DNA of 11,863 nt, taken from a virus (taxonomy: Duplodnaviria > Heunggongvirae > Uroviricota > Caudoviricetes). Location of the stretch: the IMG/VR virus record IMGVR_UViG_2693429779_000014, positions 1-11,863 of that record; one strand, given 5' to 3'. Below, piece after piece: positions 1 through 11,863 of this stretch. Both the position numbers and the translations under genes were made by a program. The notes below the pieces were generated by a model. The model saw nothing but the letters and a program-made list of their open reading frames with translations. It searched no databases and was not told the DNA's origin. How positions within the stretch are numbered: the stretch's first letter is position 1; each line of letters opens with the position of its first letter.

Positions 1-183
1 TACACTAAATCAGTAAGTTGGCAGCATCACCCCGCCACAGAACAATTATTGCTTTTGCCGTTGATGACAATAAAGTTTTTATCGCAGGCGTATACCACGG
101 TGGGCAAATCTATGAAACCGATTTTTTATCCAGTGCACCGTAAAACCCCCATCCTTCAGGGCGTGGCGGATATCAAACTTTGG

Positions 184-1266
184 TCATTTTCTCTGGCTGA
201 TCTTTACCGGATAACCATCCCGAAGATCAATTAAGTGCTCCGGTTCAGAAGCAAACCATGCATAAGATCCCCACGCCAATTCTGGTATTGCCTTTTTAAA
301 AGGCAGAGCACTTCTGTCCATAAATGCCGTAAGGAATGCAAGATTTTTCTCGCTGAACCCAGCGTCAATAGCCAAATGAGTGAGAGTAACTTTTCGTTCC
401 CTGTTTATAGGCCCATCTGTCGCAACTACTTCAGTGAAAACTACAAGCATGTCCGAACCCGTTCGGTCCTCTCCCAAATCAATCAAAATAATATCTGGAA
501 GTGCTTTTGAGGCATCAATATTCAGCCCCAATGCTTTTGCCAATACATCATCCTGAGCAACAACTTTATTCCCGGATTCAGACAACCAGAGCACAGTTGG
601 ATTCTTAAGAAAATTAGGAGCAAAAACTTCGATGACGGCCTTAGCTATTGTACTTGACGGGCCCGGAGCTAAAGTTCTCTTCTCTCCATTTGGGAAAGTG
701 ACGACTACGGCATCAGCAGCAATCACTGCCCCTGATTTCAATAAACGCAACCTAGCAAGAGCGGCTTTGTTCAAATGATTTTCTTGCCAGGAACTTATTG
801 CACTCAGCAGCGAATCTCCTTCAAGCCCGGCATCAAAGAGTGCTGCAAAAGAGCGATTCAAACTGTAACGAGGACGAGAGGATGTGGTGGGTATACCTTT
901 ACGCTCAACAATTGCATTGCAAGGTATTAGGCCATTTTTTATAGTTTCATCACGTATTGGCTCACGCGTATTTTCCGCATACCATGCATCAGCAGGCCTT
1001 ATCTTTTGTTTAGAGAAAGTCATCTTTACCCAGCTTTCTCTGGACGCATCATCAGTAAGAGCAGCCTGCGAATCTCCCATACTTACAACCTGGCTGGGCC
1101 TTATCCATCGCCCCAGCCCCTCAACCGCACCAGCATAAAACATGACAAAAATTGTTTTTGCAGCTATTTCCCGAATTAAATATCCACGATTCTCAGTCCC
1201 TTCAGGGAAAATTAATTGTAATCTTTCCCGGATAACATTCAATGGGGGAACAACAGGCAGATTCAT
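184..1266 (-). CDS. Unassigned 360-aa partner of the adjacent methyltransferase; putative restriction endonuclease-like protein (possibly BsuBI/PstI-like, not verifiable here)
   Basis: 360-aa minus-strand ORF. Its ATG (1266-1264) overlaps the TGA stop (1265-1263) of the upstream methyltransferase gene (ATGA), and a GGAG lies about 10 nt upstream inside the MTase 3' end. No catalytic motif can be assigned with certainty; the stretch DIILIDLGEDRTGSDMLVVFTEVVATD is compatible with a PD-(D/E)xK-type core. The functional call rests on operon context. Confidence 0.45.
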   Translation of the reverse strand: MNLPVVPPLNVIRERLQLIFPEGTENRGYLIREIAAKTIFVMFYAGAVEGLGRWIRPSQVVSMGDSQAALTDDASRESWVKMTFSKQKIRPADAWYAENTREPIRDETIKNGLIPCNAIVERKGIPTTSSRPRYSLNRSFAALFDAGLEGDSLLSAISSWQENHLNKAALARLRLLKSGAVIAADAVVVTFPNGEKRTLAPGPSSTIAKAVIEVFAPNFLKNPTVLWLSESGNKVVAQDDVLAKALGLNIDASKALPDIILIDLGEDRTGSDMLVVFTEVVATDGPINRERKVTLTHLAIDAGFSEKNLAFLTAFMDRSALPFKKAIPELAWGSYAWFASEPEHLIDLRDGYPVKISQRK

Positions 1267-3095
1267 GCAATCATCACTCCATAGAAACCAGCGATAGTTC
1301 TCTCAATAATCCGTCTGTGGACGCCAGCATCAATTAACGATTGAATCTCCATCACCTGCTCCAGAGAAGGCAACGGGATTGAATTCAATTCATAGGCCGA
1401 AACAGCAACACTTCCGCTTATACACCTGAACGCCCGATCGACAACATGCGAATTAAGTAGCATATCAATAACATCAGGGCGAACCGCAGAGAACAATCCG
1501 TTTGAATATACAATATTAATATGGTTTTCAACTACTACGCCACCAGTTTCATCTATAAATCCCTGAGGTAAAATTGCCGCTAAAATCCTTCTGTCCTGTT
1601 CCTTCGATGTTGTCCGCTGAACAAGCACACATTCAGATTTTGTCACAAGGAAACCCTGTTGTGGGGTTATATCGATATAGGGAACATGATTTTTTCTGTC
1701 TGCACTAAAACGAAAACCAGCTGAAGTTATTGATTCCGCCCAGACTAATGGGTAGCTATTTTTTCCTTTCGTCGTACGCAACTGCGACTTAAATCGATTC
1801 CAGACTAACTGACCTGTAGAGACTGAGTATCCCAGATCAGCTAAACGCGTAGACATCTGTTTTAATACATTAAGAAAACAGGCATCATCTTTAACGCGTG
1901 GCAAAAGCCACGTTGCTCCACCTTTTTCTATATCAACATTACCTATTTTCTCAATTTTTGCTTTGTTCAACCCCTTAGGGACAAGTGAGGATACCTGGGC
2001 CCGAACTTTATGTTCTCCCGCCTTGAATGCTGTCAACATTGTTTCCTGGAGAACATCGTCAAAGACCCCATCCCTGTCAGTGACGAAATCAAGGGCATAC
2101 GGAGTAGTTTTTTCGGTCAAAAGGGTTCGCAGCGCGGTGAAATACTGCCCACCAAGAAAAGAAGTTGGCGTAAGAAATGCAATAACTCCTGTTTTCTCTT
2201 TAACCATGCGAACAGCTAAGTCGGTGAACAATCCATATAGATTTGCATGACCAAATAACGAACGAGAATATTTTTCTCTCGTTTTAATATCGAGAGTGAC
2301 ACGTCCGTAAGGCGGATTCCCTACCACAAGATCATAACCAGAAAATTTATCTTGCTGAAGCGCATCAGCAACAATAATTGTATCTTCAGGCAATCTACGT
2401 TTTACCTTTACACATAGTGGCATTAGTACAGATTCGAGCAATACCAAACTCATCCAAGCCGCAAATGGATCGATTTCTATCCCCTTTAAACGACGACTGA
2501 TTCTCCTCAACATCCATTCAGGGGAAGACCCCTTGTCTTTTTTTAACATTCGAATGGCTACTGGTGCCAAAAATGCACCGCCACCACACGCAGGATCAAT
2601 AACCGATGCATGAGAAAAATCAACACCAGACTTTTCAGCCAGGTCCAAGAGACGCGCTACCAAAGGTGGGGGGGTATAGTAAGCCCCCAATTCCGAACGG
2701 TAAGCGGATGGCAGCATTACCGTATAAATTGACCCAATCAGATATCCAGCGTCCTCCGCCGGAAATTGAGCAATAAGCTCACCTGTTCGTTCAGCGAGCT
2801 CGCGTGCATCACATGGAATGTCTTCTATGTAAACAGTGTGCGGTACTGCCCTCATTTTAATGCTGCTTTTTTGCTTTTTTGCAAGGGTATCCCAATATGC
2901 AGCTACGATGCTGAAGCAGTATGAGCGGGCATGCATCAACCTTGACTGCCCGGTTTTGTAATTGCCCGCATAACCTTTGGCCATGGCTTTACAAGTTTGA
3001 TATCTTTCCAGATTAGAAAACTCATTATCTGTAAAAAAATCAAAATGTTGCACATTCATAATGTAAAATCCTAATGTATCAAACATGCGGGCCAT
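1263..3095 (-). CDS. N6-adenine DNA methyltransferase, gamma-class (Eco57I/TaqI-like catalytic domain with a C-terminal target-recognition region of about 250 aa)
   Basis: The translation carries GAYYTPP, then the SAM-binding motif I VIDPACGGGAFL, then the catalytic motif IV DLVVGNPPYG, in gamma-class order. The first ATG is at 3095; a better-placed start is the ATG at 3059 (MNVQHF...), which has AGGA 9 nt upstream. Confidence 0.85.
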   Translation of the reverse strand: MARMFDTLGFYIMNVQHFDFFTDNEFSNLERYQTCKAMAKGYAGNYKTGQSRLMHARSYCFSIVAAYWDTLAKKQKSSIKMRAVPHTVYIEDIPCDARELAERTGELIAQFPAEDAGYLIGSIYTVMLPSAYRSELGAYYTPPPLVARLLDLAEKSGVDFSHASVIDPACGGGAFLAPVAIRMLKKDKGSSPEWMLRRISRRLKGIEIDPFAAWMSLVLLESVLMPLCVKVKRRLPEDTIIVADALQQDKFSGYDLVVGNPPYGRVTLDIKTREKYSRSLFGHANLYGLFTDLAVRMVKEKTGVIAFLTPTSFLGGQYFTALRTLLTEKTTPYALDFVTDRDGVFDDVLQETMLTAFKAGEHKVRAQVSSLVPKGLNKAKIEKIGNVDIEKGGATWLLPRVKDDACFLNVLKQMSTRLADLGYSVSTGQLVWNRFKSQLRTTKGKNSYPLVWAESITSAGFRFSADRKNHVPYIDITPQQGFLVTKSECVLVQRTTSKEQDRRILAAILPQGFIDETGGVVVENHINIVYSNGLFSAVRPDVIDMLLNSHVVDRAFRCISGSVAVSAYELNSIPLPSLEQVMEIQSLIDAGVHRRIIERTIAGFYGVMIA

Positions 3096-3309
3096 AACAT
3101 CTCATGGTGGCGCATAGCAAACTGGCCCGAAGAATATCACGCACCAAGTCGATCTCATAACCCGTTATGACAATAAATCTTTGTAGCTGAACTCACTTGG
3201 TGATTTGTCAATCATTCCTGGCCTCCAGTTCGTCCTGAATCTCTTTATCGAGTTCACCGTATTTGTTAGTCCTCATCACTCACGACTTGACTTCCAGAAA
3301 TAACCTTGA

Positions 3310-3645
3310 TTATTCGGGGCTATATTTTGTCACCCTGCGTATCCGCGCTTTCGCATTACGCTCAATCTGGATTAGCTTTTCTATATTTTTTCGCCTTTCC
3401 CGCTCCTCCTGGCGCAAGAGCCTTACATCATCTGCCAGTCTGGTTTCTCTTTTCGCCACAGAGAGCATCCAGTCAAATGGCTCCACAACTGCACCGCAAA
3501 TTTTACAGCGGACCTGACGCTCTTTTTCGTCAACCCGGACAGAGGCGTGATGGCAATATGGTCTTTCCGATGGCTCATAAAGAAAATTAACCTGATTACG
3601 AGGGTTATCCTCTTTTACCGGAAATAAAACACTGAAATTCTGCAA
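3310..3645 (-). CDS. Hypothetical protein, probably the 3' remnant of a gene truncated by the IS3-associated deletion; contains a Cys/His cluster (CHH...CKIC)
   Basis: 111-aa ORF whose first codons (3645 down to about 3620) lie in IS-derived sequence, so the native N-terminus is likely lost. No recognisable family; the C-terminal half is Arg/Glu-rich and looks coiled. Confidence 0.25.
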   Translation of the reverse strand: MQNFSVLFPVKEDNPRNQVNFLYEPSERPYCHHASVRVDEKERQVRCKICGAVVEPFDWMLSVAKRETRLADDVRLLRQEERERRKNIEKLIQIERNAKARIRRVTKYSPE

Positions 3646-3741
3646 CTGCGTAAGGCGTTAAATGAAGCTCGCCTTGAGCGAGATATATTAAAAAAAGCAA
3701 CAGCGTATTTTGCACAGGAGTCGCTGAAAAATACGCGTTAA
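3620..3741 (+). pseudogene. IS3-family orfA, 3' fragment only
   Basis: Only about 40 C-terminal codons of OrfA are present; an upstream in-frame stop sits at 3617-3619. Confidence 0.6.
3690..3697 (+). promoter_or_regulatory. A7G slippery run in the orfA/orfB overlap (programmed -1 frameshift signal typical of IS3-family elements)
   Basis: AAAAAAAG at 3690-3697 lies where the orfA frame (stop 3739-3741) and the orfB frame (open from 3678) overlap. Confidence 0.5.
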
Positions 3742-3776
3742 TCGAACAATGGCGACAACAATTTCCCATTGAAGCG

Positions 3777-4595
3777 ATGTGTCAGGTATTTGGTGTATCC
3801 AGGAGCGGTTATTACAACTGGGTACAGCATGAACCCTCAGACAGAAAACAAAGTGATGAGCGGCTAAAACTGGAGATTAAGGTGGCACATATCCGCACTC
3901 GCGAAACATATGGAACCCGGCGGCTCCAGACGGAGCTGGCAGAGAATGGCATCATCGTTGGTCGTGACCGACTGGCACGTCTTCGTAAGGAGCTAAGGCT
4001 ACGCTGTAAGCAGAAACGCAAGTTCAGAGCGACTACGAACTCGAACCACAATCTGCCAGTTGCGCCAAATCTGCTGAACCAGACGTTCGCTCCTACAGCA
4101 CCAAATCAGGTCTGGGTGGCGGACCTGACGTATGTTGCCACACAGGAGGGATGGTTGTACCTCGCTGGCATCAAAGATGTTTATACGTGCGAAATTGTCG
4201 GCTACGCCATGGGAGAGCGCATGACAAAAGAGCTGACAGGTAAAGCCCTGTTTATGGCGCTCAGGAGCCAGCGCCCACCTGCCGGGCTAATCCACCACTC
4301 TGATCGAGGTTCACAGTACTGCGCATACGATTACCGGGTCATACAGGAGCAGTCTGGTCTGAAAACATCAATGTCGCGTAAAGGTAACTGTTACGACAAC
4401 GCTCCGATGGAAAGCTTCTGGGGAACGCTGAAAAATGAGAGCCTGAGCCACTATCGTTTTAATAACCGGGATGAAGCCATCTCAGTAATACGGGAATACA
4501 TTGAGATTTTCTACAATCGTCAGCGTCGTCACTCTCGTCTGGGGAATATCTCCCCGGCAGCCTTCAGGGAAAAATATCATCAGATGGCTGCTTAA
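3777..4595 (+). CDS. IS3-family transposase OrfB (DDE integrase catalytic core)
   Basis: 272 aa from the first ATG; the frame is open from 3678, consistent with expression as an OrfAB fusion. Contains the D..D..E context (...VWVADLTYV..., ...HHSDRGSQY..., ...YDNAPMESFWGTLKNE...) and the C-terminal ...RQRRHSRLGNISPAAFREKY. Confidence 0.85.
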   Translation: MCQVFGVSRSGYYNWVQHEPSDRKQSDERLKLEIKVAHIRTRETYGTRRLQTELAENGIIVGRDRLARLRKELRLRCKQKRKFRATTNSNHNLPVAPNLLNQTFAPTAPNQVWVADLTYVATQEGWLYLAGIKDVYTCEIVGYAMGERMTKELTGKALFMALRSQRPPAGLIHHSDRGSQYCAYDYRVIQEQSGLKTSMSRKGNCYDNAPMESFWGTLKNESLSHYRFNNRDEAISVIREYIEIFYNRQRRHSRLGNISPAAFREKYHQMAA

Positions 4596-5008
4596 AAAAA
4601 GAACAAATGGTAGTGTCCGCTATTGCCAGTACACCTCATAGCTTCGCTCTTCCGGCACTCGCGACAGATTATATTCAGGCGCCTGTCGTAGCGGCGTATT
4701 TCTCCGTCTGGTAATGACCAGATAAGGTCAGGATCAACCACAACCGGTTTCTTCACCTTTACCCTCGATAGCTTTTTGCGGGCGTTTTGCCAGTCTTTAT
4801 GAGCCTGTTCAGAGGGAAATACCCCGTAGCCAGAATTATATACATCACCACTTGCGACCAGTTCTATGCATAAGCGACCGACAGACGCACGACTGATACC
4901 TGTTTCATCTGACAACTGCCGAATCGTGACCCGACCGTCCTGATGCACGAGTTCCACAATTCGCGTCTTCAGTTCTTCCCGCTGTTCGGGAGTAAAAGGT
5001 TTCGCCAT
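4592..5008 (-). CDS. Ren-like phage protein, copy A; 3' end altered next to the IS
   Basis: Starts MAKPFTPEQREEL... with AGGAGG upstream. Paralogous to the 5907..6389 ORF through ...DPDLIWSLPDGEIRRYDR..NIICRECRKSE, after which the two diverge. The ECRKSE region resembles the ECRQSAAMKRVL C-terminus I recall for lambda Ren (from memory). Confidence 0.5.
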   Translation of the reverse strand: MAKPFTPEQREELKTRIVELVHQDGRVTIRQLSDETGISRASVGRLCIELVASGDVYNSGYGVFPSEQAHKDWQNARKKLSRVKVKKPVVVDPDLIWSLPDGEIRRYDRRLNIICRECRKSEAMRCTGNSGHYHLFFF

Positions 5009-5022
5009 AAATCCTCCTGAAA

Positions 5023-5769
5023 CTACTTAACAACCCTCGAATGGCTAACATTCGGACGCCAGCTCTCCCAGTTAAAATTCACCCAGCGCCCGCCGTTCAT
5101 GACCATGCGATCCATCACCCGCTCGCCGAGCAATGTTTTCATCACCTCATAGTTCAGGTTTGTCAGCATCCCCACGCTGCGCATCGACGCTGTCCGGCGA
5201 TCAACAATCTGGTGCAGCACCACCTGCTCGTTTTTCGTCTCGCGCTGAATGCCAATTTCATCAAGAACCAGCAGATCCACTTCGCACAGCTCCCGCAAAA
5301 ATTTTTCGCCTGACTGCCCGTCGTCATAGCTGGCGTGCAGGGCGCTCATAACATCAGCCACGGTAACCACAATCACTGTCTGACCGTCTTTCAGCAGGCG
5401 ATTCCCGATAGCTGCCGCTAAGTGATTCTTCCCGGTACCAGGTTTTCCGCTGAACGCAAAATTTGTACACCCGGTCATCAGTTCATCGGCGATGGATTTC
5501 GCCTGGCTTAACGCGTATCGCTGGCCGTCGTTCTGCACCTGGTAATTCGCAAACGAGCATTTACGGTGCAACGGCTGGATGCCTGAGCGATTCAGAATTT
5601 TTTCCACCCGCAACTGGCGATTCAGGCGGTTGATCTCCTCGCTACGTTTCTGGCCTTCAGCAAGTTGCCACTCGCGCCACTCCGCTACCGTTCTGAATGG
5701 GGCGGTTACATGTGGCGGGGTCAGTCGGCGGATGCGTTCCAGAACGCCGCCTGTCGCAATATTTTTCAT
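5023..5769 (-). CDS. DnaC-like AAA+ helicase loader (phage replication protein), copy A
   Basis: 248 aa. Walker A FSGKPGTGKNHLAAAIG and Walker B DLLVLDEIG, with end-to-end collinearity to the E. coli DnaC sequence as I recall it (...NRSGIQPLH...CSFANY...MLTNLN...LGERVMDRM...). GGGGG-type SD upstream. Confidence 0.9.
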   Translation of the reverse strand: MKNIATGGVLERIRRLTPPHVTAPFRTVAEWREWQLAEGQKRSEEINRLNRQLRVEKILNRSGIQPLHRKCSFANYQVQNDGQRYALSQAKSIADELMTGCTNFAFSGKPGTGKNHLAAAIGNRLLKDGQTVIVVTVADVMSALHASYDDGQSGEKFLRELCEVDLLVLDEIGIQRETKNEQVVLHQIVDRRTASMRSVGMLTNLNYEVMKTLLGERVMDRMVMNGGRWVNFNWESWRPNVSHSRVVK

Positions 5770-5775
5770 GGTCCG

Positions 5776-6000
5776 TTACCCCCTGAAGCCTGGCGGGATC
5801 GCACTGTCCGGCAACGAGACGGTGTTAACCTGTCGGAGCAACGTCTCAGGCCGAACACCTTTCGGCGCGAACAGGCCCTGGTATTCATTGGCGATGCTGT
5901 GTCGAATCACCTGCTCAGGTGTAAAACCCTGCTGACGGAATTTTTCCAGTTCCCGTATCGCCCCGTTAGCGCCCTGCTCCGTTCGAATCGGTTTTCGCAA
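5776..6000 (-). pseudogene. 3' remnant of a second initiator gene (DnaT-like C-terminal domain only)
   Basis: The 74-aa frame ends ...VNTVSLPDSAIPPGFRG*, matching the C-terminus of the full-length initiator at 7905..8969 (...VNHISEPDTEIPPGFRG*). The N-terminal domain and iteron region are missing. It sits 6 nt upstream of DnaC-like copy A, the same spacing as in the intact module. Confidence 0.6.
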
Positions 6001-6389
6001 TGCCTGAGTACACGCTGCATAACTTCACTCTTCCGGCACTCGCGACAGATTATGTTCTGATGTCTGTCGTAGCGGCGTATTTCTCCGTCTGGTAATGACC
6101 AGATAAGGTCAGGATCAACCACAGATGGTTTCTTCAGATTTGCCCTTGAGAGTTTTTTGCGGGCGTTTTGCCAGTCCTTACGAGCCTGTTCAGACGGGAA
6201 TAACCCGTAGCCAGAGTTGTATACATCCCCACTGGCAACCAGCTCTCTGGCGAGAACGCTTATTAAATATCTTGTCGCCCCGGTTTTAGCTTCCAGTTGT
6301 CGTAACGTCTCGCGCCCACTCTGGCGTACGAGTTCAACAACCTGCCCCTTAATTTTTTCCCGCTCTTCCTGTGTAAATACTTTTGCCAT
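5907..6389 (-). CDS. Ren-like phage protein, copy B
   Basis: Start at ATG 6389 (MAKVFTQEEREKIK...), 15 nt after the upstream gene's stop. Contains ...ECRKSEVMQRVL..., but the frame then reads on into the initiator remnant with no stop until 5907, so the 3' end is probably not native. Confidence 0.55.
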   Translation of the reverse strand: MAKVFTQEEREKIKGQVVELVRQSGRETLRQLEAKTGATRYLISVLARELVASGDVYNSGYGLFPSEQARKDWQNARKKLSRANLKKPSVVDPDLIWSLPDGEIRRYDRHQNIICRECRKSEVMQRVLRHCENRFERSRALTGRYGNWKNSVSRVLHLSR

Positions 6390-6404
6390 AAGCGCCCCCG
6401 GCAA

Positions 6405-7130
6405 TCACTTTTCCGACACAATACGACCGGAGGAATCGACAATCTGTCGAACAATATCCCGGTGCTTGTTCAGCTCCCGCAACGCGGCGCAGACACGCTC
6501 CCACTTCTGGACATGACTTTTCGCCCGACGCAGTTCGCGGTTTGCCATATGCAGCGATGGTAAAACCAGGTCATCCGCTTGCGTTTCGGTGAACGATGGC
6601 AACGACTGCACAATGTCCGCCACAGTTTCTGTTTTAATTTCTTCCTGTGTTGCAGCTTCCTGTACCGGTAACGCAACACCTGCTGGCTGAGGAAAGACTT
6701 TACCATCCGTTTCCGCTATGGATGCGGCTTTCGGCTCTGCCGGTAAATCAGCGCCCGGTATGCAGTACCGAAATTTACCGCCCTGATTCACGCGAATCAG
6801 ACGCCCTTTGCTGATTGCCATGGCCAGCGATGAATTCGCCCGGCGGGAGGTAATCCCGAACATCAGTGCCAGCTCATCCGCCGTTTGTGGGCCATGTTGT
6901 TCAATCGCCTCAGTCAGCATTTGCGCTGTCACTTTCGGTACCGGTGACACTGGTTCACTTTCACCAGCCTGAATCAGCCACCACATCGAACCCTTGTTAT
7001 CCGCTTCACCACGGCGCTTCAGTTTCCACAGTTCGTTGACCGCATCTTCACGGCTGATTCCAAGGCGGGACGCCACCACATGTGAAGAGGCTCTTTTCAG
7101 TGCTTTCAGTGCGTCAAATACAGTTTCCAT
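6405..7130 (-). CDS. Hypothetical phage protein with two N-terminal winged-helix-like segments and an acidic linker
   Basis: The six-frame track starts at 7148 (TTG), but the ATG at 7130 ([12 protein letters not shown]...) has GGAGG 8 nt upstream. Two wHTH-like segments (...[24 protein letters not shown]... and ...[31 protein letters not shown]...). Lies between the DnaC-like and Ren-like genes. Confidence 0.6.
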
Positions 7131-7151
7131 TAAAACATCCTCCAACAAAAA

Positions 7152-7898
7152 TTACTTCACAACTCCCGGAAAGCTGACATTTGAACGCCAGCTATCCCAG
7201 TTAAACGTCACCCACCGACAACCGTTCATGGTCATGCGGTCCATAATCCTCTCACCAAGAAGCGTGCTCATTGCGGCATGATTCAGGTTTGTTAACATCC
7301 CGACACTGCACAGTGATGCTGTCCGGCGATCAATTATCTGGTGCAATACCACCTGCTCGTTTTTCGTCTCCCGCTGAATGCCTATTTCATCCAGGACCAG
7401 CAAATCAACCCCGCAAAGCTCCTGTAAAAATTTTTCACCGGATTTGCCGTTGTCGTAGCTGTCATGCAACACGCTCATGACATCAGACTCGGTGACGATA
7501 ATCACGCTGCGCCCCTTCGCCATCAGCCGGTTACCCATCGCCGCTGCAAGGTGATTTTTCCCGGTGCCGGTTTTACCGCTGAACACAAAATTCGTGCACC
7601 CGGTCATCAGTTCGTCAGCTATGGATTTGGCCTGGCTCAGCGCGTATTTTTGCCCGTCGTTCTGCACCTGATAATTCGCAAACGAGCATTTGCTGTGCAG
7701 AGGCTGGATGCCCGAACGATTCAGGATTTTTTCCACCCGCAACTGGCGATTCTGGCGGTTAATCTCCTCGCTGCGTTTTCGTCCTTCAGCAAGTTGCCAT
7801 TCCCGCCACTCCTCCACCGTCCGGTACGGTGGAACCGCCCCCTGTGGTGCAAGTCTGTGAATACGTTCAAGAACCCCGGCTGCCGCAATGTTTTTCAT
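7152..7898 (-). CDS. DnaC-like AAA+ helicase loader (phage replication protein), copy B
   Basis: 248 aa. Walker A FSGKTGTGKNHLAAAMG and Walker B DLLVLDEIG; about 85% identical to copy A at protein level but with many synonymous DNA differences. Starts 6 nt after the initiator stop. Confidence 0.9.
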   Translation of the reverse strand: MKNIAAAGVLERIHRLAPQGAVPPYRTVEEWREWQLAEGRKRSEEINRQNRQLRVEKILNRSGIQPLHSKCSFANYQVQNDGQKYALSQAKSIADELMTGCTNFVFSGKTGTGKNHLAAAMGNRLMAKGRSVIIVTESDVMSVLHDSYDNGKSGEKFLQELCGVDLLVLDEIGIQRETKNEQVVLHQIIDRRTASLCSVGMLTNLNHAAMSTLLGERIMDRMTMNGCRWVTFNWDSWRSNVSFPGVVK

Positions 7899-7904
7899 GC
7901 CACA

Positions 7905-8969
7905 TCACCCCCTGAATCCCGGCGGAATTTCGGTATCCGGTTCAGAAATATGATTCACACAACGCTGGTTGTTCGTGCCGCTTACCGGGAGCAACCAGGG
8001 GTTTTCAAAATTCCGGTCCGGCCCAAAAAACGTCGTCGCTCGCTGAACAAATTCCGTTCCCGCTTTCCCGGTCGCCGCCAGGTATCTCGCGTAACGCCTC
8101 ACACCATCCAGCATGGTCTCTGGTGGCACCCCCTCGCGCAATCTGGCCTTCCAGGCACTGAATGCGGATTTCTTCGGGTTTGCCCCGGCACGCAACGGGT
8201 ATTCCCGCCAGACCTGTTCGAACACATCCGGATAATCCACTCGTCCCACAGGCTGCCCGGTGTTTTCCGGGGCTACCCGATCGGCTTCCCGCTGAATGGC
8301 GGAATCGGCTTCAGGCTGCTGCAGTTGGAGTGATTGCTCCGGCCTTGCGGTCATCACCTGCTGCACAGCGCCCGAATCGGCTTTCAGCGCATACGCTGAA
8401 TCGGCTTCCGGTGTCGAGCCTGCTGGCTGACCAGGATTGACGGTCTGAACATCCCCTGCCTGGTTCGTGGCGTTTTTTACGCCATGGACCATAGTGTTTT
8501 GATCTTCTTTATCTGTATCTTTATCTGTATCTGTCGTGACTCGTCGTGACATGTGCGTGACATTTCGTGACGCGCCGTGACAATCGCCATTTTGTTCCCG
8601 CTTTCTTTCCCTCTCTCGCTGCGCCCTCTTGCGCTCTGCAGGAGATTTTGCGGTTTGCGAAATATTGCCGTTGTCCTCTTTAAGCACCTGGCGTTTTTCC
8701 CATCCAGTGATTAAATCACCATCAAGTACCCGCCCCTGCATCGTCTGCAAAATTGAATCAATTACCTCTTCTGTCACGTCGAGCGCACTTGCCAAATCTT
8801 CTGTCGTGACATCAATGTGACCTCGCGTGACATTTCGTGACGCGCTCACCAGGAGGTGGATATACACTGCCATCACTGTTGCAATTGGCTGCCCTGACAC
8901 CCTGGCAATTGTTCGCCACTTAGGGTCATTTGGCATGTCATGCCATAATCTGAGCCAGGCGTTAGCCAT
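7905..8969 (-). CDS. Phage replication initiator-like protein (YdaU-like N-terminal domain, low-complexity linker, DnaT-like C-terminal domain)
   Basis: The track starts at GTG 8975; the ATG at 8969 (MANAWLRLWHDMPNDPKW...) has GAGG 5 nt upstream. The C-terminus ...SEPDTEIPPGFRG matches the end of E. coli primosomal protein DnaT as I recall it. The gene body contains the iteron clusters listed below, and a DnaC-like gene follows immediately. Confidence 0.75.
   Translation of the reverse strand: MANAWLRLWHDMPNDPKWRTIARVSGQPIATVMAVYIHLLVSASRNVTRGHIDVTTEDLASALDVTEEVIDSILQTMQGRVLDGDLITGWEKRQVLKEDNGNISQTAKSPAERKRAQRERERKREQNGDCHGASRNVTHMSRRVTTDTDKDTDKEDQNTMVHGVKNATNQAGDVQTVNPGQPAGSTPEADSAYALKADSGAVQQVMTARPEQSLQLQQPEADSAIQREADRVAPENTGQPVGRVDYPDVFEQVWREYPLRAGANPKKSAFSAWKARLREGVPPETMLDGVRRYARYLAATGKAGTEFVQRATTFFGPDRNFENPWLLPVSGTNNQRCVNHISEPDTEIPPGFRG
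8535..8581. repeat. Iteron cluster 2: five direct CGTGAC repeats at 10-11 bp phasing, preceded by the tandem repeat TTTATCTGTATC x2 (8508-8531)
   Basis: CGTGAC begins at 8535, 8545, 8556, 8566 and 8576, all in the same orientation. The cluster is inside the initiator's linker-coding region. Confidence 0.55.
8805..8845. repeat. Iteron cluster 1: four direct (C/T)GTGAC repeats at 10-11 bp phasing, plus one inverted copy (GTCACG, 8773-8778)
   Basis: The repeats begin at 8805, 8816, 8826 and 8836. The 21-mer GCGTGACATTTCGTGACGCGC is exactly repeated at 8825-8845 and 8555-8575. Confidence 0.5.
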
Positions 8970-9040
8970 ACTCACCTCTTCTGATACCGAATCTTTTTAC
9001 TCACGAGTTGCCGGGAGCGATTCGATATGGCTATTGTCAG

Positions 9041-9466
9041 TCAATGTACTGCCACAGCATTTCCTGCCGGGCCACCACGGTTCATCTGATTGAAACCGGC
9101 GATTGCCACTGCGACAAAATCATCAGCGTCTCTCACCAGTCGTTCATGCGTCTCCACCAGTTCCCGAAAATAAGCTGAACTGTGGCTGCGCATTCGAGCC
9201 ACCAGCGGAGGTGGCATTGCCCTTTCGATCGCAGGTAACAACGCCTGAATTTTTTCAACAGCGTCAGGGGTGTCTTTATCCAGCCAACGGAAAATCTTTT
9301 GGGTGTTGAGATAAAGCGTGTTGTGCTTGCTGTCGTTATGCAGAACCGGAAACGTCATTCCCAGTTCGAAATAAACCCTGGTTATTTCAGCTGCCGGAAC
9401 TTTTTCACCGTCCGGATGCGCCCAGGCTTTCATCGCCATGCGGATGTGTTCATGCTTGATTTTCAT
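9041..9466 (-). CDS. YdaT-like protein (occupies the CII position after the Cro-like gene)
   Basis: 141 aa starting MKIKHEHI.... Its ATG overlaps the TGA of the upstream Cro-like gene (ATGA at 9463-9466). The position and order match the ydaS-ydaT-ydaU-ydaV arrangement of Rac-type prophages as I recall it. Confidence 0.55.
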   Translation of the reverse strand: MKIKHEHIRMAMKAWAHPDGEKVPAAEITRVYFELGMTFPVLHNDSKHNTLYLNTQKIFRWLDKDTPDAVEKIQALLPAIERAMPPPLVARMRSHSSAYFRELVETHERLVRDADDFVAVAIAGFNQMNRGGPAGNAVAVH

Positions 9467-9726
9467 GAATCAACCCCCGCCGATGGTTGTGTGTTAGCCT
9501 GAAACTCAGCAGGCAAGCCGTCAGTTGGGTTGGGGTAGGTTTTACTGTCAATCTCATGTGGGGTCACCACCCATCCCGTTGCTTCACACCAACGTAATAT
9601 TTTTTCTCCTGTAAGTTTTGCACGCCCCGTTATAACGTGGCTGACCATCCCTTGGGATGCGCCAACAATCTCAGCAAATGAACTCTGGGTTATATGAAAA
9701 TGATGCAAATATTCTCCAAGATTCAT
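9463..9726 (-). CDS. Cro-like / YdaS-like small HTH regulator
   Basis: The track starts at 9753 (TTG). The ATG at 9726 (MNLGEYLHHFHITQSSFAEIVGASQGMVSHVITG...) has GGGCGGA upstream. It shows an HTH pattern (SQ..A...G.SQ..VS) and is divergent from the repressor gene. Confidence 0.7.
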   Translation of the reverse strand: MNLGEYLHHFHITQSSFAEIVGASQGMVSHVITGRAKLTGEKILRWCEATGWVVTPHEIDSKTYPNPTDGLPAEFQANTQPSAGVDS

Positions 9727-9762
9727 AATCCGCCCTATGTGATGTGTTACCAATGCATAATT

Positions 9763-9825
9763 AATAGCACTGTTATTTTTAAAAGTAAATAGTGATGCTA
9801 TTTCAAAGTGATTAGCAATCTTATT
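9763..9825. promoter_or_regulatory. OR-like region: three operator-like 15-bp sites with divergent promoters
   Basis: Sites AATAGCACTGTTATT (9763-9777), AATAGTGATGCTATT (9788-9802) and a weaker ATTAGCAATCTTATT (9811-9825), spaced 24-25 bp. Rightward promoter candidates: -35 TTTCAA (9801-9806) and -10 TAGAAT (9825-9830). Leftward candidates: -35 TTTACT (complement of 9784-9789) and -10 TATTAA (complement of 9761-9766). Confidence 0.5.
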
Positions 9826-9837
9826 AGAATTGGATGT

Positions 9838-10338
9838 ATGAAAAGAAAATCATTGTCAGACACCGACCTCAACGCCGCCAGAAGACTGAAAGAAATCTGG
9901 ATGGCAAAGAAATCTCAGTTGGGATTGACTCAGGAACGTGCGGCGGAAATTATGGGGTTTTCAACACAAGGGGCGGTAAGTCACTACCTAAATGGTCAAA
10001 CCCCACTAAACCTTGAGGCTGTTCTAAAGTTTGCTGGCTTACTGAAAGTTCCCCCTGAGTCAATCAGGCCAGACATGGTAGATTTGCTGCAAATTGCAAG
10101 GATGTATTGTCGAGAACCACAGCAAGATAACATAGTCGCATTACCAGCAGACACAGAACAAACAGAGGATGAACTACCGTTTGCCGTAGAGCCGATGGAA
10201 CGAGATTTAATCCATACGTTCAGAGCTTTTCCGAAAGAAGATCAAGAACACATGCTTCAGGAGATGAAAGATAAAAAAGAATCAATGGATCGTACGGTTG
10301 CGCGGTGGTTAGCTGCACAAAAAGGCCGTCGCGCCTAA
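9838..10338 (+). CDS. cI/PaaR-like HTH (XRE-family) repressor; candidate prophage immunity repressor and regulator of the downstream toxin-antitoxin pair
   Basis: The track starts at GTG 9808; the ATG at 9838 (MKRKSLSDTDLNAARRLKEIWMAKKSQLGLTQERAAEIMGFSTQGAVSHYLNG...) gives 166 aa. It has an N-terminal HTH (LTQERAAEIMGFSTQGAVSHY), is divergent from the Cro-like gene, and carries an acidic C-terminal region. Confidence 0.7.
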   Translation: MKRKSLSDTDLNAARRLKEIWMAKKSQLGLTQERAAEIMGFSTQGAVSHYLNGQTPLNLEAVLKFAGLLKVPPESIRPDMVDLLQIARMYCREPQQDNIVALPADTEQTEDELPFAVEPMERDLIHTFRAFPKEDQEHMLQEMKDKKESMDRTVARWLAAQKGRRA

Positions 10339-10357
10339 ATCAGAGGAGATATGTAAA

Positions 10358-10552
10358 ATGAGTACAGTCCTTTCCCCAATGGTTTCAGAATTTGAGACAG
10401 TTGAGCAAGAAAATAGTTACAACGAATGGCTGCGGGCCAAAGTAGCAGCAAGCCTCGCGGATCCCCGCCCGGCGATTCCGCATGATGAGGTAATGGCGGA
10501 AATGGAACAAATTATTGCCCAAATTGCTGCTGCAACTCACAGAGGTGAATAA
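10358..10552 (+). CDS. Small antitoxin, PaaA2-like (partner of the ParE-family toxin)
   Basis: 64 aa with GAGGAG 7 nt upstream. The stop overlaps the toxin start (TAATG at 10550-10554). The sequence ...SPMVSEFETVEQENSYNEWLRAKVA... resembles the PaaA2 antitoxin of E. coli O157 prophages as I recall it. Confidence 0.6.
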   Translation: MSTVLSPMVSEFETVEQENSYNEWLRAKVAASLADPRPAIPHDEVMAEMEQIIAQIAAATHRGE

Positions 10553-10842
10553 TGTTACCCGTTTTATGGCTACCATCTGCTCGTGATGATTTGCGCCAGA
10601 TCGTAGCCTACATAGCTAAAGAAAATCCCGCGGCAGCACGCAGAATGAAAATTCGAATTGAAACATCCGTTTTGCCGCTCACAGAGCATCCTTACCTGTA
10701 TCCTCCAAGCGAGCGAGTTCTTGGTCTTCGTGAAATTGTAACTCATCCTAACTACATCATCCTTTACCGAGTAACAGCATCAAGCATAGAAGTAGTAAAT
10801 ATTGTGCATTCTCGAAGACAGTATCCAGGCAAAAACAGTTAA
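10552..10842 (+). CDS. parE: ParE/RelE-superfamily toxin (ParE2-like)
   Basis: 96 aa with the characteristic pattern W.P.A..DL..I..YIA..NP.AA......I......L...P..G.......GLREIV.....I.LYRV......V..I.H.RR. Translationally coupled to the upstream antitoxin. Confidence 0.8.
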   Translation: MLPVLWLPSARDDLRQIVAYIAKENPAAARRMKIRIETSVLPLTEHPYLYPPSERVLGLREIVTHPNYIILYRVTASSIEVVNIVHSRRQYPGKNS

Positions 10843-10858
10843 TTATTCCCGCCGACAG

Positions 10859-10884
10859 AACCACCTTAGGGTGGTTTTTTCTTG
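10859..10884 (+). terminator. Intrinsic (Rho-independent) terminator of the repressor-antitoxin-toxin operon
   Basis: Stem AACCACC (10859-10865), loop TTAG, stem GGTGGTT (10870-10876), then a T-tract (10877-10880), 17 nt after the ParE stop. Confidence 0.7.
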
Positions 10885-10898
10885 CCCCAACAAAAAAC

Positions 10899-10940
10899 AA
10901 TAGCGATGCTATTTACATCAAAAAAAATAATGATGCTATT
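10899..10940. promoter_or_regulatory. OL-like region: two operator-like 15-bp sites with a candidate rightward promoter
   Basis: AATAGCGATGCTATT (10899-10913, a perfect AATAG-N5-CTATT palindrome) and AATAATGATGCTATT (10926-10940), spaced 27 bp. A -35-like TTTACA (10912-10917) overlaps the first site, as at the OR-like region; the -10 is not clear. Confidence 0.45.
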
Positions 10941-11121
10941 GTTTCAGGCGTCAACCCACCCCGCCCCACAGAATGCAGGGCAATACTTCGAGTTACCAGA
11001 CAGTGGTCAGGGGTTAAGTAGCCAGCCCGAGGCGTAAGAACATGACGGCAGGGTTCAATCTTTAACTATGCAGCAGGTTTTTTGTTCCGCCACCCCGGCG
11101 TTAAGGGGAAATGAGGTCAGC

Positions 11122-11274
11122 ATGGATACTATCGATCTTGGCAACAACGAATCTCTGGTGTGCGGCGTGTTCCCTAACCAGGATGGAACGTTTACCGCCA
11201 TGACGTATACCAAAAGCAAAACGTTTAAAACCGAATCTGGCGCGCGTTGCTGGTTAGCCAGAAACACTGACTGA
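11122..11274 (+). CDS. Hypothetical small protein (50 aa), first gene of the candidate early-left operon
   Basis: ATG at 11122 with GAGG 5 nt upstream (MDTIDLGNNESLVCGVFPNQDGTFTAMTYTKSKTFKTESGARCWLARNTD). The track's longer version (11068) lacks an SD. Confidence 0.4.
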   Translation: MDTIDLGNNESLVCGVFPNQDGTFTAMTYTKSKTFKTESGARCWLARNTD

Positions 11275-11285
11275 TGAGGCTGACG

Positions 11286-11651
11286 ATGGAATTTAAAGAT
11301 TTACCGTCTGATGTACAGAAAACAGCAGCTCATACATTGCATTCTGTGCTGCGAGAAATCGGGAAAGATATTGCAAGCGAGCCAGCAAAAGATCTGGCCC
11401 GGAAAATCAAGACCGCTTTCGTTGAGCTTTATAATGTTGGCACTGACTCTGAAACTGTCGAGACCAAGACCGTAAGTTCACCAATATTCTCACTTGAGCC
11501 AAGCGTATTATCAGGTGAAATATGCACCGAGATTTCCAGCGAACTGCTTCCGGTAATACGAGAAGCAATTCGCCGTCGCGGTTTGGATGGAAGTTATGAT
11601 CATGACGTTCTGCAAGTTCTCAGGACAATGGTGACTTCACTGGGGATTTGA
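11286..11651 (+). CDS. Hypothetical protein (121 aa)
   Basis: ATG at 11286 (MEFKDLPSDVQKTAAHTL...) with GAGG 6 nt upstream, 9 nt after the stop of the upstream small ORF. No family recognised. Confidence 0.5.
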   Translation: MEFKDLPSDVQKTAAHTLHSVLREIGKDIASEPAKDLARKIKTAFVELYNVGTDSETVETKTVSSPIFSLEPSVLSGEICTEISSELLPVIREAIRRRGLDGSYDHDVLQVLRTMVTSLGI

Positions 11652-11863
11652 TCCCTGCGTCCTCTAAGCTTTTGATATAGCGGTCCTCCAAGAAGCGGTA
11701 AATTTTGTCGAAATCATCTTTTCCCTCTGGTTTATTCAGAGGATTACAGGACCCGTAAGTAGCGGCATACATTTCAACCGTTTGGTAATGACTCCAACTT
11801 ATTGGTAGTGTTTTATGTTCAGATAATGCCCGATGACTTTGTCATGCAGCTCCACCGATTTTG

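What the first reader, a model, noticed from the sequence alone, without database searches (positions are those of the whole stretch)
184..3095. Lower-GC cargo operon: gamma-class m6A methyltransferase coupled to an unassigned 360-aa partner
The MTase has unambiguous m6A motifs (YYTP, DPACGGG, NPPYG) and a long C-terminal region that could specify the target. Its stop overlaps the start of a 360-aa gene (ATGA), so the two are co-translated. The partner has no motif I can assign with confidence; it may be a type II restriction endonuclease (a PstI/BsuBI-like enzyme is one possibility) or the effector of an undescribed methylation-linked defence pair. The operon sits next to an IS scar at the edge of the replication/nin-type region, where lambdoid phages commonly carry morons and defence cargo.
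Basis: partly seen in the sequence, partly recalled or inferred. Interest (0 to 1): 0.65.

Follow-up and report, generated by a model that had tools for sequence, protein, structure and literature searches.

The report
Ordinary PstI-family restriction-modification gene pair
The two genes are a standard restriction-modification system, an adenine DNA methyltransferase followed by a PstI/BsuBI-family cutting enzyme, carried on a decayed prophage of what is almost certainly Shigella sonnei; public databases already annotate it this way, so it is ordinary.

Summary
Two minus-strand ORFs, 1263..3095 (methyltransferase) and 184..1266 (360 aa), overlap by ATGA. They have lower GC (0.44 against 0.52 for the neighbouring replication genes) and lie between IS remnants.

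The "unassigned" partner is easy to assign. It matches both Pfam domains of the BsuBI/PstI restriction endonuclease family (E 1e-30 and 9e-45) and a PADLOC type II REase model end to end (3e-128). It also matches the SdaI crystal structure by sequence (2e-16) and by predicted fold (Foldseek 1e-16). It keeps every near-invariant residue of the family.

The methyltransferase is a gamma-class N6-adenine enzyme. Its catalytic and C-terminal regions are homologous to the CTGCAG methylase of Stx phages. Its true start is probably Met13, giving 598 aa.

The methyltransferase-then-nuclease pair recurs in 99 of 104 related loci, on chromosomes, plasmids, lambdoid prophages and P2-like prophages. RefSeq already names the identical protein "BsuBI/PstI family type II restriction endonuclease". 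The exact sequences occur on at least 1000 contigs, mostly Shigella sonnei.

Verdict: an already-known kind of type II restriction-modification cassette carried as prophage cargo. Its recognition site could not be determined. CTGCAG or a relative is inferred, not shown. Interest is low.

The parts
1263..3095 (-). Gamma-class N6-adenine DNA methyltransferase ORF (610 aa as an ORF; probable real start is the ATG at 3059, giving 598 aa)
   Evidence: Pfam Eco57I PF07669 1.7e-13 and N6_Mtase PF02384 2.1e-09. PADLOC MTase_II PDLC03338 1.8e-300 over 601 of 604 positions. Relatives are nearly all 598 aa. AGGA lies 9 nt before the ATG at 3059. One residue differs from RefSeq WP_000113425.1.
2670..2681 (-). 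MTase motif X region (YYTP, aa 139-142)
   Evidence: Located in the translation
2577..2597 (-). MTase motif I, AdoMet binding (DPACGGG, aa 167-173)
   Evidence: Located in the translation
2304..2318 (-). MTase motif IV, catalytic NPPY(G) (aa 260-264)
   Evidence: Located in the translation. This region aligns with TaqI MTase structures.
1266..2360 (-). MTase catalytic-to-C-terminal region, including the presumed target-recognition domain (about aa 246-610 of the ORF)
   Evidence: 26% identity over 355 aa with the 489-aa M.BsuBI/EcoGIII-type methylase of an Stx phage, E 6e-27. TIGR02987 matches aa 285-588.
1263..1266 (-). ATGA overlap: MTase stop and REase start (translational coupling)
   Evidence: Read directly. 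GGAG lies 10 nt before the REase ATG. The same 4-nt overlap is seen in the Serratia, Kluyvera and Citrobacter loci.
184..1266 (-). BsuBI/PstI-family type II restriction endonuclease (360 aa)
   Evidence: Pfam PF17728 1.2e-30 and PF06616 9.3e-45. PADLOC REase_II PDLC03589 2.8e-128. SdaI 2ixs matches by phmmer at 1.8e-16 and by Foldseek at 1.2e-16, probability 1.00. Identical to RefSeq WP_001053102.1.
751..1239 (-). REase N-terminal HTH DNA-binding domain (aa 10-172)
   Evidence: Pfam BsuBI_PstI_RE_N. The model is helical there.
220..705 (-). REase C-terminal PD-(D/E)XK-type catalytic domain (aa 188-349). Family near-invariant residues are P257-D258 (D258 codon at 493..495), E279 (430..432), V281, G285, R291 and R318.
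   Evidence: Pfam BsuBI_PstI_RE. Conservation across 60 diverse members, including active R.EcoGIII and SdaI.
3096..3309 (-). Intergenic region upstream of the MTase; a promoter is presumed here but was not identified
   Evidence: No sigma-70-like site passed the scan on this strand. A perfect TTGACA at 3211..3206 has no -10 at 16-18 nt (read).
3631..4640 (+). Right border of the island: 5'-truncated IS600 (orfB at 3777..4595)
   Evidence: 99.9% identical to annotated IS600 copies. NCBIfam IS3 transposase 1.1e-99. The breakpoint against the reference prophage is at 3630/3631.
1..31 (-). Left border of the island: IS1 terminal repeat, which cuts a RelE/ParE-family toxin gene (remnant 33..143 +)
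   Evidence: 100% match at 56,603 places in E. coli genomes, lying just before an IS1A transposase CDS. The breakpoint against the reference is at 31/32.

Best explanation
This is a conventional two-gene type II restriction-modification system of the PstI/BsuBI family, carried as cargo (a moron) in the post-replication, nin-like region of a lambdoid prophage. In this genome, almost certainly Shigella sonnei, the prophage has been broken up by IS1 and IS600. The upstream gene encodes a gamma-class N6-adenine methyltransferase that methylates the recognition site on host and prophage DNA. The downstream gene encodes a homologue of PstI, BsuBI, EcoGIII and SdaI, with an N-terminal helix-turn-helix DNA-binding domain and a C-terminal PD-(D/E)XK-type nuclease domain, that cuts the same site when it is unmethylated. 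The nuclease gene starts inside the stop codon of the methylase gene (ATGA) with its own GGAG. It is therefore translated from the same mRNA, downstream of the methylase, a common way of ensuring that protection accompanies restriction. Shown here: family membership of both proteins, intact conserved residues, the SdaI-like fold, conserved gene pairing, and the mobile prophage context. Inferred: that both enzymes are active, that the site is CTGCAG or a close relative (about 55% for CTGCAG itself), and that the system restricts incoming phage and plasmid DNA and stabilises the island by post-segregational killing.
For: REase: both Pfam BsuBI/PstI domains lie far above their gathering scores (152 and 107 bits against 27). 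The PADLOC REase_II model matches full length at 2.8e-128. SdaI is the only solved relative by sequence (1.8e-16) and by predicted fold (pLDDT 82; Foldseek 1.2e-16, probability 1.00; the next hits are McrC, MspJI, Bse634I and FokI). Every column conserved at 85% or more across 60 diverse family members is kept by the window protein, including P257-D258, E279-x-V281, G285, R291 and R318. MTase: the motifs are in gamma order, the PADLOC MTase_II model matches full length at 1.8e-300, and the region from NPPY to the C-terminus shares 26% identity (E 6e-27) with the M.BsuBI/EcoGIII-type enzyme. That enzyme's CTGC(m6A)G specificity is experimentally established (PMC3893438, PMC6602927). Pairing: the MTase lies immediately upstream on the same strand in 99 of 104 related loci, in Burkholderia chromosomes and plasmids, a Serratia P2-like prophage, and Kluyvera and Citrobacter lambdoid prophages. 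Annotation: RefSeq names the identical protein a BsuBI/PstI family type II restriction endonuclease. Maintenance: the exact sequences occur on at least 1000 contigs, mostly S. sonnei. A PADLOC survey counts 982 type II systems in 994 S. sonnei genomes (PMC13293514, Table 1).
Against: No activity data for this subfamily were found, and no methylome of a carrier was located in the held literature. Identity to characterised members is only about 26-27%, so the recognition site cannot be transferred with confidence. No promoter was recognised in the 214-nt upstream region. IS600 has cut the cassette off from the phage early operon, so expression in this genome is unproven. The global TM-score to SdaI is low (0.40-0.44), probably because the two domains sit differently in the model (pTM 0.55).
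Confidence: 0.9

Rival explanations
1. The pair is a decayed remnant. The methyltransferase acts as an orphan, possibly regulatory, enzyme, and the nuclease is silent or inactive because the cassette sits in an IS-ridden prophage fragment.
For: The island is bounded by an IS1 end and a truncated IS600. The neighbouring toxin gene and the zinc-ribbon gene are both truncated. No promoter was recognised upstream. In some Stx phages the related BsuBI-type nuclease is frameshifted while the methylase is intact.
Against: Both ORFs are full length. The REase is identical to the copy in an intact-looking E. coli prophage, and the MTase differs by one residue. All family near-invariant residues are kept. 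The exact sequence is maintained on at least 1000 contigs.
Confidence: 0.08
2. The pair is an undescribed methylation-linked defence system whose 360-aa partner is not a classical restriction nuclease.
For: None was found beyond the absence of an NCBIfam hit for the 360-aa protein.
Against: Pfam, PADLOC, the PDB sequence search and the fold search all place it in the BsuBI/PstI/SdaI nuclease family across its full length. The MTase's hits to BREX PglX and MADS models lie far below their cut-offs (37 bits against 900, 21 against 720), and no other BREX or MADS genes are present.
Confidence: 0.02
3. It is a true type II R-M of this family, but its recognition sequence is not CTGCAG. The long 598-aa/360-aa subfamily would have its own, possibly new, specificity.
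For: Identity to the CTGCAG enzymes is only 26-27%. The REase is about 40 aa longer and the MTase about 110 aa longer than the BsuBI/EcoGIII type. PADLOC models this subfamily separately from the 317- and 324-position REase models. SdaI, in the same family, recognises a different, longer site (established knowledge).
Against: Every characterised member I know of recognises CTGCAG or CCTGCAGG (PMC3893438, PMC6602927, PMC6053426; SdaI from my own knowledge). The MTase C-terminal region is homologous to that of the CTGCAG methylase.
Confidence: 0.4

Closest known systems
EcoGIII R-M system of Stx2a prophages (E. coli O104:H4, O145, O111), a PstI/BsuBI isoschizomer that methylates and cleaves CTGCAG
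   Same: Same REase family (PF06616) and same type of gamma m6A MTase. The order is M then R with overlapping genes. It is carried as cargo on a lambdoid prophage of E. coli/Shigella and is documented to restrict lambda-like phages (PMC3893438; PMC6602927).
   Different: Only 27% (REase) and 26% (MTase) identity. The proteins are shorter (317 and 489 aa against 360 and 598). It sits next to cI in the immunity region rather than after the replication genes. There is no DNA-level similarity.
SdaI restriction endonuclease (PDB 2ixs)
   Same: The only solved structure related by sequence (1.8e-16) and by predicted fold (1.2e-16). It shares the two-domain plan and the conserved PD...E.V...G...R residues.
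   Different: About 18-25% identity. SdaI has Lys at the position where this protein and the family consensus have Ala. SdaI recognises an 8-bp site (my own knowledge).
PstI and BsuBI, the founding members of the family
   Same: Pfam names both domains after them, and the window protein matches both domains over nearly their whole length.
   Different: From my own knowledge they are shorter, about 316-326 aa, with MTases of about 500 aa.
The identical RefSeq proteins WP_001053102.1 and WP_000113425.1 (E. coli FDAARGOS_943 prophage; Shigella sonnei)
   Same: The REase is 100% identical and the MTase differs at one residue. The DNA is 99.9% identical over 3.6 kb.
   Different: In that E. coli genome the surrounding prophage is far more complete, running from tail genes to integrase, with only an IS21 insertion and three frameshifted genes. 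Here the cassette is bounded by IS1 and IS600.

Membership tests
BsuBI/PstI family type II restriction endonuclease (Pfam PF17728 + PF06616) | Both family domains (N-terminal HTH, C-terminal nuclease) above Pfam gathering scores | tested here: met
   106.6 and 152.2 bits against a cut-off of 27, covering 135/140 and 151/154 profile positions
BsuBI/PstI family type II restriction endonuclease (Pfam PF17728 + PF06616) | Conserved catalytic-core residues of the family (PD ... E-x-V ... G ... R) | tested here: met
   P257, D258, E279, V281, G285, R291 and R318 are each conserved in 93-98% of 60 diverse members, including active R.EcoGIII and SdaI. All are present in the window protein.
BsuBI/PstI family type II restriction endonuclease (Pfam PF17728 + PF06616) | SdaI-like two-domain fold with a restriction-endonuclease core | tested here: met
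   AlphaFold2 model with pLDDT 82. The top Foldseek hit is 2ixs at E 1.2e-16, probability 1.00. The global TM-score is only 0.40-0.44, attributed to domain orientation.
BsuBI/PstI family type II restriction endonuclease (Pfam PF17728 + PF06616) | Adjacent cognate N6-adenine methyltransferase | tested here: met
   ATGA-overlapping MTase upstream. The same arrangement is found in 99 of 104 related loci.
BsuBI/PstI family type II restriction endonuclease (Pfam PF17728 + PF06616) | Site-specific cleavage within a CTGCAG-type palindrome | not testable with these tools
   No biochemical or methylome data for this subfamily were found in the held literature.
Gamma-class N6-adenine DNA methyltransferase of a type II R-M | Motif order X (YYTP), then I (DPACGGG), then IV (NPPY), followed by a C-terminal target-recognition region | tested here: met
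   The motifs lie at aa 139, 167 and 260. The C-terminal 355 aa are homologous to M.BsuBI/EcoGIII-type. PADLOC MTase_II matches full length at 1.8e-300.
Gamma-class N6-adenine DNA methyltransferase of a type II R-M | m6A methylation of the cognate site | not testable with these tools
   Needs a methylome or an in-vitro assay
Type I R-M (the RefSeq name 'HsdM family') | HsdS specificity and HsdR restriction subunits encoded alongside HsdM | tested here: not met
   No HsdS- or HsdR-like ORF is present in the window or in relatives' loci. The partner is a type II nuclease. The 'HsdM family' label is a generic superfamily name.
BREX PglX / MADS / type IIG methyltransferase-nuclease fusions | Score above the NCBIfam cut-off and presence of the other system genes or a fused nuclease domain | tested here: not met
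   PglX models score 16-37 bits against cut-offs of 400-900, and MAD2 scores 21 against 720. No other BREX or MADS genes are present.
EcoGIII system of Stx phages (same system, not merely the same family) | High identity to M.EcoGIII and R.EcoGIII | tested here: not met
   26-27% identity with different lengths, and no megablast match to any phage record

The most novel reading that the evidence does not exclude
The long subfamily (598-aa methylase plus 360-aa nuclease), which is widespread in Proteobacteria and nearly universal in Shigella sonnei, has not been characterised biochemically and may recognise a sequence other than CTGCAG. It could then yield a new type II specificity. Its persistence, intact, inside an IS-shredded prophage could also be a clean natural example of an R-M pair surviving by addiction after its carrier has decayed.
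Probability: 0.3. Interest if true: 0.3.

Novelty: already known. Interest (0 to 1): 0.12.

Why it matters
It matters little for discovery. It is one more prophage-borne type II restriction-modification system, and standard annotation (PGAP, Pfam, PADLOC) already recognises it. It has modest practical relevance. If active, it is probably the main type II barrier to DNA uptake and phage infection in Shigella sonnei, so knowing its site would help with transformation protocols and with phage-therapy host-range predictions. It also illustrates how R-M cassettes travel as morons at the same slot in lambdoid and P2-like prophages and outlive the phage that brought them.

Tried and rejected
(1) A megablast of the cassette against 50,697 phage records found nothing. 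Only a protein-level search revealed the distant Stx-phage relatives.

(2) I worried that the nuclease was dead, because SdaI Lys251 aligns with Ala in the window protein. I rejected this. Active R.EcoGIII has Thr there and the family consensus is Ala, so that lysine is not a family invariant.

(3) The scan of species-representative genomes did not find the source organism (best hit 68%). The exact-sequence look-up did, pointing to Shigella sonnei.

(4) Seven literature searches for a measured motif for this subfamily gave nothing usable (and paper look-ups). The Pseudomonas syringae CTGCAG system spans only 2.4 kb, so it is the short BsuBI type rather than this subfamily. The SdaI structure paper is not held.

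(5) Counting CTGCAG in the window gave 2 sites in 11.9 kb and none in the cassette. About 3 and 0.7 would be expected by chance, so this is uninformative.

(6) The promoter scan of the upstream intergenic region found no site on the coding strand.

(7) The upstream 111-aa zinc-ribbon ORF was considered as a possible controller protein. I rejected this because it has no PADLOC or NCBIfam match, it is absent from the Serratia, Kluyvera, Citrobacter and Burkholderia cassettes, and it is truncated here.
Full report
**What is there.** The stop codon of the first overlaps the start codon of the second as ATGA at 1263..1266. A GGAG lies 10 nt before the second start. GC content is 0.436 over the two genes against 0.524 over the neighbouring replication genes.

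One detail needs correcting. Among 120 listed relatives of the methyltransferase, almost all are 598 aa and align from the window protein's Met13. An AGGA sits 9 nt before that ATG (3059), whereas the ATG at 3095 has no comparable ribosome-binding site. Some Shigella and E. coli records already annotate the 598-aa form.

**What the 360-aa partner is.** It is not hard to assign.

- Pfam places it in the BsuBI/PstI restriction endonuclease family through both family domains. The N-terminal HTH domain PF17728 matches at E 1.2e-30. The C-terminal nuclease domain PF06616 matches at E 9.3e-45. Each covers nearly the whole profile.
- PADLOC's type II REase model PDLC03589 matches end to end at 2.8e-128.
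- The only related solved structure is the restriction enzyme SdaI (2ixs), found by sequence at 1.8e-16.
- An AlphaFold2 model built on 48 homologues (mean pLDDT 82) finds SdaI as its only significant Foldseek hit, at 1.2e-16 and probability 1.00. Weak hits to other PD-(D/E)XK restriction enzymes follow: McrC, MspJI, Bse634I and FokI.
- The global TM-score to SdaI is low (0.40-0.44). I attribute this to the relative placement of the two domains in the model (pTM 0.55).

**Is the nuclease intact?** The SdaI alignment raised a concern, because SdaI Lys251 aligns with Ala282 of the window protein. I aligned the window protein with 57 full-length representatives from clusters at 50% identity, with the biochemically active R.EcoGIII of an Stx2a phage, and with the SdaI fragment. 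At that position R.EcoGIII has Thr and the family consensus is Ala, so the lysine is peculiar to SdaI. The near-invariant columns of the family are P257-D258, E279-x-V281, G285, R291, R318, W337 and P342 in the nuclease domain, and R101-E102 and R105 in the N-terminal domain. The window protein keeps all of them. Nothing in the sequence suggests an inactive enzyme.

**The methyltransferase.**

- It matches the Pfam Eco57I and N6_Mtase domains, and TaqI methylase structures around the NPPY region.
- It matches PADLOC MTase_II model PDLC03338 over 601 of 604 positions at 1.8e-300.
- From just before NPPY to the C-terminus it shares 26% identity over 355 residues (E 6e-27) with the 489-aa M.BsuBI/EcoGIII-type methylase of Stx phages.
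- Its hits to BREX PglX and MADS models fall far below the curated cut-offs, and no other genes of those systems are present.
- The RefSeq label "HsdM family" is a generic superfamily name. No HsdS or HsdR is present.

**The pair is a conserved, mobile module.** Across 80 genome loci and 24 viral contigs retrieved with the nuclease, a homologue of the methylase lies immediately upstream on the same strand in 99 of 104 (median gap between hits 9 nt). Of the five exceptions, two are contig ends, one is a partial nuclease gene with no methylase detected, and two have the methylase hit displaced.

The same pair occurs in several settings:

- a Burkholderia chromosome;
- Burkholderia and other plasmids;
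- a Serratia P2-like prophage, between the replication gene gpA and the portal gene;
- Kluyvera and Citrobacter lambdoid prophages at 86-89% identity, in the same slot as here, after the replication genes and before RusA/DUF968 and the lysis genes.

The 4-nt overlap is kept in the enterobacterial copies. The nuclease family has about 1000 clusters at 50% identity with E of 0.001 or better.

**Where this copy sits.**

- Window 32..3630 is 99.9% identical (4 substitutions) to a prophage of E. coli FDAARGOS_943. There the cassette lies between a zinc-ribbon hypothetical, DUF977, DnaC-like and replisome-organiser genes on one side and a ParD/ParE pair, DUF968, RusA and Q on the other.
- RefSeq annotates the identical 360-aa protein there as "BsuBI/PstI family type II restriction endonuclease".
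- Only 2 of 5426 complete E. coli genomes carry the cassette. However, the exact protein sequences occur on at least 1000 contigs, named mostly Shigella sonnei.
- A PADLOC survey reports 982 type II systems in 994 S. sonnei genomes and calls the species highly uniform in its R-M content (PMC13293514, Table 1). That this is the same system is my inference.
- In the window the cassette is an island between an IS1 end (1..31, cutting the ParE-family toxin gene) and a 5'-truncated IS600 (from 3631, removing 13 codons of the zinc-ribbon gene). Both R-M genes have survived this decay intact.

**How it most likely works.** The methylase modifies the adenine of its recognition site on resident DNA. 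The nuclease, translated from the same mRNA immediately downstream of the methylase, cuts unmodified copies of the site on incoming DNA. Loss of the cassette would expose the chromosome to residual nuclease, the post-segregational killing typical of type II systems. That would help explain why the pair persists while its neighbours decay.

Family membership, residue conservation, fold, pairing and context are shown here. Activity, site and biological effect are inferred.

For the site, every characterised relative I could document recognises CTGCAG: EcoGIII in PMC3893438 and PMC6602927, and a Pseudomonas syringae system in PMC6053426. SdaI recognises the extended CCTGCAGG, which I state from my own knowledge. 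At 26-27% identity, and with both proteins longer than the BsuBI type, I put CTGCAG itself at only about 55%.

**Comparison with what is known, and novelty.** The closest characterised system in the same host group is EcoGIII of Stx2a prophages. It belongs to the same family, has the same gene order and is also prophage cargo. But it is only distantly related, its proteins are shorter, and it sits in the immunity region. The present cassette is a separate, long subfamily that PADLOC models on its own. A fused methylase-nuclease form of the family also exists: PDLC03359 matches both window proteins.

The kind of system, the family and even this exact protein are already in public annotation, so I rate the finding "already known" with low interest. 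The one open point is the untested specificity of the long subfamily.

**Verdict.** Its alternative (an undescribed defence pair) is not supported.

Noticed in passing
window 1..143: Bases 1..31 are an outward-facing IS1 terminal repeat. It has inserted into a RelE/ParE-family toxin gene, leaving only its last 36 codons (33..143, + strand). In the E. coli reference prophage that toxin and its ParD antitoxin are intact.
   Followed up: yes
window 3310..4640: A 5'-truncated IS600 (orfA tail from 3631, orfB at 3777..4595) replaces the first 13 codons of a 118-aa zinc-ribbon hypothetical gene (remnant 3310..3630, minus strand). The ORF finder's TTG start at 3645 is an artefact of the junction.
   Followed up: yes
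window 4592..8975: Two partial lambdoid replication modules lie in tandem. The DnaC-like genes 5023..5769 and 7152..7898 share 78% nucleotide identity. The DUF977-like genes 4592..5008 and 5907..6404 share about 88% over 240 nt. A 74-aa C-terminal fragment of a replisome organiser lies at 5776..6000. This looks like a recombination joint between two prophages.
   Followed up: partly
window 10358..10842: A RelB/RelE toxin-antitoxin pair (64 and 96 aa, with overlapping genes) lies directly downstream of the cI-like repressor gene (9808..10338). This is another moron-type cargo in the immunity region.
   Followed up: partly
window 3059..3095: The annotated 610-aa MTase start is probably 12 codons too far upstream. 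Relatives are 598 aa, and the ATG at 3059 has an AGGA 9 nt before it.
   Followed up: yes
window 3096..3309: No sigma-70-like promoter was recognised upstream of the MTase on the coding strand. A perfect TTGACA at 3211..3206 has no -10 hexamer at 16-18 nt. How the cassette is transcribed after IS600 cut it off from the phage early operon is unclear.
   Followed up: partly
window 184..3095 (PADLOC model PDLC03359): One 840-position PADLOC 'MTase_II' model matches the window's MTase with its N-terminal part and the window's REase with its C-terminal part. This shows that a fused methylase-nuclease form of this family exists elsewhere.
   Followed up: no
L006 3824..4778 (Escherichia phage ArgO145): In some Stx phages the BsuBI-type nuclease gene is frameshifted while the adjacent methylase is intact. 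These are natural examples of the family decaying to an orphan methylase.
   Followed up: no

Follow-up and report, generated by a model that had tools for sequence, protein, structure and literature searches.

A probable replication origin of helically phased GTCACG repeats within the initiator gene of a CP-933P/Sp12-like lambdoid prophage

The region described here is very likely the replication origin of a CP-933P/Sp12-like lambdoid prophage, and it is written into the gene of the prophage's own initiator. It lies in an 11,863-nucleotide stretch of viral DNA (Caudoviricetes; IMG/VR record IMGVR_UViG_2693429779_000014), the whole of which is referred to below as the window. Its characteristic hexamer, GTCACG, constitutes a DNA-level element held at 10-11-bp phasing, phased repeats of this kind are retained as DNA in over 50 bacterial species, and the repeats travel with the winged-helix domain of the initiator whatever C-terminal domain or neighboring genes accompany it. 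One of the two repeat clusters, together with the adjacent AT-rich run (8497-8581), is taken here as the candidate origin core, with a lambda-like organization. The features of the region are as follows.

7152-7898, minus strand: gene of a DnaC-like helicase loader, directly downstream of the initiator gene.
7905-8969, minus strand: initiator gene, 354 aa from the ATG; winged-helix domain (aa 1-95), basic helix (aa 110-130), disordered linker, and C-terminal domain, as predicted.
8461-8491, no strand assigned: imperfect palindrome with 13-nt arms and a 5-nt loop, directly beyond the AT run.
8497-8534, minus strand: AT-rich, purine-rich run ACAGATACAGATAAAGATACAGATAAAGAAGATCAAAA, candidate DNA-unwinding element (gene nt 436-473, encoding TDTDKDTDKEDQ).
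8535-8581, minus strand: iteron cluster B, candidate origin core; five GTCACG on the gene strand (CGTGAC on the plus strand).
8773-8778, plus strand: inverted iteron copy (gene nt 192-197, GAC GTG ACx, peptide D-V-T).
8805-8841, minus strand: iteron cluster A; GTCACG at gene nt 129, 139, and 160, GTCACA at 149.
9041-9753, minus strand: upstream operon genes, CII/YdaT-like (9041-9466) and Cro/YdaS-like (9463-9753).

Read on the plus strand, the exact CGTGAC copies of cluster B start at 8535, 8545, 8556, 8566, and 8576 (steps of 10, 11, 10, and 10), which recovers the five copies at 10-11-bp spacing reported in the initial annotation of this DNA. Cluster A had been described as four copies as well. 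Its four slots are indeed phased (steps of 11, 10, and 10), but only those at 8805, 8826, and 8836 are exact; it thus comprises three copies and one variant, because 8816 reads TGTGAC (one mismatch). The exact 21-bp repeat claimed for both clusters, GCGTGACATTTCGTGACGCGC, is present at 8555-8575 and 8825-8845, and an 11-bp repeat, TCTGTCGTGAC, shares its 270-bp register. The single inverted copy at 8773-8778 had been absent from that description. Altogether, CGTGAC occurs 11 times in the 11.9-kb window versus 4.7 times expected, and 11 or more copies were obtained in none of 200 shuffles; nine of the copies are packed into 310 bp, with only two further ones outside these sites. Both clusters and the AT run are located inside the minus-strand open reading frame 7905-8975. 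On the gene strand, the GTCACG units of cluster B start at nt 389, 399, 409, 420, and 430 (span nt 389-435) and occupy codons 130-145 of the interdomain linker in all three reading frames, while cluster A spans nt 129-165 (codons 43-55, peptide SRNVTRGHIDVT). The two clusters are not equivalent: B is located in the disordered linker by the AT run, A within the coding sequence of the DNA-binding domain.

The likely start codon of the initiator is the ATG at 8967-8969, with a GAGGTG ribosome-binding site ahead of it. The protein matches PHROG 3729 ("replication initiation protein") with E=3e-250, while the Pfam search returned no match at E<=0.01, neither PF04492 nor PF07120 nor PF09681. Its N-terminal domain is predicted to be a winged helix of DnaD-NTD type, as in proteins of the replisome-organizer kind. 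In the AlphaFold2 model, aa 11-95 are predicted with high confidence and comprise three helices, a strand, a helix-turn-helix, and a beta wing; the basic helix (aa 110-130) and then the disordered linker come next; the matches to the replisome organizer N-terminal model TIGR01714 (15.4 bits, below the cut-off of 49.8; E=0.016) and to the PHROG replisome-organizer families 4880 and 5968 (E=2e-5 and 4e-4) are weak. In terms of this fold, the residues specified by cluster A (aa 43-55) cover the end of helix 1, the following loop, and strand 1; those specified by the inverted copy, D64-V65-T66, cap the putative recognition helix at its N-terminus; and cluster B with the AT run encodes the disordered linker. 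The C-terminal domain carries a DnaT/YdaU-like tail with the final residues IPPGFRG. The protein had been classified as a YdaU-type initiator, an assignment that does not hold: the N-terminal domain is unrelated to that of K-12 YdaU (DUF1376), and homology was rejected in the absence of PF07120, the similarity being confined to the last ~19 residues. Homology with lambda O was rejected too (BLASTP E=0.15, low-complexity linker only; no PF04492).

The DnaC-type partner proposed earlier is present: the gene adjoining the initiator encodes a DnaC/IstB AAA+ protein (NF009043, 499 bits; DnaC equivalog, 296 bits; PHROG 50). On the other side, a paaR2-paaA2-parE2 cassette is divergent from the Cro/YdaS-like and CII/YdaT-like genes, and the region next to the initiator is a CP-933P/Sp12-type immunity region. 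In CP-933P, this region has been characterized experimentally: PaaR2, YdaS, and YdaT are analogues of CI, Cro, and CII, and a replication gene "o" is located downstream of PR (PMC8630535). Transcription from a PR-type promoter in the gap 9754-9807 would cross the candidate origin. With its IS element and its additional, partial replication module, the prophage in the window looks rearranged, and therefore this copy need not be active. Of 5,426 complete E. coli genomes, 2,511 contain DNA matching the initiator gene, O145 and further Shiga-toxin strains among them; such DNA was also found in 7 sequenced coliphages. The winged-helix domain was detected in only 25 phage records, with no model phage among them.

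The AT run directly follows cluster B in the direction of transcription, and 29 of its 38 bases on the gene strand are purines. The AT-richer tandem repeat noted before at 8508-8531 was recovered by TRF as 8506-8532 (period 12, 2.2 copies, 100% match) and coincides with a drop in G+C content, to 0.37 in 60-nt windows and 0.25 in 36-nt windows. This is the G+C minimum of the initiator/loader coding block, but not of the whole window, whose minimum corresponds to the gap 9754-9807. Close E. coli relatives (80 viral contigs) resemble one another too strongly to be informative, except for indels of AGATAA units in the AT run, where the copy number of the hexamer differs between close relatives. 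A single GATC is located within the run (8501-8504). No DnaA box was found in the window even when one mismatch was permitted, and the scan for promoters and terminators gave nothing exceeding shuffle expectation, the "terminator" at 8461-8491 being the palindrome beside the AT run.

The same plan recurs in a large family. Relatives of the N-terminal domain form ~900 clusters at 50% identity (E<=1e-10), and 66 species-level loci from Enterobacterales, Pseudomonas, many Betaproteobacteria, sphingomonads, and Acidobacteria were compared. Of 60 homologous genes, which come from Proteobacteria and Acidobacteria, roughly 55 have kept phased repeats with an AT run. Nearly all homologues contain 3-7 phased hexamer copies at gene nt ~340-490, and a purine-rich AT run of the type (AGATAA/AGATAC/AGAGAA)n begins 0-15 nt farther on. 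In 53 homologues, the minimum 30-nt G+C content relative to the gene mean is -0.29 after cluster B and -0.08 upstream of it (Wilcoxon p=6e-10). Palindromes with hairpin potential are enriched 27-60 nt past the last iteron (mean stem 5.65 nt versus 4.57 nt in control windows, p=2e-4), their stems differing in sequence from locus to locus; this enrichment is a supporting observation only. Most homologues have a second phased cluster at nt ~129-165, which is missing in 11 of 59. Among loci of the GTCACG class, most also have the inverted copy at nt 192.

[quoted passage not shown] In the lambda record, four iterons are annotated at O nt 349-433, followed by ACACAAAAGACACTATTACAAAAGAAAAAAGAAAAGATTATT, which encodes DTKDTITKEKRKD; the repeats described here at nt 389-435, with the linker TDTDKDTDKED, are alike in position, orientation, and linker type. 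The lambda-like layout suggested in the initial annotation is therefore supported by the match in position and orientation to the annotated lambda ori, and by the AT run that follows the repeats throughout the family. In both systems, the origin is found at the junction of an origin-specific N-terminal and a loader-specific C-terminal domain, and a same-orientation array is followed, in the sense of transcription, by an AT run (purines on the coding strand, K/D/E/T-rich linker) and then a palindrome. The operon order is also shared (PR, cro, cII, initiator, loader), as is a mosaicism like that between the N- and C-terminal halves of lambda O. The two systems also differ: lambda has four 18-19-bp palindromic iterons ~20-24 bp apart, whereas direct 6-7-bp cores with a 10-11-bp period are found here. 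There is also a second cluster, which lies among the codons of the DNA-binding domain; the loader is of the DnaC-like type and not P; and the initiator has no sequence similarity to O.

Two further systems offer partial parallels. In SPP1, oriL consists of AB boxes and a DNA-unwinding element (DUE) embedded in gene 38, and it suffices for replication in vitro (PMC5737612). As with G38P of SPP1, the initiator is of the replisome-organizer kind, without an AAA+ domain, and a separate helicase loader is encoded downstream (PMC5737612). Repeats and an adjoining AT-rich DUE within the initiator's own gene, and a DnaD-like winged-helix N-terminal fold with a weak TIGR01714 match, are likewise shared with G38P/oriL. 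On the other hand, the hosts here are Gram-negative, the repeat sequence and architecture are different, and two complete phage genomes showed no further, distant origin of the oriR kind. The lactococcal TP901-1-type rep genes are grouped with the G38P/oriL kind. The Rac prophage, which has an active origin, oriJ (PMC3945230), resembles the present locus in the layout racR / ydaS-ydaT-ydaU-ydaV, in the IPPGFRG tail, and in the DnaC-like loader encoded next to the initiator. The linker of K-12 Rac ydaU has repeats of its own, four copies of CAGATGTTCAA, and these precede the same GATAAAGATACAGATAAAGATC run as here, but the N-terminal domain of YdaU (DUF1376) is unrelated, and the sequence and spacing of the repeats differ. 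In the literature searched, the coverage of which was incomplete, no paper on this origin was found and none defining one for this replicon type; papers on the replication types of Stx phages do not mention iterons.

The repeats might be initiator sites that serve control (autorepression, a transcription roadblock, or handcuffing in copy-number control), with the true start of replication elsewhere. Plasmid iterons have roles in both initiation and control, and cluster A in particular could be read in this way, being ~230 bp distant from the AT run and placed within the coding sequence of the DNA-binding domain. Genes in which the winged helix is fused to an HNH domain (WH-HNH) moreover retain cluster A, with frozen codons, and have neither cluster B nor an AT run. 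Control as the only function is nonetheless considered unlikely. In nearly all homologues, cluster B is joined to an AT/purine run and often a palindrome, which is the signature of an unwinding element and not of an operator; the geometry is that of lambda and SPP1; and in the complete genomes of the phages Tritos and pAEv1818 the sole GTCACG clusters are the two in the initiator gene. For cluster A, an auxiliary origin site looping to B and a self-binding control site are both envisaged, and its role is the least certain part of the interpretation. Its loss in 11 of 59 homologues and its retention in WH-HNH genes suggest that it may serve control, while helical phasing of the distance between clusters A and B is weak (R 0.35-0.49; unique distances p=0.02-0.12).

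Around the constant elements, the rest of the locus is variable. A DnaC-like gene follows in ~5 of 60 loci and a lambda-P-like or DnaB-like gene in others, and the C-terminal domain varies among homologues, while the winged helix, the repeats, and the AT run stay together; these three therefore form a mosaic module. The core sequence of the repeats differs from clade to clade: GTCACG, GTAACG, CGAACG(C), GTGACG, and ACTACG are found, in all of which a variable 5' triplet precedes ACG (NNN-ACG). Where both clusters are present, their core triplets agree in 45 of 48 loci (mean of permutations 17.7, maximum 29). This NNN-ACG test replaced an unsupervised comparison of hexamers, in which 25 of 47 loci were concordant against 11.5 expected but register shifts and the repeats of the AT run were confounding factors. 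In a trio from Erwinia, Pantoea, and Enterobacter, aligned sites switch between C and A at no fewer than 6 positions, in both clusters and in the inverted copies, so that a site that is GTCACG in one gene is GTAACG in another, with a mixture of the two in the Pantoea gene.

This behavior bears on the question of whether the arrays are bound by a different protein, such as a terminase (pac), a partition or centromere-binding protein, the CII/YdaT-like regulator, or a host factor. There is a resemblance to ParR-type centromeres, of which R1 parC is an example, in that ~11-bp direct repeats come in two sets of 4-5, and pac sites are sometimes located within genes. The arrays, however, stay with the coding sequence of the winged helix while the neighbors change, both upstream (methyltransferase, Rha-family regulator, or hypothetical gene) and downstream (DnaC-like, P-like, DnaB-like, or HNH). 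No partition genes were found in the window, and the switching of the core between closely related hosts argues against a host factor. Binding by another protein is judged quite improbable, more so than a pure control function.

The distinction between constraint on the DNA and constraint on the peptide can be drawn from the coding sequence itself. GTCACG is read in frames 0, 1, and 2 as V-T, x-H, or S-R, and the peptide VTxCHxxSRNVT is a mere translation of GTCACG placed every 10 nt. When the protein was held fixed, synonymous resampling of the first 480 nt gave a mean of 0.67 copies (maximum 5), and permutation of the gene's own codons gave a mean of 1.47 (maximum 7); the observed 8 copies were reached in none of the 20,000 trials of either kind. 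Synonymous sites were compared in 20 species with a locus G+C content of 0.34-0.69. The codons that make up the hexamer are near-invariant (GTC ACG 100%, GGT CAC 100%, TCA 95%), and codon 65, in the inverted copy, is GTG in 100% of the species. Conserved residues outside the hexamers use many codons in the same species, so that codon entropy is 0.32 bits inside the hexamers versus 1.46 bits at conserved residues elsewhere (p=1.7e-5), and spacer positions of cluster A vary freely (e.g., the third base of Arg49). The check proposed in the initial annotation, namely whether homologous genes keep the phasing at synonymous positions, therefore gave a positive answer, both in these frozen codons and in the layout of the homologues.

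The GTAACG class provides an additional trace of two codes sharing the same bases. In frame 2, this core would create a TAA stop codon, and none of 37 GTAACG sites is found in that frame. The alternation of 10- and 11-nt steps keeps the sites in frames 0 and 1, and frame-2 slots are occupied by GAAACG (loci L030 and L044). A reading in which the repeats have no function as DNA and simply follow from the repetition or conservation of a peptide (SRNVT...) can draw on the two occurrences of ASRNVT in the protein and the conservation of SRNVTRGH in many homologues, but its probability is negligible and it is refuted at the sequence level by the three frames, the recoding tests, and the freezing of synonymous sites restricted to the hexamers, to which are added a peptide that shifts with every change of the DNA core in both clusters and a spacing shaped by the avoidance of stop codons.

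For a replication origin within the initiator gene, the following course of initiation can be proposed. On the model of lambda O/ori-lambda and SPP1 G38P/oriL, the PR-type promoter would drive synthesis of the initiator after derepression. Its winged helix would then bind the phased repeats, one monomer per helical turn and on one face of the DNA, with five proposed sites at 8535-8581 and four at 8805-8841. The resulting initiator oligomer would bend the DNA, and bending, together with supercoiling and transcription, might open the adjacent AT run at 8497-8534. The C-terminal domain would finally recruit host DnaB via the DnaC-like loader encoded at 7152-7898.

Origins located within initiator genes are of a known kind, while the origin family found here is apparently undescribed in the literature searched. 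Its unusual features are the presence of one site per turn, the bipartite layout in which the DNA-binding domain has one cluster among its codons, at least five specificity classes changed in concert, and the traces of conflict between coding and binding. In the Erwinia/Pantoea clade, extra copies are located inside the putative recognition helix, and the C-to-A switch of the core turns His into Asn. A more far-reaching idea, put forward as a rather doubtful speculation, is that cluster A, the inverted copy, and these extra copies are initiator sites encoded in the initiator's own DNA-binding domain, so that a single mutation would change both site and reader and could drive the switches of origin specificity, or so that the nascent protein could load in cis onto its own coding DNA, and that WH-HNH fusions retaining cluster A might cut or nick such origins in competing phages.

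The replicon type is widespread in E. coli, and the neighboring immunity switch has already been studied (PMC8630535). For this replicon, a precise candidate fragment of ~120 bp is now identified, and the five natural specificity classes offer a test of how a winged-helix initiator without an AAA+ domain reads sites spaced one per turn and opens DNA. The locus is also a case of overlapping codes, in which a candidate origin and a protein share the same bases and the avoidance of stop codons sets the spacing of repeats. Possible uses include the annotation of prophage origins, the inhibition of prophage induction by origin decoys, and the construction of small conditional replicons.

The AT run, the purine-rich stretch that follows the cluster B repeats within the initiator gene, carries a GATC (Dam) site at its distal end, positions 8501-8504. 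Many homologues have the site there too, in the context ...GATAAAGATCTAAAA..., and it is found at the homologous position in L007, L013, L022, L027, L045, L153, and the E. coli K-12 Rac locus (L001). Across the whole window GATC is rarer than expected (29 occurrences versus 47 expected).

In some proteins (P0073 and P0060), an HNH nuclease replaces the linker and the C-terminal domain behind the same winged-helix domain. These fusions are encoded at three of the compared loci:
L149:4001-4546, winged-helix-HNH fusion gene
L150:2100-2660, winged-helix-HNH fusion gene
L151:536-1096, winged-helix-HNH fusion gene
Cluster A, with its four phased GTCACG copies, is retained in all three genes; cluster B and the AT run are absent from them. 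An initiator of the DUF1376 (YdaU) type lies directly downstream of the fusion gene in L150 and L151. The fusion proteins might be nucleases or nickases that target origins.

In phage Tritos (L152, 32105-33638) and in a Shigella flexneri locus (L002) the initiator is nearly identical to that of the window, and in both cases the gene that follows encodes a small protein of ~140 aa instead of the DnaC-like loader, indicating that a dedicated loader is not always encoded beside this initiator. The small S. flexneri protein resembles the DUF977 proteins of the window, whose genes belong to a partial second replication module, without an origin, at 4592-6404 (minus strand). This module and the adjacent transposase gene comprise:
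5907-6404, minus strand, DUF977 ORF
~5770-6005, minus strand, remnant of a K-12-type YdaU C-terminus, ending in IPPGFRG; its fusion to the DUF977 ORF is out of frame
5023-5769, minus strand, second DnaC-like gene, after the YdaU remnant
4592-5008, minus strand, second DUF977 gene, after the second DnaC-like gene
3777-4595, plus strand, IS3-family transposase orfB, beyond the second DUF977 gene
The two DnaC-like proteins of the window share 201 of 249 residues, and the arrangement at 3777-6404 looks like the product of recombination between two prophage replication regions.

Low-G+C cargo at 184-3095 (minus strand) carries a type II restriction-modification pair, and the immunity region a toxin-antitoxin cassette:
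184-1266, minus strand, PstI/BsuBI-family endonuclease
1263-3095, minus strand, N6-adenine methyltransferase
9808-10842, plus strand, paaR2-paaA2-parE2 toxin-antitoxin and repressor cassette
The same cassette is present in the CP-933P/Sp12 immunity region. The lowest G+C content of the window (0.17) falls in the gap at 9754-9807, where the divergent promoters PR and PRM presumably lie with their operators.

The N-terminal domain of YdaU from the E. coli K-12 Rac prophage is DUF1376, unrelated to that of the window initiator. Rac ydaU (L001:3472-3625) contains four copies of a repeat of its own, CAGATGTTCAA, at spacings of 33, 33, and 12, and behind them a GATAAAGATACAGATAAAGATC run identical to that of the window. 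The repeats and the GATAAAGATACAGATAAAGATC run may be what underlies oriJ, the Rac origin, at the sequence level.

Follow-up and report, generated by a model that had tools for sequence, protein, structure and literature searches.

Three described switches are closest to the locus analyzed here: the immunity region of phage lambda, the PaaR2/YdaS/YdaT switch of CP-933P, and the dicA region of Qin. Lambda operators are 17 bp long with the half-site TATCACC, and the OR sites of lambda are spaced 24 and 23 bp apart. CP-933P (Sp12) of E. coli O157:H7 has been described by Jurenas et al. 2021 (PMC8630535) and Prolic-Kalinsek et al. 2023 (PMC9986795). PaaR2 and YdaS bind repeats in the OR and OL regions of CP-933P, as demonstrated by EMSA, DNase footprinting and gfp fusions, and regulate PR, PRM, and PL (PMC8630535). 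PaaR2 forms octamers, and addiction by paaA2-parE2 has been demonstrated (PMC8630535). Leaderless mRNA has been described for both paaR2 and lambda cI (PMC8630535). The footprinted operator motif of YdaT is TTGATT-N6-AATCAA (PMC9986795).

The stretch of DNA analyzed, hereafter the window, is 11,863 nucleotides long. Within it a repressor gene on the plus strand and a Cro-type HTH gene on the minus strand diverge from a short control region of 111 bp containing three palindromic sites. These three sites are very probably the OR1-, OR2-, and OR3-like members of the right-operator set of a lambdoid immunity switch in a cryptic prophage. As in lambda, the repressor and cro genes are divergent and three pseudo-palindromic sites are present. 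The gene order is that of CP-933P (ydaT, cro-like, OR, repressor, paaA, parE, OL/PL), and YdaT with its TTGATT-N6-AATCAA operator, PaaA, and ParE are homologous between the two loci. Judged from the sequence, the locus appears to be a heteroimmune relative of the PaaR2/YdaS/YdaT switch with a new operator sequence. Its DNA specificity would be previously undescribed, and the switch itself appears ordinary for a well-known kind. A lambda-type OR1-OR3 arrangement over candidate divergent promoters had been proposed in the initial annotation and was favored by every sequence-only test.

The control region extends from 9,727 to 9,837 if the Cro-like gene starts at the ATG at 9,726, giving 111 bp and not the 84 bp first reported. 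The ATG at 9,726 is the Cro-like start in the PGAP annotation of relatives, and 9,753 is a mechanical TTG extension of the ORF. All three 15-bp sites of the form AATAG-N5-CTATT were found where they had been placed. S1, the OR1-like operator, lies at 9,763 to 9,777 (AATAGCACTGTTATT) and has one mismatch to AATAG-N5-CTATT. S2, the OR2-like operator, lies at 9,788 to 9,802 (AATAGTGATGCTATT) and has no mismatches. S3, the OR3-like operator at 9,811 to 9,825 (ATTAGCAATCTTATT), is a weak site with two mismatches. The spacing was measured as 25 and 23 bp, or about 2.2-2.4 helical turns, which is close to lambda and corrects the earlier value of 24-25 bp. The earlier consensus AATAR-NNRTG-CTATT was superseded by AATAGCA-W-TGCTATT, with an invariant core of AATA-N7-TATT. 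The operator is a 15-bp core with the half-site AATAGCA, unlike that of lambda. It also has no common motif with the GTTTAGTAA-type repeats of CP-933P.

A PRM-like promoter was identified by consensus scan on the plus strand at 9,802 to 9,830, with a -35 of TTCAAA (9,802-9,807), a 17-nt spacer and a -10 of TAGAAT (9,825-9,830). The center of S2 is at -43 from the A of the repressor ATG and S2 adjoins the PRM-like -35, just as the promoter-distal site of lambda adjoins the PRM -35 at about -42/-43. The spacer contains S3, and in lambda the third site is likewise weak and inside PRM. The PRM-like -10 ends 7 nt ahead of the repressor ATG in the window, and TAGAAT or TAAAAT ends 6-7 nt before this ATG in all eight lineages compared. 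No canonical Shine-Dalgarno sequence was present before the repressor ATG. From the position of the -10 the repressor mRNA is predicted to be leaderless, like those described for lambda cI and for paaR2 of CP-933P.

A candidate PR-like promoter was placed by eye on the minus strand at 9,761 to 9,789. It has a -35 of TTTACT (9,789-9,784), a 17-nt spacer and a poor -10 of TATTAA (9,766-9,761). The -10 does not end in T, and for this reason the scanner missed it. S1 overlaps the -10 and spacer of this promoter, which faces the Cro-like gene, and the -35 shares 2 bp with S2. Other lineages have the same layout (TTTACT, TTTACA or TTGACT, 17 nt, then TATTAA or TATTTG), and it matches that of the PL-like promoter described below. 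The PR-like promoter probably drives the Cro-like/YdaT operon.

With at most one mismatch allowed, the window contained four matches to AATAG-N5-CTATT compared to 0.24 expected, and four were reached in 0 of 200 shuffles. All four fall within two intergenic clusters. At up to two mismatches there were eight matches compared to 4.4 expected, which is unremarkable as a total count. This count is not significant alone, and the argument depends instead on the stricter cut-off, on clustering and on comparison between lineages. A scoring matrix was built from 17 sites of seven lineages other than that of the window, and no S3 site was included. Under this independently trained matrix the five sites, S1 to S3 and the OLa and OLb sites of a second cluster, were the top five of 11,849 window positions. 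S1 scored 20.9, OLa 19.1, S2 17.4, OLb 15.4, and S3 10.4. The next-best window position scored 6.2 and the mean of all positions was -27.6 (sd 8.9).

Relatives of the locus were drawn from an E. coli genome collection and from contigs encoding the protein. Two separate scans of genome contigs confirmed no locus with a repressor relative. The initial annotation had made its proposal depend on conservation of the sites in prophages with the same repressor, and they were kept in eight lineages at fixed positions, with centers at -68, -43, and -20 (±1) from the repressor ATG. Across these lineages the repressors are down to 47% identical, and all have the lambda-CI-like DNA-binding domain. The cargo genes vary (PaaA/ParE, HigB/HigA, HipA_2/DUF3037 or none). 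The motif was present in the eight lineages only at the three OR positions and as an OL pair, the pair being found in 8/8. In six non-redundant loci totaling 42 kb there were 27 matches with at most one mismatch compared to 1.5 ± 1.2 expected, and all 27 fall in OR or OL clusters. In the eight-lineage alignment 23 of 24 outer operator positions were invariant, compared to few central operator positions and almost none in the 5′ UTR of the Cro-like gene. The half-sites of S2 are invariant across lineages, and its center is TGATG, CGATG, CATAG or CATTA. The left half of S3 starts with ATTA, not AATA, in every lineage and diverges further (ATTAA) in relatives of 80% identity. What was observed directly is that the sites exist, where they lie, how far they are conserved and that they co-occur with the DNA-binding domains.

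The region is AT-rich, and such repeats could arise from AT-rich promoter architecture (-35/-10 context and UP-like elements) or be bound by a host nucleoid protein. Hexamers common to the PR-like and PL-like promoters overlap the site ends, so part of the conservation could be promoter conservation. However, the dyad symmetry is maintained though the centers vary, and S3 sits within a promoter spacer where no hexamer accounts for it. The motif is also missing from heteroimmune relatives in the same hosts with the same downstream genes. AATAG-N5-CTATT had zero matches in all three heteroimmune controls, namely CP-933P PaaR2, a locus with a 132-aa PaaR-like repressor, and the Qin DicA control region. 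These controls share cargo genes or the repressor C-terminal module with the present locus, and the 132-aa PaaR-like locus carries the same PaaA/ParE/DUF1391 cargo. The motif therefore tracks the DNA-binding domains of the phage rather than the host. An origin in promoter architecture or nucleoid protein sites is extremely improbable. Loci with a 244-aa two-HTH repressor had no operator of the type seen at the 132-aa PaaR-like locus, at either OR or OL.

The repressor (166 aa, 9,838-10,338, plus strand) has a lambda-CI-like N-terminal domain with an N-terminal arm. In the structural model this is followed by a disordered linker and a two-helix C-terminal domain, a helical hairpin of the PaaR2/DicA type. 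Residues 2-81 matched the N-terminal domain of lambda CI (PDB 1lmb) by phmmer (E = 2.9e-9). Foldseek matched the model to 3kz3 (TM 0.93, rmsd 1.0 Å, 40% identity) and to 1lmb (TM 0.86). Similarity to lambda CI is restricted to the N-terminal domain, which is ~40% identical. The arm is KRK, and Gln32/Glu33/Glu37/Asn52 align with Gln33/Glu34/Asp38/Asn52 of lambda. The recognition helix TQGAVSHYLN is invariant in the family. Pfam matches were to HTH_3 and HTH_31 only, with no S24 peptidase domain. The C-terminal domain is a short helical hairpin in place of the S24 self-cleaving domain of lambda. Since a LexA/S24 cleavage domain is lacking, the repressor is predicted not to be inducible by RecA-stimulated self-cleavage. 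The repressor was also compared with two named proteins. Identity with PaaR2 was rejected as only the C-terminal 44 aa align, at 52% identity, and the DNA-binding domains are unrelated. Identity with DicA of Qin was rejected as it aligns only over the C-terminal 51 aa, the shared C-terminal module, at 29% identity, and its DNA-binding domain is dissimilar. The repressor was absent from the isolated phages of the phage collection, where the best match was lambda CI at 31% identity.

The Cro-like HTH protein (87 aa, 9,463-9,726, minus strand) belongs to phrog_35 and has a weak Pfam match to HTH_3, scoring 20.8 bits, under the curated cut-off of 23. It differs from lambda Cro in being an HTH_3 protein, and it has no similarity to YdaS of CP-933P or to DicC of Qin. 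Since PaaR2 lacks a homologous DNA-binding domain and YdaS is no homologue of the Cro-like protein, the experimental precedent of CP-933P transfers by architecture only. The predicted recognition helix of the Cro-like protein, SQGMVSHV, shares Q-G-x-V-S-H with TQGAVSHY of the repressor. Homologues of 54-83% identity, with the helix QGMVSHV invariant, were present in all five of the other aligned motif-bearing loci (L002, L003, L005, L007, and L009).

The repressor alone might use the sites, with the Cro-like protein having another target or being inactive, which would reduce the switch to a simple autoregulated repressor. The low HTH_3 score is compatible with this, and because both proteins co-occur with the motif in every lineage their targets are not separable in that way. 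However, the eight-lineage alignment has no other conserved palindrome in the intergenic region, and the two predicted recognition helices are related as above. In CP-933P and lambda both proteins footprint the same region (PMC8630535). Use by the repressor alone is unlikely, and the reading in which both proteins act at the operators is preferred.

Two genes downstream of the repressor on the plus strand encode a PaaA-type antitoxin (10,358-10,552; Pfam PaaA2; PDB 3zbe, E = 1.4e-23) and a ParE toxin (10,552-10,842; Pfam ParE_toxin; PDB 5cw7, E = 6.7e-37). They are predicted to be co-transcribed with the repressor and occupy the position of rexAB in lambda. In Qin there is no TA pair after dicA. 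A terminator-like hairpin with a U-run ends the repressor-TA operon on the plus strand at 10,857 to 10,881. The hairpin, 3′ of parE, was missed by the terminator scan and is supported by direct folding (-15.1 kcal/mol, z = -3.1); its stem is conserved in relatives. A scan of the window against Rfam found nothing, so the region is not explained by any known RNA element.

A second site cluster, overlooked in the initial annotation, is present at 10,899-10,913 and 10,926-10,940. The first of its sites, OLa (AATAGCGATGCTATT), overlaps the -35 of a PL-like promoter, and the second, OLb (AATAATGATGCTATT), overlaps the -10. In relatives the OLa half-sites are kept with a variable center (CGATG, CATTA, CACTG) and OLb is AATAGCAGTGCTATT or AATAGTAGTGGTATT. 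The cluster lies beyond the repressor-paaA-parE operon, as the second cluster of lambda lies at PL beyond accessory genes co-transcribed with the repressor. It has two recognizable sites compared to three in lambda. The PL-like promoter (10,912-10,942, plus strand) has a -35 of TTTACA (10,912-10,917) and an extended -10 of TG-c-TATTGT (10,934-10,942). It faces and reads into ydfA (DUF1391, 11,122-11,274, Pfam-typed), the leader of which is near-identical to the ydfA leader of Qin. Relatives of the locus continue with ydfB, ydfC, and dicB, as in the dicB operon of Qin.

The promoter scan called the PL-like promoter in locus L001, which has a 17-nt spacer, and did not call it in the window, where the spacer is 19 nt. 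The difference is due to two extra bases in the A-run compared with the closest E. coli relative. Between the OL sites the run is A6, A7, A8 or A9 depending on the E. coli or S. sonnei strain, with A8 in the window (10,920-10,927). The spacer is 18-20 nt in S. sonnei strains compared to 17 in E. coli, and the 19-nt spacer of the window possibly cripples the promoter. It is quite unlikely that the A6-A9 tract is a slipped-strand tuner and not mere decay or sequencing noise. If it were, the PL-like promoter would have its -35 and -10 set 17 to 20 nt apart according to tract length, and the two OL sites would shift in helical phase. Lineages would then differ in how strongly the ydfA/dicB-type operon is expressed and in any looping between OR and OL by an oligomeric, non-cleavable repressor.

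The YdaT-family protein (9,041-9,466, minus strand) was assigned by Pfam YdaT_toxin and phrog_163, with matches to PDB 3c4r (E = 3.9e-79) and 8bt1 (E = 3.1e-70). It is a CII-like activator and here replaces CII of lambda. Its operator at 9,456 to 9,473 (TTGATTTTCATGAATCAA) has no mismatches and lies where the Cro-like and ydaT genes meet, a position equivalent to the OM/PRE region of CP-933P.

The host element is a cryptic prophage that is widespread among Shigella sonnei and also carried by some E. coli. S. sonnei copies of the locus are flanked by ydfZ and dms/ynf-type genes, the Qin neighborhood on the K-12 map. DNA matches to phages were restricted to the flanks. The prophage has been rearranged, and what remains of it is fused to a second prophage fragment and an IS fragment; parts of the circuit are possibly inoperative as a result. 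The sites could be genuine ancestral operators in a circuit which survives as a relic without present regulation, a reading that the fused remnant and the lengthened PL-like spacer of S. sonnei would fit. Against it, intact ORFs remain for the repressor, the Cro-like protein, YdaT, PaaA, and ParE, and the YdaT operator has no mismatches. About 6,000 blocks of the assembly collection contain the exact repressor sequence, and two S. sonnei genomes (L016 and L017) have the same OR sequence. The linked ParE toxin would also select for continued expression of the repressor operon, given the addiction seen with paaA2-parE2 (PMC8630535). A circuit without any present regulation is very unlikely.

Binding, occupancy order, activation, looping and transcription start sites are predictions from the sequence, and the following mechanism is proposed. 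A dimer of the 166-aa repressor would bind each 15-bp palindrome through its lambda-CI-like N-terminal domain, with AATAGCA as the half-site. With S1 and S2 occupied, transcription of the Cro-like/YdaT operon from the PR-like promoter would be blocked. A repressor dimer at S2 would be centered at -43 relative to the start of the predicted leaderless mRNA, where lambda CI acts as a class II activator of PRM, and the acidic residues by which lambda CI contacts sigma-70 are retained in the repressor. S3, as a conserved weak site, would give negative autoregulation when the repressor level is high. The Cro-like protein, which always co-occurs with the motif and has a recognition helix related to that of the repressor, probably binds at these sites too and turns PRM off. 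The OL pair, ~1.1 kb downstream, covers the PL-like promoter from which the ydfA (dicB-type) operon would be transcribed. Bridging of the OR and OL clusters by repressor oligomers may be possible through the PaaR2-type C-terminal module.

There is little conceptual gain beyond lambda and CP-933P. The analysis provides a testable operator sequence, AATAGCA-W-TGCTATT with five sites, and a wiring diagram for the immunity region of very many Shigella sonnei genomes. The switch is predicted to control a ParE-family toxin operon and, via the PL-like promoter, a dicB-type cell-division-inhibitor operon. The CP-933P-type switch appears to exist in several heteroimmune versions, in which DNA-binding domains and operators have been swapped onto a common C-terminal module, a common YdaT arm and exchangeable TA cargo.

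Three sites resembling AATAG-N5-CTATT had been claimed between the Cro-like and repressor genes, and all three were recovered by a motif search. S1 (OR1-like; 9763-9777, AATAGCACTGTTATT) has one mismatch to AATAG-N5-CTATT, S2 (OR2-like; 9788-9802, AATAGTGATGCTATT) has none and S3 (OR3-like; 9811-9825, ATTAGCAATCTTATT) has two. The spacing, put at 24-25 bp in the initial annotation, was measured as 25 bp for S1-S2 and 23 bp for S2-S3. The repressor gene, encoding a 166-aa HTH protein (ORF list, Pfam), starts with ATG at 9838 on the plus strand. The Cro-like gene, encoding an 87-aa HTH protein, starts with ATG at 9726 on the minus strand; the mechanical ORF list extends it to a TTG at 9753, and PGAP gives the 87-aa form for relatives. 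The intergenic region is 9727-9837 and not the 84 bp first reported. The same search returned two further motif copies absent from the initial list, OLa (10899-10913, AATAGCGATGCTATT) and OLb (10926-10940, AATAATGATGCTATT). This OL-like pair lies just beyond the terminator-like hairpin that ends the repressor operon.

At up to two mismatches the whole window contained 8 motif matches compared to 4.4 expected, which is unremarkable. At up to one mismatch there were 4 matches compared to 0.24 expected, a number reached in 0 of 200 shuffles, and all four fell within the two intergenic clusters. A weight matrix was trained on 17 distinct sites taken from seven other lineages, with the window and every S3 site excluded. 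The matrix scores were 20.9 for S1, 19.1 for OLa, 17.4 for S2, 15.4 for OLb and 10.4 for S3, placing these sites at ranks 1 to 5 of 11,849 positions; the next best position scored 6.2. The rank of S3 among the top five shows it to be a genuine member of the site set and the weakest of the five. Position 2 of its left half is always T and its score is always the lowest.

Comparison loci were chosen for a repressor with the same N-terminal domain, in which the recognition helix TQGAVSHYLN is invariant. Four E. coli loci (L001-L003 and L012) encode 166-aa repressor forms with 75-99% identity. The Salmonella locus (L005) encodes a 154-aa repressor with 47% identity, and HigB/HigA takes the place of PaaA/ParE downstream of it. 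L007, L009 and L013 encode repressors of a 243-255-aa class with an additional HTH domain; downstream of them lie HipA_2/DUF3037 (L007), no TA-family gene (L009) and genes without a Pfam match (L013). In every such locus the matches at up to one mismatch were only the OR set and the pair beyond the cargo genes, with none elsewhere in the 5-6.7 kb of each. Six non-redundant loci gave 27 such matches compared to 1.5 ± 1.2 expected. Measured from the repressor ATG, OR site centres lie at -68, -43 and -20 (±1) in all loci compared. The third site falls below the one-mismatch threshold in the 166-aa E. coli forms and the window, with its position unchanged. The OL pair spacing ranged from 24 to 28 bp. 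Conservation in prophages with the same repressor had been set beforehand as the refuting test, and motif sites were kept in every locus.

In an eight-lineage control-region alignment 23 of 24 outer operator positions (AATA or ATTA; TATT) were invariant, compared to few central operator positions and almost none in the Cro-like gene 5' UTR. Pooled half-sites (n = 46) read A-A-T-A at positions 1-4. Positions 1, 3 and 4 were each 46/46, and position 2 was A in 43/46; the remaining three are left halves of S3 that read ATTA. The positions that follow were G (30/46), C (31/46) and A (30/46), giving the consensus AATAGCA-W-TGCTATT. It is preferred to the originally proposed AATAR-NNRTG-CTATT. Three negative controls gave 0 motif matches, namely the E. 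coli O157:H7 prophage CP-933P (PaaR2), a 132-aa PaaR-like locus and Qin (DicA). The 132-aa PaaR-like locus carries the same PaaA/ParE/DUF1391 cargo as the window. Since the motif is in all loci with the same domain and in none of these controls, it is judged to track DNA-binding domains and not host, cargo or the common C-terminal module. The predicted operator set is solidly supported by this comparison of lineages.

The 243-255-aa repressors (L007 3001-3735, L009 3031-3768, L013 3001-3732; proteins P0014, P0018 and P0020-P0022) combine a lambda-like N-terminal domain, a second HTH and the common C-terminal hairpin. The second HTH resembles the N-terminus of 132-aa PaaR-like repressors. OR and OL clusters of these loci bear AATAG-N5-CTATT sites. 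No operator of the 132-aa PaaR-like type was found at OR/OL of the 244-aa-variant loci.

The promoter scan called a PRM-like promoter for the repressor, with -35 TTCAAA at 9802-9807, a 17-nt spacer and -10 TAGAAT at 9825-9830. The first base of its -35 is the end of S2, and its spacer is filled by S3. The PR-like promoter of the Cro-like/YdaT operon was placed by eye (-35 TTTACT at 9789-9784, 17 nt, -10 TATTAA at 9766-9761) and is overlapped by S2 and S1. It was not called in the scan of the window because the last hexamer base is not T. Other lineages share its layout, Salmonella with TTGACT, as does the PL-like promoter. Of the two divergent promoters proposed to be overlapped by the sites, the PRM-like one (S2 and S3) is called by the scan and the PR-like one (S1 and S2) is a candidate placed by eye.

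The distance from the PRM-like -10 to the ATG is 7 nt in the window and 6-7 nt in all lineages. No canonical Shine-Dalgarno sequence precedes the repressor ATG in the window or the other lineages. We infer a repressor transcript beginning with, or immediately beside, the A of the ATG, which would make the mRNA leaderless. The paaR2 mRNA is leaderless by experiment and the lambda cI mRNA is known to be leaderless (PMC8630535). S2 is centred at -43 from the predicted leaderless start, and at -42 in two lineages. Lambda OR2 occupies the same position with respect to PRM. Lambda CI contacts sigma-70 region 4 through the acidic residues Glu34 and Asp38. Glu34 aligns with repressor Glu33 (Glu or Asp in the family) and Asp38 with the invariant Glu37.

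OLa and OLb both overlap the PL-like promoter (TTTACA, spacer, TG-c-TATTGT). Transcription from it would enter ydfA (DUF1391), the leader of which is nearly identical to the Qin ydfA leader. In the closest E. coli relative the scanner detected this promoter with a 17-nt spacer; in the window, with an A-run two bases longer, it was not called. This homopolymer run lies between OLa and OLb (window 10918-10936, the run itself 10920-10927) and was compared with L001 (3400-3440) and L015-L017 (from 11062). The loci are nearly identical apart from the length of this run: A6 (E. coli RMDEC465), A7 (S. sonnei L016 and L017, the latter strain 53G), A8 (window) and A9 (L015). With these lengths the spacer between the PL-like -35 and -10 grows from 17 to 20 nt, and the distance between the OL sites from 25 to 28 bp. 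The variation could reflect slippage, promoter decay or homopolymer sequencing error.

Pfam identified only HTH_3 and HTH_31 in the repressor. Homology to the N-terminal domain of lambda CI extends over residues 2-81, basic N-terminal arm included (1lmb, E = 2.9e-9). In the AlphaFold model (mean pLDDT 78) the N-terminal domain is made of five helices, residues 93-111 are a disordered linker and the C-terminus forms a hairpin of two helices. The model's best ten PDB matches in Foldseek were all lambda CI N-terminal structures or hybrids thereof, with TM 0.82-0.93 (normalised to free N-terminal-domain targets) and ~40% identity. No S24 peptidase domain was found by Pfam or in the model, which argues that the repressor is not inducible via RecA-stimulated self-cleavage. 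The last 44 aa share 52% identity with the C-terminus of PaaR2 (CP-933P, O157:H7), and identity to the Qin DicA C-terminus is 29%. A C-terminal module of ~45 aa (rough consensus LLxxFxAFPxEDQxxMLxEMKxKKE...ARWLAAQK) is joined to unrelated DNA-binding domains. It is common to the window repressor, PaaR2 and 132-aa PaaR-like proteins, and more distantly DicA (window 9838-10338 compared with L004 2501-2872 and L011 2435-2842). PHROGs family phrog_5736 covers the module; Pfam reports no domain there.

In each of the five other motif-bearing loci that were aligned, the Cro-like protein has a homologue (54-83% identity), and the helix QGMVSHV is invariant. No relatedness was found between the Cro-like protein and CP-933P YdaS or DicC. 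A YdaT-family gene follows the Cro-like gene (3c4r, E = 3.9e-79). A perfect match to the footprinted YdaT operator TTGATT-N6-AATCAA (PMC9986795) is present at 9456-9473 (TTGATTTTCATGAATCAA), and bridges the Cro-like gene end and the ydaT start. The perfect match points to a CII-like arm common with CP-933P; the CI and Cro arms are not. Genes for a PaaA2-family antitoxin and ParE toxin lie downstream of the repressor. This cargo slot, bounded by the repressor gene and OL and corresponding to where lambda has rexAB, differs by lineage: PaaA/ParE in the window (10358-10842), HigB/HigA in Salmonella L005 (3612-4339), HipA_2 and DUF3037 in L007 (3787-5360) and no toxin-antitoxin pair in L009 (3769-4300). 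The OL pair invariably comes after the cargo genes across the lineages compared.

The exact repressor sequence is on record in Shigella sonnei, including strain 53G, in ~6,000 blocks of the assembly collection. S. sonnei copies of the locus are flanked by ydfZ and dms/ynf-type genes, the Qin neighbourhood on the K-12 map. At least 80% of the 2.3-kb module was present in 72 of 5,426 complete E. coli genomes, two at ~96% identity and the others among the matches listed at ~82%. Two scans of genome contigs for relatives of the repressor gave no confirmed locus, a phage collection search found no close relative and an Rfam search of the window gave no match. Two genes are present twice in the window, with divergence between the copies: a DnaC-like one (5023-5769 and 7152-7898, the proteins 81% identical) and a Ren-like one (4592-5008 and 5907-6404, the proteins 73% identical). 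Each is single-copy in S. sonnei 53G. An IS3-family transposase orfB (3777-4595) lies beside them, with no adjacent orfA-sized ORF. Window 3777-8975 has the appearance of two lambdoid remnants that meet at an IS fragment. The prophage remnant has at its edge a BsuBI/PstI-type restriction endonuclease (184-1266) and an N6-adenine/Eco57I-type methyltransferase (1263-3095), their Pfam families (window 184-3095) taken from identical S. sonnei loci.

In the proposed mechanism repressor dimers would bind the 15-bp dyads, occluding the PR-like promoter from S1 and S2 and possibly stimulating the PRM-like promoter from S2. When repressor is abundant, S3 would mediate autorepression. From the matrix scores the intrinsic order is predicted to be S1 > S2 > S3, which parallels lambda CI. 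These sites are most likely those of the Cro-like protein too, as no other conserved dyad was found in the eight-lineage control-region alignment. The PL-like promoter would be repressed via the OL pair. PaaR2 is reported to form octamers (PMC8630535), and the C-terminal hairpin held in common with it makes cooperativity and OR-OL bridging across ~1.1 kb conceivable. YdaT at 9456-9473 would act as a CII-like establishment input (PMC9986795).

The window locus has the same architecture as lambda and, more closely, the CP-933P immunity region. OR1-3, OL1-3, PR, PRM, PL, the leaderless paaR2 mRNA and bistability have been shown experimentally in CP-933P (PMC8630535). The two loci differ in repressor DNA-binding domain, Cro-like protein and operator sequence, and the window locus is predicted to be heteroimmune to CP-933P. 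A literature search found no paper on the window repressor or its operator. The lambda/CP-933P-type architecture is already known, and the operator and repressor appear to be undescribed in the literature searched.

Follow-up and report, generated by a model that had tools for sequence, protein, structure and literature searches.

The locus at positions 9838-10842 of the window, the 11,863-nt stretch of DNA analysed here, is read as the immunity (switch) region of a decayed lambdoid prophage whose repressor operon carries a PaaA-ParE toxin-antitoxin (TA) pair as cargo, with a probability that we put at about 85%. Experiments on the family, its three-gene layout, its cI/rex placement and the double function of its regulator are already in the literature, so the discovery value is small. 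For the homologous locus of CP-933P, Jurenas et al. 2021 (PMC8630535) demonstrated experimentally that PaaR2 is CI-like, YdaS Cro-like and YdaT CII-like, and described the locus as bistable and addictive. That the regulator is the prophage repressor in this homologue is documented by the same study and by Prolic-Kalinsek et al. 2023.

The region has the features of the PaaR/YdaS/YdaT immunity type, with a divergent cro-like gene and three operator candidates between the two starts, a second candidate operator/promoter set past the repressor operon, YdaT with its site at the ydaS/ydaT junction, and replication genes after the cII analogue. The original prediction had placed the regulator in the cI position; this placement is borne out by the divergent ydaS/ydaT and replication genes, the OR and OL operator candidates and the CI-like N-terminal domain. 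The occupation of the rexAB slot by paaA-parE is confirmed. The proposal that prophage repressor and TA regulator are the same protein is supported by the lambdoid immunity context and has been published for the CP-933P homologue. The further idea that toxin release is coupled to the lysogenic state was not borne out in that homologue, where the TA genes are transcribed in both switch states and SOS is raised in neither.

Organization of the repressor operon

9838-10338, plus strand: paaR-family repressor, 166 aa, with HTH_3, a CI-like fold and the PaaR C-terminal domain
10358-10552, plus strand: paaA antitoxin, 64 aa (PF21217), with a GGAG Shine-Dalgarno 9 nt upstream
10552-10842, plus strand: parE toxin, 96 aa (PF05016), translationally coupled to paaA via TAATG
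10857-10883, plus strand: intrinsic terminator of the paaR-paaA-parE operon, found by folding; relatives have a comparable hairpin and T-run

The three genes are co-directional, in the order repressor, antitoxin, toxin. The 64-aa antitoxin is second, as had been predicted, and the gap that separates it from the repressor is 19 nt (10339-10357) rather than the 20 nt first given. The expected overlap of toxin and antitoxin amounts to a single base shared by the stop and start codons in TAATG at 10550-10554. A longer repressor frame from GTG-9808, given in the mechanical ORF list, was rejected in favour of the 166 residues from ATG because a conserved -10-like hexamer lies inside that longer frame and because RefSeq annotates a 166-aa repressor in a 96%-identical E. 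coli locus. All three proteins are genuine gene products and not chance frames. Exact look-up in the protein collection returned each of them under Shigella sonnei or Enterobacteriaceae names; each occurs on at least 1000 contigs, and 6004 indexed blocks of the assembly collection contain the repressor.

The strong terminator anticipated after the toxin gene was recovered as a hairpin at 10857-10878 with arms AGAACCACC and GGUGGUUUU, a UUAG loop and a following U-rich run (-15.1 kcal/mol, z = -3.2 versus shuffles). A simple terminator scanner did not call it, probably because the stem is able to extend into the T-run. The Rfam search of 9300-11863 yielded no convincing match: one antisense-family match at E 0.26 lies far under the gathering score. 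A promoter-like match at 9925-9953, within the repressor gene, is no better than chance expectation and was discarded.

The repressor protein

The repressor comprises a CI-like N-terminal DNA-binding domain (approximately residues 1-90), a disordered linker (92-112) and a PaaR C-terminal helical domain (119-166). Its N-terminal domain matches HTH_3 in Pfam (E 8e-9) and aligns with the lambda CI N-terminal domain (PDB 1lmb) at E 3e-9 over residues 2-81; in tblastn, the identity to lambda CI in this domain is 31%. The Foldseek comparison with 1lmb/3kz3 gives target TM-scores of 0.85-0.93, 37-40% identity and an rmsd of 1-2 Å. A basic N-terminal arm is likewise present, MKRKSLS in the repressor and STKKKPLT in lambda. 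The AlphaFold2 model (mean pLDDT 78.5) is all-helical, with the disordered linker and two C-terminal helices. No Peptidase_S24 match was found in the repressor by Pfam and no S24 beta domain is present in the model; the protein is without a RecA-cleavable peptidase domain. The missing S24 match and the all-helical model place it outside the S24 (Lambda CI / LexA-type) family, to which the DNA-binding domain alone is related.

The similarity to the characterized PaaR proteins lies at the opposite end of the molecule. PaaR1 is 56% identical over the C-terminal ~64 residues and PaaR2 is 52% identical over the last 44 residues only (E 5e-15), such that homology is confined to the C-terminal domain (~48 residues common to both), and the N-terminal HTH of PaaR1 and PaaR2 is of another type. 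PaaR2 is said to have no sequence similarity to CI. The present repressor therefore connects PaaR and CI in sequence, where the literature previously had a functional analogy only. There is also evidence that the PaaR family combines a single conserved C-terminal domain with DNA-binding domains that are interchangeable, and that each of the latter has operators of its own at both OR and OL.

Antitoxin and toxin

The O157 proteins used for comparison were taken from Sakai Sp4 and phage Evi. The antitoxin has PF21217 (PaaA2) as its sole Pfam match (E 3e-23), and matches PDB 3zbe (PaaA2) at E 1e-23. It is 77% identical to PaaA1 over the full length, including the C-terminal tail, and 75% identical to PaaA2 over 56 residues. 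The toxin matches ParE_toxin PF05016 (E 2e-17) and PDB 5cw7 (ParE2, E 7e-37), and is 86% identical to ParE1 and 67% to ParE2. A ParE toxin, an upstream PaaA without a DNA-binding domain and a separate PaaR-homologous regulator as first gene are all present, which agrees with the PaaR-PaaA-ParE layout of the original prediction.

PaaA2 has been described as devoid of any DNA-binding domain, and the target of ParE1 and ParE2 as “likely topoisomerases”. In the O157 systems, the toxin arrests growth, PaaA neutralizes it and is degraded by ClpAP/ClpXP, and PaaR represses the operon. Toxicity, neutralization, PaaA lability, repression, bistability and addiction would be expected here from these homologues (Hallez 2010 via PMC4803016; PMC8630535; PMC9986795). 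PaaA1 and PaaA2 are reported not to cross-neutralize, hence the type-1-like pair described here should be insulated from type 2.

Operators and promoters upstream of the repressor

9761-9789, minus strand: PR-like promoter candidate into ydaS, TTTACT (9789..9784), 17 nt, TATTAA (9766..9761), from reading of the sequence
9763-9825: OR, three 15-bp operator candidates, from pattern search (repeat families D1, I3, I4, I6)
9802-9830, plus strand: PRM-like promoter TTCAAA-17-TAGAAT, from promoter scan, with 7 nt from the end of the -10 to the ATG

The three OR candidates, AATAGCACTGTTATT (9763-9777), AATAGTGATGCTATT (9788-9802) and ATTAGCAATCTTATT (9811-9825), have centre-to-centre spacings of 25 and 23 bp. 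Five of the eight matches to the pattern AATAG-N5-CTATT in the 11.9-kb window fall in two stretches totalling ~105 bp. Diverged relatives keep the half-sites AATAG/CTATT with a variable central 5 bp, and other immunity types have repeats of their own at the equivalent OR and OL positions. [quoted passage not shown]

The TAGAAT/TAAAAT hexamer of the PRM-like promoter is conserved in relatives, and so is its distance of 6-7 nt to the ATG. There is neither a Shine-Dalgarno sequence nor room for one upstream of the repressor ATG. With its -10 ending only 7 nt short of the ATG, the predicted promoter would give a repressor mRNA without a leader; the leaderless mRNA of paaR2 has been demonstrated experimentally (PMC8630535). 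The PR-like element at 9761-9789, a candidate absent from the promoter scanner output, overlaps OR1 and OR2, and the junction CTATTTAC at this site recurs at OL (inverted repeat I1).

The divergent operon

7152-7898, beyond ydaT: DnaC/IstB-like ATPase
7905-8975, beyond ydaT: O-like replication protein, 356 aa; counterparts in E. coli relatives carry DnaT-like annotations or matches
9041-9466, minus strand: ydaT-like cII analogue, 141 aa (PF06254 YdaT_toxin, E 5e-9)
9456-9473: YdaT box TTGATTTTCATGAATCAA, a PRE-type site centred on the overlap of ydaS stop and ydaT start
9463-9726, minus strand: ydaS-like cro analogue, 87 aa from ATG 9726 (HTH_3 at E 5e-4, under the Pfam cut-off)

The annotation of the 96%-identical E. 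coli locus includes an 87-aa product for ydaS, and exact look-up of the protein gives Shigella names. The ydaT-like product shares 87% identity with the YdaT of phage Evi, a phage whose immunity module is of the PaaR2 (CP-933P) type. The Pfam name “YdaT_toxin” would suggest a second TA pair in ydaS-ydaT; this was rejected, as the two are published as Cro and CII analogues, and YdaT is a transcription factor rather than a toxin (PMC8630535, PMC9986795). The YdaT box is a perfect match to TTGATTN6AATCAA, the only one in the window, where 0.07 are expected by chance; PMC9986795 is the source of both the motif and its placement where ydaS meets ydaT. The 356-aa protein has no Pfam match.

The PL side

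10899-10940: OL region with two operator candidates, from repeat and pattern search; conserved in relatives
10952-11121, plus strand: conserved non-coding leader of the PL-side operon, from conservation across prophages
11122-11274, plus strand: ydfA-like gene (DUF1391; PF07151, E 3e-28), first of the PL-side operon

The OL candidates, AATAGCGATGCTATT (10899-10913) and AATAATGATGCTATT (10926-10940), follow the terminator, and a PL-like -35, TTTACA at 10912-10917, adjoins them. A PL/OL downstream of parE2 has been demonstrated experimentally in CP-933P. The spacer from this -35 to the best -10 is 19 nt, compared with 16-17 nt in near-identical loci, and the difference originates from a tract of eight A at 10918-10925 in place of five or six. 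Given this atypical spacer, PL may be weak in this strain. Prophages that differ in immunity type share the leader at 85-97% identity, and its identity to Pectobacterium is 75%; the consensus fold contains a few compensatory pairs. The counterpart of 11122-11274 in an E. coli relative is annotated ydfA.

Comparison with known systems

PaaR1-PaaA1-ParE1 of E. coli O157:H7 CP-933M / Sakai Sp4 (ECs_1069-1067; Hallez et al. 2010) has its genes in the same order, at the same spacing and in the same place opposite ydaS-ydaT. In contrast, its PaaR1 N-terminal domain is unrelated (133-aa XRE type versus the 166-aa lambda-CI-like type), the N-terminus of YdaS differs, and the operator repeats are AAAAACTGT/ACAGTTTTT in Sp4 and AATAG-N5-CTATT here. 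These three differences indicate an immunity specificity distinct from that of Sp4. PaaR2-PaaA2-ParE2 of CP-933P / Sp12 (PMC8630535; 3zbe, 5cw7) shares the architecture, several operators at OR, an OL/PL set past the toxin gene, a repressor promoter positioned to give a leaderless mRNA, the YdaS/YdaT analogues and the TTGATTN6AATCAA box, and PaaR2 is likewise devoid of a RecA-dependent cleavage domain. Nevertheless, the levels of identity given above rule out that the locus is the PaaR2 system itself: the TA pair is nearer to system 1, and the repressor N-terminus matches neither.

The lambda cI-rexA-rexB operon resembles this one in uniting a repressor with accessory cargo, in the terminator before OL/PL, in the divergent cro-type gene, in multiple shared operators and in a homologous repressor N-terminal domain. 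It differs in that lambda CI has the S24 autocleavage/dimerization domain where the present repressor has a short helical PaaR domain. Furthermore, the cargo here is a ParE-type TA instead of RexAB, a YdaT protein serves as the cII analogue, and an N gene is not evident. Canonical ParD-ParE modules (RK2, Vibrio cholerae ParDE2) also have a ParE-fold toxin neutralized by a small protein encoded just upstream. Unlike ParD, PaaA has no DNA-binding domain, and a separate repressor regulates the operon and controls other promoters too. BstA of Salmonella prophage BTP1 (Owen et al. 2021, PMC8585504) is cargo situated directly after a prophage repressor and presumably shares its promoter; in contrast to the PaaA-ParE protein pair, BstA consists of one abortive-infection protein, for which a DNA element provides self-immunity.

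Related loci and the host element

An alignment of the full-length repressor had no stretch conserved enough to fetch related loci. An alignment of the 48 C-terminal residues retrieved 3 loci from the genome collection and 80 from the viral collection. The repressor-antitoxin-toxin order is found in 75 of the 93 loci with the PaaR C-terminal domain. Two Pectobacterium loci, L013 and L062, have BstA behind a PaaR-family repressor (PADLOC E 7e-125); elsewhere, the cargo is the candidate pair PDC-M66 (HipA_2 + DUF3037), HicAB or unknown gene pairs.

The element itself is a short Shigella sonnei prophage remnant that is cut by insertion sequences (IS1 and an IS3-family fragment) and has duplicated replication genes. 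In the four complete chromosomes with the exact repressor, no head, tail or lysis genes were called within 10 kb on either side. A remnant without structural genes leaves no lysogeny to regulate, only the silencing of the remaining early operons.

Proposed mechanism and alternative explanations

The repressor would bind the 15-bp AATAG-N5-CTATT operators through its CI-like N-terminal domain and probably oligomerizes through the conserved C-terminal helices. At OR, it would shut the promoter of the ydaS/ydaT/replication operon. With an operator beside the -35 of the leaderless promoter, it could stimulate its own operon and repress it at higher levels. At OL, just beyond the terminator, it would silence the ydfA-side promoter. 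paaA and parE would be co-transcribed with the repressor, and PaaA, which is small and has no DNA-binding domain, is expected to neutralize ParE, a putative nucleoid-acting toxin, by direct binding. Since PaaA is presumably labile, loss of the locus would free ParE, and the cell would be killed or arrested; the pair would thereby make the immunity region addictive. YdaT, acting at its ydaS/ydaT box, might drive a second transcript through the operon, such that antitoxin would still be supplied in the other switch state.

The repressor could instead be merely a dedicated TA regulator, in effect an antitoxin's DNA-binding half encoded as a separate protein, in a cro/cII neighbourhood that is incidental. 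The system was indeed first described simply as a three-component TA, and a PaaA without a DNA-binding domain needs a separate regulator. We consider this highly improbable, as the operator repeats recur in a second promoter region past the terminator of the TA genes, the N-terminal domain is homologous to that of lambda CI, and repression of PR- and PL-type promoters has been demonstrated for PaaR2. Moreover, repressors with the same C-terminal domain also stand before BstA, HicAB, a candidate defence pair or nothing recognizable; these same-position relatives without paaA-parE indicate that the repressor exists independently of the TA. The condition of the prophage raises another concern, namely that the module is an inactive relic with genes intact by chance. 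The insertion sequences, duplicated replication genes and lack of structural genes point in this direction, as does the altered look of the PL spacer. Yet the three frames are intact and retain a Shine-Dalgarno, start/stop coupling and a terminator; the operator candidates and the YdaT box are intact as well, and the exact proteins recur in ~6000 assembly blocks for the repressor and on at least 1000 contigs each for antitoxin and toxin. An active TA would itself explain the survival of this piece amid decaying surroundings, and we judge the relic explanation very unlikely.

The function of the cargo could also be mainly anti-phage defence by abortive infection or exclusion, rather than addiction, and the two roles are compatible. 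The slot after PaaR-family repressors holds BstA, PDC-M66 or HicAB elsewhere, and the cI-N interval has been described as a hotspot with rexAB and bstA (PMC8585504). Given this varied cargo, testing PaaA-ParE for a defence role would be worthwhile. On the other hand, none of the three operon proteins has a PADLOC match at E <= 0.01, no phage defence by PaaA-ParE turned up in literature searches, and the homologue is demonstrated for plasmid stabilization (addiction) only, with toxin activation seen in neither switch state. Defence as the main role thus appears rather doubtful. A broader version, which we regard as speculative and unlikely, would make the interval after the PaaR-family repressor a general defence-cargo slot of Enterobacterales prophages that is most often occupied by PaaA-ParE, the pair a RexAB/BstA-like abortive-infection system and the C-terminal domain a crossover point. 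A superinfecting phage would then trigger the pair, for instance through loss of labile PaaA upon host transcription shut-off, and the C-terminal domain, lying between two immunity-specific DNA stretches, would let immunity swap without loss of the cargo.

Biological significance

With the immunity-region reading preferred, the locus represents an immunity type that is uncharacterized, with a PaaR-family repressor whose DNA-binding domain is visibly homologous to that of lambda CI. In the present remnant, immunity against a superinfecting homoimmune phage may be vestigial. The operon may nonetheless help to explain the persistence of this fragment in the heavily IS-eroded genome of Shigella sonnei.

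The three-gene operon

The operon consists of three co-directional genes:

9838-10338, helix-turn-helix regulator of the PaaR family, 166 aa
10358-10552, PaaA antitoxin, 64 aa
10552-10842, ParE toxin, 96 aa

The gap between regulator and antitoxin contains a GGAG ribosome-binding site, and the antitoxin and toxin genes overlap by one base (TAATG). Past the toxin gene, RNA folding gives a hairpin at 10857-10878 with -15.1 kcal/mol (z = -3.2 against shuffles), and a U-rich run comes after it. This terminator is absent from the output of a simple terminator scan, probably because its stem is able to extend into the T-run. Coordinates and fold bear out the three-gene layout and the terminator of the original prediction, with trivial corrections (the first gap is 19 nt).

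The only Pfam match of the antitoxin is the PaaA2 family PF21217 (E 3e-23), and it also matches the solved PaaA2 chain 3zbe (E 1e-23). The toxin matches ParE_toxin PF05016 (E 2e-17) and the crystallised E. coli O157 ParE2, 5cw7 (E 7e-37). Comparison was made with PaaR1-PaaA1-ParE1 of Sakai prophage Sp4 (ECs_1069-1067) and with PaaR2-PaaA2-ParE2 as represented by phage Evi, whose regulator starts with MQKKE, as published for PaaR2. For the toxin, identity is 86% with ParE1 and 67% with ParE2; for the antitoxin it is 77% with PaaA1, across the whole protein, and 75% with PaaA2, across 56 residues. The regulator can be matched to PaaR1 (56%) and PaaR2 (52%) only in its C-terminal 44-64 residues. 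DNA homology with Sp4 is lost from ~9537 to 10211, a stretch covering the YdaS N-terminus, the operators, and the N-terminal domain and linker of the repressor; it returns at 76% in the sequence that encodes the C-terminal domain of the repressor, PaaA and ParE. Past parE, the stretch with operators and promoter differs again between immunity types. The conserved C-terminal domain and toxin-antitoxin genes are thus flanked by two immunity-specific patches.

The repressor

The Pfam match of the regulator is HTH_3, and every one of its best matches among solved structures is to the N-terminal domain of lambda CI (1lmb, E 3e-9, residues 2-81). Among the matches listed from 50,697 phage records, cI of lambda and its close relatives rank at the top with 31% identity. 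The AlphaFold2 model (mean pLDDT 78.5) comprises a helical domain (8-90), a disordered linker (92-112) and two C-terminal helices (119-165); Foldseek aligns the N-terminal domain with lambda CI at a target TM-score of 0.85-0.93, an rmsd of 1-2 Å and 37-40% identity. This is the one difference from the literature, in which PaaR2 is described as having no sequence similarity to CI. The regulator contains no S24 peptidase domain, which is likewise noted as missing from PaaR2. The protein therefore falls short of full LexA/CI-family membership, and no response to RecA is expected.

Judged from the alignment, the PaaR family is defined by a conserved C-terminal segment (...FPEEDQ..M..EMK.KKESM...ARWLAAQKGRRA) carried on differing N-terminal helix-turn-helix domains, namely those of PaaR2, PaaR1 (XRE), the lambda-CI-like type of the window, and a two-domain tandem in longer proteins. 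Such tandem DNA-binding domains precede the common C-terminal domain in several related loci (L008, 4001-4735; L075, 3395-4147; L027 and L067-L072). One form combines lambda-CI-like and PaaR1-like domains in 243-250 aa, and in another, domains of the PaaR1-like and the PaaR2-like kind both give tblastn matches. An immunity repressor with two heads would be unusual. The repressor gene of the window also holds a perfect 12-nt inverted repeat (9923-9934, GATTGACTCAGG; 10054-10065, CCTGAGTCAATC; 119 nt apart), which may be meaningless, the chance of one in a region of such size being roughly 6%.

Candidate operators and promoters

The genes on the other side of the repressor are as follows:

9463-9726, divergent from the regulator, cro-like YdaS, 87 aa
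9041-9466, divergent from the regulator, YdaT protein
7905-8975, 356-aa protein, with E. coli counterparts annotated or matched as DnaT-like replication proteins; no Pfam match in the window
7152-7898, DnaC/IstB-like ATPase

Three 15-bp candidate operators of the form AATAG-N5-CTATT lie between ydaS and the regulator (OR; 9763, 9788 and 9811), and two more just past the terminator (OL; 10899 and 10926). Allowing two mismatches, five of the eight matches to the pattern in the whole window fall in these stretches, as do all four with at most one mismatch. Relatives whose N-terminal domain shows 71-85% identity, among them loci of other origin that carry different cargo, retain the half-sites but differ in the five bases between them, as genuine operators should. 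Prophages of the PaaR1 and PaaR2 types have their own, distinct repeats at both equivalent positions.

A conserved promoter-like TTCAAA-17-TAGAAT ends 7 nt upstream of the repressor ATG and leaves no space for a ribosome-binding site. The arrangement fits a leaderless mRNA, as has been shown for paaR2 and is also known for lambda cI (PMC8630535). The middle operator adjoins the -35 hexamer, its centre ~43 bp upstream of the ATG, and the third sits between -35 and -10. In lambda CI, Glu34 and Asp38 form the patch that contacts RNA polymerase; the repressor residues aligned with them (1lmb alignment), E33 and E37, keep the acidic character. We infer from this geometry a resemblance to lambda OR2/OR3 at PRM.

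The YdaT recognition sequence, TTGATTN6AATCAA (PMC9986795), has a single, perfect match in the window at 9456-9473, across the ydaS stop and ydaT start, with 0.07 expected by chance.

Between the OL operators, within the PL-like spacer, the window has a run of eight A (10918-10925); loci L001 and L016-L018, whose proteins are identical or nearly so, have 5-6 A. As a result, TTTACA and the best -10 (TATTGT) are 19 nt apart instead of 16-17 nt, and the operator spacing is 27 bp instead of 25 bp. In this strain the longer tract could make PL weaker or change the cooperativity of the repressor.

The non-coding leader from the PL-like promoter to ydfA (10952-11121) is 85-97% identical across immunity types and 75% identical to Pectobacterium, and is conserved more strongly than the neighbouring genes. 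A few pairs of its consensus fold are altered on both sides, and Rfam returned no match. Since no N-like gene is evident, the leader might work in cis as an antitermination or regulatory RNA.

The prophage remnant

Exact look-up of the five immunity proteins returned matches under Shigella sonnei or Shigella/Enterobacteriaceae names, with at least 1000 contigs each; for the exact repressor, the assembly collection has 6004 indexed blocks. Among complete E. coli genomes, the best match has 96% identity over 79% of the query. The short IS1 piece at the end of the window explains why BLAST finds tens of thousands of places in E. coli genomes. The exact repressor was found in four complete chromosomes of 4.9-5.0 Mb, among them HE616528.1, which we take to be S. 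sonnei 53G. In all four, the immunity region is a short block between chromosomal genes, with ydfZ and mannitol dehydrogenase on one side and dmsC-type and other chromosomal genes on the other. The block is broken up by IS1 copies, and the gene calls within 10 kb of it in both directions include no head, tail or lysis genes. These observations identify the element as a remnant, so that repressor control is confined to what is left of the early operons. Other features of the remnant are:

184-3095, minus strand, type II restriction-modification pair at the left edge: BsuBI/PstI-family endonuclease (360 aa) overlapping an Eco57I/N6-type methyltransferase (610 aa)
3777-4595, IS3-family transposase orfB fragment with rve domains; no plus-strand ORF of at least 40 aa precedes it as an orfA candidate
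4592-8975, partly duplicated replication module: two DnaC/IstB-like genes (81% identical) and two DUF977 genes (73%)
5776-6000, in the same module, short remnant matching the C-terminus of the O-like protein
~11757-11863, IS1 terminus, inside which the window ends; it cuts the PL-side operon after the 125-aa ORF

The restriction-modification pair occupies the same place in all four chromosomes, each of which has a single copy of every replication-module gene. The duplicated module looks like the product of recombination between two prophages.

Cargo of the slot

A survey of 93 loci encoding the PaaR C-terminal domain, mostly from a viral-contig collection and many redundant, found paaA and parE directly 3' of the repressor in 75. 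The remaining 18 include:

L013 and L062, BstA, an established prophage abortive-infection protein (PADLOC E 7e-125)
L008-L010, HipA_2 and DUF3037 pair, PADLOC candidate PDC-M66
L026, HicA-HicB
L011 (4295-5129), L029 (4192-4949) and L030 (4268-5093), uncharacterised two-gene unit
L060 and L061, deletion remnants of paaA-parE

The varying cargo indicates that the repressor family exists independently of the toxin-antitoxin genes. As read from the sequences, the two-gene unit, found in Klebsiella-type and viral-contig loci, encodes one protein of ~120 aa that has two CxxC motifs and, after it, a second of ~130-170 aa whose C-terminal part includes a hydrophobic stretch. Neither has a Pfam match, and PADLOC gave none for the pair scanned, that of L011. 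The two are candidate defence or exclusion genes because the slots of other loci hold BstA, PDC-M66 and HicAB.

The interval between cI and N was flagged earlier as a hotspot housing rexAB and bstA (Owen et al. 2021, PMC8585504); together with the survey, this supports placing the toxin-antitoxin genes in the rex slot. PADLOC returned no match for the three window proteins, and our literature search found no report of anti-phage activity of PaaA-ParE. The slot survey lends only circumstantial support to a defence role of PaaA-ParE.

Probable mechanism and significance

The regulator most likely acts as the switch repressor of the element: OR would serve to silence the ydaS-ydaT-replication operon and OL the ydfA-side operon, and the repressor would control its own operon, in which paaA and parE are carried. 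PaaA would neutralise ParE by binding, the pair rendering the region addictive, and YdaT, at its site where ydaS and ydaT meet, may drive a second transcript across the operon. Beyond the architecture, this mechanism is carried over in full from experiments on the CP-933P homologue. These showed PaaR2 and YdaS binding to DNA, with footprints, repression of promoters of the PR, PRM and PL types, promoter activity dependent on YdaT, a bistable switch, degradation of PaaA2 by ClpAP/ClpXP, and plasmid stabilisation. The homologue transcribes its toxin-antitoxin genes in both switch states and raises the SOS response in neither, which argues that toxin release is not simply tied to the lysogenic state. 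The original prediction that one protein serves both immunity and toxin-antitoxin control is correct, and its coupling of the toxin to lysogeny is tempered by the work on the homologue.

The interpretation of the regulator as both prophage repressor and toxin-antitoxin regulator is already published (Jurenas et al. 2021; Prolic-Kalinsek et al. 2023). The finding is real, and the locus adds one more member, carried by a decayed prophage, to a system already characterised; what goes beyond the literature is only the putative defence reading and the modular repressor family.

Follow-up and report, generated by a model that had tools for sequence, protein, structure and literature searches.

Repeats behind a repressor-antitoxin-toxin operon as probable distal operators of a lambdoid immunity region in a Shigella sonnei-type prophage

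Results

Gene organization of the window

The window, that is, the whole 11,863-nt stretch of DNA analyzed here (IMG/VR virus record IMGVR_UViG_2693429779_000014), contains in its right third the immunity region of a degraded lambdoid prophage (Table 1). Positions 7338-11779 are 99.95% identical to an independent Shigella sonnei contig (L017). The left end (184-3095) is occupied by a restriction-modification pair on the minus strand, with a restriction endonuclease gene of the BsuBI/PstI type (184-1266) and a methyltransferase gene of the Eco57I/N6 type (1263-3095), and an IS3-family transposase orfB without its upstream partner is found at 3777-4595. A DUF977 gene (4592-5008 and 5907-6404, approximately 88% identity) and a DnaC/IstB-like ATPase gene (paralogues at 5023-5769 and 7152-7898, approximately 79% DNA identity) are each present twice, in tandem (4592-5769 and 5907-7898), which suggests recombination between two prophage replication modules. 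The gene at the position of a replication initiator has no Pfam match; its counterpart in the relatives L002 and L004 encodes a DnaT-domain protein. At the right edge, an IS1 end (11784-11863, starting at about 11784) cuts the rightward operon approximately 130 bp past the 125-aa open reading frame (ORF). Because the IS1 end, the IS3-family fragment, and the duplicated replication genes indicate a degraded prophage, the immunity circuit may be partly vestigial.

Table 1. Coordinates of the features in and around the immunity region of the window
Feature	Position	Strand	Remarks
Gene at replication-initiator position, 356 aa	7905-8975	-	No Pfam match
YdaT-family gene (CII analogue)	9041-9466	-	
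YdaT (CII-analogue) type inverted repeat	9456-9473		TTGATT-N6-AATCAA at ydaS/ydaT junction; exact match, 0.07 expected by chance
cro-like (YdaS-position) helix-turn-helix gene, 87 aa	9463-9726	-	HTH_3, E = 4e-4
Intergenic region between cro-like and repressor genes, 111 bp	9727-9837		
Putative upstream operator, distal from repressor gene, AATAGCACTGTTATT	9763-9777		Overlaps -10 of leftward PR-like promoter; position and arms kept in all related loci
Putative upstream operator, middle site, AATAGTGATGCTATT	9788-9802		Overlaps -35 of leftward promoter; abuts -35 of repressor promoter
Candidate third upstream site, ATTAGCAATCTTATT	9811-9825		Three arm mismatches; in spacer of repressor promoter
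Predicted PRM-like promoter	9802-9830	+	TTCAAA-17-TAGAAT; -10 ends 7 nt before repressor ATG; conserved in relatives
Putative immunity repressor gene, 166 aa	9838-10338	+	Lambda CI-like N-terminal domain and DicA/PaaR2-type C-terminal domain
PaaA2-family antitoxin gene, 64 aa	10358-10552	+	PF21217, E = 3e-23; 77% identical to L001 antitoxin
ParE-family toxin gene, 96 aa	10552-10842	+	PF05016, E = 2e-17; 67% identical to CP-933P ParE2
Intrinsic terminator of repressor-antitoxin-toxin operon	10857-10883	+	Hairpin 10857-10878, core ACCACC-TTAG-GGTGGT; U-run to about 10883
Putative downstream operator 1 (OL-like), AATAGCGATGCTATT	10899-10913		Perfect arms AATAGC/GCTATT around 3-bp centre; 3' end overlaps -35
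Predicted PL-like promoter	10912-10942	+	-35 TTTACA 10912-10917; TG 10934-10935; -10 TATTGT 10937-10942 (TGcTATTGT 10934-10942)
Putative downstream operator 2 (OL-like), AATAATGATGCTATT	10926-10940		Two mismatches in left arm; 3' end overlaps -10
Predicted non-coding leader, about 170-173 nt	10952-11121	+	Shine-Dalgarno GAGG 11113-11116
ydfA (DUF1391), first gene of rightward operon	11122-11274	+	PF07151, E = 1.5e-28; annotated ydfA in relatives
125-aa ORF, second gene of rightward operon	11274-11651	+	97.7% DNA identity to phage mEp460_ev081

The 166-aa protein encoded divergently from the cro-like gene is 100% identical to a Shigella sonnei protein. In phmmer searches against the PDB, its residues 2-81 matched the N-terminal domain of lambda CI including the N-terminal arm (1lmb, 1rio, and 3bdn; E = 3e-9 to 1e-8, with 3e-9 for 1lmb), and its Pfam matches were HTH_3 and HTH_31 only. 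Over its last 44-64 residues, the protein shows 52-56% identity to PaaR2 and to a PaaR-type paralogue, and the C-terminus matches the C-terminal part of the DicA family model; a search for a solved structure of this C-terminal domain found none. Pfam detected no S24/LexA-like self-cleaving C-terminal domain in the protein, and thus RecA-mediated self-cleavage is not expected. The -10 hexamer of its predicted promoter ends so close to the ATG that a leaderless repressor mRNA is predicted; a leaderless mRNA has been demonstrated for paaR2 by 5' RACE and N-terminal sequencing. The homology to lambda CI, the divergent cro-like gene, and the PRM-like promoter together support, at the level of sequence, the earlier proposal that this protein is the immunity repressor.

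The cro-like protein has no similarity to the YdaS protein of prophage CP-933P, and thus it varies together with the operators. At the junction of this gene and ydaT lies an inverted repeat that matches the published recognition motif of YdaT, the role of which has also been described (PMC9986795); in CP-933P, a PRE-like promoter activated by YdaT is located between ydaS and ydaT (PMC8630535). On the other side of the repressor gene, the antitoxin gene follows after a gap of 19 nt and overlaps the toxin gene at an ATGA junction, and a single terminator stands behind them (-15.1 kcal/mol, z = -2.7; conserved in relatives). With a regulator gene of its own ahead of a PaaA2-family antitoxin gene and a ParE toxin gene in one operon, the block has the layout of the three-component PaaR-PaaA-ParE module (Hallez 2010; Jurenas 2021).

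Operator-like repeats on both sides of the repressor operon

The inverted repeat AATAGC-N3-GCTATT occurs twice between the cro-like and repressor genes and twice behind the toxin gene, and the two clusters are approximately 1.14 kb apart. With up to three mismatches to the pattern, seven strand-matches were found in the 11.9-kb window, which correspond to these four sites and one match with three mismatches at 4637. Shuffled windows gave 0.26 matches on average, and none of 200 reached seven. When only the 12 arm positions were counted, three sites had at most one mismatch (0.013 expected) and five had at most two (0.47 expected). Chance is therefore excluded as the origin of the repeats.

The sequence-only reading of this DNA had described the downstream pair as two more copies of a 15-bp palindrome, located just after the operon terminator, so that operators would bracket the repressor-antitoxin-toxin block. 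The two copies are indeed there, immediately past the hairpin and U-run, and the bracketing was found again as motif clusters in the window and in 11 other loci. The term palindrome, however, applies only to the arms; the 3-bp centre is not palindromic, and the second copy departs from the arms at two positions.

The centre-to-centre spacing is 27 bp in the downstream pair, versus 25 bp in the upstream pair. The position of the candidate third upstream site, 23 bp from the middle site, recurs in relatives, which gives a weak hint of a third operator; this site could be an OR3-like autorepression site. The window and the S. sonnei contig differ at only two places over 4,442 bp, and one of these falls within the middle upstream operator (GATGCTATT vs GATACTATT; L017 2451-2465).

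Co-variation of the operators with the repressor type

Close DNA relatives of this immunity type were found in two of 5,426 complete E. coli genomes, and these are 99% identical to the window. Since near-identical DNA says nothing about conservation, we examined loci with repressors of 47-90% identity, which were collected by repressor similarity from a protein database and by exact-protein lookups; a scan of species-representative genomes found no repressor relatives. The loci were searched for AATAGC-N3-GCTATT with at most two arm mismatches. In 11 other loci, which represent seven distinct repressor variants with N-terminal domains of 47-99% identity, the motif is likewise clustered both ahead of the repressor block and behind it, as two sites plus two. 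In the most distant locus (L012, 47% identity), two plus one sites were found at this threshold and the fourth is one mismatch worse; all four have shifted together to AATA(C/T)C.../...(A/G)(C/G)TATT. The two sites are spaced by 25 bp in the intergenic region of the cro-like and repressor genes and by 25-26 bp past the repressor block, and there were no other matches in these loci. Across the loci the arms are conserved and the central 3 bp vary freely, as expected for operators of helix-turn-helix dimers.

The cargo between the operator clusters varies. PaaA2-ParE is found in E. coli, E. albertii, and Shigella, and HigB-HigA in a Salmonella locus with this operator family (L012 3112-3839); in two metagenomic loci (L013 3287-4860 and L014 2298-3871), HipA_2, DUF3037, and two small genes occupy the slot and the clusters are 3 kb apart. 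Conversely, the operator scan did not find the motif in L001 or in CP-933P (L003), which have the toxin-antitoxin family, YdaT, and leader of the window with a different repressor N-terminal domain. These two repeat operators of their own on both sides of the block, and a matrix of shared 8-mers is diagonal by immunity type, that is, the similarity of upstream and downstream operators is type-specific. Because the sites are kept with different cargo and are absent where PaaA2-ParE stands beside other repressors, they follow the repressor DNA-binding domain and the cro-like protein, not the toxin-antitoxin pair. The interval that separates the repressor gene from the distal operators resembles a general docking or exchange site for addiction or defence cargo (ParE, HigBA, or HipA-like), as for rexAB in lambda.

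A predicted rightward promoter at the downstream pair

Downstream operator 1 merges at its 3' end with TTTACA or TTGACN in all related loci, and downstream operator 2 merges at its 3' end with TATTGT, ahead of which there is a TG; 10 loci have conserved promoter hexamers. At the upstream pair, the leftward promoter (TTTACT-17-TATTAA, minus strand; -35 at 9789-9784, -10 at 9766-9761) lies in the same geometry relative to its operators. Our promoter scan recovered TTTACA-17-TATTGT with an upstream TG in the 99% identical relative L002. In the window it did not call the rightward promoter, because the scan accepts spacers of 16-18 bp and the spacer here is 19 bp, versus 17 bp in relatives. The difference lies in the A-run between the downstream operators (10918-10925). 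The window and the independent S. sonnei assembly have A8 at this place, and E. coli L002 and L016 have A6; with A8 the promoter spacer is 19 bp instead of 17 bp, and the operators are 27 bp apart instead of 25 bp. The A8 run may be a promoter-down slippage mutation. In sigma-70 promoters, a 19-bp spacer should lower the strength; where a TG extends the -10, promoters with such a spacer can still function. Thus, the predicted promoter may be weak or inactive in the S. sonnei copy, and the 27-bp operator spacing may disturb cooperative binding.

As a positive control, the scan recovered TTGACT/TAAACT at both PL933P and PR933P of CP-933P, in agreement with the report that the hexamers of the two promoters are identical (PMC8630535). 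By position, the predicted promoter of the window is the equivalent of PL933P. The sequence-only reading had predicted a repressor-controlled, rightward PL-like promoter with a transcription start at 10945-10960; the hexamers found over the operators agree with such a promoter, possibly a weak one, and would place its start at about 10948-10950.

Leader and rightward operon

Between the predicted start and ydfA lies a leader that, in alignments, hardly varies among heteroimmune prophages. In an alignment of eight loci, the sequences of heteroimmune types are homologous from CAACCCACCCCGCC on (about 10952 in the window), a point that is 10-13 nt past the -10 hexamer in every immunity type. The operators and promoter would therefore lie within a swappable immunity cassette and the transcript body outside it, and the cassette appears to end essentially at the predicted transcription start. 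Of 5,426 complete E. coli genomes, about 4,400 contain DNA that matches the leader part of the window; phage vB_Apl-pPE4 carries a copy of 75% identity.

The leader gave no Rfam match at E <= 1, and its minimum free energy is no better than that of shuffled sequences (z = +1.2). RNAalifold found no covariation among nine variants including the 75% identical phage copy (covariation term +0.73; one of 33 pairs compensatory). A coding function was rejected, as there is no in-frame start past the promoter and the TTG-initiated ORF at 10882-11037, which begins ahead of the promoter, loses its frame in a relative through a 1-nt indel. A put-like antiterminator of the HK022 kind was also considered and discarded, as the leader has no similarity to the HK022 cI-nun intergenic (putL) region. 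At the level of Rfam, putL similarity, and N-like ORFs, then, no N/nut or put-type antitermination element was detected past the promoter. Somewhat speculatively, and with little expectation that it is correct, we suggest that the leader could be an undescribed cis-acting RNA, such as a Rho-loading or attenuation site or a protein-independent antiterminator, that would act as a gate on elongation or translation ahead of the ydfA-dicB/kil early operon, which is toxic; the Rho-loading or attenuation option is suggested by the C-rich 5' end (ACCCACCCCGCCCCAC). If this is true, the element would add a second safety layer over repressor control.

In the window, ydfA is followed by an unrelated 125-aa ORF, for which no family match was found, and then by IS1; L002 and L016 have ydfB, ydfC, and dicB.

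Discussion

Comparison with known immunity regions

Jurenas et al. (2021, mBio; PMC8630535) showed that PaaR2, YdaS, and YdaT are the CI, Cro, and CII analogues of CP-933P (Sp12 of E. coli O157:H7). In that prophage, PL933P adjoins parE2 and has three operators, and GFP fusions showed approximately 100-fold repression by PaaR2 or YdaS (PMC8630535). The gene order of CP-933P is that of the window, namely ydaT, the cro-like gene, operators, a leaderless repressor gene, PaaA2, ParE, second operators with an outward promoter, and the leader; the identities are 77% for YdaT, 67% for ParE, and 52% for the repressor C-terminus. In both, the promoter is 10-11 nt from the conserved leader and the repressor lacks an S24 cleavage domain. 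The differences lie in the specificity elements. The N-terminal DNA-binding domain of PaaR2 is unrelated to that of the window repressor, which is detectably homologous to lambda CI; the operator repeats of CP-933P are of the GTTTAGTAA type instead of AATAGC-N3-GCTATT, and the two are therefore heteroimmune; and YdaS is unrelated to the cro-like protein of the window. Only the last 44 residues of the window repressor align with PaaR2 (52% identity), that is, we found neither full-length orthology with PaaR2 nor shared operators. Furthermore, ydfA is kept in the window and lost in CP-933P.

In the Qin (Kim) prophage of E. coli K-12 (dicC / dicA / dicBp-ydfABC-dicF-dicB), operators on both sides of dicA and the repression of dicBp, with ydfA as its first gene, by DicA have long been established, and a 22-fold rise of dicBp upon deletion of dicA re-confirmed this in 2023 (PMC10448788). 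As in the window, the repressor gene is flanked by operator clusters and the promoter at the distal cluster has ydfA as the first gene. DicA is not cleaved through RecA but is relieved by an antirepressor, and the C-terminus of the window repressor matches the DicA model. Unlike the window, Qin has no toxin-antitoxin pair between the repressor gene and the distal operators, has a different N-terminal domain and operators, and shares the leader only partly (from about 11084 on). The absence of dicF and dicB from the window is explained by the IS1 insertion.

With lambda, the window shares a homologous repressor N-terminal domain, divergent PR and PRM with a leaderless repressor mRNA, adjacent operators approximately 24-25 bp apart, and a cargo (rexA-rexB in lambda) that is co-transcribed with the repressor gene and ends before the distal operators. 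In contrast, lambda CI has an S24/LexA-like C-terminal domain, which the window repressor lacks; the lambda operators are of 17 bp with three distal ones, whereas those of the window are of 15 bp with two distal ones; the N gene and nutL follow the lambda promoter and are not recognizable in the window; and the role of CII is taken in the window by an unrelated YdaT-type protein. Only two downstream sites were detectable in the window, whereas three are reported for each of lambda, Qin, and CP-933P.

A model for the downstream repeats and its alternatives

Divergent repressor and cro-type genes with repeated operators over both promoters, together with a second cluster of the same operators past the repressor operon and over a predicted outward promoter, were all found in the window, and these are the hallmarks of a lambdoid immunity region. 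Judging from the sequence, we consider it very probable that the two repeats (10899-10913 and 10926-10940) serve such a region, in a Shigella sonnei-type genome, as its distal (OL-type) operators and that the 166-aa repressor silences a rightward early operon through them. Dimers of the repressor would bind AATAGC-N3-GCTATT at both clusters, and the divergent cro-like protein very likely would bind these sites too. Transcription from the leaderless PRM-like promoter would cover the repressor and PaaA2-ParE genes, the latter filling the slot of rexAB in lambda, and would stop at the terminator before the operators. As the downstream sites overlap the predicted -35 and extended -10 elements, occupancy by the repressor would silence the early operon, whose transcript would start near 10949 and run through the conserved leader into ydfA and the genes beyond, which in intact relatives are ydfB/C, dicB, and an exonuclease gene. 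By analogy with the known systems, we infer binding, repression, looping, and promoter strength at the window sites. A DNA loop may bridge the two clusters, because the related PaaR2 forms octamers; for the window repressor, the analogy lies in the shared C-terminal domain, which is short (44-64 aa).

The chief or sole role of the downstream pair could instead be that of a remote anchor to which repressor oligomers bind, so that looping to the upstream cluster tightens repression of the leftward lytic promoter and tunes autoregulation, with no functional local promoter under its control in the Shigella copy. We regard this as unlikely, although the 19-bp promoter spacer and 27-bp operator spacing in both the window and the independent S. 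sonnei assembly, versus 17 and 25 bp, would fit it, as would the truncation of the downstream operon by IS1. However, the promoter hexamers are intact and conserved across relatives, a promoter with an extended -10 TG can work even with a 19-bp spacer, and looping and local repression are compatible with each other. Octamerization of PaaR2 and the OL-OR looping of lambda (PMC8630535) speak for an anchor, but the homologous PL933P and dicBp are active, repressible promoters (PMC8630535, PMC10448788).

Another, clearly less probable explanation is that the sites are operators of a promoter on the minus strand (leftward; TTGACG-16-CATTAT, 10954 to 10927) giving an RNA antisense to the toxin-antitoxin genes. 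The scan scored this sequence as a 9-of-12 match in the window and in L002, and its -10 lies inside operator 2. Nevertheless, promoter-like matches in this region are at the level of shuffled sequence (three found, 3.2 expected), the hexamers are not kept in relatives with the same operators (L008, L010, and L004), and the geometry does not mirror that of the promoter at the upstream pair. It is harder still to believe that the repeats are autoregulatory sites of a PaaA2-ParE complex, as their place flanking the toxin-antitoxin operon might suggest, or chance or decayed repeats. The shuffle and arm-mismatch counts exclude the latter, and as for the former, the sites follow the helix-turn-helix type of the repressor, being present with HigBA or HipA-like cargo and missing where PaaA2-ParE adjoins other repressors; in addition, PaaA2 has no DNA-binding domain (PMC8630535). 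The reading as distal operators over an early promoter is thus the one that we prefer.

Significance

The bracketed layout of the immunity region is already the published model for the CP-933P/Qin prophage family, and in this respect the finding is correct but ordinary; the current understanding of lambdoid immunity regions is unchanged. What is new here is the allele only, that is, the operator sequence, a cro-like protein unrelated to YdaS of CP-933P, and a hybrid repressor of lambda CI type and DicA-PaaR2 type. An operator motif, a promoter map, and an immunity specificity can now be assigned to a repressor type labelled in databases only as "helix-turn-helix domain-containing protein"; thousands of E. 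coli assemblies contain a relative that is 78% identical. The architecture of CP-933P and Qin, with a repressor and addiction cargo inside two operator clusters and a repressed early operon beyond them, extends in this way to a further heteroimmune group. For Shigella sonnei, the analysis predicts which cryptic-prophage genes would be silenced by the repressor, and the 2-bp change in the A-tract is flagged as a possible further weakening of the S. sonnei promoter.
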